32,000 bases of DNA from Nostoc punctiforme PCC 73102. Lineage in GTDB: Bacteria; Cyanobacteriota; Cyanobacteriia; Cyanobacteriales; Nostocaceae. Where the stretch lies: positions 570,001-602,000 of the forward strand of contig NC_010628.1 in NCBI RefSeq assembly GCF_000020025.1. The letters are read 5' to 3'. The notes below the pieces were generated by a model. It saw nothing but the letters and a program-made list of their open reading frames with translations. It had not been told where the DNA came from and did no database searches. Below are positions 1 to 32,000 of the stretch, in pieces. How positions within the stretch are numbered: position 1 is the stretch's first letter; every line of letters starts with the position of its first letter. The position numbers and the translations under genes are program-made.

Positions 1-204
1 CAAGGTTTTGTTATGCGCCAGAACTAAGGTAGGCTTACCAATTTTCTCAATAACTGCTGCTACCGAAAATGTCTTGCCAGTTCCAGTGGCTCCTAGTAAA
101 GTTTGGTAACGATTGCCTGACTGGATACTAGCAGTAAGTTGTGCGATCGCTTGTGGTTGATCGCCTGTGGGACTAAAGGGAGCTTGAAGACAAAATTCTG
201 TCAT
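1..204 (-). CDS. uvrB: Excinuclease ABC subunit B (UvrB), N-terminal 68 codons. The gene runs off the window start.
   Basis: Minus-strand translation from the ATG (complement of 202-204) gives [68 protein letters not shown]. This carries the UvrB N-terminal GDQP motif, a Walker A GTGKT and HNKTL. It is absent from the ORF track because the window edge truncates it. Confidence 0.85.
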
Positions 205-457
205 ACAGTTTTGCTGAAAATACCCTATCTCATGGTGACGATTTCGCCCTGTATCCATTGTAGCTGGCTTATTATACTAAATAAATGGTAATAAGTTTTT
301 ACAAAACTTATTAATTAAAGTTTACTTATCTATCAGTTTTAAAGATTCTTATATCTATGTGAGGTTTTTTAAGGTTAAACTCTAAGATATATGGGAAAAA
401 ATTTCATCTTTCCTTAATTATTGTAAAATTCAATTAACAAACCAGAGGTCTTCGTTT

Positions 458-916
458 ATGGCTATTAGCAGCACTGGCAAAGCAATCAGTTCTCGGCAAA
501 ACAATGCCAAGTCTTCAGGGGAAACTACAGAGGAAGTTGAAAACCAACAAGACCAGAGCTTGAATGCTGATAAAATCGAGGAAAAACTGCCAGTGGGGGC
601 TTCTGGAACACTTGCTATTTCTGGAATTCGTCCCATAGGCCCTAGTGACTTAGAAGTTGCTGAAAAACTTTCAATTGCTGGGGTGCGTCCCGTTAGCACC
701 AGTACCTTGGAAGTAGTTGAAACCTATGACTCAATGGGTATTCGTCCAATTGGTGCTAATACATTCCAAGTTGTTGAAAGCATCAACCTCTCTGGGATTC
801 GTCCAATTGCCTCAAGTGCATTAATAATTTCTGAAAGCTATTCCACATTTGGGAACCGTCCAATAGCATCAAATGAGATTGACAATTCTGAAAGCCTGAT
901 GGGTTTTCTAGATTAG
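458..916 (+). CDS. Hypothetical low-complexity protein with five tandem 19-20 aa repeats centred on G-[I/V/N]-R-P-[I/V]
   Basis: 152-aa ORF with an ATG start. It is followed by a strong hairpin plus T-run at 944-974. Repeats are read directly from the translation. I recognise no family. Confidence 0.6.
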   Translation: MAISSTGKAISSRQNNAKSSGETTEEVENQQDQSLNADKIEEKLPVGASGTLAISGIRPIGPSDLEVAEKLSIAGVRPVSTSTLEVVETYDSMGIRPIGANTFQVVESINLSGIRPIASSALIISESYSTFGNRPIASNEIDNSESLMGFLD

Positions 917-943
917 ACAACAAATATCCCCATAACTTTATTG

Positions 944-974
944 ACCCAGTTCTGTATAAGAACTGGGTTTTTTT
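944..974 (+). terminator. Rho-independent terminator-like hairpin
   Basis: Stem acccagttc / gaactgggt with loop tgtataa, followed by a run of 7 T, 28 nt after the stop of the 458-916 ORF. Confidence 0.7.
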
Positions 975-1266
975 AGCTACGAAATCAAAAGTAGATATTA
1001 TAATATTTGCAATTTGTCTATGCCTTTTAGCATAGAGAACTAAGCTTTTCTTGCTTTATTTGGTATTCAACTAACAGCCATAACGCTTGCTACAACTAAT
1101 TTCTTGCATTTTTAATTTTAAATTTTAAATTTTTAATTGTTTAATATACCTTGTGGTGGAAGGCTTTAGTAAAAACTTTAAGTTAGTCTGTAAAGGTAAT
1201 AACAAAGCATTTCAAAGCTGACATTACAGGCTTGAAATAAATTTTTGATTAAATCAGGAGTTCAAA

Positions 1267-1449
1267 ATGAGCATAGAAGATCGCGCAAAAGCAGCAGCTA
1301 AAAATGTTGAAGGTAAAGCCCAAGAAGCATTAGGAAATGTTACTGGCGACCCAGAAGATAAAGCCAAAGGTAAAGCAAAGCAAGCTGAAAGCGAAGTACG
1401 TCATGGAATTGAAGACGTAAAAGATAACGTCAAGAAAAACATTGGCTAA
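1267..1449 (+). CDS. CsbD-family general stress protein
   Basis: 60-aa Lys/Glu/Ala-rich protein (KAAAKNVEGKAQEALGNVTGDPEDKAKGKAKQAESEV) typical of CsbD-like proteins. AGGAG lies 6 nt upstream of the ATG. Confidence 0.8.
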   Translation: MSIEDRAKAAAKNVEGKAQEALGNVTGDPEDKAKGKAKQAESEVRHGIEDVKDNVKKNIG

Positions 1450-1608
1450 TAATTCATAATAATTTTGCAAAAACTCTAGGGATATAAATGGGGTGGATTC
1501 CATTTTTGCAAAACAGTATGGATTGTTGGCTATTCAACGCTATAACCCTTTATTCTTTTCTTAGCAACCATTGAAAGATAAAGGACTAGCTTAATTAGCA
1601 AAAATCTT

Positions 1609-1637
1609 GTAGAGACGTAATTAGCCACGTCTCTACA
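1609..1637. terminator. GTAGAGACG..CGTCTCTAC hairpin (member of a recurrent hairpin family)
   Basis: Perfect 9-bp stem gtagagacg / cgtctctac with an 11-nt loop, downstream of the CsbD-like gene. The A-rich tail gives a T-run on the opposite strand. Confidence 0.4.
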
Positions 1638-1756
1638 TTAAAAAAATCATAAACTTAAAGGAATAACCTCTATAATTTTAAACTTTATAAATTCAATCAA
1701 TTAGTTTAATACAACCTATTTTATCTGTTGTTTAAAGTTTTTTCAGGAGGGAAAGG

Positions 1757-2197
1757 ATGATTCTGTTTCAGCAAAGTCGCAAAATATTGGCGACTTTCTT
1801 CTTAATCGGAGTACTGTTGATAACTACCGCCTGTGGTGGTGCTACTGTATCACAAGTTGACCGCACAACAACTCCGTCAGCCATTGGCCGAGATGTAACT
1901 TATGCAGAGTTAGAGCGAGGCAATACCCCAGGCGGGCAAACCTTTGGTACCTGGGTTGTGCAAACATCTCAAGGATTGGTTCAGGATGCTTATGTTCGTG
2001 ATAACAACAAACTTGGTGTTGTTGTTTCTTCTAAAGTTCGTCCTAACGAAGTGCGACCATTAGCAAAATCCTTAGTTCAAGGTTTTCATAAGAATTTCCC
2101 CAATCAAGACTTAAAGGTTTTGGTTTATGCACCTGATAAAAAACTGATTTTGACTACTGAATATGACACTCAGACTAATCAAGTTAAGTATAGCTAA
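1757..2197 (+). CDS. Putative lipoprotein
   Basis: N-terminal signal peptide ending in the lipobox-like LITTAC. GGAGG lies upstream of the ATG. No recognisable family. Confidence 0.65.
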   Translation: MILFQQSRKILATFFLIGVLLITTACGGATVSQVDRTTTPSAIGRDVTYAELERGNTPGGQTFGTWVVQTSQGLVQDAYVRDNNKLGVVVSSKVRPNEVRPLAKSLVQGFHKNFPNQDLKVLVYAPDKKLILTTEYDTQTNQVKYS

Positions 2198-2230
2198 TTG
2201 CTGTGTTTGCAATGAAAACTTGAAGAAAGT

Positions 2231-2824
2231 TTGAGTAATTGGGATTATGGCTTGGAAATACAGCCATTAAAAGAATTTGACGAAAGAAGGGAGATAAGTA
2301 AAGTGGCAAGTAGCGAACAGTATAAACGTCAAATCATGAAAGATTTGGCTCAGGGTGATGTTGAATCTTTAGATGATACTACAGCCGAATCAACGGCGGA
2401 ATATCAAAATTTTGATGATTTTGCTCAACGGACAACACCAGATCAGCGTCGGCAATTATTTGGTCGATCTTTACATCCAGATCGGATTCCAACCAGCCAA
2501 ATGGAGCCAGAATTACAAAATGCGATCGCACAAATTAAACCCAATGAACGGGATGATGTAGCAAGAGCCTTTTTCAAACACTTGAAAGAAAGAAAACTAG
2601 ACGAGAAGCATCTAGAGCAACAGTTGGGGCTTTCTACACACCACGCCAGCCGCATGACTGCTGATGATGTTAGCAAACTCGCGTCCTTCGCCTATCATAA
2701 CCATCCCGACATTTTCCGCGAAGTGCTGGCAGAGCAACCAGGGATTATCAAGTTTCTCAGTAATCCTGTAGTAGCTGGCATTCTCGGAATTGCGGCCGCT
2801 AAGTGGTTGGGTGGTCGCAAGTAA
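2231..2824 (+). CDS. Hypothetical protein with a C-terminal hydrophobic helix
   Basis: 197-aa ORF with a TTG start in the track; the true start is uncertain, and an in-frame ATG lies at about 2335. The C-terminus VVAGILGIAAAKWLGG is hydrophobic. A terminator follows at 2862-2890. Confidence 0.5.
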   Translation: MSNWDYGLEIQPLKEFDERREISKVASSEQYKRQIMKDLAQGDVESLDDTTAESTAEYQNFDDFAQRTTPDQRRQLFGRSLHPDRIPTSQMEPELQNAIAQIKPNERDDVARAFFKHLKERKLDEKHLEQQLGLSTHHASRMTADDVSKLASFAYHNHPDIFREVLAEQPGIIKFLSNPVVAGILGIAAAKWLGGRK

Positions 2825-2861
2825 CTTCTGAATTTTAAGTTTGGAGGATGAGTAAGAGATT

Positions 2862-2890
2862 AGGTGGGTTATTACCCACCTTTATTTTTT
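2862..2890 (+). terminator. Rho-independent terminator-like hairpin
   Basis: Stem aggtgggt / acccacct with loop tatt, followed by tttatttttt. Confidence 0.7.
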
Positions 2891-3078
2891 GCTTATTAAA
2901 ATGAGCCAGATAAGCGATCGCTAAATGGCAATATCTACCACGAGCCTAGTTGCTGTAACTTTGCCCTCAAAATCATTCCAAATATCAAAAAACTGTAGTA
3001 ATATGCTACAGGCATTAACTATCTTCAGCTACATCTGATTGTTAGCGCTCTTAAATTTACAATCAATGAGAATATACC

Positions 3079-3717
3079 GTGAGCCTAACTCTTTATTTCC
3101 TCCGTCACGGACAGACAGAATGCAGCCGCAATAATTCCTTTTGCGGTTCCATAGACTCAGAACTTACTCCTGAAGGGTTGGATATGGCAAAGGCTTTTGC
3201 TGACGCATATACTTCTAAGGATTGGACAGCAATATTTTGTAGTCCTATGCGGCGAACTGTATTGACAGCAAAACCCTTATGTGAAGCAATAAATATAGAA
3301 CCACAACTCAGAGATGGTTTAAAGGAAATCAACTATGGTAAGTGGGAAGGAAAAACACCAGAAGTAATTAGTCGTGAATATCATGATGATTATATTCGCT
3401 GGTCAGCAGATCCGGCTTGGAATGCTCCGACTGGTGGAGAAATGGCTGTTACAATTGCTTCTCGCGCTTTGCAGGTAATTGAAGAAATCAAGCAAAATTA
3501 CACTAGTGGCAATGTTCTAGTTGTTTCTCACAAGGCAACCATCAGAATTCTTCTGTGTAGTTTTTTGGGGATTGATGTGGGACGCTTCCGGTTTCGTTTG
3601 GGATGCCCTGTGGCTTCGGTGAGTATTGTAGAATTTTCTTCACATGGACCGTTGGTAAAGGTTTTGGCAGAACGTAGTCATTTGGATGAACGATTGCGTA
3701 ATTTAGCGGGAACGTGA
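3079..3717 (+). CDS. Histidine phosphatase family protein (phosphoglycerate mutase-like)
   Basis: N-terminal LYFLRHGQTE (the catalytic RHG motif) plus a later VVSHKATIR His motif. GTG start. Confidence 0.8.
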   Translation: MSLTLYFLRHGQTECSRNNSFCGSIDSELTPEGLDMAKAFADAYTSKDWTAIFCSPMRRTVLTAKPLCEAINIEPQLRDGLKEINYGKWEGKTPEVISREYHDDYIRWSADPAWNAPTGGEMAVTIASRALQVIEEIKQNYTSGNVLVVSHKATIRILLCSFLGIDVGRFRFRLGCPVASVSIVEFSSHGPLVKVLAERSHLDERLRNLAGT

Positions 3718-3721
3718 GGGG

Positions 3722-3741
3722 AGACGCGATTAATCGCGTCT
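3722..3741. terminator. Palindromic hairpin between convergent genes
   Basis: agacgcgattaatcgcgtct is a perfect palindrome. It sits between the 3079-3717 (+) and 3762-4199 (-) stops. Confidence 0.55.
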
Positions 3742-3761
3742 GTACAATATTATTTTTACCC

Positions 3762-4199
3762 TTACTCTGGCTTGCTATCTGGCTCAGTGTATTTGCAGAA
3801 AACATTTATCCCAATTTTTAGAATATATAATACGACAATTGTGGCGATCGCACCATCAATCGGAATGCCATGCACTGCTGCAACAGCAACCAGGGAGCCA
3901 ATGATACTGTTGAGCAGAGAAGAACTACCAGGATTCTTGGTGTATTCTTTGATTGTGCCCCTTAAACCATCATCACCACAGATTTCCGCGCGGATTTCGT
4001 CAAGGGTCAGCTGCAAAAGAGATTTTTTGCCCCTACTATAATCTGTTTTGCCGACTTTCTCTTGCCAGAGTGTATCAAAACTTGCTTCTAGGTTGCCGTT
4101 ATGCTGTTGCAGGGTAGTAAGTGCATGTTGTGCTGGGGTGTCATTTGGCAGAAGTTGCTGAAGTTCTTGGATTTCGACAGAGGTTAATTGAGCATTCAT
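3762..4199 (-). CDS. Hypothetical 145-aa protein with a helical N-terminal part and a hydrophobic C-terminal region
   Basis: ATG-started ORF. The C-terminal segment SLLNSIIGSLVAVAAVHGIPIDGAIATIVVLYILKIGINVF is hydrophobic. No family recognised. Confidence 0.55.
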   Translation of the reverse strand: MNAQLTSVEIQELQQLLPNDTPAQHALTTLQQHNGNLEASFDTLWQEKVGKTDYSRGKKSLLQLTLDEIRAEICGDDGLRGTIKEYTKNPGSSSLLNSIIGSLVAVAAVHGIPIDGAIATIVVLYILKIGINVFCKYTEPDSKPE

Positions 4200-4221
4200 A
4201 TATATTTGACTTAATTATTTA

Positions 4222-5639
4222 GGCTCTCACAGACTAGATATGTAAAATTAACAAAAGAAATACCAATTTAGTAAAACCCTTCTTCTAAAACTATTAAAGT
4301 TAGTTAAGCCATAAGCTCTGCATTTAATTAGCTTAATCTTCTGATTAATTCCTTCTACAATACCTTGAGTAGTTCGGCGATCAAAATAAGCAAGAATTTC
4401 ATCTATCCATCTACTTATAGTTCGGCAACTTTTGGGAAATAATTTATAAGCTCCTTGAGTCCATTCCAGGAATTTATCTAAAGCTTCATCACTGGTTATG
4501 GGACTTTCAAATATATCTCTAATGGCTTCTTTATTTCGATACATTTCTCCTAAGTCTGGAGCAACTTTTTTGAGTAAATCTATCTGAGCTTGTTCCTGAA
4601 AACTGAGGCATTCTTTTTTCTTTAACAAAGGGTATTTACTGTGAGTTAAGCCAGTTAATTTCTTTTCTCTTTCTTGGCGATTTTTAATTTTTAAGGCTGC
4701 TCTTTTTTCCTGTTTTCTTCTTGCGTCTAACTCCTGATTTATTTGTTTCATGACATGGAATCTATCTGCTACTACTTGAGCATTCGGTAGCATTTCTTGG
4801 ATTAAACTTTTATAGGGTATCCATAAGTCTATGCTGACTTCTTCTATTTGATTTAATATCTCTGAACCCAGACTGGATAGGTATTCTGCTATAACCGCTT
4901 TATTTCTCTTCTCTAACAATGCTATCGGTCTTCTTGTTTCTAAGTCTACTAATACTGCTGCATAATTCTTTCCTCCTTTTAATTGCGTGATTTCATCTAT
5001 TCCTAACTTTTTTATCTGGTTAGGTTTTTCTTTTAGTAGTTCTGATTCTAATTCTTTTAATATTGTTTCTATCTCAGATGAACTCATTCTATTTCTTCGG
5101 GCTGCATTCTCTACATCAGTTTCTAACACTTCCTTAATTACTTTGTTCGCTAATCTTTTTGTATAGGTTCTTCTACTTTTTACAAAAGATAGTTTCTCAC
5201 TAAATACTTTTTGGCATTCTGTACACTTTAATTGCCGACGATTTACTTTTAAAAATACTTGATAGTCACTCATGGGTATATCTCTGACTATATACCAATG
5301 ATTTTGATGAGTTTTATTAGTTGTCTTTCCACACCGAGGACACTGACCAACTTTTGATTGATTTTGGATTTCAATTACGATTTCATCATCAGTGATAAAA
5401 TCGTAATTCAATACTTTGATATCTTCAATATTAATAACTTTAGTAATAAAATGAAGTAAGGGATTAGAAGGCATATTTATTAAAATATTAATTCTATTTT
5501 CAATATTTCTTGTGTTTTATATTCTCAATTGCTTCTGTATTTCCTTCTCTGCACAGGCTGTTGCCACCGATTACTGCTATTCTATTGAGATATATTGAAT
5601 TTATTTATACTATTTTAACATAACTACTCTGGAAGAGCC
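4222..5639 (-). mobile_element. ISL3-family insertion sequence (1418 bp), apparently intact
   Basis: Terminal inverted repeats GGCTCTCACAGACTAGATATGTAAAATTA (4222->) and GGCTCTTCCAGAGTAGTTATGTTAAAATA (complement from 5639) match at 23 of 29 positions. A perfect 8-bp direct repeat ATTATTTA flanks the element at 4214-4221 and 5640-5647. It holds a single 408-aa transposase ORF. Confidence 0.85.
4248..5474 (-). CDS. ISL3 family transposase
   Basis: The N-terminal zinc-finger-like pairs CPRCG...CTEC and the central ADRFHV motif are typical of ISL3 (IS204/IS1001/IS1096/IS1165) transposases. Confidence 0.85.
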   Translation of the reverse strand: MPSNPLLHFITKVINIEDIKVLNYDFITDDEIVIEIQNQSKVGQCPRCGKTTNKTHQNHWYIVRDIPMSDYQVFLKVNRRQLKCTECQKVFSEKLSFVKSRRTYTKRLANKVIKEVLETDVENAARRNRMSSSEIETILKELESELLKEKPNQIKKLGIDEITQLKGGKNYAAVLVDLETRRPIALLEKRNKAVIAEYLSSLGSEILNQIEEVSIDLWIPYKSLIQEMLPNAQVVADRFHVMKQINQELDARRKQEKRAALKIKNRQEREKKLTGLTHSKYPLLKKKECLSFQEQAQIDLLKKVAPDLGEMYRNKEAIRDIFESPITSDEALDKFLEWTQGAYKLFPKSCRTISRWIDEILAYFDRRTTQGIVEGINQKIKLIKCRAYGLTNFNSFRRRVLLNWYFFC

Positions 5640-5644
5640 ATTAT

Positions 5645-6064
5645 TTATAGAGTATTTGTTAGTTCCTGAATCAACTCTTCAGGTGTGATAATTCTAGGAG
5701 TAGCAACTGGAAAATCTCTAGGGTTGCGAGTAATAATAGCATCCAAGTGATTGAGTACCGCAGCGCTGTATTGAATAGCGTCTTCAAAATCTCTAAAATT
5801 AGCAGTTAATGCAATGTTGATTGTGGTACTGTCTACTGTTGCGACTTGACAGAAGGTTACAATTCTATTTAAAAGCGATAGAGCAGATGCTCGACCTTTA
5901 TCTTTTCGAATGATGTAGTAGAGGTCACTAAAAGTAGAAGCAGAAAGATAACCTTCTATTTGTTTTTGATAAATAAATGAGAATACTTGTATAGTATTGC
6001 TGTAAAAGGAATGGCGTTCAAGAGCAAAATCCAAAATTATATTAGTGTCTAATAAGACTCTCAC
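5645..6064 (-). CDS. vapC: PIN-domain ribonuclease toxin (VapC-like)
   Basis: N-terminal (M)RVLLDTNIILDF, a later FRDFEDAIQ and ITRNPRDF are acidic PIN signature positions. The GTG start overlaps the upstream antitoxin stop by 4 nt (GTGA). Confidence 0.8.
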   Translation of the reverse strand: MRVLLDTNIILDFALERHSFYSNTIQVFSFIYQKQIEGYLSASTFSDLYYIIRKDKGRASALSLLNRIVTFCQVATVDSTTINIALTANFRDFEDAIQYSAAVLNHLDAIITRNPRDFPVATPRIITPEELIQELTNTL

Positions 6065-6366
6065 AGATTATGTTTCTCCCTCAAATATTCCCATTTGGCT
6101 TGGTCAGGGTCAAAATCTGAAGGAGTCGGCTCTGTACTTTTCAACCATTCTTTTAAAATAGGTATAGAGCATTCCACTATTCTTTTTTGCTTTTCAGGCT
6201 GGGACTGAATTTGATTTTCTCTAGAACTTTCCAAGGATGGAACTGGTTGCAAAATAATCACTTCTACCGTCCCTGGAGCAATATTTAGAGGTTCGTGAAT
6301 AATTAAATTACCGGATTCATCAATTGTGGCGTTGAGCTTATAGGCTTGCATATTGGTTTTCCTCAT
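6061..6366 (-). CDS. Putative antitoxin partner of the PIN toxin
   Basis: 101-aa ORF with a 4-nt overlap onto the toxin start. The N-terminal segment GNLIIHEPLNIAPGTVEVIIL resembles the small beta-domain antitoxins (AbrB/DUF104-like) found with PIN toxins. The start may be the internal Met (MQAYKL). Confidence 0.6.
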   Translation of the reverse strand: MRKTNMQAYKLNATIDESGNLIIHEPLNIAPGTVEVIILQPVPSLESSRENQIQSQPEKQKRIVECSIPILKEWLKSTEPTPSDFDPDQAKWEYLREKHNL

Positions 6367-6398
6367 CTATATATAATTAAATAATATTTCAGGCAATT

Positions 6399-6578
6399 TT
6401 ACAGATTATGTTTCTCCTTCAAAGCTTCCCATCTGGCTTGGTCTGGGTCAAAATCAGAAGGCGTGGGTTGTGTTTTTTCAAACCAGCCTTGCAAAGCTTT
6501 GATTTTTGTTTGTCTCTTCGGCTTTTCTGGCTGTGACTCAAAGGATGGAACTGGCTGCAAAATAGTACCTGAATCAAC
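6399..6578 (-). pseudogene. 5'-truncated paralogue of the adjacent antitoxin gene
   Basis: Minus-strand translation gives AIVDSGTILQPVPSFESQPEKPKRQTKIKALQGWFEKTQPTPSDFDPDQARWEALKEKHNL*. This is colinear with the C-terminal two-thirds of the 6061-6366 product (ILQPVPSLES...PTPSDFDPDQAKWEYLREKHNL*). An in-frame stop lies just upstream, and the N-terminal part is missing. Confidence 0.6.
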
Positions 6579-6607
6579 GATCGCAGTTAGCAGTTATAAG
6601 TGAATGT

Positions 6608-6796
6608 CTTATCGTCACCAACATTACAACATTAAGTCTTAACGCTATAACTTTAAGGCTTAACCTTATAACATTAAGGCTTAACGCTACAACATTAAGG
6701 CTTAACGCTATAACCTTAAGGCTTAACCTTACAACATTAATCACCAGCATTATAAGATTAAGGCTTAAGGTTACGACATTAAGCCTTAACATTACA
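6608..6796. repeat. Tandem array of about 9 copies of a 21-nt unit (consensus ACATTAAGGCTTAACGCTACA)
   Basis: Units were parsed by eye at 6608, 6629, 6650, 6671, 6692, 6713, 6734, 6755 and 6776. Most contain the near-palindrome TTAAGGCTTAA. Confidence 0.9.
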
Positions 6797-6890
6797 ACTT
6801 TTTGACAAAAGCTTATGCGATCGCTCTTTAGGGTAGTGTAATCTGTGCGATCGCTTGCAATACTTAACCAAAACTTATTTCAGGTGCTGC

Positions 6891-6925
6891 CAGAACCCCG
6901 ACTTGTTGAAGAAGTCGGGGTTCTG
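6891..6925 (-). terminator. Strong hairpin directly 3' of the displaced end of the STAND gene
   Basis: Perfect 14-bp stem cagaaccccgactt / aagtcggggttctg with a 7-nt loop. It begins 2 nt after the minus-strand stop at 6928-6930. Confidence 0.65.
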
Positions 6926-6927
6926 AA

Positions 6928-7087
6928 TCAACCTAGCTCATCCCGCGCTGTCCAAATTACCTCGCGCACCTCTCCCGCACACTCTTCACCCGTCGCCTCA
7001 CGCCAAATAAATTGAAACTGACTTTCGCCTAACTGCTGGAGCATACGGGCTAAATCATTAATACGATAATCAATCCAATCTTCATTA
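6928..7087 (-). pseudogene. Displaced 3' end (52 codons plus stop) of the CHAT-STAND-TPR gene, separated from it by an IS insertion
   Basis: The frame encoding NEDWIDYRINDLARMLQQLGESQFQFIWREATGEECAGEVREVIWTARDELG* joins in frame to codon 8093-8095 of the large ORF once the IS is removed. The 81-aa ORF in the track starts inside the IS. Confidence 0.6.
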
Positions 7088-8088
7088 GAGTTGTCGGGAA
7101 ATAAAAGATAAGTGAGGCAATGCTGGTCTTGTAATTGGGATTCTCTTAAGCAGCCATCAAGTAGAAGTTCCATAATCCTGCTGCGGTCAGCATCAAATGG
7201 TCATCAAAGTTTTCAATCCGATTACGATAAATGACACTGGCGGCGTTGTAGCGCTTCACACCAGCAAAGGCATTTTCGCAAACTACACGGGATTGACTCA
7301 ATTGACGATTCTCCGTTTTTTGAAGGTCACTTAACTTGCCCCCTTTGGGCTTTTTGTGAGGAAGATGGAGATTGTCATACTGCTTCTGTAATCCCTGAAA
7401 GCCCGAGTCTACTTCAATCGGAATTTCATCAGGCACACTACCTGCAATGTCATCTTCGTCATGAAAACGTTTGTCATGCAGTTTGCCTTCTCGTGCTTTG
7501 CTTAAGATCAAGACCCGTTTGGTTTCATCAACTGCCGCCAAGTGTTTACGCGTATGACGTTTCTTTTTACCGGAGTAATTCTGTTGTTGTTGTTCTCTTT
7601 CTTGAGGTCGCGCAATTGGGCGTTCTGTCCCATCAATCATCACTCGTTGCACTCCTGGAAAGCGTGACAAAAATGCTTCAATGCTTTCGAGATGGCGTTC
7701 CGGCAGCGCCATCTTCTGTCCCAAAGCCGCTTCTAATATTGGCTGCAATCGATGCATCCACTCATGTGCCTGGGAGCGATGCATATCAAAGAGCAGTCCC
7801 GCCACATCAAAGGTCGGATAACATTTGAAATAGAAAAGGATGAAAAACAATTTGTCTTGGGCTGTAAGTAAGCGGGCTTTGCGTCCTCCACCCAGGCCAC
7901 GTTGACGAGGCTTGGCCTGTTGAGTATCTAGGTACATCGTGGTAAACGTGGGCAAAAGGGCATCAAATGCTTTCCGGTTCAACCCAGTTAATGCCCTCAA
8001 CAGTCGGTCTTGCTTCAGCGCACCTTCAATATTCAGCATCATTCTTCCCTACCACTGCTGTCTATTCTCTCTTATTTCCCGACAAGTC
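7088..8088 (-). mobile_element. IS5/PIF-Harbinger-type insertion sequence (~1.0 kb)
   Basis: Imperfect terminal inverted repeats GAGTTGTCGGGAAATAAAAGATAA (7088->) and GACTTGTCGGGAAATAAGAGAGAA (complement from 8088). They are flanked by TA (7086-7087 and 8089-8090), or alternatively TTA (7085-7087 and 8091-8093). Single transposase ORF. Confidence 0.75.
7146..8042 (-). CDS. DDE transposase, IS5/Harbinger-like (DDE_Tnp_4-type)
   Basis: The motifs MIDGTERPI, NYSGKKKRHTRK, EVDSGFQG and RVVCENAFAGVKRY match the D-D-E layout I recall for HTH_Tnp_4/DDE_Tnp_4 transposases. Confidence 0.75.
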   Translation of the reverse strand: MMLNIEGALKQDRLLRALTGLNRKAFDALLPTFTTMYLDTQQAKPRQRGLGGGRKARLLTAQDKLFFILFYFKCYPTFDVAGLLFDMHRSQAHEWMHRLQPILEAALGQKMALPERHLESIEAFLSRFPGVQRVMIDGTERPIARPQEREQQQQNYSGKKKRHTRKHLAAVDETKRVLILSKAREGKLHDKRFHDEDDIAGSVPDEIPIEVDSGFQGLQKQYDNLHLPHKKPKGGKLSDLQKTENRQLSQSRVVCENAFAGVKRYNAASVIYRNRIENFDDHLMLTAAGLWNFYLMAA

Positions 8089-11000
8089 TATTATGCTCTA
8101 AGTCAATGGCTAAAACACGAATGTAAATTTGCAAAGCCTCAGCGTAATTTTCTTGAGCTTCTAAAACCCTTCCCCACTTACCCAATGTTGCTGAAGCCAA
8201 ATACCAATCGCGGAATTGCTCATAAATTTCCCAGGTTTTTTGATAATAATCAACAGCCACATCAAACAGCCGTTGCTCTTCGGCTACCCTGCCCAGTTGG
8301 TGATAGTCACTAGCAGCACTGTACAAATCCCCGGCATCTTCATATATCTTCAGCGCCTTGTTGTAGTAATCAACAGCCACATCAAACTGCCGTTGCTCTT
8401 GGGCTACCCTGCCCAGTTGGTGATATTCTTTAGCAGCACTGTACAAATCCCCGGCATCTTCAAATATCTTCAGCGCCTTGTTGTAGTAATCAACAGCCAC
8501 ATCAAACTGCCGTTGCTCTTGGGCAATATTGCCCAGTTCGTGATATTCTTTAGCAGCACTGTACAAATCCTCGGCATCTTCAAATATCTTCAGCGCCTTG
8601 TTGTAGTAATCAACAGCCACATCAAACTGCCGTTGCTCTTGGGCTACTATGCCCAGGTTGTGATATTCTTTAGCAGCACTGTACAAATCCCCGGTATCTT
8701 CTTTTATCTTCAGCGCCTTGTTGTAGTAATCAACAGCCACATCAAACTGCCGTTGCTCTTGGGCTACCCTGCCCAGTTGGTGATAGTCACTAGCAGCACT
8801 GTACAAATCCCCGGCATCTTCATATATCTTCAGCGCCTTGTTGTAGTAATCAACAGCCACATCAAACTGCCGTTGCTCTTGGGCTACTATGCCCAGGTTG
8901 TGATAAAAAACAGCAATTTTGTCATTCACTGAAAAGTCATTTATAGCTATCAATTCATCTAAAATTTCTTGATAAACTTTTCTCGCTTCTTCCAAAGAAG
9001 CACTTTGCAGTGCTTCGTTAGCTTCATATCCTCGCAGATACATCCAGAAATCCAAAGCATCTTTACCTTTTACTTTTGCATCTGCCAAGTGAATGCCAAT
9101 TTGGTTGAGCGCCCGTTGTTGCAGGGCTTTAAATTCAGGTTTGCGCCCTAAACGCTGATACACTTCTCCCAAAGCTTGTAGAATCGATTGTGCCTCAGCC
9201 CATTCCTTTTGATGTTCGGCAAGGCGTAAGTTTTGCAACAGATTTGGTTCTTCAACTCGCAGCACAAAAGTTGCCAGTTCTGCATTGCTGATGAGTTGCT
9301 CACGGTAATAATTAGCAAACCCTGCGTATAAAATCAGCAACTTTTTTTCGAGTTCGTTAATCACCTCCTGGGAAGTAATTGTGTTTAACTGCTGACGCAA
9401 ATACCAAGGTAGTGCTGGGTGAATTTTGTAGATAGTCTCACCCAAATATTCCAAAACACCTGCGGCTGCGGCTTCATTAAAAATTCTCATCCAATCTGGT
9501 TTTTGCAAGTTCTCCCCAAACACCGCTTGATAAGCTTGTCCAAATCCATTATCAGGACTTTCTGAAAAACTATACAGCCAACCTGCATCAACCCGTTCTG
9601 AAAACAGTGCCAAAAATGGTAGATGCTGACGTGTTCGTTCCGACAACTTAGCAAAAGAATAATCCAACGACACAGTAAGAGATTTTTCTCTCCCTTCTTC
9701 CTCTTGTCCCCTAAAAGTATCCAACCCCCGCCGCAGTGCCTCAATTAACTGCACAGGTGTCTGTGTCTTCAAATGCGGTAACACCACCCGCAAAGACAAC
9801 GGATGTCCCCCCAACAATTTCAACAATTCCAAATACTCTGCTGGTAGGTTTTTTCTCTCCACGCCCACCGTTTGCAAAATCTTCGCGGCTAACTCTTGGG
9901 CATCCGCTTCAGACAACCCCCGCAAGTTGATTAAACTATACCCACAATCTAACCAAGGTTCTTCGCGGCGACTGGTAATTAATACCCAAGCTTTACCAAC
10001 CCGCAATTCTTTAAGAAACCGCTTCAGCTTGTTTCTCTCTTCCCCACTCAATAATGGTTCATTCCCCGTGGGGAAACCGTTGACAGGTTCAAAGTTATCC
10101 CAAATCAACAAGCAAGGATTAGTTTGCAGATATTGCTGCACCACATCCTCTTGCTTATCTGGCATCATTTGGGAAAATCTCTCACCTCCTAACGCCCTAC
10201 CAATTTGGTTAATTACCTGACTCAACCCCGCGCCCTGTTCAAAGGAGGTGAAGAACATACCGCTTGTACGTCCTTGGGTATCATCTAACCACCGGGCGAA
10301 ACCTGCGACTAACTCAGTCTTCCCAACGCCGCCCATTCCCTGCACTAACACAACATGATTTTGCCGAAATGCTCTCTCTAAACGCAAAATCTCATAATCT
10401 CGCCCAATAAAACCATAAGCACTTTCATCAGGTAAACCTACAGCTTTACTATTTTCTGGGGTGTTGTCTGTTTGCGCCATCAAATCGGCAAAACTGGGTG
10501 CTGTCTTTTTAGGAACAAAAGGCGTATAGGGTTCCTGCTGATACAACACCGGCACAAGCCAATCTTGTAAAGGTAAATTTCCTTTGGGACTGGGACGCAT
10601 TTTGTCAATAGACATGGACTTCCGCCCTGCTGCAACTGCTGTGGCGATACACTCTCCCCTGACTAATTCCCCATACAACCGCCCAATAAAGTGTTCTGCA
10701 CCTTTGGCGTAAACTGAATACGCCATCGCTACTACACCCTTAGCCCCCAATTTCACCAACTGTCCCGCCACAGAAGAAAAAGCTTCTTCGCCTACTTGTC
10801 CAGACTGGCAAGCATTCAGCACAAAAATTGGCACGCGACAATCCGTTAAATATTGGGCAATTTCTCTAGCGCTGACAGCTTGCTCATTTCCCTGTTCATC
10901 CTCAAAAACTAAAACTCCCTGAGTCTCGCTGTCAAAATTCCCATGTCCATCAAAATGGACGATATGATAAAAACCCTTATGCGCTTGCAGTTCCGCTTCA

Positions 11001-11623
11001 AATGCTTTCAAGCTAGGGGGACGCAATACCTTAAGATTGACTCGCTGACGTATCGGTTGCAGCGCCGCCAGCAGGGGACGGGCAATGGTTTTAAACCCAA
11101 CGTCTTGCCGATCGTAAGGACGGGCAATAACTAGTAAAATATTCAGTTGGTCATCGGGCATTGCTGGCAATGGTGCTTTTACGCCCTGACTGCTGAGACT
11201 GCGATACATTCCCGCCAGTGAAGGTGCAAGAAATTGATAATCGGGGGAATATAGCAACTCCCAAGGCAAATTCAGCACGTTGGCGTTATCAGAAATGATA
11301 CCCAGTTCACACTTATCTAGCCCTTCCCGTATCGCTTCCTGAAAAAACTCTCTTCCTTTCTCTGTACTGCGAAATACTAGCTCAAATAAATGTTGTCCCC
11401 AGTGCTGTAATTTTTGTTCAATTTTTACAGCGTTATCTGGAAAAATACCGTAAGGAAACTTTAGATAATCTTCTAAATACCAGCGCAACTCAGCCGCGTT
11501 TTCTTTATCGAAGGGTTGCTGGAAGGCGACTTCTGACGCAAAGCGAGGATTTTCATATCCGCGTTGCCAAGAAAGTTGGATTTTGTCGTTTTGATGCGTA
11601 ATCCGCAACCAATTCTGCGCCAT
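8072..11623 (-). CDS. CHAT-domain protease / NB-ARC-type STAND P-loop ATPase / TPR-repeat protein (NLR-like), with its 3' end truncated by an IS
   Basis: CHAT region with His in IVHFDGHGN and Cys in FVLNACQSG. Walker A is LVQGMGGVGKTEL and the Walker B-like motif is CLLIWDNFE. The C-terminal ~400 aa are TPR repeats, including six near-identical 40-aa units. The likely ATG is at 11623; the track ORF starts at a GTG at 11638. The last 5 codons plus the stop are read from IS sequence. Confidence 0.85.
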   Translation of the reverse strand: MAQNWLRITHQNDKIQLSWQRGYENPRFASEVAFQQPFDKENAAELRWYLEDYLKFPYGIFPDNAVKIEQKLQHWGQHLFELVFRSTEKGREFFQEAIREGLDKCELGIISDNANVLNLPWELLYSPDYQFLAPSLAGMYRSLSSQGVKAPLPAMPDDQLNILLVIARPYDRQDVGFKTIARPLLAALQPIRQRVNLKVLRPPSLKAFEAELQAHKGFYHIVHFDGHGNFDSETQGVLVFEDEQGNEQAVSAREIAQYLTDCRVPIFVLNACQSGQVGEEAFSSVAGQLVKLGAKGVVAMAYSVYAKGAEHFIGRLYGELVRGECIATAVAAGRKSMSIDKMRPSPKGNLPLQDWLVPVLYQQEPYTPFVPKKTAPSFADLMAQTDNTPENSKAVGLPDESAYGFIGRDYEILRLERAFRQNHVVLVQGMGGVGKTELVAGFARWLDDTQGRTSGMFFTSFEQGAGLSQVINQIGRALGGERFSQMMPDKQEDVVQQYLQTNPCLLIWDNFEPVNGFPTGNEPLLSGEERNKLKRFLKELRVGKAWVLITSRREEPWLDCGYSLINLRGLSEADAQELAAKILQTVGVERKNLPAEYLELLKLLGGHPLSLRVVLPHLKTQTPVQLIEALRRGLDTFRGQEEEGREKSLTVSLDYSFAKLSERTRQHLPFLALFSERVDAGWLYSFSESPDNGFGQAYQAVFGENLQKPDWMRIFNEAAAAGVLEYLGETIYKIHPALPWYLRQQLNTITSQEVINELEKKLLILYAGFANYYREQLISNAELATFVLRVEEPNLLQNLRLAEHQKEWAEAQSILQALGEVYQRLGRKPEFKALQQRALNQIGIHLADAKVKGKDALDFWMYLRGYEANEALQSASLEEARKVYQEILDELIAINDFSVNDKIAVFYHNLGIVAQEQRQFDVAVDYYNKALKIYEDAGDLYSAASDYHQLGRVAQEQRQFDVAVDYYNKALKIKEDTGDLYSAAKEYHNLGIVAQEQRQFDVAVDYYNKALKIFEDAEDLYSAAKEYHELGNIAQEQRQFDVAVDYYNKALKIFEDAGDLYSAAKEYHQLGRVAQEQRQFDVAVDYYNKALKIYEDAGDLYSAASDYHQLGRVAEEQRLFDVAVDYYQKTWEIYEQFRDWYLASATLGKWGRVLEAQENYAEALQIYIRVLAIDLEHNRLVGK
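8161..8932 (-). repeat. Intragenic tandem 120-bp (40-codon) TPR-encoding repeats
   Basis: Five complete units lie at 8281, 8401, 8521, 8641 and 8761, with diverged flanking units. Unit 8281-8400 equals unit 8761-8880 at 119/120 nt. The distal 90 nt of each unit differ at only about 5 positions, clustered at 8331-8344 of the first unit. Confidence 0.9.
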
Positions 11624-11764
11624 ACCTACCGCCAACACTAGTTTAGATGCTACTTTATCTTAGTCATTCACGCAGAGGTTAGCTGATTACGCAAATGAAA
11701 TCAGTTAATTTGCGTCAAATCGTGGCGAATTGAGGGTTTAAATTTAAACGCATAGGCGCTTCTT

Positions 11765-11811
11765 TACGAGACGCTACGCGAACGCCTTCCCGCAGGGTAG
11801 GGGCGCAAAGG
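11765..11811. repeat. Copy of a dispersed intergenic repeat (core TACGAGACGCTACGCG)
   Basis: The exact 16-mer recurs at 29097-29112. A one-mismatch inverted copy lies at 20568-20583. The associated GGGCGCAAAGG motif is also shared with 20552-20562. Confidence 0.7.
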
Positions 11812-11923
11812 TAAGCGCAGAGGAACGCAGAGAATTAGCTACGAATTAATGAAATTTTGTACTAAGCTTTTAATTCAGTACAGATACAGCGATAATTTAC
11901 TCAAATCATCACCGAGTTATTTC

Positions 11924-13051
11924 ATGCTGCCAGTTATTCAAAGCATTGTATTACGTCAAATGGCTTCGGGCGATCGCCTTTACTTACAACTATACAAATT
12001 CATCGGCGCTAAACCCGGTAAAAAAGTTTACATCCAAGCTAATCTGCACGGTGCTGAAATTGCTGGTAATGCCGTTATTCACCAGTTAATTGAGTTTTTA
12101 TTAACAATAAATGATACAGATTTAACTGGAGAGATTTGGTTAGTTCCCGTTTGTAATCCGATGGGGACGAATGAACGCGCTCATCATTTTTCCCCTGGAC
12201 GATATTGCATTTACGAAGCCAAAGATTGGAATCGGATATTTTGGGACTATGAGAAAGAAGCTGATGATTTAGTAGCTTTTACTAAATCTCAACTTCATAT
12301 CGATCTAGAGGTCGTTCGACAAAATTATCTAACTATAATTAAGCAACAATTTGCGAAAGTTTTAGAAAAAATTAATTCTTCTAATGGTGTTCCTTACACT
12401 GAGATTTTTGCCTACAAGCTACAAAACCTGAGTTTAGATGCAGACTACTTAATTGATTTACATAGTTCTACCAATCAAGCTTTAGACTACGTTTATTACT
12501 TCCGAAATCGAGAAGACAGTGCCAAATACTTTCTACTCGATTTCGGAATCTTACTTAATAAATATGATGGTGACGCTTTTGATGAAGCTTTTATCAAACC
12601 TTGGTTAGCACTGGAAGCTTGTTTTAAAGAGTTTGGTAGAGAAATCAAGTTTGATGTGGAAGCTTGGACACTGGAATTAGGCTCAGGTATGCAAATGAAT
12701 TCTGATTCAGTCGCTAAAGGTATACAGGGTGTGAAAAACTATTTAGCTCAAAAAGGTGTACTGCAAATTCCTGATTTATCAGATGATATAAAAACCCATG
12801 AAATGACTTTTGCATCTAGCAGTAACCGGGAAAAATATTATGCGATCGCAGGTGGCATGATTCAATCGAGAATAGCATTAGGTAGCAAAGTCAAAACTGG
12901 AGAAAAGCTGTATCAAATTCTCAGTTTTAATAAAGAAGGTCAACTACCTACTGTCATTGATGTCTGCGCTCAACATGATGGATTAGTTTATGATGTCGCA
13001 ACTAATCAGGCTGTGAATGAAGGCGAGTTTGTATTGGGGATTATTAGTTAG
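11924..13051 (+). CDS. Succinylglutamate desuccinylase/aspartoacylase (AstE/AspA, M14-like zinc hydrolase) family protein
   Basis: The segment YIQANLHGAEIAGNAVIHQL...LVPVCNPMG resembles the metal-binding HxxE region of this family. The track ORF starts at 11849; I prefer the in-frame ATG at 11924 (MLPVIQSI...), but the start is uncertain. Confidence 0.7.
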   Translation: MLPVIQSIVLRQMASGDRLYLQLYKFIGAKPGKKVYIQANLHGAEIAGNAVIHQLIEFLLTINDTDLTGEIWLVPVCNPMGTNERAHHFSPGRYCIYEAKDWNRIFWDYEKEADDLVAFTKSQLHIDLEVVRQNYLTIIKQQFAKVLEKINSSNGVPYTEIFAYKLQNLSLDADYLIDLHSSTNQALDYVYYFRNREDSAKYFLLDFGILLNKYDGDAFDEAFIKPWLALEACFKEFGREIKFDVEAWTLELGSGMQMNSDSVAKGIQGVKNYLAQKGVLQIPDLSDDIKTHEMTFASSSNREKYYAIAGGMIQSRIALGSKVKTGEKLYQILSFNKEGQLPTVIDVCAQHDGLVYDVATNQAVNEGEFVLGIIS

Positions 13052-13133
13052 GACATGGGGCATTGGGCATAGATATTCATGTAATTTTCATCACATACTA
13101 AACATGAAAATTTCTTTCCCTAAATCATCACAA

Positions 13134-13202
13134 AGACGCGATAAATCGCCGTCTCTACAAAAAGACTAATTATTATTGTAGAGACGGCGATTCATCGCGT
13201 CT
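13134..13202. terminator. Long hairpin between convergent genes
   Basis: agacgcgataaatcgccgtctctacaa pairs with ttgtagagacggcgattcatcgcgtct (27-bp stem, one mismatch, 15-nt loop), between the 13051 (+) stop and the pfkA (-) stop. Confidence 0.6.
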
Positions 13203-13228
13203 CTTGCCTTAACCGAAGAGTATTGAGT

Positions 13229-14326
13229 TTAGTCTCCTAAATAAATACCCATACCATGAGCGGTTTTAACTAAAGTACCATTGGGATCGACGGCGCTATA
13301 TTGAGCGATCGCTTCTGTAATTGGTACACTTAATACTTGGCGATTTTGCCAAGTCACCATGCGATCATATTTATCCTCGGCAATTAGATTAACCGCCGCT
13401 ACGCCAAAGGCTGTTGCAACTAATCTATCCAGTGGTGAAGCAGTTCCACCTCGTTGAATGTGTCCTAAAACAGTAACTCGCGTTTCTACACCGATGTGTT
13501 CAATAATTTTATCTGCTAAATACTCACCAATTCCACCGTATCGAGATTGACCTAAGCGATTTGTAATCGTCACATTTTCTCCATCGTGGGTACGAACCGC
13601 TTCAGAAACAATTATCAAACAATAGTTTTTGCCTTTCTCTTGGCGTTCTTTAATTTTGTGGCAAATATGCTCAACTGTGTAAGGAATTTCGGGAATTAAA
13701 ATTACATTTGCTCCCCCCGCAATTCCCGCAGCTATTGCTATGTGTCCAGCATCACGCCCCATCACTTCTAAAATCATGACTCGGCTATGACTTGCAGCAG
13801 TAAAATGCAACCTATCTAATGCTTCTGTGGCAATATTGACTGCTGTATCAAACCCGATGGCATGTTCAGTAACACCAATATCGTTATCAATGGTTTTGGG
13901 AATACCTACTAGATTAATGCCACCTTGTTGGGCGAGACGGCGAAGAATTGCCAAACTACCATCACCGCCAATACCAATCAAAGCGTCTAAACCTAGCTCA
14001 TGATAACCTGCAATAATTTCTTCAGAGCGATCGCATAAACTCCCATCCGTCATTGGAAAAGCAAAGGGGTCGCCTTTATTGGTTGTCCCCAACATTGTGC
14101 CACCCGCAGTTAATAACGAGTCAACTTGATCGATTTCCAGTTTTGTGAATTGTGGGGGACGTGCCATTAATCCTAGAGTCGCTTGACGAATTCCCAAAAC
14201 TTCCCAGCCGTAAGTATCCACTGCACAATTTACTACAGCCCTAATCACAGCATTTAAGCCAGAACAATCACCTCCACTGGTAAGAATTCCAATGCGTTTG
14301 GGTTCTCCCATATTTTTTATTGACAT
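13229..14326 (-). CDS. pfkA: ATP-dependent 6-phosphofructokinase
   Basis: RIGILTSGGDCSGLNAVIRAVV, IGGDGS, PKTIDNDI and MGRDAGHIA are canonical PfkA motifs. Confidence 0.9.
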   Translation of the reverse strand: MSIKNMGEPKRIGILTSGGDCSGLNAVIRAVVNCAVDTYGWEVLGIRQATLGLMARPPQFTKLEIDQVDSLLTAGGTMLGTTNKGDPFAFPMTDGSLCDRSEEIIAGYHELGLDALIGIGGDGSLAILRRLAQQGGINLVGIPKTIDNDIGVTEHAIGFDTAVNIATEALDRLHFTAASHSRVMILEVMGRDAGHIAIAAGIAGGANVILIPEIPYTVEHICHKIKERQEKGKNYCLIIVSEAVRTHDGENVTITNRLGQSRYGGIGEYLADKIIEHIGVETRVTVLGHIQRGGTASPLDRLVATAFGVAAVNLIAEDKYDRMVTWQNRQVLSVPITEAIAQYSAVDPNGTLVKTAHGMGIYLGD

Positions 14327-14407
14327 TTTGATCCAGATATATTGAGTAGTCGATGAAACTTAAGCCAAAATTAGCAACAGATTAAACCTAAGTTAATGCT
14401 CCTTAGT

Positions 14408-14606
14408 AATGCCAAAGTAATTTTATGTTTGTTTTGTATCTAAAAACAAAACAAAGTTATCTTAGCTGTAAAATATAGGTGTAGAGCCAGTAGTAGATTA
14501 AACCTCGGCAAAAGCAATCCCTAAAAATGCCAGGGGAATTTTATGCTTGTTTTGTGTCTAAGAAAAAACCAAGTTATCCCAGCTGTAAAATATGAGGGTG
14601 GAGCCA
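14408..14606 (+). repeat. Two ~81-nt direct repeats (14408-14489 and 14526-14606) covering the era 5' region
   Basis: Both copies read aatgcca..aattttatgYttgttttgtRtctaa..aagttatcYYagctgtaaaataTRgGgtGgagcca. Copy 2 contains the era ATG, while copy 1 has ATA at the equivalent position. Confidence 0.75.
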
Positions 14607-15566
14607 AAGGTGACTAGTATTGATAATTACAACTTCTCTTTTTCAGGAGAAGTAACAATCCCACAGGCTCCTCCTGATTTTAAATCAGGTTTTATCGGCA
14701 TTGTTGGTCGCCCAAATGTCGGTAAATCTACTTTGATGAATCAATTAGTAGGACAAAAAATAGCCATTACATCACCAATAGCGCAAACTACACGTAACCG
14801 TTTGCGCGGTATATTAACTACGCCAGAGGCGCAGTTAATTTTTGTAGATACGCCAGGAATTCATAAGCCCCATCATCAATTGGGGGAAGTGTTGGTGCAA
14901 AATGCCAAAATTGCCATTGAATCGGTAGATGTAGTCCTATTTGTGGTAGATGGAGCAGTAGCTTGTGGTTCGGGCGATCGCTATATTGCCGAATTGCTCA
15001 GTCGCAGCAAAACCCCGGTGATTCTGGGCGTGAACAAAACCGACCAACAACCGTCTGATTCTCAGTTTCTAGATGATAGTTACGCTCAGATGGCCCAGTC
15101 ACATGAATGGGAAATTGTGAAATTTTCTGCCAAGACGAGTGCAGGATTACCGCAACTTCAAGAATTATTAATTGAACATTTAGAAATTGGGCCGTTATAC
15201 TACCCGCCAGATTTGATAACAGACCAGCCAGAACGCTTTATTATGGGTGAATTAATCAGAGAACAAATTTTATTATTGACTCGTGAAGAAGTACCCCATT
15301 CAGTAGCGATCGCCATTGACTTAGTAGAAGAAACTCCCAGCATTACTCGTGTACTTGCTACCATCAACGTTGAGCGCGATTCCCAAAAAGGCATACTCAT
15401 TGGCAAAGGCGGAGCGATGCTCAAAGCAATTGGTAGTGAAGCCCGCGAACAAATCCAAAAGTTAATCGCTGGCAAAGTTTACCTCGAATTGTTTGTCAAA
15501 GTCCAACCAAAATGGCGACAGTCGCGCATTAGTTTAGCAGAGTTAGGCTATCGCGTGGAAGAATAA
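14592..15566 (+). CDS. era: GTPase Era
   Basis: G1 is GRPNVGKST, G3 is DTPG and G4 is NKTD. The C-terminal KH-like region contains GKGGAMLK. The start is uncertain; a GTG at 14610 is also in frame. Confidence 0.9.
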   Translation: MRVEPKVTSIDNYNFSFSGEVTIPQAPPDFKSGFIGIVGRPNVGKSTLMNQLVGQKIAITSPIAQTTRNRLRGILTTPEAQLIFVDTPGIHKPHHQLGEVLVQNAKIAIESVDVVLFVVDGAVACGSGDRYIAELLSRSKTPVILGVNKTDQQPSDSQFLDDSYAQMAQSHEWEIVKFSAKTSAGLPQLQELLIEHLEIGPLYYPPDLITDQPERFIMGELIREQILLLTREEVPHSVAIAIDLVEETPSITRVLATINVERDSQKGILIGKGGAMLKAIGSEAREQIQKLIAGKVYLELFVKVQPKWRQSRISLAELGYRVEE

Positions 15567-15596
15567 ATTAGTCATTGGTCATTAGTCATTGGTCAC
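15567..15596. repeat. STRR-type heptamer array (ATTAGTC/ATTGGTC)
   Basis: About four tandem heptamers directly after the era stop. They are the inverse complement of the array at 15734-15788. Confidence 0.8.
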
Positions 15597-15733
15597 TTAT
15601 ACTGAGTTTCGACTGCGCGGAAATCGAGCGAAGTCGAGATTCAACTACCGCGTAGTCGTAAAGTCTGCGGCATAGCTAGGCTTAGGACGCAGCCTTTCCA
15701 AGAGTTGTATTGGTTAAAAAGGCAAAGGAGAAA

Positions 15734-15788
15734 GGACAAATGACTAATGACTAATGACTAATGACAAAGGACAAATGACTAATGACTC
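15734..15788. repeat. STRR-type heptamer array (TGACTAA/GGACAAA)
   Basis: About eight tandem heptamers, inverted relative to 15567-15596. Confidence 0.8.
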
Positions 15789-15806
15789 TTAATAAATAAA
15801 TAATTA

Positions 15807-16484
15807 ATGTCTTTAGATACTCGCTATCCCTTAAATTTACCAGCCAATGCTCCGCCGTTGCGCGTGTTAATTGTCGAAGACGATCCGATGATGCAATTGG
15901 GATTAGAGCAATCATTAATGGCTCATCCGCAGTTGGAGATTGTTGGACAAGCAGAAGATGGTTATTTGGGAGTTCAAGCCGCACTGCAACTGAAACCCGA
16001 TTTGGTGGTTATGGACATTGGATTGCCGCGATTGGATGGCATTGCAGCAACGCAGCAAATTAAGGCGGCGTTGCCAGCAACTCATGTGGTGATGCTGACA
16101 TCTCATCAAACGGAGACAGAAATTATTGCCGCACTATCTAGCGGTGCAGATGCATATTGTATTAAAGGTGCAAGTGTGGAACGATTGTTAAGTGCGATCG
16201 CAGCCGCAGTTGATGGTGCAGCCTATCTCGATCCCCAAATTGCGCGGCGAGTAATTGATAATCTCAAACCACCTGCACCCACGAGCAACAACGCCAACTT
16301 ATCTGCACGCGAGTTAGAAGTGTTGAAACTCATGGTAGACGGGTTGAGTAACCCAGAGATTGCCGAAAAACTCTATCTCAGTCCCAACACCATCAAAACC
16401 CACGTCCGGGGGATTATGAATAAATTAGCAGTTGACGATCGCGTGCAAGCAGCAGTTGTTGCATTGCGTTCTGGGTTAGTTTGA
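15807..16484 (+). CDS. NarL/LuxR-family two-component response regulator (REC + LuxR-type HTH)
   Basis: The receiver domain has VLIVEDDP and DLVVMDIGLPRLDG. The C-terminal part LSARELEVLKLMVDGLSNPEIAEKLYLSPNTIKTHVRGIMNKL is a LuxR-type HTH. No adjacent kinase gene. Confidence 0.85.
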   Translation: MSLDTRYPLNLPANAPPLRVLIVEDDPMMQLGLEQSLMAHPQLEIVGQAEDGYLGVQAALQLKPDLVVMDIGLPRLDGIAATQQIKAALPATHVVMLTSHQTETEIIAALSSGADAYCIKGASVERLLSAIAAAVDGAAYLDPQIARRVIDNLKPPAPTSNNANLSARELEVLKLMVDGLSNPEIAEKLYLSPNTIKTHVRGIMNKLAVDDRVQAAVVALRSGLV

Positions 16485-16579
16485 TTTCTGTAAGCCGCAC
16501 ACTCGAATTATCCCAGCAAATCATCATTCTCTACGTAGCCTGTAGCACAATACACTTGAGTTAAAACTTGATCGAAACT

Positions 16580-16684
16580 CAATACTTGTCGGGTTTTGGG
16601 GAAAAGGGGAATGGGAAAGAGGAAAGAAAAAACCTTTACCCCAAACCAAATTACAGTTTAAAATCCAAAACCCGAGCAGTATTG
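16580..16684. repeat. Inverted-repeat (MITE-like/hairpin) element
   Basis: caatacttgtcgggttttgg (16580-16599) against the complement of ccaaaacccgagcagtattg (16665-16684) matches at 18/20. An inner pair ggggaaaagg / cctttacccc is also present. Confidence 0.5.
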
Positions 16685-16744
16685 GATCGGGGCTTACGCA
16701 CCTTTGGCTTTCAAGTCTGCCCGACTTTTAATCCCATTTACAAA

Positions 16745-16770
16745 TAAAGGCGTACATAAGTACGCCTTTA
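16745..16770. terminator. Hairpin between convergent genes
   Basis: Perfect 11-bp stem taaaggcgtac / gtacgccttta with loop ataa. Confidence 0.6.
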
Positions 16771-16824
16771 TAGCCGATTCATTTGTTGCCAGGATTTTTG
16801 AAAAATAGTCTACCTCAATGCATT

Positions 16825-17130
16825 TTAGTTAAAAGAGTTTGAGAGTTGATTAGGGTCTAGATTAGCAGGAAATAATAAAATTTCCTTGCCTTCTAATTTT
16901 GCCTTCTGGTGAAGCAAAATAGCCTTTCCCAAAGAACAATATTTAATTGGAACCCATCTGTCGCTATAAAAGTAGACAGTTACTCGGTTCATTGCATACT
17001 CTTTCAACGGCAGTGGAAGAGACCAGGACGTGTCCACAGTTTGAACCTTACCTGTTGAGTCCATGCTTTGAACCTCAGTTATTAAGTATATATACTTTGA
17101 CCTATAAGGATGATTTAAAGTAACTATCAT
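16825..17130 (-). CDS. Hypothetical protein (weak call)
   Basis: 101-aa ORF with no recognisable motif. An internal Met (MDSTGK) is a possible alternative start. Confidence 0.35.
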   Translation of the reverse strand: MIVTLNHPYRSKYIYLITEVQSMDSTGKVQTVDTSWSLPLPLKEYAMNRVTVYFYSDRWVPIKYCSLGKAILLHQKAKLEGKEILLFPANLDPNQLSNSFN

Positions 17131-17246
17131 AAGTTACAATAAACTGCCTTGAAGCTAAATCTTTAGGTAAAAATTAGAATAATTAGAACTAATCTAAAGA
17201 CATGGGGGAAGTCAGTCTAAACTTATCATTTTTGGGTGAAAGGCTC

Positions 17247-17371
17247 ACGGAGTTCAAAGACTCGTTCATGAGTATCTGAGGTGGATGAACGGAGTTCAAA
17301 GACTCGTTCGCGAGTATCTGAGGTGGATGAACGGAGTTCAAGGACTTGTTCGCGAGTATCAAAGACTCATC
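17247..17371. repeat. Tandem array of about 3 copies of a 42-nt unit
   Basis: acggagttcaaagactcgttcRYgagtatctgaggtggatga occurs at 17247 and 17289, with a partial third copy from 17331. Confidence 0.85.
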
Positions 17372-17393
17372 TTACAAATTACGCATAGCGGTA

Positions 17394-17963
17394 CTAGTGT
17401 TGATGCACTCGCTCCAGCAACCATAACGAAGCGACAGTCCCCACATAGTGAGCAGCAATCCCAGTGATATCTGCTACAGCCACAAAAACATCCATTGCTC
17501 GAATAATGTTATAGGGGTTGGTGATTGCCACTCCTGGAGGTTGGGATATAGATTTTGCTATTAGAACTAACACGGTTGAGCCAGCACCTAAGAGAGTTAA
17601 TAACATTCCCACCAAACCTATAACTATTCCCAGTCGGAGGATTCTAGTTGTATCTGCCTTACTAGGATGCAAAGCTGGATTGGAATTTTCTAGAGCTTTG
17701 CCTATGCGAGTGTAACGATAATCCCAATAGAGACTAAATAACAACACTACAATTCCACATACAGCCCAAAATATGCCAATTCCAAGACCAGTATTCTGTT
17801 GTTGAACAAAGTTACGACCAGTTAAGGCAAACAACAAAGCTAAAACAGAAACCACTCCAATTGCCAATTGCAGCCAGAAAGTAATCCAGCCTGTAAGGCG
17901 AATAGTATTACCAATTCCTCTAGTTTCTGGTGCTAGCGATCGCACTTGTGATTCTGTTTGCAT
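17394..17963 (-). CDS. Integral membrane protein with four predicted TM helices (possibly the cyanobacterial DUF3611 type)
   Basis: There are four hydrophobic stretches of 20-28 aa. The family name comes from memory of similar cyanobacterial proteins and is unverified. Confidence 0.6.
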   Translation of the reverse strand: MQTESQVRSLAPETRGIGNTIRLTGWITFWLQLAIGVVSVLALLFALTGRNFVQQQNTGLGIGIFWAVCGIVVLLFSLYWDYRYTRIGKALENSNPALHPSKADTTRILRLGIVIGLVGMLLTLLGAGSTVLVLIAKSISQPPGVAITNPYNIIRAMDVFVAVADITGIAAHYVGTVASLWLLERVHQH

Positions 17964-18255
17964 AAAAATTACCTTAATCCCCTACTCCCAAGAATATTTC
18001 CCCGGTTCGCCCCTTACCCCCATCTTTAGACATAATCACTTCAACATCCTGGGGAATAAATAAGGCAGGGGCAAGGGGGAGAAAAATTACCTCTTTTCCC
18101 TCTTCCTCTTCGCAATGCTCATAATTTAAAGTCCTGCCAAACGATGTGAAGGTTTCAAACTCAGGGACGATGAAGAATTAGCAATTAAATTGACAAAATT
18201 ACACTATAAAGAGTGATATTAAGCGATAGATAGCGCTTTTAAAGGACTAACGGGC

Positions 18256-18729
18256 ATGATTAAATCTTGGATGGTGATTGGGGGCGTGGCTTTCTTAGTT
18301 GCTTTAGCCGCTAACGTGATTACGCCTAGCGATCGCCAATGGTTCAAGCGCTTACAACGACCAAGATGGCTAACTTTTGAGGGCGCGATTCCAATTATCT
18401 GGACTGTAATATTTATTTGCGGTGCTTGGTCAGCTTATATTGTCTGGGAAAAGGATCCAGGAAGCACCTCAACCTGGTTAATCATGGGTTTATATCTGCT
18501 GTTAGAAATAATTACTATCGCCTATACGCCTGTAATGTTTAGGCTTCGCAGTCTGAAAGTGGGTACAATTCTTGGAGGCACAGGTTTTATCATTGGTGCT
18601 TTATTGATACTTGCGGTCTTAGGTATTTCTGGTTGGGCAGCATTGCTACTAGTTCCTTATTTGCTTTGGAGTCCCATTGGTACTTACACCACTTGGCAGA
18701 TGATCGGTCTCAATCCTCAAGATGCCTAA
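18256..18729 (+). CDS. TspO/MBR-like tryptophan-rich membrane protein
   Basis: 157 aa with about five hydrophobic helices. The segment WFKRLQRPRWLTF...IIWTVIFICGAWSAYIVW resembles the TspO W-x-x-L-x-[KR]-P-x-W signature. Confidence 0.6.
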   Translation: MIKSWMVIGGVAFLVALAANVITPSDRQWFKRLQRPRWLTFEGAIPIIWTVIFICGAWSAYIVWEKDPGSTSTWLIMGLYLLLEIITIAYTPVMFRLRSLKVGTILGGTGFIIGALLILAVLGISGWAALLLVPYLLWSPIGTYTTWQMIGLNPQDA

Positions 18730-18819
18730 AATTCGCACCAACGAATGATTAAAGCTATGCCCTAAATTGTCAAACTTGCAGTGTATAACTTGACAAAATA
18801 CACAAAGCTTGAGGTCATT

Positions 18820-19293
18820 ATGATTCCATCTTGGCTAATAATTGGGGCTGTAACTTTCTTAATCGCTCTTGGAAGTTTCTTGATTACGCCGCGTGATGTT
18901 AAATGGTTTGCACTATTAAGTCGCCCTCGCTGGCTAGTTTTTGAGCCTCTGATTCCACTCATCTGGACTGTGATTTTTATTTGCGGTGCAGCTTCAGCTT
19001 ATGTTGTGTGGGAAAAAAATCCCGGAAGCCCAATTACTTGGTTAATAATGGCTTTGTACCTTTTGGTGGAAATTATCACCGTTGCCTACATACCTATAAT
19101 GCTGAGGTTTCGCAGTCTCAAAGCAGGGGAGATTCTTGGGCTAGTTGGTTTGATTTCAGGCGTTGTCCTCGCAATCTGCGTTTTGCCGATTTCTCTAATG
19201 GCGGCGCTGTTACTCCTTCCCTATCTAATTTGGACTCCCATTGGTACTTACACTACCGACGAGTTAAAGGAACTGAATCCTCAAGATGCATAA
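18820..19293 (+). CDS. TspO/MBR-like protein, tandem paralogue
   Basis: Colinear with the upstream gene (WFALLSRPRWLVF...LIWTVIFICGAASAYVVWEKNPGS). I prefer the ATG at 18820, preceded by GAGG. The track ORF starts at a GTG at 18781. Confidence 0.6.
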   Translation: MIPSWLIIGAVTFLIALGSFLITPRDVKWFALLSRPRWLVFEPLIPLIWTVIFICGAASAYVVWEKNPGSPITWLIMALYLLVEIITVAYIPIMLRFRSLKAGEILGLVGLISGVVLAICVLPISLMAALLLLPYLIWTPIGTYTTDELKELNPQDA

Positions 19294-19298
19294 CGCAT

Positions 19299-20006
19299 CT
19301 ATGCAATACGGCCATAACGCGCTGTGACAGGATTGGCTGGATTGGATTGATTATTCAGCCAAGCCCACATTTGATCGCCAACAGAAAAATGCCACCACTC
19401 TCTGGGATTGCGTTGAAACCCTTCTTTTAACATTACATCTTGTAATAGCTGGCGGTGAGCATGATACTTTTGTGCTTCTGGGTCGTCATTATTGGCATAA
19501 TAATCGGGATGCGATCGCTCTGACATTTCATCAATCGGCGAACCCATATTTACTATTTGCCCAATATCATCTACTAGAGTCACATCCACCGCTGCACCTG
19601 TACTGTGAGGAGGCGGAGTTTTTTCATCCAAACTTGGTGCAGCCCAAATTGCATAAACCGCTTCCCAAACTTCTTGACGTTGGTTTGGGGATAACTCCAC
19701 GTTAGTTAATCCCCTATCCTGCACTGCTTGAGTGAAGCTGTAATCTACCATAAACTGCTGAACTGCGATCGGGCGATAAGCATCAAAAATTTGGATATGC
19801 CAGTTAGGATGCAGCAATTTAAGATAATTTTGCGCTTGGCTCAAATTTTTAATAACGCTTTGACGGAGATAATAAGGAGACTGTTCGCCATAGGGCGCAC
19901 CTAATTTTTCATAAGGATGAGGAGATTCCACCGCAAACAATTCTAAAGGAATCTCAATTAGCGGTTCACCACACTCGAAAATTGGGATTTGATGATAAGG
20001 TCTCAT
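19299..20006 (-). CDS. ddpX: D-alanyl-D-alanine dipeptidase (VanX/DdpX, peptidase M15D)
   Basis: IFDAYRP, HSTGAAVDVTL and REWWHFS match the VanX-type zinc-binding and catalytic motifs. Confidence 0.8.
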   Translation of the reverse strand: MRPYHQIPIFECGEPLIEIPLELFAVESPHPYEKLGAPYGEQSPYYLRQSVIKNLSQAQNYLKLLHPNWHIQIFDAYRPIAVQQFMVDYSFTQAVQDRGLTNVELSPNQRQEVWEAVYAIWAAPSLDEKTPPPHSTGAAVDVTLVDDIGQIVNMGSPIDEMSERSHPDYYANNDDPEAQKYHAHRQLLQDVMLKEGFQRNPREWWHFSVGDQMWAWLNNQSNPANPVTARYGRIA

Positions 20007-20267
20007 CTAGTCAGCCACACAAAAAATTACGGATTTCAACGCAAGCATAACATTCTTAGGACTTATACAGAAGAGATCCCTCAACCTCCTTAAAAAGGGG
20101 GCTTAAGAGGAATCGAGGTTTCAAGCTTTGATTGCTTACAGCTATTTTCAGGGAAATAGACCACGCGGTAGGCGCGTAAGGCCTTGCGTCCCTACGACAG
20201 GTGTGGTTCAAATACATGAAAACTGTTGTAATTACAGTTTTGTGTAAAAACGTAGCGTTTTTAATAC

Positions 20268-20453
20268 AGAGGGATGCATTAATATTGCAGCCAACGCATT
20301 GGCATTGTAGAGAGATGCATTAGCATTGCAGAGGGATGCATTAACATTGCAGCCGTCGCATTGGCATTGCAGAGGGATGCATTAACATTGCAGCCGTCGC
20401 ATTGGCATTGTAGAGGGATGCATTAACATTGCAGCCAACGCATTAGGATTGTA
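20268..20453. repeat. Tandem array of about 4.5 copies of a 41-nt composite unit (21 + 20 nt)
   Basis: AGAGGGATGCATTAACATTGC alternates with AGCCRWCGCATTGGCATTGY. Both halves share a GCATTnnCATTG core. Confidence 0.85.
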
Positions 20454-20836
20454 AGCTATTACAAAATTTAATTTGCTACAAATTAATGAAATGCTCTACT
20501 ATAGCAATCCTAAATGATTTGTGAAAAATACTCTTTTTAACAAACCGCTAAGGGCGCAAAGGAAGCATTCGCGCAGCGTCTCGAAGAGAAGAAGAAGAGG
20601 AGAAAGAATTTCACGAATGATTTAGGACTGCGATAAGTTTTGATTTTGTCTATAGAACTCATATTTGATTTTTGAAAAACCCCGTACAACTCAAGAAGCC
20701 TTCTTTCCTATTGCCTATTGCCTCTTGCCTTCCTACGCAAGTAAGTTTAAAAATCAAAGCGGATTCCTATATAAGATTAAACTCTACTTAAATATTGTGC
20801 TGTTTCCTTTGTGCCCTTGCGGTTTGTTTCTCCAAA

Positions 20837-22351
20837 ATGCTCAATCAAAACCAAACACCATTATTAGATGCGTTAAAAGCCAATGCAGCAAGACCTCATG
20901 CACCTTTTTACACCCCAGGACATAAACAAGGTGAGGGAATTCCTCAACCTTTGGCTGACTTACTTGGTAAAGCTGTATTTCGCGCTGATTTAACCGAATT
21001 AGCAGATTTAGATAATCTCTTTGCACCCCAAGGCGTGATTCAAGAAGCACAACAACTGGCGGCTGAAGCGTTTGGCGCTTCGCAAACATGGTTTCTTGTC
21101 AACGGTTCTACCTGTGGGATTGAAGCGGCTATTCTTGCTACCTGTGGCACAGGTGATAAAATCATTTTGCCTCGCAATGTCCATTCTTCTGCGATCGCTG
21201 GTTTAATTCTCTCTGGTGCAATACCAATTTTTCTCAATCCTGAATACGATCCAGTTTTAGATATTGCCCACAGCATCACGCCCAATGCTTTAGAATCTGC
21301 ACTCCAACAACATCCCGACGCTAAAGCAGTGTTGACAGTTTATCCAACATATTACGGCGTTTGTGGAGATTTGAGTGCGATCGCCAATATTACCCATCAA
21401 TACAATATCCCTTTACTCGTAGATGAGGCACACGGCGCACACTTTGCTTTTCATCCCGAATTACCCACTCCAGCCTTAGCCGCAGGTGCAGATTTAACTG
21501 TACAATCCATCCACAAAGTACTTGGTGCAATGACACAGGCATCAATGCTGCATATCCAAGGAGATAGGATAGATTGCGATCGCATCAGTAAAGCTTTGCA
21601 ACTAGTACAATCTACCAGTCCTAGTTATTTACTTTTAGCTTCTTTAGATGCAGCGCGTCAGCAAATGGTACTCCACGGAAAAATGCTGATGTCTCGCACA
21701 TTGCAACTTGCCAATGAAGCTAGAACAATAATCAGCCAAATTCCTGGATTATCTGTTTTACAGATTCTTAGCCCCCCTTATCAAGGGGGGTTGGGGGGAT
21801 CTTCTTCTCTAGGTGGTTTGGTGGGATCTCCCGGCTTTGTGGCTTTAGACAAAACGCGGCTAACTGTCACTGTTTCTGGTTTAGGCTTAACCGGATTTGA
21901 AGCAGATGAAATTCTGGATGAAAAATTTGCTGTCACTGCTGAATTCGCCTCACTGCAACACCTCACCTTTATCATTAGTTTAGGGAACACCCCAGCCGAT
22001 ATTAAGCAATTAGTGCAAGGTTTTACCATTCTTGCCAAAGAATATCGCGCAACTAACTTGAATGTTACAAATCCTAATTTGCAGAATCTTTTAACTACAC
22101 AGGGTCATACTTTACATTTTTCTCCCCGTGAAGCCTTTTTTGCTCTCAGCGAAACATTGCCTTTAGCACAAACAAGCGATCGCATTTGCGCTGAAATCAT
22201 CTGTCCCTATCCCCCAGGAATTCCTGTGTTAATGCCGGGAGAAATCATCACTAAACCTGTCCTTGATTACTTGCAACAAATTCAAGGAATGGGGGGATTT
22301 ATCAGTGGTTGCAATGATTCCAGCCTCAAAACTTTGAAAGTTGTGAAATAA
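20837..22351 (+). CDS. PLP-dependent Orn/Lys/Arg decarboxylase family protein (fold type I)
   Basis: The N-terminus has PFYTPGHKQG. DEAHGAHF and SIHKVLGAMTQ (the PLP lysine) are present. I prefer the start at ATG 20837 (MLNQNQ); the track ORF starts upstream at 20795. Confidence 0.8.
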   Translation: MLNQNQTPLLDALKANAARPHAPFYTPGHKQGEGIPQPLADLLGKAVFRADLTELADLDNLFAPQGVIQEAQQLAAEAFGASQTWFLVNGSTCGIEAAILATCGTGDKIILPRNVHSSAIAGLILSGAIPIFLNPEYDPVLDIAHSITPNALESALQQHPDAKAVLTVYPTYYGVCGDLSAIANITHQYNIPLLVDEAHGAHFAFHPELPTPALAAGADLTVQSIHKVLGAMTQASMLHIQGDRIDCDRISKALQLVQSTSPSYLLLASLDAARQQMVLHGKMLMSRTLQLANEARTIISQIPGLSVLQILSPPYQGGLGGSSSLGGLVGSPGFVALDKTRLTVTVSGLGLTGFEADEILDEKFAVTAEFASLQHLTFIISLGNTPADIKQLVQGFTILAKEYRATNLNVTNPNLQNLLTTQGHTLHFSPREAFFALSETLPLAQTSDRICAEIICPYPPGIPVLMPGEIITKPVLDYLQQIQGMGGFISGCNDSSLKTLKVVK

Positions 22352-22538
22352 CGTCCTAATGTTAAGTCACCACAAACACAATCAAGCAATTTGTCTGAAA
22401 TAATCAGAAATTTTTGACAGCATGGCGCATGACGCGAACTTGTTTAGAGATTTTCGCTCATCTGTTATTTCCTTGCTCTCTAGCTTCTACAATAAGGATA
22501 GACTTTATTGAGATTTGTATAGTTGGGGAAAAGCTGTC

Positions 22539-23558
22539 ATGGCTCCCGCCGTTTTAATTCAGAATCTGCAAAAACGTTACGGTACAGTGGTTGCCGTCCA
22601 GGATGTTTCCTTTCAGGTAGAGCCGGGAGAAATCTTTGGTTTACTTGGCCCCAACGGTGCTGGGAAAACTACTACCTTGCGTGCCTTGTGTACGCTGACC
22701 ACACCGGATGCTGGCAAAATCGAAGTATCTGGCATCTCTGTGTTAGATAATCCGAGAGTGGCAAGACAACGACTAGGCTATGTTGCTCAGGAAGTAGCTA
22801 TAGATAAGGTGCTAACTGGAAAAGAACTGCTGCAATTGCAAGCAGCACTTTATCACCTTCCACGCGCAGTAGCCAAACAGCGCATTGAGACGGTATTAGA
22901 TTTACTCGGTTTGCAAGAATACGCCAATAAAAAGACAGGAACCTATTCTGGTGGTTTACGCAAGCGCCTAGACTTGGCTGCTGGGTTGCTCCATGCACCA
23001 GATGTTCTGGTATTGGATGAGCCAACTGTAGGACTTGATATAGAAACCCGTTTTGTGGTATGGGATTTCCTACGAAAATTACGCGCCTCTGGGACAACGG
23101 TAGTAATTACCAGCCATTACCTAGAAGAAATTGACGCTTTAGCCGATCGCGTCGCAATTATAGATCGGGGCGTGGTAATTGCTTCTGGGACACCTTCACA
23201 ATTAAAAGATAAAGTAGGGGGCGATCGCATCACCTTGCGAATCCGCGAGTTTTCCCCCATCGAGGAAGCAGAAATTGCCAAAAACCTCTTGCAACCTTTG
23301 CCCTTTGTGCAAGAAGTCATTATCAACAGCGCTCAAGGTAATTCCCTCAACTTAGTGGTGACACCTCAAAACGATGTTCTCATTAACATACAGCAAGCGC
23401 TGAATACTGCTGGTTTGCCCATATTTGGCATTGCCCAATCTCGCCCCAGCCTCGATGACGTTTACCTCGCCGCTACAGGACGCACCCTGATGGATGCAGA
23501 ACTGGCAGCCGTTGCCACTCGCGATCCCAAGGCTGAGAAAAAGCAACTTATGAGATAG
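22539..23558 (+). CDS. ABC transporter ATP-binding protein (DrrA/ABC-2 exporter type)
   Basis: Walker A is GPNGAGKTT, the signature is YSGGLRKR and Walker B is VLVLDEPT. I prefer the ATG at 22539 (MAPAVLIQNL). Confidence 0.85.
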   Translation: MAPAVLIQNLQKRYGTVVAVQDVSFQVEPGEIFGLLGPNGAGKTTTLRALCTLTTPDAGKIEVSGISVLDNPRVARQRLGYVAQEVAIDKVLTGKELLQLQAALYHLPRAVAKQRIETVLDLLGLQEYANKKTGTYSGGLRKRLDLAAGLLHAPDVLVLDEPTVGLDIETRFVVWDFLRKLRASGTTVVITSHYLEEIDALADRVAIIDRGVVIASGTPSQLKDKVGGDRITLRIREFSPIEEAEIAKNLLQPLPFVQEVIINSAQGNSLNLVVTPQNDVLINIQQALNTAGLPIFGIAQSRPSLDDVYLAATGRTLMDAELAAVATRDPKAEKKQLMR

Positions 23559-23612
23559 GGGCTGGGGGCAGGCTTGCCGTGAGCGTAGCCGAACGGGAGC
23601 AGGAAAGGATTA

Positions 23613-23756
23613 GGGGACGAGGGGGACAAGGAGGACAAGGGGAAATTATTGAACAAGTCTCTTCCTTGTCTCCCACCTCTTCCTTGTCTCCCTTGTCTCT
23701 TCTCTATGCCCCATGCCCAATCCCCAATCTAAAATTCAAAATCCAAAATCCAAAAT
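23613..23756. repeat. STRR-type heptamer arrays in inverted orientation, plus other heptamer runs
   Basis: GGACAAG-type heptamers lie at 23613-23643 and CTTGTCT/CTTGTCC-type at 23659-23705. CCCCAAT-type and AAAATCC-type runs extend to 23756. Confidence 0.8.
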
Positions 23757-23760
23757 TTCT

Positions 23761-24648
23761 ATGAGCATTACTCCTAAATCTGATATCAATTGGCAGTCAC
23801 TAGCATCGCCACAAGCAGATGTTAATGCTGCACCTAACTTTTTTGGTGAATTGGTACAAGAGACGTTGGCTTTAACTCGTCGCTTGTTTATTCAGTTGCA
23901 ACGCCGTCCCTCAACTTTGGTTGCCGGAATTATTCAGCCAGTCATGTGGTTGATACTGTTTGGTGCTTTGTTCCAAAATGCCCCCAAGGGTATATTTGGC
24001 AATACAACAAATTACGGACAATTTTTAGCTGCTGGTATTATTGTGTTTACAGCCTTTGCTGGGGCGCTGAATGCTGGTTTACCGGTGATGTTTGACCGCG
24101 AGTTCGGCTTTTTGAACCGTTTGCTGGTAGCACCGTTAGCATCGCGGTTTTCCATAGTCTTTGCTTCGGCAATCTTTATCATCAGCCAAAGTTTGCTACA
24201 AGCAGCCGTGATTGTAGCGGCGGCGGCGTTCTTGGGCGCTGGACTACCCGATGCAGTCGGTTTAAGTGCGATCGCTCTAATTGTCCTCTTATTAGCTTTA
24301 GGCGTAACAGCCATCTCCCTCGGTTTGGCTTTCGCCTTACCCGGACACATTGAACTGATTGCAGTGATTTTTGTCACTAACCTGCCATTATTGTTTGCTA
24401 GTACTGCTTTGGCTCCTTTATCTTTCATGCCTCGGTGGTTACAGGTTATCGCTACCCTGAATCCTCTCAGCTATGCGATCGAACCAATTCGCTATCTGTA
24501 TCTACACAGTAGTTGGGGATTAGGTAGTGTAGTTATGCAGGCTCCTTGGGGTGATGTTACCTTTGGGGGAGCGTTGCTGGTATTATTAGGGTTCGCCCTT
24601 GTCGCCTTACTGAGCATTCAACCCCAACTGCGGCGGACTCTTGCTTAA
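23761..24648 (+). CDS. ABC-2 type transporter permease
   Basis: About six hydrophobic helices, located downstream of the ABC ATPase. I prefer the ATG at 23761 (MSITPKSD), because the track ORF start at 23713 lies in repeat sequence. Confidence 0.8.
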   Translation: MSITPKSDINWQSLASPQADVNAAPNFFGELVQETLALTRRLFIQLQRRPSTLVAGIIQPVMWLILFGALFQNAPKGIFGNTTNYGQFLAAGIIVFTAFAGALNAGLPVMFDREFGFLNRLLVAPLASRFSIVFASAIFIISQSLLQAAVIVAAAAFLGAGLPDAVGLSAIALIVLLLALGVTAISLGLAFALPGHIELIAVIFVTNLPLLFASTALAPLSFMPRWLQVIATLNPLSYAIEPIRYLYLHSSWGLGSVVMQAPWGDVTFGGALLVLLGFALVALLSIQPQLRRTLA

Positions 24649-24688
24649 AGAGATAAAATAGAGCAATTTTATTTAGGGTCAAAATCCC

Positions 24689-25084
24689 ATGAAAAAACCA
24701 TTTTTACAAATTCCTAGACTATTTGTAGCTACCCTGGCAGGAATTAGCTTTGCTTCCTTGCTCATGGCTCAACCGAGCTCGGCTCAAGTCAGCAGCCCTG
24801 CCGATGCTTTTCCTAGTAATAGTACAACAGACCAAAATACCGATCCCTTCGCCCGCTCAAACTCAGACAATTTCAATATGTTTGACCTGATTCATCGGGC
24901 GAATTTCGGGACTCTCAACTGGAATTCTGACCAACAAAACGAACAATTAGACTCAGCCGCAGCAGCCTTTAAAGCAAGGCAACAAAAACGAATTCAACAA
25001 GGAGGTCAACCACAACAAGCAACCCCCGCTTCGCCATCGGTTACGCAGCCATCGTTTACACTGCCATTACCGTCAGGTAACTGA
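24689..25084 (+). CDS. Secreted hypothetical protein, Gln/Ser-rich
   Basis: The N-terminal signal peptide ends in ...SSAQV. The mature part is low complexity. No family recognised. Confidence 0.55.
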   Translation: MKKPFLQIPRLFVATLAGISFASLLMAQPSSAQVSSPADAFPSNSTTDQNTDPFARSNSDNFNMFDLIHRANFGTLNWNSDQQNEQLDSAAAAFKARQQKRIQQGGQPQQATPASPSVTQPSFTLPLPSGN

Positions 25085-25282
25085 AGTCAAACAAAGAACC
25101 CCAAGCCTCTAATACTTTGTCAGCTAGTTTTGTGGGTTTGTAGTCAGCACTTTAATGCTTAGAAAATAAGTACTAAAGTCCTTACTAGATACAAACTTGT
25201 TGAACCATCAATTTAAACTTGACAGACTATTAGGACTTGGGGTTGAGACGATTAAAAAATCCTTAGTTATTGGGGTAAAAAA

Positions 25283-25720
25283 CTACAGCCCAAGTGCCGC
25301 TAAAATATCGCTAGCATGGGTGGTAGTATTTACAGCATTGTCAACATGAGTAATTTTACCGTTGGGGTCAATTACGTAAGTGACGCGCTTGGCATAACCA
25401 CCGCCATCCACATCGAAAGCTGTGATGAGGGATTTGTCGTAATCAGCCAGTAGGGGAAAATTCAAATTATATTTTTGGGTGAATGCTTGATGAGAGACTT
25501 CATCATCAGCACTGACTCCCAACACTACAATATCTTTACCTTGATATTCAGATTGGGCATCCCGAAAACTACAGGCTTGTTTGGTGCAGCCTGGCGTGTC
25601 ATCTTTGGGGTAAAAATACAAAACTACGGTCTTTCCAGCAAAGTCAGATAACGATACTGTGTTGCCGTTTGTATCTTTGGCGGTAAATGCAGGTGCATCC
25701 GTACCAACTGCTAGAGGCAT
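25283..25720 (-). CDS. bcp: Peroxiredoxin, Bcp/PrxQ type
   Basis: VVLYFYPKDDTPGCTKQACSFRD contains the peroxidatic Cys motif (P-x-x-x-T-x-x-C) and the nearby resolving Cys of the Bcp/PrxQ type. Confidence 0.85.
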   Translation of the reverse strand: MPLAVGTDAPAFTAKDTNGNTVSLSDFAGKTVVLYFYPKDDTPGCTKQACSFRDAQSEYQGKDIVVLGVSADDEVSHQAFTQKYNLNFPLLADYDKSLITAFDVDGGGYAKRVTYVIDPNGKITHVDNAVNTTTHASDILAALGL

Positions 25721-25913
25721 AATTAACCTTTCCTGTTTCAGATTGTTGGTGCACTTGAAATTTTACATTAATTTATAATCATTAAATATAATTACTAAAA
25801 AATAGCATAACTATACTTCAGGTAACTAATTTTGCTTAAATGAGGTATATAGTACAAGAAAAAATATATTCTTGAATTAATCTTTTTAAGAAGAAAATTT
25901 CTCCCCCTACAAA

Positions 25914-26318
25914 ATGGCTGCTGCTGATTCCCAAAACCCAAATATTTTTGTCTATCCTCAAAGCACAGTAAAAAGAGCCGAGCGATCGCTAGTGTGTTCG
26001 CCCTTCAATTTATCTTTATTTGAAGTCATGGGACACCAGAGTGTTTCAGTAACTGCGATCGCTCTGGAAAATGGACTCAAACAGGGCTATACCAAGCGCC
26101 CTTTATCAGAATTAGCCTGTGATAACGCCTTGGGCTGGCTAATCCAAGTGGGTGTATTGCGGCGAGAAGTCGATGGACAGGGAATTACAGATAGTTTTCG
26201 GCTCACTCCCTTGGGTCGCCAGATGGTTGAACAATACCACGGAAAAAACTGGCGGACACCTTCATGGCGCGATCGCTTATTCGATGCTGTGATTCGTTGG
26301 TTACGGATACCCTTTTAG
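25914..26318 (+). CDS. Hypothetical protein
   Basis: 134-aa ORF with protein-like composition. No motif I can name with confidence. Confidence 0.5.
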   Translation: MAAADSQNPNIFVYPQSTVKRAERSLVCSPFNLSLFEVMGHQSVSVTAIALENGLKQGYTKRPLSELACDNALGWLIQVGVLRREVDGQGITDSFRLTPLGRQMVEQYHGKNWRTPSWRDRLFDAVIRWLRIPF

Positions 26319-26551
26319 AATAAAAAACCAAAGAGTTAGCATTAGGCAATCAAAGGGAATAATATATACGGAAACATCACATTTATTCATGAAGTCTTTA
26401 CCGTAATCATCTAATTGAAATTTGTGATGCTAATGGTGGGTGTGGGGTATGGTGTATTATTTCTTCCCCTACTCCCTCATGTCTTCCTGCTCGCTTATTG
26501 TTCGCTCCTAAAAATTCACTCTGTATCTTGAAAAACTAACTAATAGCAACT

Positions 26552-28036
26552 ATGAAATCAATTATGGTGGTGGGGACAACATCCCACGCAGGGAAATCAC
26601 TTTTAACCACAGCTATTTGTCGCATTCTGTCGCGGCGTGGCTGGCGAGTGGCTCCCTTTAAAGGTCAAAATATGGCTTTAAATGCTTATGTTACTGCCAG
26701 TGGTGGAGAAATTGGCTATGCCCAAGCAGTGCAAGCTTGGGCTGCGGGAGTCGTGCCTTGGGTAGAAATGAACCCAATTTTACTCAAACCTCAAGGGGAT
26801 ATGACTTCTCAAGTAATTATCAAAGGTAGGTCTGTAGGGAAAGTAAGTGCCTCAGATTACTACGAGCAATATTTTGAACTGGGGTGGCGGACAATTGAAG
26901 AATCGCTACAACATTTAGGAACAGAATTTGACTTATTGGTTTGTGAAGGTGCCGGTAGTCCAGCAGAGATTAACCTCAAGCACCGCGATTTAACTAATAT
27001 GCGAGTGGCAAAATATTTGAATGCACCAACAATGTTAGTAGTTGATATCGATCGGGGTGGTGCTTTTGCCCATGTGGTAGGAACCTTAGAGTTATTGGAA
27101 CCAGATGAACGCGCTCTAATTAAGGGTGTAGTAATTAACAAATTTCGAGGACAGCGATCGCTCTTAGATCCGGGGATAAAATGGTTAGAAGAACGCACAG
27201 GTATTCCTGTTATCGGTGTTATACCCTACCTGCAAGAAGTGTTTTCAACCGAAGACTCCCTGGATTTGCTAGAACGTCAATCGTCGTCAAGTAAAGCCCA
27301 AACAGACCTCAACATTGCCGTTATCCGCTTACCCAGAATTGCCAATTTCACCGATTTCGACCCCCTGGAATCAGAAAGCACAGTTTCAGTGAAATACTTA
27401 AGCCCTAAGCAAGATTTAGGACATCCTGATGCCGTAATTATCCCAGGCACAAAGACCACAATTGCTGATTTACTACTGCTGCAAAAAAGCGGTATGGCAG
27501 AAGCTATTCAACACTATGCTGCCTCTGGCGGAACCGTTTTAGGTATCTGCGGTGGCTATCAGATGCTCGGTCAAATCATCGCCGATCCAGAAGGAATAGA
27601 AGGACAAGCTGGCAGATTTCAAGGGTTAAATCTTTTACCAATTAGAACCGTAATTACCGGACAAAAAATCGCCCGGCAGCGCCAAGTTAGCTCAAATTAT
27701 CCACAACAGGGCTTGCCAGTCAATGGCTTTGAAATTCACCAAGGGCGATCGCGCATCGAGCAGCAAGGGATAGATCCTCAATCCTACCATGCCCTATTTG
27801 ACGATATTAATTTAGGATTAGTGGATAGTTGTCAATCGGTGTGGGGAAGTTACCTCCACGGGCTTTTTGATAACGGCCCTTGGCGACGCGCTTGGTTAAA
27901 TCGCCTCCGTCAACAGCGCGGTTTAAAATCTTTGCCTACTGGTGTTGCTAACTACCGAGAACAGCGAGAGCAGATTTTGGATTCCTTAGCCACTGAAGTA
28001 GAAAGCCATTTAGACTTAACTCCATTTTTGTCTTAA
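26552..28036 (+). CDS. cobQ: Cobyric acid synthase
   Basis: The N-terminus is IMVVGTTSHAGKSLLTTAICRIL. The C-terminal glutamine amidotransferase-like domain has GICGGYQMLG and LHGLF. Confidence 0.9.
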   Translation: MKSIMVVGTTSHAGKSLLTTAICRILSRRGWRVAPFKGQNMALNAYVTASGGEIGYAQAVQAWAAGVVPWVEMNPILLKPQGDMTSQVIIKGRSVGKVSASDYYEQYFELGWRTIEESLQHLGTEFDLLVCEGAGSPAEINLKHRDLTNMRVAKYLNAPTMLVVDIDRGGAFAHVVGTLELLEPDERALIKGVVINKFRGQRSLLDPGIKWLEERTGIPVIGVIPYLQEVFSTEDSLDLLERQSSSSKAQTDLNIAVIRLPRIANFTDFDPLESESTVSVKYLSPKQDLGHPDAVIIPGTKTTIADLLLLQKSGMAEAIQHYAASGGTVLGICGGYQMLGQIIADPEGIEGQAGRFQGLNLLPIRTVITGQKIARQRQVSSNYPQQGLPVNGFEIHQGRSRIEQQGIDPQSYHALFDDINLGLVDSCQSVWGSYLHGLFDNGPWRRAWLNRLRQQRGLKSLPTGVANYREQREQILDSLATEVESHLDLTPFLS

Positions 28037-28257
28037 ACTGATACCATTTTTAATTTTAGATTTTGGATTGAAAATAGCTTTCTAAATCTAGGTGTAGTGA
28101 ATTCATCTGTCACAATCATGTTTGAAATTACTGTAAGTTGCATAAAAGAAATTGCACTTTTTTTCGTTAAGATGGTTATCTGTCATTTGTAAAGACAAAA
28201 GGCAAATGACAAATAACAACCCTTACGAATCAATTTCAAATCAAAAGCGTAAGATTC

Positions 28258-28494
28258 ATGATTGTTCGTGTCCACTTTTTACCAGATGATGTGACGGTAG
28301 ATGCCGAAGTGGGAGAAGCCATTTTGGATGTAGCAGACCGGGCTGGAGTATTTATTCCCACCGGTTGTCTAATGGGGTCTTGTCACGCTTGCACCGTCGA
28401 ATTAGAGGATGGAGAGATCATCCGCGCTTGTATCACCGCAGTACCGACACGCGAGAAATTGACGATTAATTTGTTTAGCGATCCCACTTGGTAA
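28258..28494 (+). CDS. 2Fe-2S ferredoxin-like protein
   Basis: 78 aa with the Cys pattern TGCLMGSCHACT...RAC, typical of plant-type 2Fe-2S cluster ligands. Confidence 0.7.
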   Translation: MIVRVHFLPDDVTVDAEVGEAILDVADRAGVFIPTGCLMGSCHACTVELEDGEIIRACITAVPTREKLTINLFSDPTW

Positions 28495-28623
28495 TTTTTT
28501 AACCCTCTAAGTTCAGAAGGTCAGATAAAAAAGTAGAGAAGAAATTTACTAGGTCGTAAATAATGTTGCACAATATGAGCGATCGCACATATTGTTCCCT
28601 ACTGCGTGTTTTTACTATCTATA

Positions 28624-29067
28624 TCAATTAGCTTTAACATTGAGCGCATACTCTTTAAACCTTTCCAAATCAGCTTGAATCGTCGATTCAACTATCCGTC
28701 CCAAAAACAAGTTATCCATGATTTTGCCAATCATGCCGGGGATAGCATAGGAAATACTCATTTTAACAATGCTACTATTGTGGCGATCGTAAAAGCGAAT
28801 CGCTCCCTGATTAGGCAAACCATCAATCGATTCCCATTGGATAATTTGGTTGGGAATAACTTTGAGAATTCGGGATTGCCAATTAAATTCTAGACTGCCG
28901 GTTTTTAATTTCCAAAGGGATATATCTGGATTATCTGGCGGAATTTTCACCGAATCAATCCACTTCATCCACCGGGGCATTTGCTCCAAATCAGACCAGA
29001 GGCTCCATACTAAATCTATGGGGGCCTCTACTTCTACCTGCACAGTATGCTCTAACCAATCTGACAT
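28624..29067 (-). CDS. SRPBCC (START/cyclase-dehydrase-like) family protein
   Basis: The N-terminus VEVEAPIDLVWSLWSDLEQMPRWMKW is characteristic of polyketide_cyc2/SRPBCC proteins. 147 aa. Confidence 0.7.
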   Translation of the reverse strand: MSDWLEHTVQVEVEAPIDLVWSLWSDLEQMPRWMKWIDSVKIPPDNPDISLWKLKTGSLEFNWQSRILKVIPNQIIQWESIDGLPNQGAIRFYDRHNSSIVKMSISYAIPGMIGKIMDNLFLGRIVESTIQADLERFKEYALNVKAN

Positions 29068-29096
29068 TTCTCTTCTTCTTCCTTTGCGTTCTTCCC

Positions 29097-29112
29097 TACG
29101 AGACGCTACGCG
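29097..29112. repeat. Copy of the dispersed repeat core TACGAGACGCTACGCG
   Basis: Exact 16-mer shared with 11765-11780. It is embedded in a ~90-nt GC-rich element between two minus-strand genes. Confidence 0.7.
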
Positions 29113-29179
29113 TAGCTTGCTTCTCTGTAGGAGTATGCGTCCTTGGCGGTAGCCTGCGGCAAGCCACTGCGTGTCTACG

Positions 29180-30619
29180 TTATCTCTTCAAACTCTCCAA
29201 AATCACTTTTGCCGCCCGCCGTCCAGAAATAGTAGCACCTTCCATGCTGTCAATATAATCTTGCTGAGTATAGCTCCCTGCAAGGAAGAAATTATCTACT
29301 GGTGTTTTTTGGTTGGGACGATATGCATCCATCCCTGGCGCTTCTCGGTAGAGAGACTGAGCAAGTTTTACTACACTATACCAAGTCATATTTAGCTCCC
29401 GCGACGAAGGAAACAGTTCATGGACTTGCTTGAGGACATGCTGTGCGATCGCTTCATTACCCTGTGCAATAAACGGATCTCCCGGTGTCAGCACTAGTTG
29501 TAACAAAGATCCCTGTCCTGGGCGATAATAATCAGCAGGGCTAGTTAACGCTAAATCCGCAAAACACGAAAAATCAGCATCGGCTGTGTACAGTAAATTA
29601 TCAATTCCAGCCGCGTGATTTAGCTGTTTACGTTGCTCTTTATCGTTGAGTTCTGTTACCCAACCATCGAAGCGTAACTGCACTGTAGCCACTGGTACTG
29701 CATCCAGTTTGTAAATATTGTCAAATTCTGACCACTTACGCCATTCCTGGGGTAGGATACGTTGAATTCCTGGAACATCACAGGCAAAAACGTAAGCATC
29801 AGCAGTAATCGTTTCGACTGCATCACCTTGGGCAACTGCTATACCAGTGACACGGGTTTGTTCGTTTGACTCTATAAACTGAATTTCTCGCACTTGCCGA
29901 CGCGTATAAACTTTAGTGCCTCTGGCTTCTAAATATTCCAAAATGGGCTTGTGCAAATATTCAGATGGAGAACCTTCCAGCATTCGCAAAACTGAAGCTT
30001 CAGTTCTGACCGCAAATAACTGAAATATGGTTAACATACAACGGGCAGACATATTTTCACAATCAATAAATCCCAGAGCGTAAGCAATAGGGTTCCATAA
30101 CCGCTTAATGCTGCCATTACTCCCACCATGACTGCGAAACCAATCGGCAAAGCTAATTTTATCTAAGTTGCGGATGGTTTTCATCGCCCCGTTAAAGTCT
30201 ACCAATCCGCGAACTATTGGACTAGTACCCAAAGCGATCGCATTTTGCAATTTATCCTGCAACGATAGTTGAGAAGTCGTGAAAAATGCCTTTAAGCCAT
30301 TGAAAGGTGCACCTGTAAAGAAGCGAAAATCCAAACCACCAGTGCGTCCCCCTTTATTAATAAAAGTGTGGGTATGTTCCTTGAGGCGTAAGTTCTCTAA
30401 CACCCCCACTTTCTTCATCAAGTCAAATAGTTGGTAGTAGCACCCGAAAAAAACATGCAACCCCATTTCTAGATGGTTGCCATCTCCATCAACCCAACTG
30501 CCGACTTTACCACCCACAAACGGACGAGACTCAAAAATCTCTATTTCACAACCAGCATCAGCTAGATCTACTGCGGTTGCTAGTCCAGCAAGTCCCGCAC
30601 CTACGATTGCAACACGCAT
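29180..30619 (-). CDS. crtQ: Zeta-carotene desaturase (ZDS)
   Basis: The N-terminus [61 protein letters not shown] is the FAD-binding dinucleotide fold plus a ZDS-type continuation, rather than the PDS type (GGKVAAW...HIFFGAY). 479 aa. Confidence 0.85.
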
Positions 30620-30766
30620 TCCGTCGTTCCTTTTCAGTTTCTTTACAGATTGTAACTGGGTTGGTGTCGGAATTTGCTACTCAATATCAACTCTACCAGC
30701 ATATTAAGGCAAGCAATGTAGATACTAAAACCTCTTTAATTACTTATTTTAGTCCCCGGAATTGAC

Positions 30767-30789
30767 CAGACGCGAGCAAAACGCGTCTG
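30767..30789 (-). terminator. CAGACGCG..CGCGTCTG hairpin between the RHH gene and crtQ
   Basis: Perfect 8-bp stem with a 7-nt loop and no clear U-run. Member of the GAGACG/CGTCTC hairpin family. Confidence 0.4.
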
Positions 30790-30893
30790 TATCAGCTAGA
30801 CAAATTATTGTCCATTGCGGCACACCCAAAAAAGTATCAGAGCTATTTTGTTGGTGGCAAAGCAGTTATCTAGTAAGTAGTGAAAGTATGTTC

Positions 30894-31064
30894 TTACTTG
30901 TTTATATCTTTGCCATCGTCGGAGACAGGCAAACTTCTAATCAGTTCGCGAATCACATCAGTTGCGGGTCTACCTGTTTGTTGGCAATATTTTTCTAGTT
31001 TTTCCGCTTCCTGCGTTGCGAGATTAACTGTTATGCGTTTAACGGCCCATTTTTTATTTGTCAT
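30894..31064 (-). CDS. Ribbon-helix-helix (CopG/Arc-like) small DNA-binding protein, 56 aa
   Basis: Not in the ORF track because it is under 60 aa. The minus-strand translation is MTNKKWAVKRITVNLATQEAEKLEKYCQQTGRPATDVIRELIRSLPVSDDGKDINK*. It shows a beta-strand (KRITVNL) followed by two helices, the RHH layout. Confidence 0.6.
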   Translation of the reverse strand: MTNKKWAVKRITVNLATQEAEKLEKYCQQTGRPATDVIRELIRSLPVSDDGKDINK

Positions 31065-32000
31065 TATCATGCTATCTGCTGTATATCTAGATTGTCGAAA
31101 GAGTCTAAATTAAAGAGGGAACCGATAAGATTATCAGAATTTGTCTCAGGAAACAAGTAATACCATTAATATTAAAAATTGTCGTTTTGTCAAAGGATTC
31201 ATAATTTTCTAAAGAAATCAAAAAACTACACTTTATTTGTTACTATTTTGACAGCAAAAACAGCACATAGTTCCTTCTGAGGAGAATAATCCTACTAACA
31301 GCATCAGTAAAGCCTGGCAATGAACTTCTATAAATGAATTTGAGATAGAGAATGTTGACTCAATCAAGATTTGCAAAATTATTCTCTATCGAAATAATTT
31401 GACCTTATATCTTAACCAAGTTTGCCAAACCCACTTGATGAGAACATCTGGTATAACAGATGAAAATAAAGCTTTAGAATCATTGTCAGGCTGAAATTGT
31501 GTTTTACAGGCGGCTTAAGGCGAGATATACAGCTCCAAAACAATCACTTAAAAGTAGGCAAATAAGCGATCACTCTATAGCAAACATCCATCTGTAACCA
31601 ATAAGCTAAGAGCGACTTAAACGGTTAAGGTTTTTGGCTTACTGCAATTAAACTGATTACTTTACCGTGCTAATGTTGTAGTCATCAACAAGGGTATAAG
31701 ATTCAGCTCATGGGTATAAAAAACCAAATATTTTGGTAAATCTTACAGAATTACCTGTAATTTCACCCAGAAAAATTAACCAAGAATAGACGTGCTGTTA
31801 CTTGACTGCCGCCGATAATAATATTTTAGTTTTGTTTCATGTTTTTACACTAAGTGCCCGGAAATATATGATGAAATCTTAGATATTTTTTCTCTTCCCC
31901 CTAGCGATATAATTTGTTTGAAAGCCAGTATTGTTTCAATTCCTCGTATTCACCTATTTGAGGTTACGAGAATTATTTTTAGCCAATTAATACGCTAAAA

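What the first reader, a model, noticed from the sequence alone, without database searches (positions are those of the whole stretch)
8072..11638. Stand-alone CHAT protease / STAND ATPase / TPR gene (bacterial NLR-like) in an accessory island
Seen in the sequence, one ~1180-aa minus-strand ORF combines three parts. The first is a caspase-fold CHAT region with the His/Cys dyad context IVHFDGHGN and FVLNACQSG. The second is a P-loop module with Walker A GMGGVGKT and Walker B-like LLIWDNFE. The third is ~400 aa of TPR repeats. From established knowledge, CHAT domains are clan CD (caspase-like) peptidases. STAND NTPases fused to repeat sensors act as ligand-triggered switches in eukaryotic NLRs and bacterial Avs-type antiphage proteins. 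CHAT-NTPase-repeat fusions in multicellular cyanobacteria have been catalogued computationally as putative cell-death or conflict systems. By inference, this gene is a single-polypeptide sensor (TPR), switch (ATPase) and effector (protease). It has no co-oriented partner upstream and sits beside a toxin-antitoxin pair and two IS elements. The class is not new, but to my knowledge the trigger and the proteolytic target of such cyanobacterial proteins are unknown.
Basis: partly seen in the sequence, partly recalled or inferred. Interest (0 to 1): 0.7.

Follow-up and report, generated by a model that had tools for sequence, protein, structure and literature searches.

The report
Caspase-like NLR gene with hidden partner
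This Nostoc punctiforme gene really is an all-in-one caspase-like protease, Apaf-1-type ATPase switch and TPR sensor, but an insertion sequence has cut off its 3' end, and it is not stand-alone: it belongs with a small, unannotated hydrophobic-hairpin protein that accompanies CHAT proteases across cyanobacteria.

Summary
A 1183-aa minus-strand gene (true ATG at 11623) encodes three parts:
- a CHAT protease (Pfam 86 bits; His227/Cys272 invariant in 120/120 homologues);
- an NB-ARC-type STAND ATPase (best structural match Apaf-1, E 4e-9);
- 40-residue TPR repeats with hypervariable positions mostly on helix A.

Three corrections apply.
1. The stop at 8072 lies inside an IS5-family element (7087-8089, 3-bp duplication). 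The conserved last 51 codons survive at 6931-7083, so the intact protein was 1229 aa.
2. The locus is syntenic with N. edaphicum. The "island" is that locus plus two IS insertions, although the slot does show gene turnover.
3. The gene is not stand-alone. A 145-aa all-alpha protein with a hydrophobic hairpin and no Pfam family (3762-4199) lies downstream on the same strand in 32 of 70 informative genomes. The spacer is 1 nt in two lineages.

Paralogues and remote relatives of this small protein pair with two other CHAT lineages.

Best reading: a two-gene NLR-like cell-death or defence module in which the small protein is the likely protease substrate and membrane effector. That last step is inferred. 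The N. punctiforme copy is probably decaying. The class is known; I found no description of the partner.

The parts
8093..11623 (-). Body of the CHAT / NB-ARC-type STAND / TPR gene (codons 1-1177) up to the IS insertion point. The annotated product is ACC79257.1, 1183 aa, which ends in 5 IS-encoded residues (RLVGK) with its stop at 8072-8074.
10499..11623 (-). N-terminal caspase-fold CHAT protease region (residues 1-375; Pfam CHAT over about 106-342 in ATG numbering). Proposed catalytic His227 is at 10943-10945 and Cys272 at 10808-10810.
   Evidence: Pfam 86 bits. His and Cys motifs are present in 120/120 homologues and invariant in 30%-identical paralogues. Foldseek matches SAVED-CHAT 8tl0 (E 8e-6) and Csx29 8eey_B (E 2.6e-5).
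9374..10411 (-). NB-ARC/AP-ATPase-type STAND module (residues about 405-750). Motifs: Walker A GMGGVGKT (Lys435 at 10319-10321), Walker B LLIWDNFE, sensor-1 VLITSR, GxP GGHPLSL, MHD-like KIHPAL.
   Evidence: Pfam NB-ARC 25.9 bits above cut-off. Motif conservation. Foldseek matches Apaf-1 1z6t at E 4e-9, and also plant NLR resistosomes and CED-4.
8090..9373 (-). Helical linker plus TPR sensor region. It contains a 120-bp (40-aa) tandem repeat array at 8247-8905 (5.5 copies, 93% identical DNA).
7087..8089 (-). IS5-family insertion sequence (DDE_Tnp_4 transposase, 7146-8042). It has imperfect terminal inverted repeats of about 25-26 bp starting AGAGTTGTCGGGAAATAA / AGACTTGTCGGGAAATAA, and a 3-bp target duplication (ATT on the + strand) at 7084-7086 and 8090-8092. 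It interrupts the CHAT gene after codon 1178.
6928..7083 (-). Severed 3' end of the CHAT gene: 51 codons (EDWIDYRINDLARMLQQLGESQFQFIWREATGEECAGEVREVIWTARDELG) plus the stop. Joined to the body it gives a 1229-aa protein, comparable to the 1230-aa orthologues.
3762..4199 (-). Conserved downstream partner (ACC79252.1, 145 aa). It is all-alpha with 8 helices. The N-terminal three helices give only a faint CUE/UBA-like hint. It carries an invariant RxEICGD motif and a hydrophobic helical hairpin at residues about 94-135. It has no Pfam or NCBIfam family.
5645..6366 (-). PIN_3 toxin (5645-6064) and its upstream small antitoxin-like gene (6061-6366). These lie between the two module genes, as in most Nostoc relatives. 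They are an insertion, not core to the module.
4248..5474 (-). ISL3-family transposase gene of a second IS. In N. edaphicum the PIN gene and the small partner gene are separated by a 19-bp spacer, and this IS sits in that spacer.

Best explanation
The window comes from Nostoc punctiforme PCC 73102.

What the gene encodes (shown): an 'all-in-one apoptosome'. An N-terminal CHAT (caspase-fold) cysteine protease is fused to an Apaf-1/CED-4/plant-NLR-type NB-ARC ATPase and a C-terminal array of 40-residue TPR units. The scaffold positions of those units are invariant. The positions that vary most lie mostly on helix A of the TPR unit. From general knowledge of TPR domains, helix A lines the concave ligand-binding groove.

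How it most likely works (inferred by analogy with Apaf-1, plant resistosomes, Avs proteins and NACHT/TPR-fused gasdermin proteases):
1. A ligand binds the TPR array. A phage or other non-self protein is most likely.
2. Binding releases the ADP-locked NB-ARC module.
3. Nucleotide exchange drives oligomerisation.
4. Oligomerisation brings the CHAT domains together and switches on proteolysis.

The partner (association shown): the gene is half of a conserved two-gene module. The other half is a 145-aa all-alpha protein with a conserved hydrophobic hairpin. Ancestrally it was encoded immediately downstream, with a 1-nt spacer in Coleofasciculaceae and Leptolyngbyaceae.

Role of the partner (inferred): I propose it is the protease's dedicated substrate and executioner. 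Cleavage would free or expose the hairpin domain to damage the membrane, arresting or killing the infected cell in the filament. This would make it a functional analogue of gasdermin with an unrelated fold.

State of this copy: in N. punctiforme the module is degraded.
- An IS5-family element has replaced the conserved last 51 residues of the sensor.
- A second IS plus a TA pair separate it from the partner.
This particular copy is therefore probably impaired.
For: Identity of the big protein:
- Pfam CHAT, NB-ARC and TPR_12 all score above cut-off.
- An AF2 model of residues 1-884 (pLDDT 77) matches Apaf-1 (E 4e-9), ZAR1/NRC/Sr35 resistosomes and CED-4 for the ATPase part. It matches SAVED-CHAT and Csx29 for the protease part.
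- The His and Cys motifs are in 120/120 homologues, Walker B in 119/120, TSR in 117/120. H227, C272 and K435 are invariant across 28-30%-identical paralogues.

Sensor diversification:
- 172 repeats from 41 orthologues have a strict 40-aa period and 1-10 copies per protein.
- Entropy is 2.5-3.0 bits at unit positions 4, 5, 11 and 33, and 0 at Y6, L9, G10, A13, F19, A22, Y25, Y26 and K28.
- TPR identity to N. edaphicum is 72%, against 95% for CHAT and 91% for the ATPase.

Partner association:
- The partner is present downstream on the same strand in four genomes with unrelated wider context.
- Among 70 informative loci fetched with the small protein as bait, 32 have a full orthologous CHAT-STAND gene upstream on the same strand. 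Nine have fragments and 9 have a paralogous CHAT-STAND gene.
- Spacers are 1 nt (L068, L082; junction TGA-t-ATG) to 460 bp outside the TA-bearing Nostoc loci.
- Identity of the small protein tracks that of the CHAT domain (Spearman 0.65).
- Three remote homologues (E about 1e-6 to 4e-4 to the family profile) each overlap convergently with TPR-CHAT proteases of a different architecture.
- Three of 4 orthologous loci fetched with the big protein as bait also carry the partner.

Nature of the small protein:
- AF2 pLDDT 86, pTM 0.81, eight helices.
- Kyte-Doolittle 19-residue mean is above 1.6 across residues about 94-135.
- Invariant polar residues sit inside the hairpin (D115, T120, K128, N132, C135). 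That argues for more than a passive anchor.

Precedent: bacterial gasdermins are encoded next to, and are cleaved by, CHAT proteases, some of which are fused to NACHT or TPR domains.

IS truncation. The lost tail is conserved across cyanobacterial orders.
Against: - No experiment or structure links the small protein to cleavage. No cleavage site can be named. The one low-confidence internal loop (residues 50-60) varies in sequence and length.
- Sixteen of 70 informative loci carry the small gene with no CHAT gene within 10 kb. Four more carry it next to a split P-loop + TPR pair that lacks a protease. The partner can therefore persist, or perhaps act, without a CHAT domain.
- More distant CHAT-STAND-TPR families (27-38% identity) lack the partner.
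- PADLOC gives no match to Avs or bNACHT models. It gives only a weak match of the small protein to candidate family PDC-M35B. Defence is therefore inferred from architecture, not from membership.
- The CHAT and ATPase parts are as conserved as neighbouring housekeeping genes. That is unusual for fast-evolving immune genes.
- The fold of the small protein has no significant match in PDB or BFVD. A membrane-damaging role rests on hydropathy alone.
Confidence: 0.5

Rival explanations
1. The large protein is a self-sufficient single-polypeptide NLR. Once activated, its CHAT domain cleaves host or phage proteins in general. Known examples of that mode are the caspase-like protease of type IV Thoeris, which cleaves EF-Tu, and SAVED-CHAT cascades. 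On this view the small downstream gene is a neighbour with an unrelated or merely accessory role.
For: - The three-domain fusion already contains sensor, switch and effector.
- Distant CHAT-STAND-TPR families lack the small gene.
- One of 4 metagenomic orthologues (L097) has no small gene within 3.4 kb downstream.
- In Nostoc, TA pairs and IS elements sit between the two genes.
Against: - The adjacency survives complete reshuffling of the wider neighbourhood.
- It is a 1-nt spacer in two lineages.
- It recurs with a paralogous CHAT-STAND family and with architecturally different TPR-CHAT proteases.
- Sequence divergence of the two genes is correlated.
Confidence: 0.2
2. The small protein is a functional partner but not the executioner. 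It could be a membrane anchor or sensor that positions or triggers the NLR, as proposed for EACC1 in the EACC1-caspase systems. Alternatively it could be a securin-like pseudosubstrate inhibitor that keeps the protease silent.
For: - It has a hydrophobic hairpin.
- Kaur et al. 2020 describe small TM proteins paired with caspase-fusion proteins and suggest a sensor role.
- The small gene is retained where the CHAT gene is lost. That is expected for a harmless regulator.
- It also accompanies split P-loop + TPR pairs that have no protease.
Against: - Invariant polar residues lie within the hairpin and two cysteines are invariant. This suggests a specific activity rather than anchoring.
- The AF2 model is one compact domain (pTM 0.81). 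That suggests a soluble resting state.
- No domain is shared with the N-terminus of the large protein for homotypic docking (hhalign probability 0.4%).
- No NCBIfam family, EACC1 or otherwise, matches it.
Confidence: 0.22
3. The gene is a developmental or housekeeping regulatory protease of filamentous cyanobacteria, like HetF, which cleaves PatU3 in cell division and heterocyst differentiation. On this view it is not a conflict system.
For: - The CHAT and ATPase parts are 91-95% identical to N. edaphicum, like the flanking PFK, Era and AstE-like genes.
- Orthologues at 65-74% identity occur across Nostocales and Oscillatoriales.
- There is a weak NCBIfam hit to HetF.
Against: - The HetF model scores 28.5 bits against a cut-off of 1200.
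- The gene is deleted or replaced at the syntenic slot in L027, L030, L033 and L034, fragmentary in 9 loci, and IS-disrupted here.
- The sensor repeats vary in number and at the helix-A positions taken to face the ligand.
- It sits at different loci in PCC 7107 and Microcoleus.
- It sits among TA, TIR-STAND and WD40-STAND genes in some genomes.
Confidence: 0.06

Closest known systems
Apaf-1 / CED-4 apoptosome and bacterial caspase-fused Apaf-1-like STAND proteins
   Same: It has an NB-ARC (AP-ATPase) module with Walker A/B, TSR, GxP and MHD-like motifs. The best structural matches are Apaf-1, CED-4 and plant NLRs. A caspase-fold protease is the output and a C-terminal repeat sensor is the input. 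[quoted passage not shown]
   Different: The protease is fused directly (CHAT clade, not caspase C14) rather than recruited through CARD. The sensor is TPR, not a WD40 propeller. There is an additional dedicated small partner gene.
Bacterial gasdermin + CHAT/C14 protease operons (Johnson et al., Science 2022; preprint read)
   Same: Both are two-gene modules in which a caspase-like protease, sometimes fused to NACHT or TPR domains, is encoded next to a small protein. In the gasdermin case cleavage of that protein makes it attack the membrane. The logic matches the proposed mechanism here.
   Different: The partner here is a 145-aa all-alpha protein with a hydrophobic helical hairpin. It has no gasdermin fold or Pfam match and no structural analogue in PDB or BFVD. 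Cleavage and toxicity are untested.
EACC1-caspase two-gene conflict system (Kaur, Burroughs, Iyer, Aravind, eLife 2020, 'System 4')
   Same: A small membrane-associated constant component is paired with a protein that has an N-terminal caspase-superfamily peptidase followed by variable modules, including STAND NTPases and repeats. It is enriched in multicellular bacteria.
   Different: EACC1 is the 5' gene, has a single glycine-rich TM helix with alpha+beta extensions, and occurs mainly in actinobacteria and proteobacteria. Here the small gene is 3' (or convergent), is all-alpha with two hydrophobic helices, and is so far found only in cyanobacteria among the named genome hits. The NCBIfam 'caspase, EACC1-associated type' model scores 21.5 bits against a cut-off of 140. 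No NCBIfam model matches the small protein.
Avs / bNACHT antiviral STAND proteins
   Same: Tripartite effector-STAND-sensor logic, with a repeat sensor expected to bind a foreign protein and trigger oligomerisation.
   Different: No PADLOC Avs or bNACHT model matches. The effector is a protease and there is a second gene. No phage challenge data exist.
Fungal and bacterial NLRs with highly internally conserved repeats (Dyrka et al. 2014, 2020)
   Same: The TPR units are near-identical at the DNA level (93%). Copy number varies between strains and variation is concentrated at a few positions. Dyrka et al. report the same feature for NB-ARC/TPR proteins of multicellular bacteria, and list CHAT as a frequent N-terminal domain.
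   Different: Their partner effectors (Bell domain plus amyloid BASS motifs) work by prion-like templating. No shared motif exists between the two proteins here.
Type III-E Craspase (Csx29 TPR-CHAT cleaving Csx30) and SAVED-CHAT
   Same: The CHAT fold is structurally similar. These are defence proteases with a dedicated encoded substrate. The remote relatives of the small protein pair with TPR-CHAT proteins that share Csx29's domain order.
   Different: No CRISPR or cyclic-nucleotide context is present. Activation here would be by a STAND ATPase. The small protein is unrelated to Csx30.

Membership tests
CHAT peptidase domain (Pfam PF12770, caspase-hemoglobinase fold) | Profile match above the curated cut-off | tested here: met
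   86.2 bits against a cut-off of 24, covering ORF residues 111-347.
CHAT peptidase domain (Pfam PF12770, caspase-hemoglobinase fold) | Conserved catalytic His (H-G) and Cys (A-C) dyad | tested here: met
   HFDGHG and NACxS are present in 120/120 homologues. H227, G228 and C272 are invariant in paralogues at 28-30% identity. The Cys segment aligns with the VLAAC segment of solved CHAT protein 8rot_B, though weakly (E 0.11). A residue-by-residue superposition on a solved active site was not available from the tools.
CHAT peptidase domain (Pfam PF12770, caspase-hemoglobinase fold) | Caspase-like fold | tested here: met
   The AF2 model matches SAVED-CHAT 8tl0 (E 8e-6) and Csx29 8eey_B / 7zoq_A (E about 3e-5).
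CHAT peptidase domain (Pfam PF12770, caspase-hemoglobinase fold) | Proteolytic activity | not testable with these tools
   Needs biochemistry.
STAND NTPase, NB-ARC / AP-ATPase clade | P-loop NTPase with Walker A, Walker B, sensor-1 Arg, GxP and MHD-type His motifs in order | tested here: met
   GMGGVGKT 429-436, LLIWDNFE 505-512, VLITSR 547-552, GGHPLSL 605-611, KIHPAL 733-738. The His of the MHD-like motif is Gln in the paralogous family.
STAND NTPase, NB-ARC / AP-ATPase clade | Profile and structural similarity to NB-ARC proteins | tested here: met
   Pfam NB-ARC scores 25.9 bits against a cut-off of 23.5, with partial coverage. Foldseek matches Apaf-1 1z6t at E 4e-9, and also ZAR1, NRC, Sr35 and CED-4.
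STAND NTPase, NB-ARC / AP-ATPase clade | Ligand-triggered nucleotide exchange and oligomerisation | not testable with these tools
   Inference from the family only.
Avs / bNACHT and other catalogued anti-phage STAND systems (PADLOC-DB v2) | Match to a defence-system protein model | tested here: not met
   Only generic TPR hits and CHAT-segment hits (BovA, SAVED_CHAT), plus a weak PDC-S53 hit. There is no Avs or bNACHT model hit.
Bacterial gasdermin-protease system | Partner protein with the gasdermin fold | tested here: not met
   The partner is an all-alpha 145-aa protein with no Pfam hit at E <= 0.001. At E <= 10 the only hit is a sub-threshold CUE match. There is no PDB match.
Bacterial gasdermin-protease system | Caspase-like protease encoded next to a small putative membrane effector | tested here: met
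EACC1-caspase two-gene system (Kaur et al. 2020) | 5' gene encoding EACC1 (single conserved Gly-rich TM helix), and a caspase of the EACC1-associated type | tested here: not met
   The small gene is 3' or convergent, with two hydrophobic helices. No NCBIfam model matches it. The caspase_w_EACC1 model scores 21.5 bits against a cut-off of 140.
HetF-type cell-division / heterocyst CHAT protease | Equivalog-level match to HetF | tested here: not met
   28.5 bits against a cut-off of 1200.
PADLOC candidate system PDC-M35 | Both components (A and B) present | tested here: inconclusive
   The small protein matches PDC-M35B weakly (E 7e-5). A paralogue scores 2e-6 and remote homologue P0358 scores 6e-4. 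No PDC-M35A match was seen for any adjacent large protein. No paper mentions PDC-M35.
New small-protein family (CHAT-associated hydrophobic-hairpin protein, provisional) | About 130-150 aa with an N-terminal three-helix region, an R-x-E-[IL]-C-G-[DN] motif, and a C-terminal hairpin ending in K-I-G-x-N-x-[FY]-C-x-Y, encoded next to a CHAT protease gene | tested here: met
   Window 3762-4199. Alignments A1 and A2. There are 146 representative clusters in 1.84 billion proteins.

The most novel reading that the evidence does not exclude
The 145-aa partner founds an undescribed family of caspase-activated, all-alpha membrane executioners. These would be functional analogues of gasdermin with an unrelated fold, serving at least three divergent CHAT-protease lineages in cyanobacteria. 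Together with the fused CHAT/Apaf-1-like/TPR protein it would form a minimal two-gene 'apoptosome plus executioner' pathway in multicellular bacteria.
Probability: 0.33. Interest if true: 0.85.

Novelty: new variant of a known kind. Interest (0 to 1): 0.6.

Why it matters
CHAT-NTPase-repeat fusions in filamentous cyanobacteria have been catalogued for twenty years. Neither their trigger nor their proteolytic target is known.

A conserved, tightly linked small protein is a concrete candidate for the target. If correct, it turns an open question into a direct experiment: co-express the pair, look for cleavage, and test membrane damage.

It would also add a second, structurally unrelated solution to the caspase-executioner logic known from gasdermins. 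That bears on how regulated cell death arose in multicellular prokaryotes.

For annotation, three points follow:
- The N. punctiforme reference gene is an IS-truncated allele.
- These proteins are widely mislabelled. Examples are 'tetratricopeptide repeat protein', 'PilF' and 'Ycf3'.
- The hypervariable TPR positions mark where to look for the ligand interface.

Tried and rejected
- Sequence search of the CHAT region against PDB chains found no significant hit. This was tried with the single sequence and with a 13-sequence profile (best: CHAT protein 8rot_B, E 0.11). The fold was confirmed by AF2 plus Foldseek instead.
- Pfam, NCBIfam and PADLOC scans of the small protein gave only a sub-threshold CUE hit (E 0.023) and the weak PDC-M35B match. 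The UBA/CUE-like reading of the N-terminal helices is therefore only a hint.
- A shared homotypic adaptor or amyloid-type motif between the small protein and the large protein's N-terminus was rejected (hhalign probability 0.4%).
- Gasdermin, EACC1, HetF, Avs and Craspase membership were each tested and not met (see the membership table).
- Promoter and terminator scans gave fewer matches than shuffled sequence and were uninformative.
- Rfam found nothing in the window, and there are no tRNAs.
- Literature searches for the accession numbers, approximate locus tags and PDC-M35 found nothing relevant.
- Clear ISL3 terminal repeats were not resolved.
- The context of remote homologue P0282 was too short to judge.

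Full report
**1. The observation**

The minus-strand ORF 8072..11638 is real, at 1188 aa from a GTG. The window is Nostoc punctiforme PCC 73102. An identical 1183-aa protein (ACC79257.1 / WP_012407282.1 / B2J749, named only 'tetratricopeptide repeat protein') sits on an 8.23-Mb contig. All orthologues begin MAQNWL, so the true start is the ATG at 11623.

Pfam gives the following:
- CHAT 86.2 bits (cut-off 24)
- NB-ARC 25.9 bits (cut-off 23.5, partial)
- TPR_12 150 bits
- sub-threshold AAA_16, nSTAND1 and NACHT

**2. The 3' end is not native**

Terminal inverted repeats at 7086-7111 and 8065-8090 bracket a DDE_Tnp_4 transposase gene. Reading the junctions gives:
- an IS5-family element at 7087-8089;
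- a 3-bp target duplication (ATT on the + strand) at 7084-7086 and 8090-8092.

The ORF's last five codons (RLVGK) and its stop are IS sequence. Directly beyond the IS, in frame, lie 51 codons (6931-7083) and a stop. These encode EDWIDYRINDLARMLQQLGESQFQFIWREATGEECAGEVREVIWTARDELG. This matches the C-termini of orthologues in Nostoc, Calothrix, Microcoleus, Lyngbya and Coleofasciculus. The reconstructed protein is 1229 aa, against 1230 aa in two close orthologues. The reference allele has therefore lost a conserved terminal segment of its sensor.

**3. What the large protein is**

An AlphaFold2 model of residues 1-884, built on 40 orthologues and paralogues, has mean pLDDT 77. It was searched against the PDB.
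- The ATPase part matches Apaf-1 (1z6t, E 4e-9), full-length Apaf-1, the plant resistosomes ZAR1, NRC2/3/4 and Sr35, and CED-4.
- The N-terminal part matches SAVED-CHAT (8tl0, E 8e-6) and the Craspase protease Csx29 (8eey_B, 7zoq_A, E about 3e-5).

Motif conservation:
- The His and Cys motifs are present in 120 of 120 homologues.
- H227, G228, C272 and the Walker A lysine K435 are invariant in a paralogous family only 28-30% identical.
- The NB-ARC signature runs in order: Walker A, Walker B LLIWDNFE, sensor-1 VLITSR, GxP GGHPLSL and an MHD-like KIHPAL.

Both HMM hits are significant, and the proposed His and Cys are the conserved dyad. The gene is not universally conserved either (see section 6).

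**4. The sensor**

The region 8247-8905 is a 120-bp tandem repeat, 5.5 copies at 93% identity. It encodes 40-residue TPR units.

Across 41 Nostocales orthologues I extracted 172 such units:
- The period is strictly 40 residues.
- Copy number ranges from 1 to 10 per protein.
- Nine scaffold positions are invariant.
- Entropy reaches 2.5-3.0 bits at unit positions 4, 5, 11 and 33, and 1.7-2.2 bits at positions 1, 8, 14, 15 and 27.

With L9-G10 as canonical TPR positions 7-8, most variable sites fall at TPR positions 2, 3, 6, 9, 12 and 13. These lie on helix A, which in characterised TPR domains lines the concave ligand-binding groove. That last point rests on general knowledge of TPR structure and was not tested here.

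Against N. edaphicum the TPR region is 72% identical, while CHAT is 95% and the ATPase 91%. Dyrka et al. already report highly internally conserved, recombining repeats of this kind for fungal and bacterial NLRs. The feature is expected for the class, but it supports a diversifying ligand sensor.

**5. The gene is not stand-alone**

Looking up orthologues in three complete genomes showed that the wider neighbourhoods of Nostoc sp. PCC 7107 and Microcoleus vaginatus are unrelated to the window. Even so, each has a 142-145-aa gene with no Pfam hit downstream on the same strand. These products are homologous to window ORF 3762-4199. Identities are 91% (N. edaphicum), 77% (PCC 7107) and 50% (Microcoleus).

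*Survey with the small protein as bait.* A scan of one genome per GTDB species found 267 loci, of which 80 were fetched. By tblastn, 70 of the 80 had enough flank to judge:

| Class | Loci |
|---|---|
| Full orthologous CHAT-STAND gene upstream, same strand | 32 |
| Fragments of the orthologous gene | 9 |
| Paralogous CHAT-STAND-TPR gene, mostly convergent | 9 |
| Split P-loop (447 aa) + TPR (564 aa) pair | 4 |
| No CHAT or STAND gene within 10 kb | 16 |

The split pairs were characterised by Pfam.

*Spacing.* The distance from the large gene's stop to the small gene's start is:
- 1 nt in a Coleofasciculaceae genome and a Leptolyngbyaceae genome (TGA-t-ATG);
- 321-460 bp in three others;
- 1-2.6 kb in most Nostoc, where TA-like ORFs occupy the gap.

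*Further support.*
- Divergence of the two proteins is correlated (Spearman 0.65).
- In the reciprocal direction, 3 of 4 orthologous loci from metagenomes carry the small gene. More distant CHAT-STAND families (27-38% identity) do not.
- An exhaustive profile search found only 146 representative clusters in 1.84 billion proteins.
- I looked up four of the most remote members; the contigs of the fourth (P0282) were too short to judge. The other three (P0332, P0346, P0358) each lie convergent to a CHAT gene and overlap it by 4-20 nt. Those CHAT genes have a different architecture: N-terminal TPR and C-terminal CHAT with HFSCHG and LSACE(T/A)G motifs.

The small family therefore accompanies at least three divergent CHAT lineages. 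That points to the protease domain as its functional partner.

**6. Genomic setting**

N. edaphicum has the order Era - PFK - (ParE TA + paralogous CHAT-STAND + its own small gene) - AstE-like - CHAT-STAND - TA (PIN) - small gene - His phosphatase. The window has the same order plus two additions:
- the IS5-family element in the 3' end of the large gene;
- an ISL3 element in what is a 19-bp PIN-to-small-gene spacer in N. edaphicum.

Flanking genes are 91-97% identical between the two genomes. In this lineage the module is therefore vertically inherited rather than a recent island.

The slot is nonetheless unstable:
- In L027 the large gene is cleanly absent between AstE and the small gene.
- In L030, L033 and L034 it is replaced by unrelated ORFs, one of them a TPS-domain exoprotein.
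- Nine loci hold only fragments. Some of these may be MAG assembly errors.

This argues against a housekeeping role. It fits a costly, dispensable conflict gene.

**7. The small protein**

AlphaFold2 with 30 homologues gives pLDDT 86 and pTM 0.81. The model has eight helices:
- three N-terminal helices (residues 7-49);
- a low-confidence loop of variable length (50-60);
- two helices carrying the invariant R70-x-E72-x-C74-G75 motif;
- a hydrophobic hairpin (93-109 and 116-136), with Kyte-Doolittle means above 1.6.

Invariant polar residues lie inside the hairpin: D115, T120, K128, N132 and C135. No Pfam, NCBIfam or PHROG-independent family matches it. A CUE hit is sub-threshold (E 0.023). PADLOC's candidate family PDC-M35B matches weakly (E 7e-5 to 2e-6), with no PDC-M35A partner found. 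Foldseek finds no significant analogue in PDB or BFVD. One cluster member carries the NCBI name 'DUF2335 domain-containing protein', which my Pfam scan did not reproduce.

**8. Mechanism**

*Shown:* the domain identities, the conserved catalytic and nucleotide-binding residues, the diversifying TPR array, the two-gene linkage and the IS disruption.

*Inferred from family knowledge* (Apaf-1, plant NLRs, Avs): ligand binding to the TPRs releases the ADP-bound NB-ARC. Oligomerisation then activates the CHAT domains by proximity.

*Inferred from gene linkage and from gasdermin precedent:* the small protein is the dedicated substrate, and cleavage unleashes its hairpin domain on the membrane. In the gasdermin case, CHAT proteases, some fused to NACHT or TPR domains, cleave an adjacent pore-former.

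Rival roles for the small protein remain open:
- an anchor or sensor in the manner proposed for EACC1;
- a securin-like inhibitor.

It survives without a protease in about a quarter of loci, and it accompanies protease-less P-loop + TPR pairs. Both facts keep these rivals alive.

The trigger is unknown. A phage protein is the default guess. PADLOC offers no membership in a validated defence family.

**9. Novelty and verdict**

The CHAT/NB-ARC/TPR class is known and catalogued. As originally framed, the finding is a new member of a known kind. I found three things undescribed in the searchable literature:
- the conserved small partner and its recurrence with other CHAT architectures;
- the TA insertions nested between the two genes in Nostoc;
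- the recognition that the reference allele is IS-truncated.

I rate the whole as a new variant of a known kind, with interest 0.6. Confidence is about 0.97 in the domain identification and about 0.85 in a functional link between the two genes. It is about 0.5 for the composite mechanism and about 0.33 for the strongest form (a protease-activated membrane executioner).

Noticed in passing
window 6615-6798: A tandem array of a 21-bp unit (three related heptamers, AACGTTACAACATTAAGGCTT; 8.5 copies, 74-78% identical), reminiscent of cyanobacterial STRR repeats. It lies between the severed 3' end of the CHAT gene and the TA pair. It creates the spurious ORF 6574-6792.
   Followed up: no
window 6891-6925: A near-perfect 17-nt-arm hairpin (CAGAACCCCGACTTGTT / AAGAAGTCGGGGTTCTG) immediately downstream of the original stop codon (6928-6930) of the CHAT gene. 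There is no T-run, so it is not a canonical intrinsic terminator.
   Followed up: no
window 6399-6560 and 6061-6366: A 53-aa ORF duplicates the C-terminal half of the 101-aa antitoxin-like protein upstream of the PIN_3 toxin (…PTPSDFDPDQA(K/R)WE.L.EKHNL). This is a partial tandem duplication of the antitoxin gene.
   Followed up: no
L001, L004-L047 (gap between the CHAT-STAND gene and the small gene): In most Nostoc genomes, one or two TA-like pairs (about 90-101 aa plus about 118-153 aa, PIN_3 in the cases checked) sit on the same strand between the two module genes. In N. edaphicum they are tightly packed against the small gene (19-bp spacer). Whether the TA pair is co-transcribed with the module, or functionally integrated with it, is unknown.
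   Followed up: partly
L001 3017-8095: N. edaphicum carries a second, paralogous CHAT-STAND-TPR gene (1238 aa, 28% identical) with its own copy of the small protein (49% identical) and a ParE TA pair. These are inserted between PFK and the AstE-like gene of the same locus.
   Followed up: partly
L062, L071, L076, L078 (about 11.5-15.2 kb): Small-protein paralogues lie convergent to a split pair: a 447-aa KAP/AAA-like P-loop protein and a 564-644-aa TPR protein. There is no protease domain. This looks like a CHAT-less version of the module.
   Followed up: partly
L084 7787-8684: A remote homologue of the small protein is fused to an N-terminal DUF6887 domain and preceded by a DUF6888 gene. A Phage_holin_4_2 gene lies just upstream.
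   Followed up: no
window 458-916: A 152-aa ORF with no Pfam hit carries about six repeats of a G-[IVN]-R-P-[IV] motif spaced about 14-20 residues apart. It is conserved at 86% in N. edaphicum at the syntenic position.
   Followed up: no
window 18256-18729 and 18781-19293: Two tandem TspO/MBR-family genes (157 and 170 aa) sit side by side on the + strand.
   Followed up: no
L052 651-9062: In Nostoc foliaceum the small gene sits beside an AAA_16 NTPase (374 aa), a TIR-AAA_35 protein (511 aa) and a 1185-aa WD40 protein. This is a cluster of NLR-like conflict genes.
   Followed up: no
public annotation of the family: Members of both CHAT-STAND-TPR families are named 'tetratricopeptide repeat protein', 'Tfp pilus assembly protein PilF', 'Photosystem I assembly protein Ycf3' or 'GTPase SAR1 family protein' in source databases. 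These names come from the TPR or P-loop part only and are misleading.
   Followed up: no

Follow-up and report, generated by a model that had tools for sequence, protein, structure and literature searches.

Fungal NLRs, among them those encoded by the nwd/HNWD genes of Podospora and the sesB-like/NB-ARC/TPR protein Pa_2_10340, carry highly internally conserved TPR, ANK, and WD repeats (Dyrka et al. 2014, PMC4986451). The units are >80-90% identical to one another and polymorphic in number, the variation within TPR units lies on the concave face, and both unit reshuffling and concerted evolution have been proposed for them (PMC4986451). Internally conserved repeats are also overrepresented among the ATPase-containing proteins of Cyanobacteria and Actinobacteria (Dyrka et al. 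2020, bioRxiv 10.1101/2020.01.06.895854; Ament-Velasquez et al. 2026, PMC13449251; Hu et al. 2017, PMC5587647), and Hu et al. described highly repetitive WD40 proteins (PMC5587647). In these surveys of bacterial and archaeal NLRs, CHAT is named in a figure legend of curated full architectures, and variation at presumed interaction hotspots is pointed out (bioRxiv 10.1101/2020.01.06.895854; PMC13449251; PMC5587647). Published work already covers bacterial NLR-like proteins, CHAT-bearing ones included, whose repeats are highly conserved internally. An earlier note on the DNA studied here likened its repeat pattern to that of fungal NLRs; the pattern is indeed shared, but the analogy is not new, having been drawn before for bacterial NLRs (bioRxiv 10.1101/2020.01.06.895854; PMC13449251).

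The Nostoc locus described here matches the surveyed bacterial and archaeal NLR-like proteins in phenomenon and in taxon. The surveys, however, were conducted at the protein level; this locus is absent from them, and they neither compare syntenic orthologues codon by codon nor report the alternation of conserved and diverged arrays on one chassis that it displays. With fungal NLRs the Nostoc protein shares an effector-NOD-repeat layout, near-identical repeats, number polymorphism, and a small number of variable positions. It differs from them in being bacterial, in having a CHAT protease effector rather than HET, HeLo, or sesB, and in the length of its unit, which is 40 residues, compared with 42 residues in fungal NLR TPR units. 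Unlike in fungal NLRs, a positive-selection signal is found only in the youngest Nostoc arrays, no allorecognition phenotype is known, and unit exchange between paralogues was not found; searching proteins with nothing but the array as query yielded just 12 fragments, located at contig ends, without a second architecture, and is uninformative on paralogues.

Two other groups of proteins bear on how such an array might function. PH0952 (PDB 6mfv) and the Avs proteins resemble the Nostoc protein in combining a P-loop STAND NTPase, a helical arm, and a TPR sensor, and for the STAND class, release of the sensor followed by oligomerization is the accepted model. To our knowledge, high internal repeat conservation has not been described for the sensor domains of STAND-TPR (PH0952) or Avs proteins. 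The eukaryotic polarity protein LGN/Pins/GPSM2 (3ro2, 4wnd, 4a1s) likewise has a 40-residue unit, which aligns with the Nostoc array without gaps over 182 residues in phmmer, and its fold matches the Nostoc model with a TM score of 0.71-0.83 and an rmsd of about 3 A (Foldseek). Its peptide ligand lies in a concave channel built by the A helices. Unlike the Nostoc protein, it has diverged repeats (about 20% identity) and neither an NTPase nor a protease.

The array belongs to an open reading frame of Nostoc punctiforme that occupies positions 8072-11638, on the minus strand, of the window (the whole 32-kb stretch of DNA analyzed) and encodes 1188 amino acids. The database entry for this CHAT-STAND-TPR protein has 1183 residues, which fits a start at Met6 (window position 11623), and an identical protein (P0004, 100%) is encoded on a single 8.23-Mb Nostoc punctiforme contig. 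All parts of the gene described below are on the minus strand. The N-terminal part contains a CHAT caspase-like protease domain (10598-11308, residues 111-347) that matches Pfam PF12770 with 86 bits against a cutoff of 24. Its motifs HFDGHG (H228/H232) and NACxSG (C277) are invariant across 53 relatives, so that both an above-threshold Pfam match and the His/Cys pair place the protein in the CHAT family. A STAND P-loop NTPase follows (9839-10423, residues ~406-600), recognized by NB-ARC, by its motifs, and by Foldseek. Walker A (GMGGVGKT, 434-441) and Walker B (LLIWD, 510-514) are invariant columns in the same 53 relatives, and the family HMM that accompanies them is NB-ARC, at 25.9 bits against a cutoff of 23.5; the AAA_16, nSTAND1, and NACHT matches to this region were all below threshold. 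Together, these features identify a STAND/NLR NTPase. Between the NTPase and the array, the secondary structure of the AlphaFold model delineates a helical/winged-helix region and nonrepetitive TPR-like helices (8906-9838, residues 601-911).

The protein therefore has the three-part layout of an NLR, with CHAT at 111-347, the NTPase at ~406-600, a helical region at 601-760, and TPRs at 761-1183. The Pfam layout of CHAT, NB-ARC/AAA_16, and TPR_12 bears out the proposal that the gene encodes an NLR-like STAND protein. The AlphaFold model has pLDDT values of 90-96 in the array and low values in parts of the NTPase, and its top Foldseek match is the STAND-TPR protein 6mfv, to which it is only 17% identical and on which it superposes poorly as a whole (TM 0.29/0.48). 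Among PADLOC models there was no match to Avs, bNACHT, or any named defense family, only to a generic TPR model and, weakly, in the CHAT region, to BovA and SAVED_CHAT; no NCBIfam model matched the protein at its cutoff.

Five near-identical TPR units of 120 nucleotides (40 amino acids) span positions 8306-8905 (residues 912-1111). In codon frame they comprise residues 912-951, 952-991, 992-1031, 1032-1071, and 1072-1111, running from window position 8905 down to 8306. They are followed by a sixth, diverged unit (8186-8305, residues 1112-1151), which is the terminal unit in all orthologues, and by capping helices (8090-8185, residues 1152-1183) that end at the junction with an insertion sequence. 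Tandem Repeats Finder reported a period of 120, 5.5 copies, 93% matches, and zero indels, confirming the five gapless units of the earlier note. The units are 91-99% identical, with a mean pairwise nucleotide identity of 93.5% (range, 109-119 of 120), well within the internal conservation (at least 80-85% identity within a protein) by which such repeats are recognized. The two units that had been singled out as differing at one nucleotide (8281-8400 and 8761-8880 in the first register) do match at 119 of 120 positions; in that same register, the block at 8161-8280 is just ~60% identical to the others. An antisense open reading frame at 8216-8932 (238 amino acids) was rejected as a gene, being a by-product of identical, stop-free units.

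Codon-register alignment of the five units revealed 14 variable nucleotide sites, requiring at least 17 changes, in 8 codons (unit positions 3, 6, 7, 28, 31, 32, 39, and 40), several of which differ at 2-3 nucleotides. Every one of these 8 columns alters the amino acid, as had been claimed, and the remaining 32 codons (96 nucleotides) are invariant. The earlier note had counted about 9 variable codons and about 31 invariant ones; invariance at the nucleotide level stands, with 32 as the exact number, but the ninth variable codon (Q/E) varies only in the sixth, diverged unit. Its statement that synonymous differences are lacking likewise applies to the five units but not to the sixth, which holds all synonymous changes within 8186-8905, nor to most orthologous arrays. 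When 17 random substitutions were simulated on the unit, the probability of no synonymous change was 0.02 and that of 8 or fewer affected codons was 5.5e-5. Chance is excluded as the source of the substitution pattern in the array.

A pattern of this kind could in principle be produced by targeted hypermutation, in which a diversity-generating retroelement (DGR) or a similar templated mechanism rewrites chosen codons and resets the rest from a template. Such a mechanism would account for nucleotide-identical scaffolds that differ only by amino acid changes, all 14 variable sites of the N. punctiforme array include a coding-strand A allele, and conflict-system receptors of cyanobacteria are known DGR targets (PMC7517822, PMC10907252, PMC7159879). 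However, none of the ten open reading frames scanned between 3079 and 16484 encodes a reverse transcriptase, the 32-kb window contains no extra template copy of the unit, and the A allele occurs at just 69% of variable sites in other arrays. Moreover, the variants often encode K, E, Q, or M, unlike the usual products of AAY-codon mutagenesis; arrays of other species also contain 18 of the 19 variant codon states; and ordinary synonymous differences occur throughout the unit in most orthologous arrays. We rejected templated mutagenesis, to which we attach next to no probability, for want of a reverse transcriptase, a template repeat, and an A bias in other arrays.

Syntenic orthologues are present in about 25 Nostoc genomes, in a conserved setting with an AstE-like gene upstream and orf145 and a histidine phosphatase gene downstream. 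They contain 3-10 such units, and the lengths of their proteins step by 40 amino acids. Comparison across relatives, which the earlier note had suggested as a check on turnover, thus uncovered repeat-number polymorphism between syntenic orthologues rather than identical content. The nonrepeat part of the gene differs from that of the orthologues by a pS of 0.17-0.31, indicating that the units have been renumbered and reordered over a modest evolutionary distance. In some syntenic orthologues, a CHAT/NTPase chassis that is 95-98% identical carries ordinary, diverged TPRs.

It might be argued that the array is an assembly artifact, a collapsed or chimeric version of a longer or different repeat block. 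In the short-read assemblies of relatives, the sequence breaks or is masked exactly at the array: the contigs of L005 and L010 end within it, L020 has 379 N there, and the fragments recovered in the array-only search sit on contigs of about 1 kb. The window, however, matches a single 8.23-Mb contig; the array is just 600 bp long, has distinguishing sites in every unit, and is traversed by an unbroken reading frame; and arrays of the same type with other unit numbers are found on contigs of 6.3-8.3 Mb in other Nostoc genomes. We regard an artifact as very improbable. Short-read assemblies nonetheless routinely break or mask these arrays.

To place the codon pattern in a wider context, we compared 89 units from 17 arrays. 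The hypervariable columns were 3, 6, 9, 10, 28, 39, and 40, followed by 22, 36, 31, and 32, and the same columns were hypervariable in all arrays compared. The pN/pS ratio was 0.12 for the scaffold and 1.35, pooled, for the 7 most variable columns. In most orthologous arrays, pS was 0.1-0.48 and whole-unit pN/pS was 0.24-0.66; the absence of synonymous differences is a trait of young arrays, not of the family. In 16 of the 17 arrays, pN at hypervariable columns was about 0.28-0.46, whether whole-unit pS was 0.03 or 0.48, the exception being L019 (0.11). Diversity at hypervariable sites stays high in arrays with a freshly homogenized scaffold. Dividing pN at the hypervariable columns by whole-unit pS gives omega_hv, which was 10.3 for the N. 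punctiforme array, 5.9 for L021, 2-3 for L003, L005, L010, and L025, and 0.7-1.1 for older arrays.

The pooled ratio of 1.35 and the values of 0.7-1.1 in older arrays, both near neutrality, would by themselves fit relaxed constraint. They belong with a neutral explanation, in which one TPR unit of a scaffold or adaptor protein was recently amplified and its unconstrained surface residues drifted with no selection for diversity. In keeping with that explanation, recent duplication has been invoked for highly repetitive prokaryotic repeats (PMC5587647), ordinary diverged TPRs occur in some syntenic orthologues, and the gene is dispensable enough to suffer an IS insertion or deletion. Yet after a recent neutral amplification the variable codons should be no more diverse than the scaffold, and in the N. 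punctiforme array we found 0 differences in 26 scaffold codons and at least 17 changes in 8 codons. Across the 17 arrays, hypervariable diversity is largely independent of scaffold age. The positions of the variable residues on the fold, described next, also argue against neutrality, and we consider it unlikely, though of the alternatives it deserves the most serious consideration. Selection may instead favor diversity at the hypervariable positions.

The variable residues were mapped by alignment to the consensus TPR, by reference to published positions, and by a helical-moment test. Unit positions 39, 3, 6, 9, 10, and 36 correspond to TPR positions 2, 6, 9, 12, 13, and 33, which lie on the concave, ligand-contacting face (PMC1261162). 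Variability in helix A has a significant helical moment, directed opposite the conserved packing residues (p = 0.027). The variable sites line up as a single stripe along helix A that coincides with known TPR ligand positions. The convex positions of helix B are mostly conserved, though equally exposed, contrary to the neutral expectation. Strong variation also affects positions 22 and 28, in helix B, and 31/32, in the loop, none of which is a canonical binding position; position 28 falls on the packing face of helix B. Mapped in this way, by alignment and published positions, most hypervariable positions, apart from 22, 28, 31, and 32, fall on the predicted concave ligand-binding face, chiefly on helix A, and variation centers on a few positions of the predicted binding surface.

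How the variants arise was considered from their distribution. That 18 of 19 variant codon states of the N. punctiforme array recur, as the same codon, in other species' arrays indicates that they are not unique to it. They may be either inherited variants or recurrent changes within a small reachable set of codons; many are single-step neighbors (ATG/ATA/AGG/ACG/GTG; AGT/AGA/AAA/GGT), which makes recurrent mutation inseparable from shared ancestry. Beyond adjacent codons, hypervariable positions show almost no linkage, and the array contains each of the four possible pairings of N,I or Q,R (positions 3/6) with SD or KE (39/40), as expected from recombination inside units. Fixed-cassette shuffling was rejected on the grounds that the units do not behave as intact cassettes. 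The suggestion of unit shuffling or duplication consequently holds insofar as unit number varies from 3 to 10 among orthologues, but simple cassette shuffling is contradicted by the unlinked positions. Between species, array pS is 0.03-0.05 (N. punctiforme versus L005, L019, L021, and L025), compared with 0.19-0.25 in the rest of the gene. Special conservation of synonymous sites in the scaffold was considered and rejected: the N. punctiforme array equals the family consensus, approximating the ancestral unit, and since few fixed differences are expected (by our estimate, about 1.6 per lineage), no special mechanism is needed.

The observations are best accommodated by a model, which we consider probable, in which the region serves an NLR-like CHAT-NTPase-TPR receptor as its ligand sensor, with units that are kept near-identical by recombination while diversity in the groove is retained. 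Duplication, deletion, and gene conversion between 120-bp units would maintain near-identity, and homologous recombination inside the array would also alter unit number. Some 8-13 codons in each unit would stay diverse, the majority of them on the exposed helix A stripe predicted to line the concave groove of the TPR superhelix. New binding surfaces may then come mainly from the reassortment and renumbering of units, and from replacement among a limited number of codon states, on a constant scaffold. By analogy with other STAND proteins, a ligand in the TPR groove might release autoinhibition, and NTP-dependent oligomerization might in turn activate the CHAT protease. The recombination mechanism, the sensor role, and any immune or cell death function are likewise inferences.

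The copy in PCC 73102 is interrupted. An IS5-like insertion sequence of 1003 bp (7087-8089, minus strand) encodes a transposase with DDE_Tnp_4 and HTH_Tnp_4 domains (7146-8042, minus strand). It has terminal inverted repeats, AGAGTTGTCGGGAAATAA and AGACTTGTCGGGAAATAA, and a 3-bp target duplication, ATT, flanks it at 7084-7086 and 8090-8092. A search of a plasmid collection with the element gave no match. The final 5 codons of the 1188-residue open reading frame, together with its stop (8072-8089), come from the element, which splits the gene 51 codons ahead of its natural stop. The displaced 3' end (6928-7083, minus strand) consists of 51 codons (EDWIDYRINDLARMLQQLGESQFQFIWREATGEECAGEVREVIWTARDELG) and a stop, is in frame with residue 1183 once the element and one ATT copy are removed, and is 86% identical to residues 1180-1229 of the orthologue P0021; the 51-residue tail is kept in all full-length orthologues. 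As the element cuts off this conserved tail, the N. punctiforme copy is probably impaired or newly inactivated, and the gene should be annotated as IS truncated. The CHAT-STAND-TPR gene is also eroded or deleted in some relatives. The earlier note had claimed that diversification is acting on this sensor. The repeat pattern and the turnover of units agree with a history of diversification, but with the copy interrupted it is doubtful that the process still acts on a working sensor in PCC 73102.

A more far-reaching interpretation, which we think rather improbable, is that the locus is the bacterial equivalent of polymorphic recognition loci, where near-identical arrays are regenerated fast by RecA-type recombination and yield receptor heterogeneity. 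One invariant CHAT-NTPase chassis would then carry deeply different sensors, either arrays of 3-10 units or diverged TPRs, with heterogeneity between strains or even between filaments. If true, this would represent combinatorial receptor diversification, for phage or nonself recognition, in a multicellular bacterium.

The Nostoc locus provides a clean, syntenic, single-copy bacterial example of internally conserved receptor repeats, in a strain amenable to genetic work and a genus of which many genomes have been sequenced. Hypotheses that have been examined mainly in fungi thereby become testable in a bacterium: the origin of such arrays from ordinary repeats, selection at groove positions, the rate at which unit number changes, and the ligand and CHAT substrate of the receptor.

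The CHAT-STAND-TPR open reading frame (ORF) on the minus strand (window 8072-11638; 1188 amino acids [aa]) encodes a protein identical to that of a Nostoc punctiforme database record on an 8.23-Mb contig (P0004). Pfam searches found a CHAT caspase-like protease (aa 111-347; 86 bits), a STAND-type P-loop NTPase (aa ~406-600; NB-ARC, 25.9 bits, cutoff 23.5; AAA_16, nSTAND1, and NACHT matched less strongly), and a strongly matching TPR_12-type repeat region (150 bits). Across 53 relatives, no variation was seen in the His/Cys motifs of the protease (HFDGHG and NACxSG) or in Walker A (GMGGVGKT) and Walker B (LLIWD). An AlphaFold model built from the alignment of these relatives reached pLDDT values of 90-96 in the TPR part, with lower confidence elsewhere; its top match among solved structures was the TPR-sensor STAND ATPase 6mfv, and the 40-residue TPRs of LGN/Pins came next (TM 0.71-0.83). 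PADLOC and NCBIfam searches assigned the protein to no named defense or other family.

The 3' end of this gene is interrupted. Inverted repeats at 7086-7111 and 8065-8090 flank a transposase ORF (7146-8042; DDE_Tnp_4/HTH_Tnp_4), delimiting an insertion sequence (IS) at 7087-8089, its ends read from the sequence, with a 3-bp duplication, ATT. The CHAT-STAND-TPR ORF takes its final five codons and its stop from the IS. When the IS and one ATT are taken out, ...LAIDLEHN continues in frame into EDWIDYRINDLARMLQQLGESQFQFIWREATGEECAGEVREVIWTARDELG (6931-7083), a segment 86% identical to residues 1180-1229 of the orthologue P0021. No full-length orthologue lacks this tail, in which several residues hardly vary. 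The N. punctiforme copy lacks this conserved 51-residue C terminus and is therefore probably impaired; no decay was seen elsewhere in the ORF.

Five near-identical 40-codon TPR units (aa 912-1111; window 8905 down to 8306, minus strand, in codon register) are followed by a diverged sixth unit, a helical cap, and the displaced tail. Tandem Repeats Finder reported a period of 120, 5.5 copies, 93% matches, and 0% indels for this array, in keeping with the gap-free alignment of an earlier note, whose count of 119/120 identical nucleotides between units 8281 and 8761, numbered in another register, was also correct. The claim of that note that the 120-bp units differ only by nonsynonymous changes was borne out: 14 variable nucleotide sites, with at least 17 changes, are confined to 8 codons (positions 3, 6, 7, 28, 31, 32, 39, and 40), the amino acid is altered at every variable codon column, and the remaining 32 codons are nucleotide identical. 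Its approximately nine variable codons become eight in the five units, the Q/E position being part of the sixth unit, where all synonymous changes of the repeat block are found. With 17 substitutions placed at random, the probability of no synonymous change was 0.02 and that of hitting eight or fewer codons was 5.5e-5. The pattern of repeat differences is non-random and genuine.

A plus-strand antisense ORF (8216-8932; 238 aa) spans the array, as it does in the orthologous loci L021 and L025, and was rejected as a gene; it is open only because none of the identical units contains a stop in that frame. Elsewhere in the window, tandem repeats occur at 6599-6829 (period 21 nt, giving rise to a spurious 72-aa ORF at 6574-6792), 20251-20475 (41/62 nt), and 17247-17372 (42 nt). 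Heptamer arrays of the TTGGTCA / GACTAAT type, in inverted relative orientation (15567-15603 and 15718-15787), lie between an Era GTPase gene and a response-regulator gene and resemble cyanobacterial STRR repeats. Two adjacent same-strand ORFs (18256-18729 and 18781-19293; 157 and 170 aa) are ~71% identical in nucleotide sequence for 400 nt or more and thus point to a tandem gene duplication.

Across 89 units from 17 arrays, diversity falls at shared columns 6, 39, 28, 40, 22, 9, 3, and 10 (entropy, 1.6-2.7 bits), then at 18, 36, 31, 32, and 34, with scaffold columns nearly invariant. TPR positions 2, 5, 9, 12, 13, 33, and 34 show the greatest variability and occupy the concave face, and HOP binds its ligand through positions 2, 5, 6, 9, 12, and 13 (Magliery and Regan, PMC1261162). 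The register was obtained by aligning the unit, with phmmer, to consensus TPR proteins of known crystal structure (unit n = TPR n+3; S36 = 33; K39 = 2), and by this alignment unit positions 39, 3, 6, 9, 10, and 36 correspond to TPR positions 2, 6, 9, 12, 13, and 33; positions 40 and 7 adjoin the mapped concave-face positions. In the model, helix A comprises unit positions 34-40 plus 1-10, and its variability moment is directed opposite the conserved packing residues Y1, L4, G5, and A8 (p = 0.027). The concave-face placement considered in the earlier note is thus predicted by alignment for these six positions but not for 22 and 28 of helix B, the latter on its packing face, or for 31/32 in the loop.

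Scanning a single genome per species yielded 26 Nostoc-group loci, several cut by contig ends. Flanking genes are common to the window and all 26 (upstream, an AstE-like gene in 21; downstream, orf145 in 22 and a histidine phosphatase in 19), and these loci are positional orthologues in a conserved chromosomal neighborhood, not a mobile island. In the window, the sequence downstream of the gene has gained the IS, a PIN/antitoxin pair, and an ISL3 transposase. The last two, mobile or addiction elements without counterpart at this place in L021 and L025, occupy 4248-6366: the ISL3 transposase (4248-5474), the PIN-domain toxin (5645-6064), and an overlapping putative antitoxin (6061-6366; 101 aa), with a second copy of the antitoxin 3' end at 6401-6495 (95 nt, 81% identical). 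Together with the IS they split the gene from orf145 (3762-4199, minus strand), which gave no match in Pfam and has a stretch of hydrophobic residues at its C-terminal end. As the same-strand downstream neighbor in 22/26 Nostoc loci (76-97% identity), orf145 may be a candidate partner or protease substrate of the CHAT-STAND-TPR protein.

Non-repeat codons of the gene (aa 1-905) gave pS values of 0.17-0.31 against its orthologues. At this modest level of divergence, the number of near-identical units per array ranges from 3 to 10, and protein lengths change in 40-aa steps from ~1153 to 1393. A comparison of repeat number, proposed in the earlier note across strains, here revealed variation among syntenic orthologues of the Nostoc group. 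Short-read assemblies are often broken or masked here: L005 and L010 end within the array, array-only fragments occur on ~1 kb contigs, and in the isolate assembly L020 the array is replaced by N (~8760-9143). Unit number varies also on contigs of 6.3-8.3 Mb (PCC 7107, seven; a JGI genome, five; N. edaphicum, four), and the turnover is therefore genuine. Mis-assembly of the window array is unlikely, as it measures just 600 bp on an 8.23-Mb contig.

In several syntenic orthologues (L011, L014, L015, L016, L018, and P0040, the last on a 7.9-Mb contig), ordinary, mutually diverged 40-residue TPRs replace the near-identical array. Identity to P0040 is 98% in CHAT, 95% in the NTPase, 70% in the pre-array helices, 40% in the five units, 35% in the sixth unit, 84% in the cap, and 82% in the tail. 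In a neighbor-joining tree of the N-terminal 2.7 kb, made without a robustness test, diverged-array loci are interspersed among near-identical-array loci. Thus, change in the sensor module, by evolution or by exchange, is uncoupled from a signaling chassis that hardly varies. Large internal deletions were found at L024 (6001-7691), which lacks aa 83-200 and the entire TPR array, and at L026 (6001-8953), which lacks the NTPase region and has a broken frame, and L019 carries an in-frame TAG in one unit (at 9161); the gene is evidently dispensable, these three being metagenome-assembled genomes in which assembly error is possible.

Within arrays, whole-unit pN/pS (NG86) was 2.4 in the window and 1.4 in L021, the only two without appreciable synonymous divergence; the lack of synonymous differences noted earlier did not extend to the other arrays (pS, 0.10-0.48; pN/pS, 0.24-0.66). 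Pooled across arrays, pN/pS was 0.12 at scaffold codons and 1.35 at the seven most variable columns, a value that, taken alone, is compatible with relaxed constraint. Hypervariable-column pN was ~0.28-0.46 in 16/17 arrays regardless of whole-unit pS (0.03-0.48), the exception being L019 (0.11). The ratio of the two was 10.3 in the window, 5.9 in L021, 2-3 in L003, L005, L010, and L025, and ~0.7-1.1 in old arrays. In the five window units, homogenization has cleared 26 scaffold codons of any synonymous difference, yet codons that differ from unit to unit at two to three nucleotides persist a few bases off, an arrangement hard to obtain unless selection retains diversity there. Judged from these sequences, diversity-maintaining selection at the hypervariable codons is likely but not proven. 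The rapid diversification of a recognition surface suggested earlier is partly supported, in that the ratios in the window and L021 speak for retained diversity.

Eighteen of the 19 codon states at the variable codons of the window array recur as identical codons in the arrays of other species (column 6, ATG/ATA/AAT/AGG; column 28, TAT/TTT/AAA; columns 39-40, AGTGAC, AGAGAA, and AAAGAA), and each window unit matches its best other-species unit at 114-117/120, as closely as its own neighbors. These differences thus have counterparts outside the window array, and this also accounts for the lack of synonymous ones among them. Between species, the scaffold seemed at first to be overly conserved at synonymous sites; the excess was gone on inspection, as the window array is identical to the family consensus, an approximation of the ancestral unit. 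Within the array, N,I and Q,R each occur with both SD and KE, as expected from recombination inside units, but over the full set of units there is almost no linkage between hypervariable positions except at adjacent codons. Many variant states are single-step codon neighbors and, given the near-absence of linkage, recurrent mutation within a small set of accessible states is inseparable from re-assortment of old variants. A DGR-like mechanism rewriting these codons would accord with the A allele present at 14/14 variable sites; however, the A bias is absent in other arrays (69%), the variant states, K, E, Q, and M among them, are common to several species, and there is neither a reverse transcriptase in the ten neighboring ORFs scanned nor a template copy of the unit within the window. 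We infer that this is probably a TPR sensor array of an NLR-like protein, in which recombination between units would preserve homogeneity without erasing the diversity of groove-facing residues.

High internal conservation, repeat-number polymorphism, and selected binding-face positions are established for the WD, ANK, and TPR repeats of fungal NLRs (PMC4986451), and the Nostoc array has the first two in common with them. In bacterial NLRs, too, WD and TPR repeats reach an internal identity of 80-90%, and the same mode of diversification was considered possible for them (Dyrka et al. 2020, bioRxiv 10.1101/2020.01.06.895854); highly repetitive WD40 proteins with diverse hotspot sites are frequent in Cyanobacteria (Hu et al. 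2017, PMC5587647); and a 2026 survey found NLR-like proteins with such repeats in all domains of life, naming CHAT in the legend of its curated-architecture figure (PMC13449251). Bacterial NLR-like repeats of high internal conservation were thus already documented. To these reports the present analysis adds a codon-level comparison among syntenic orthologues, the IS truncation of the gene in the N. punctiforme strain, the occurrence of both near-identical and diverged arrays on one chassis, variant codons common to different species, and a diversity at hypervariable sites that is independent of scaffold age.
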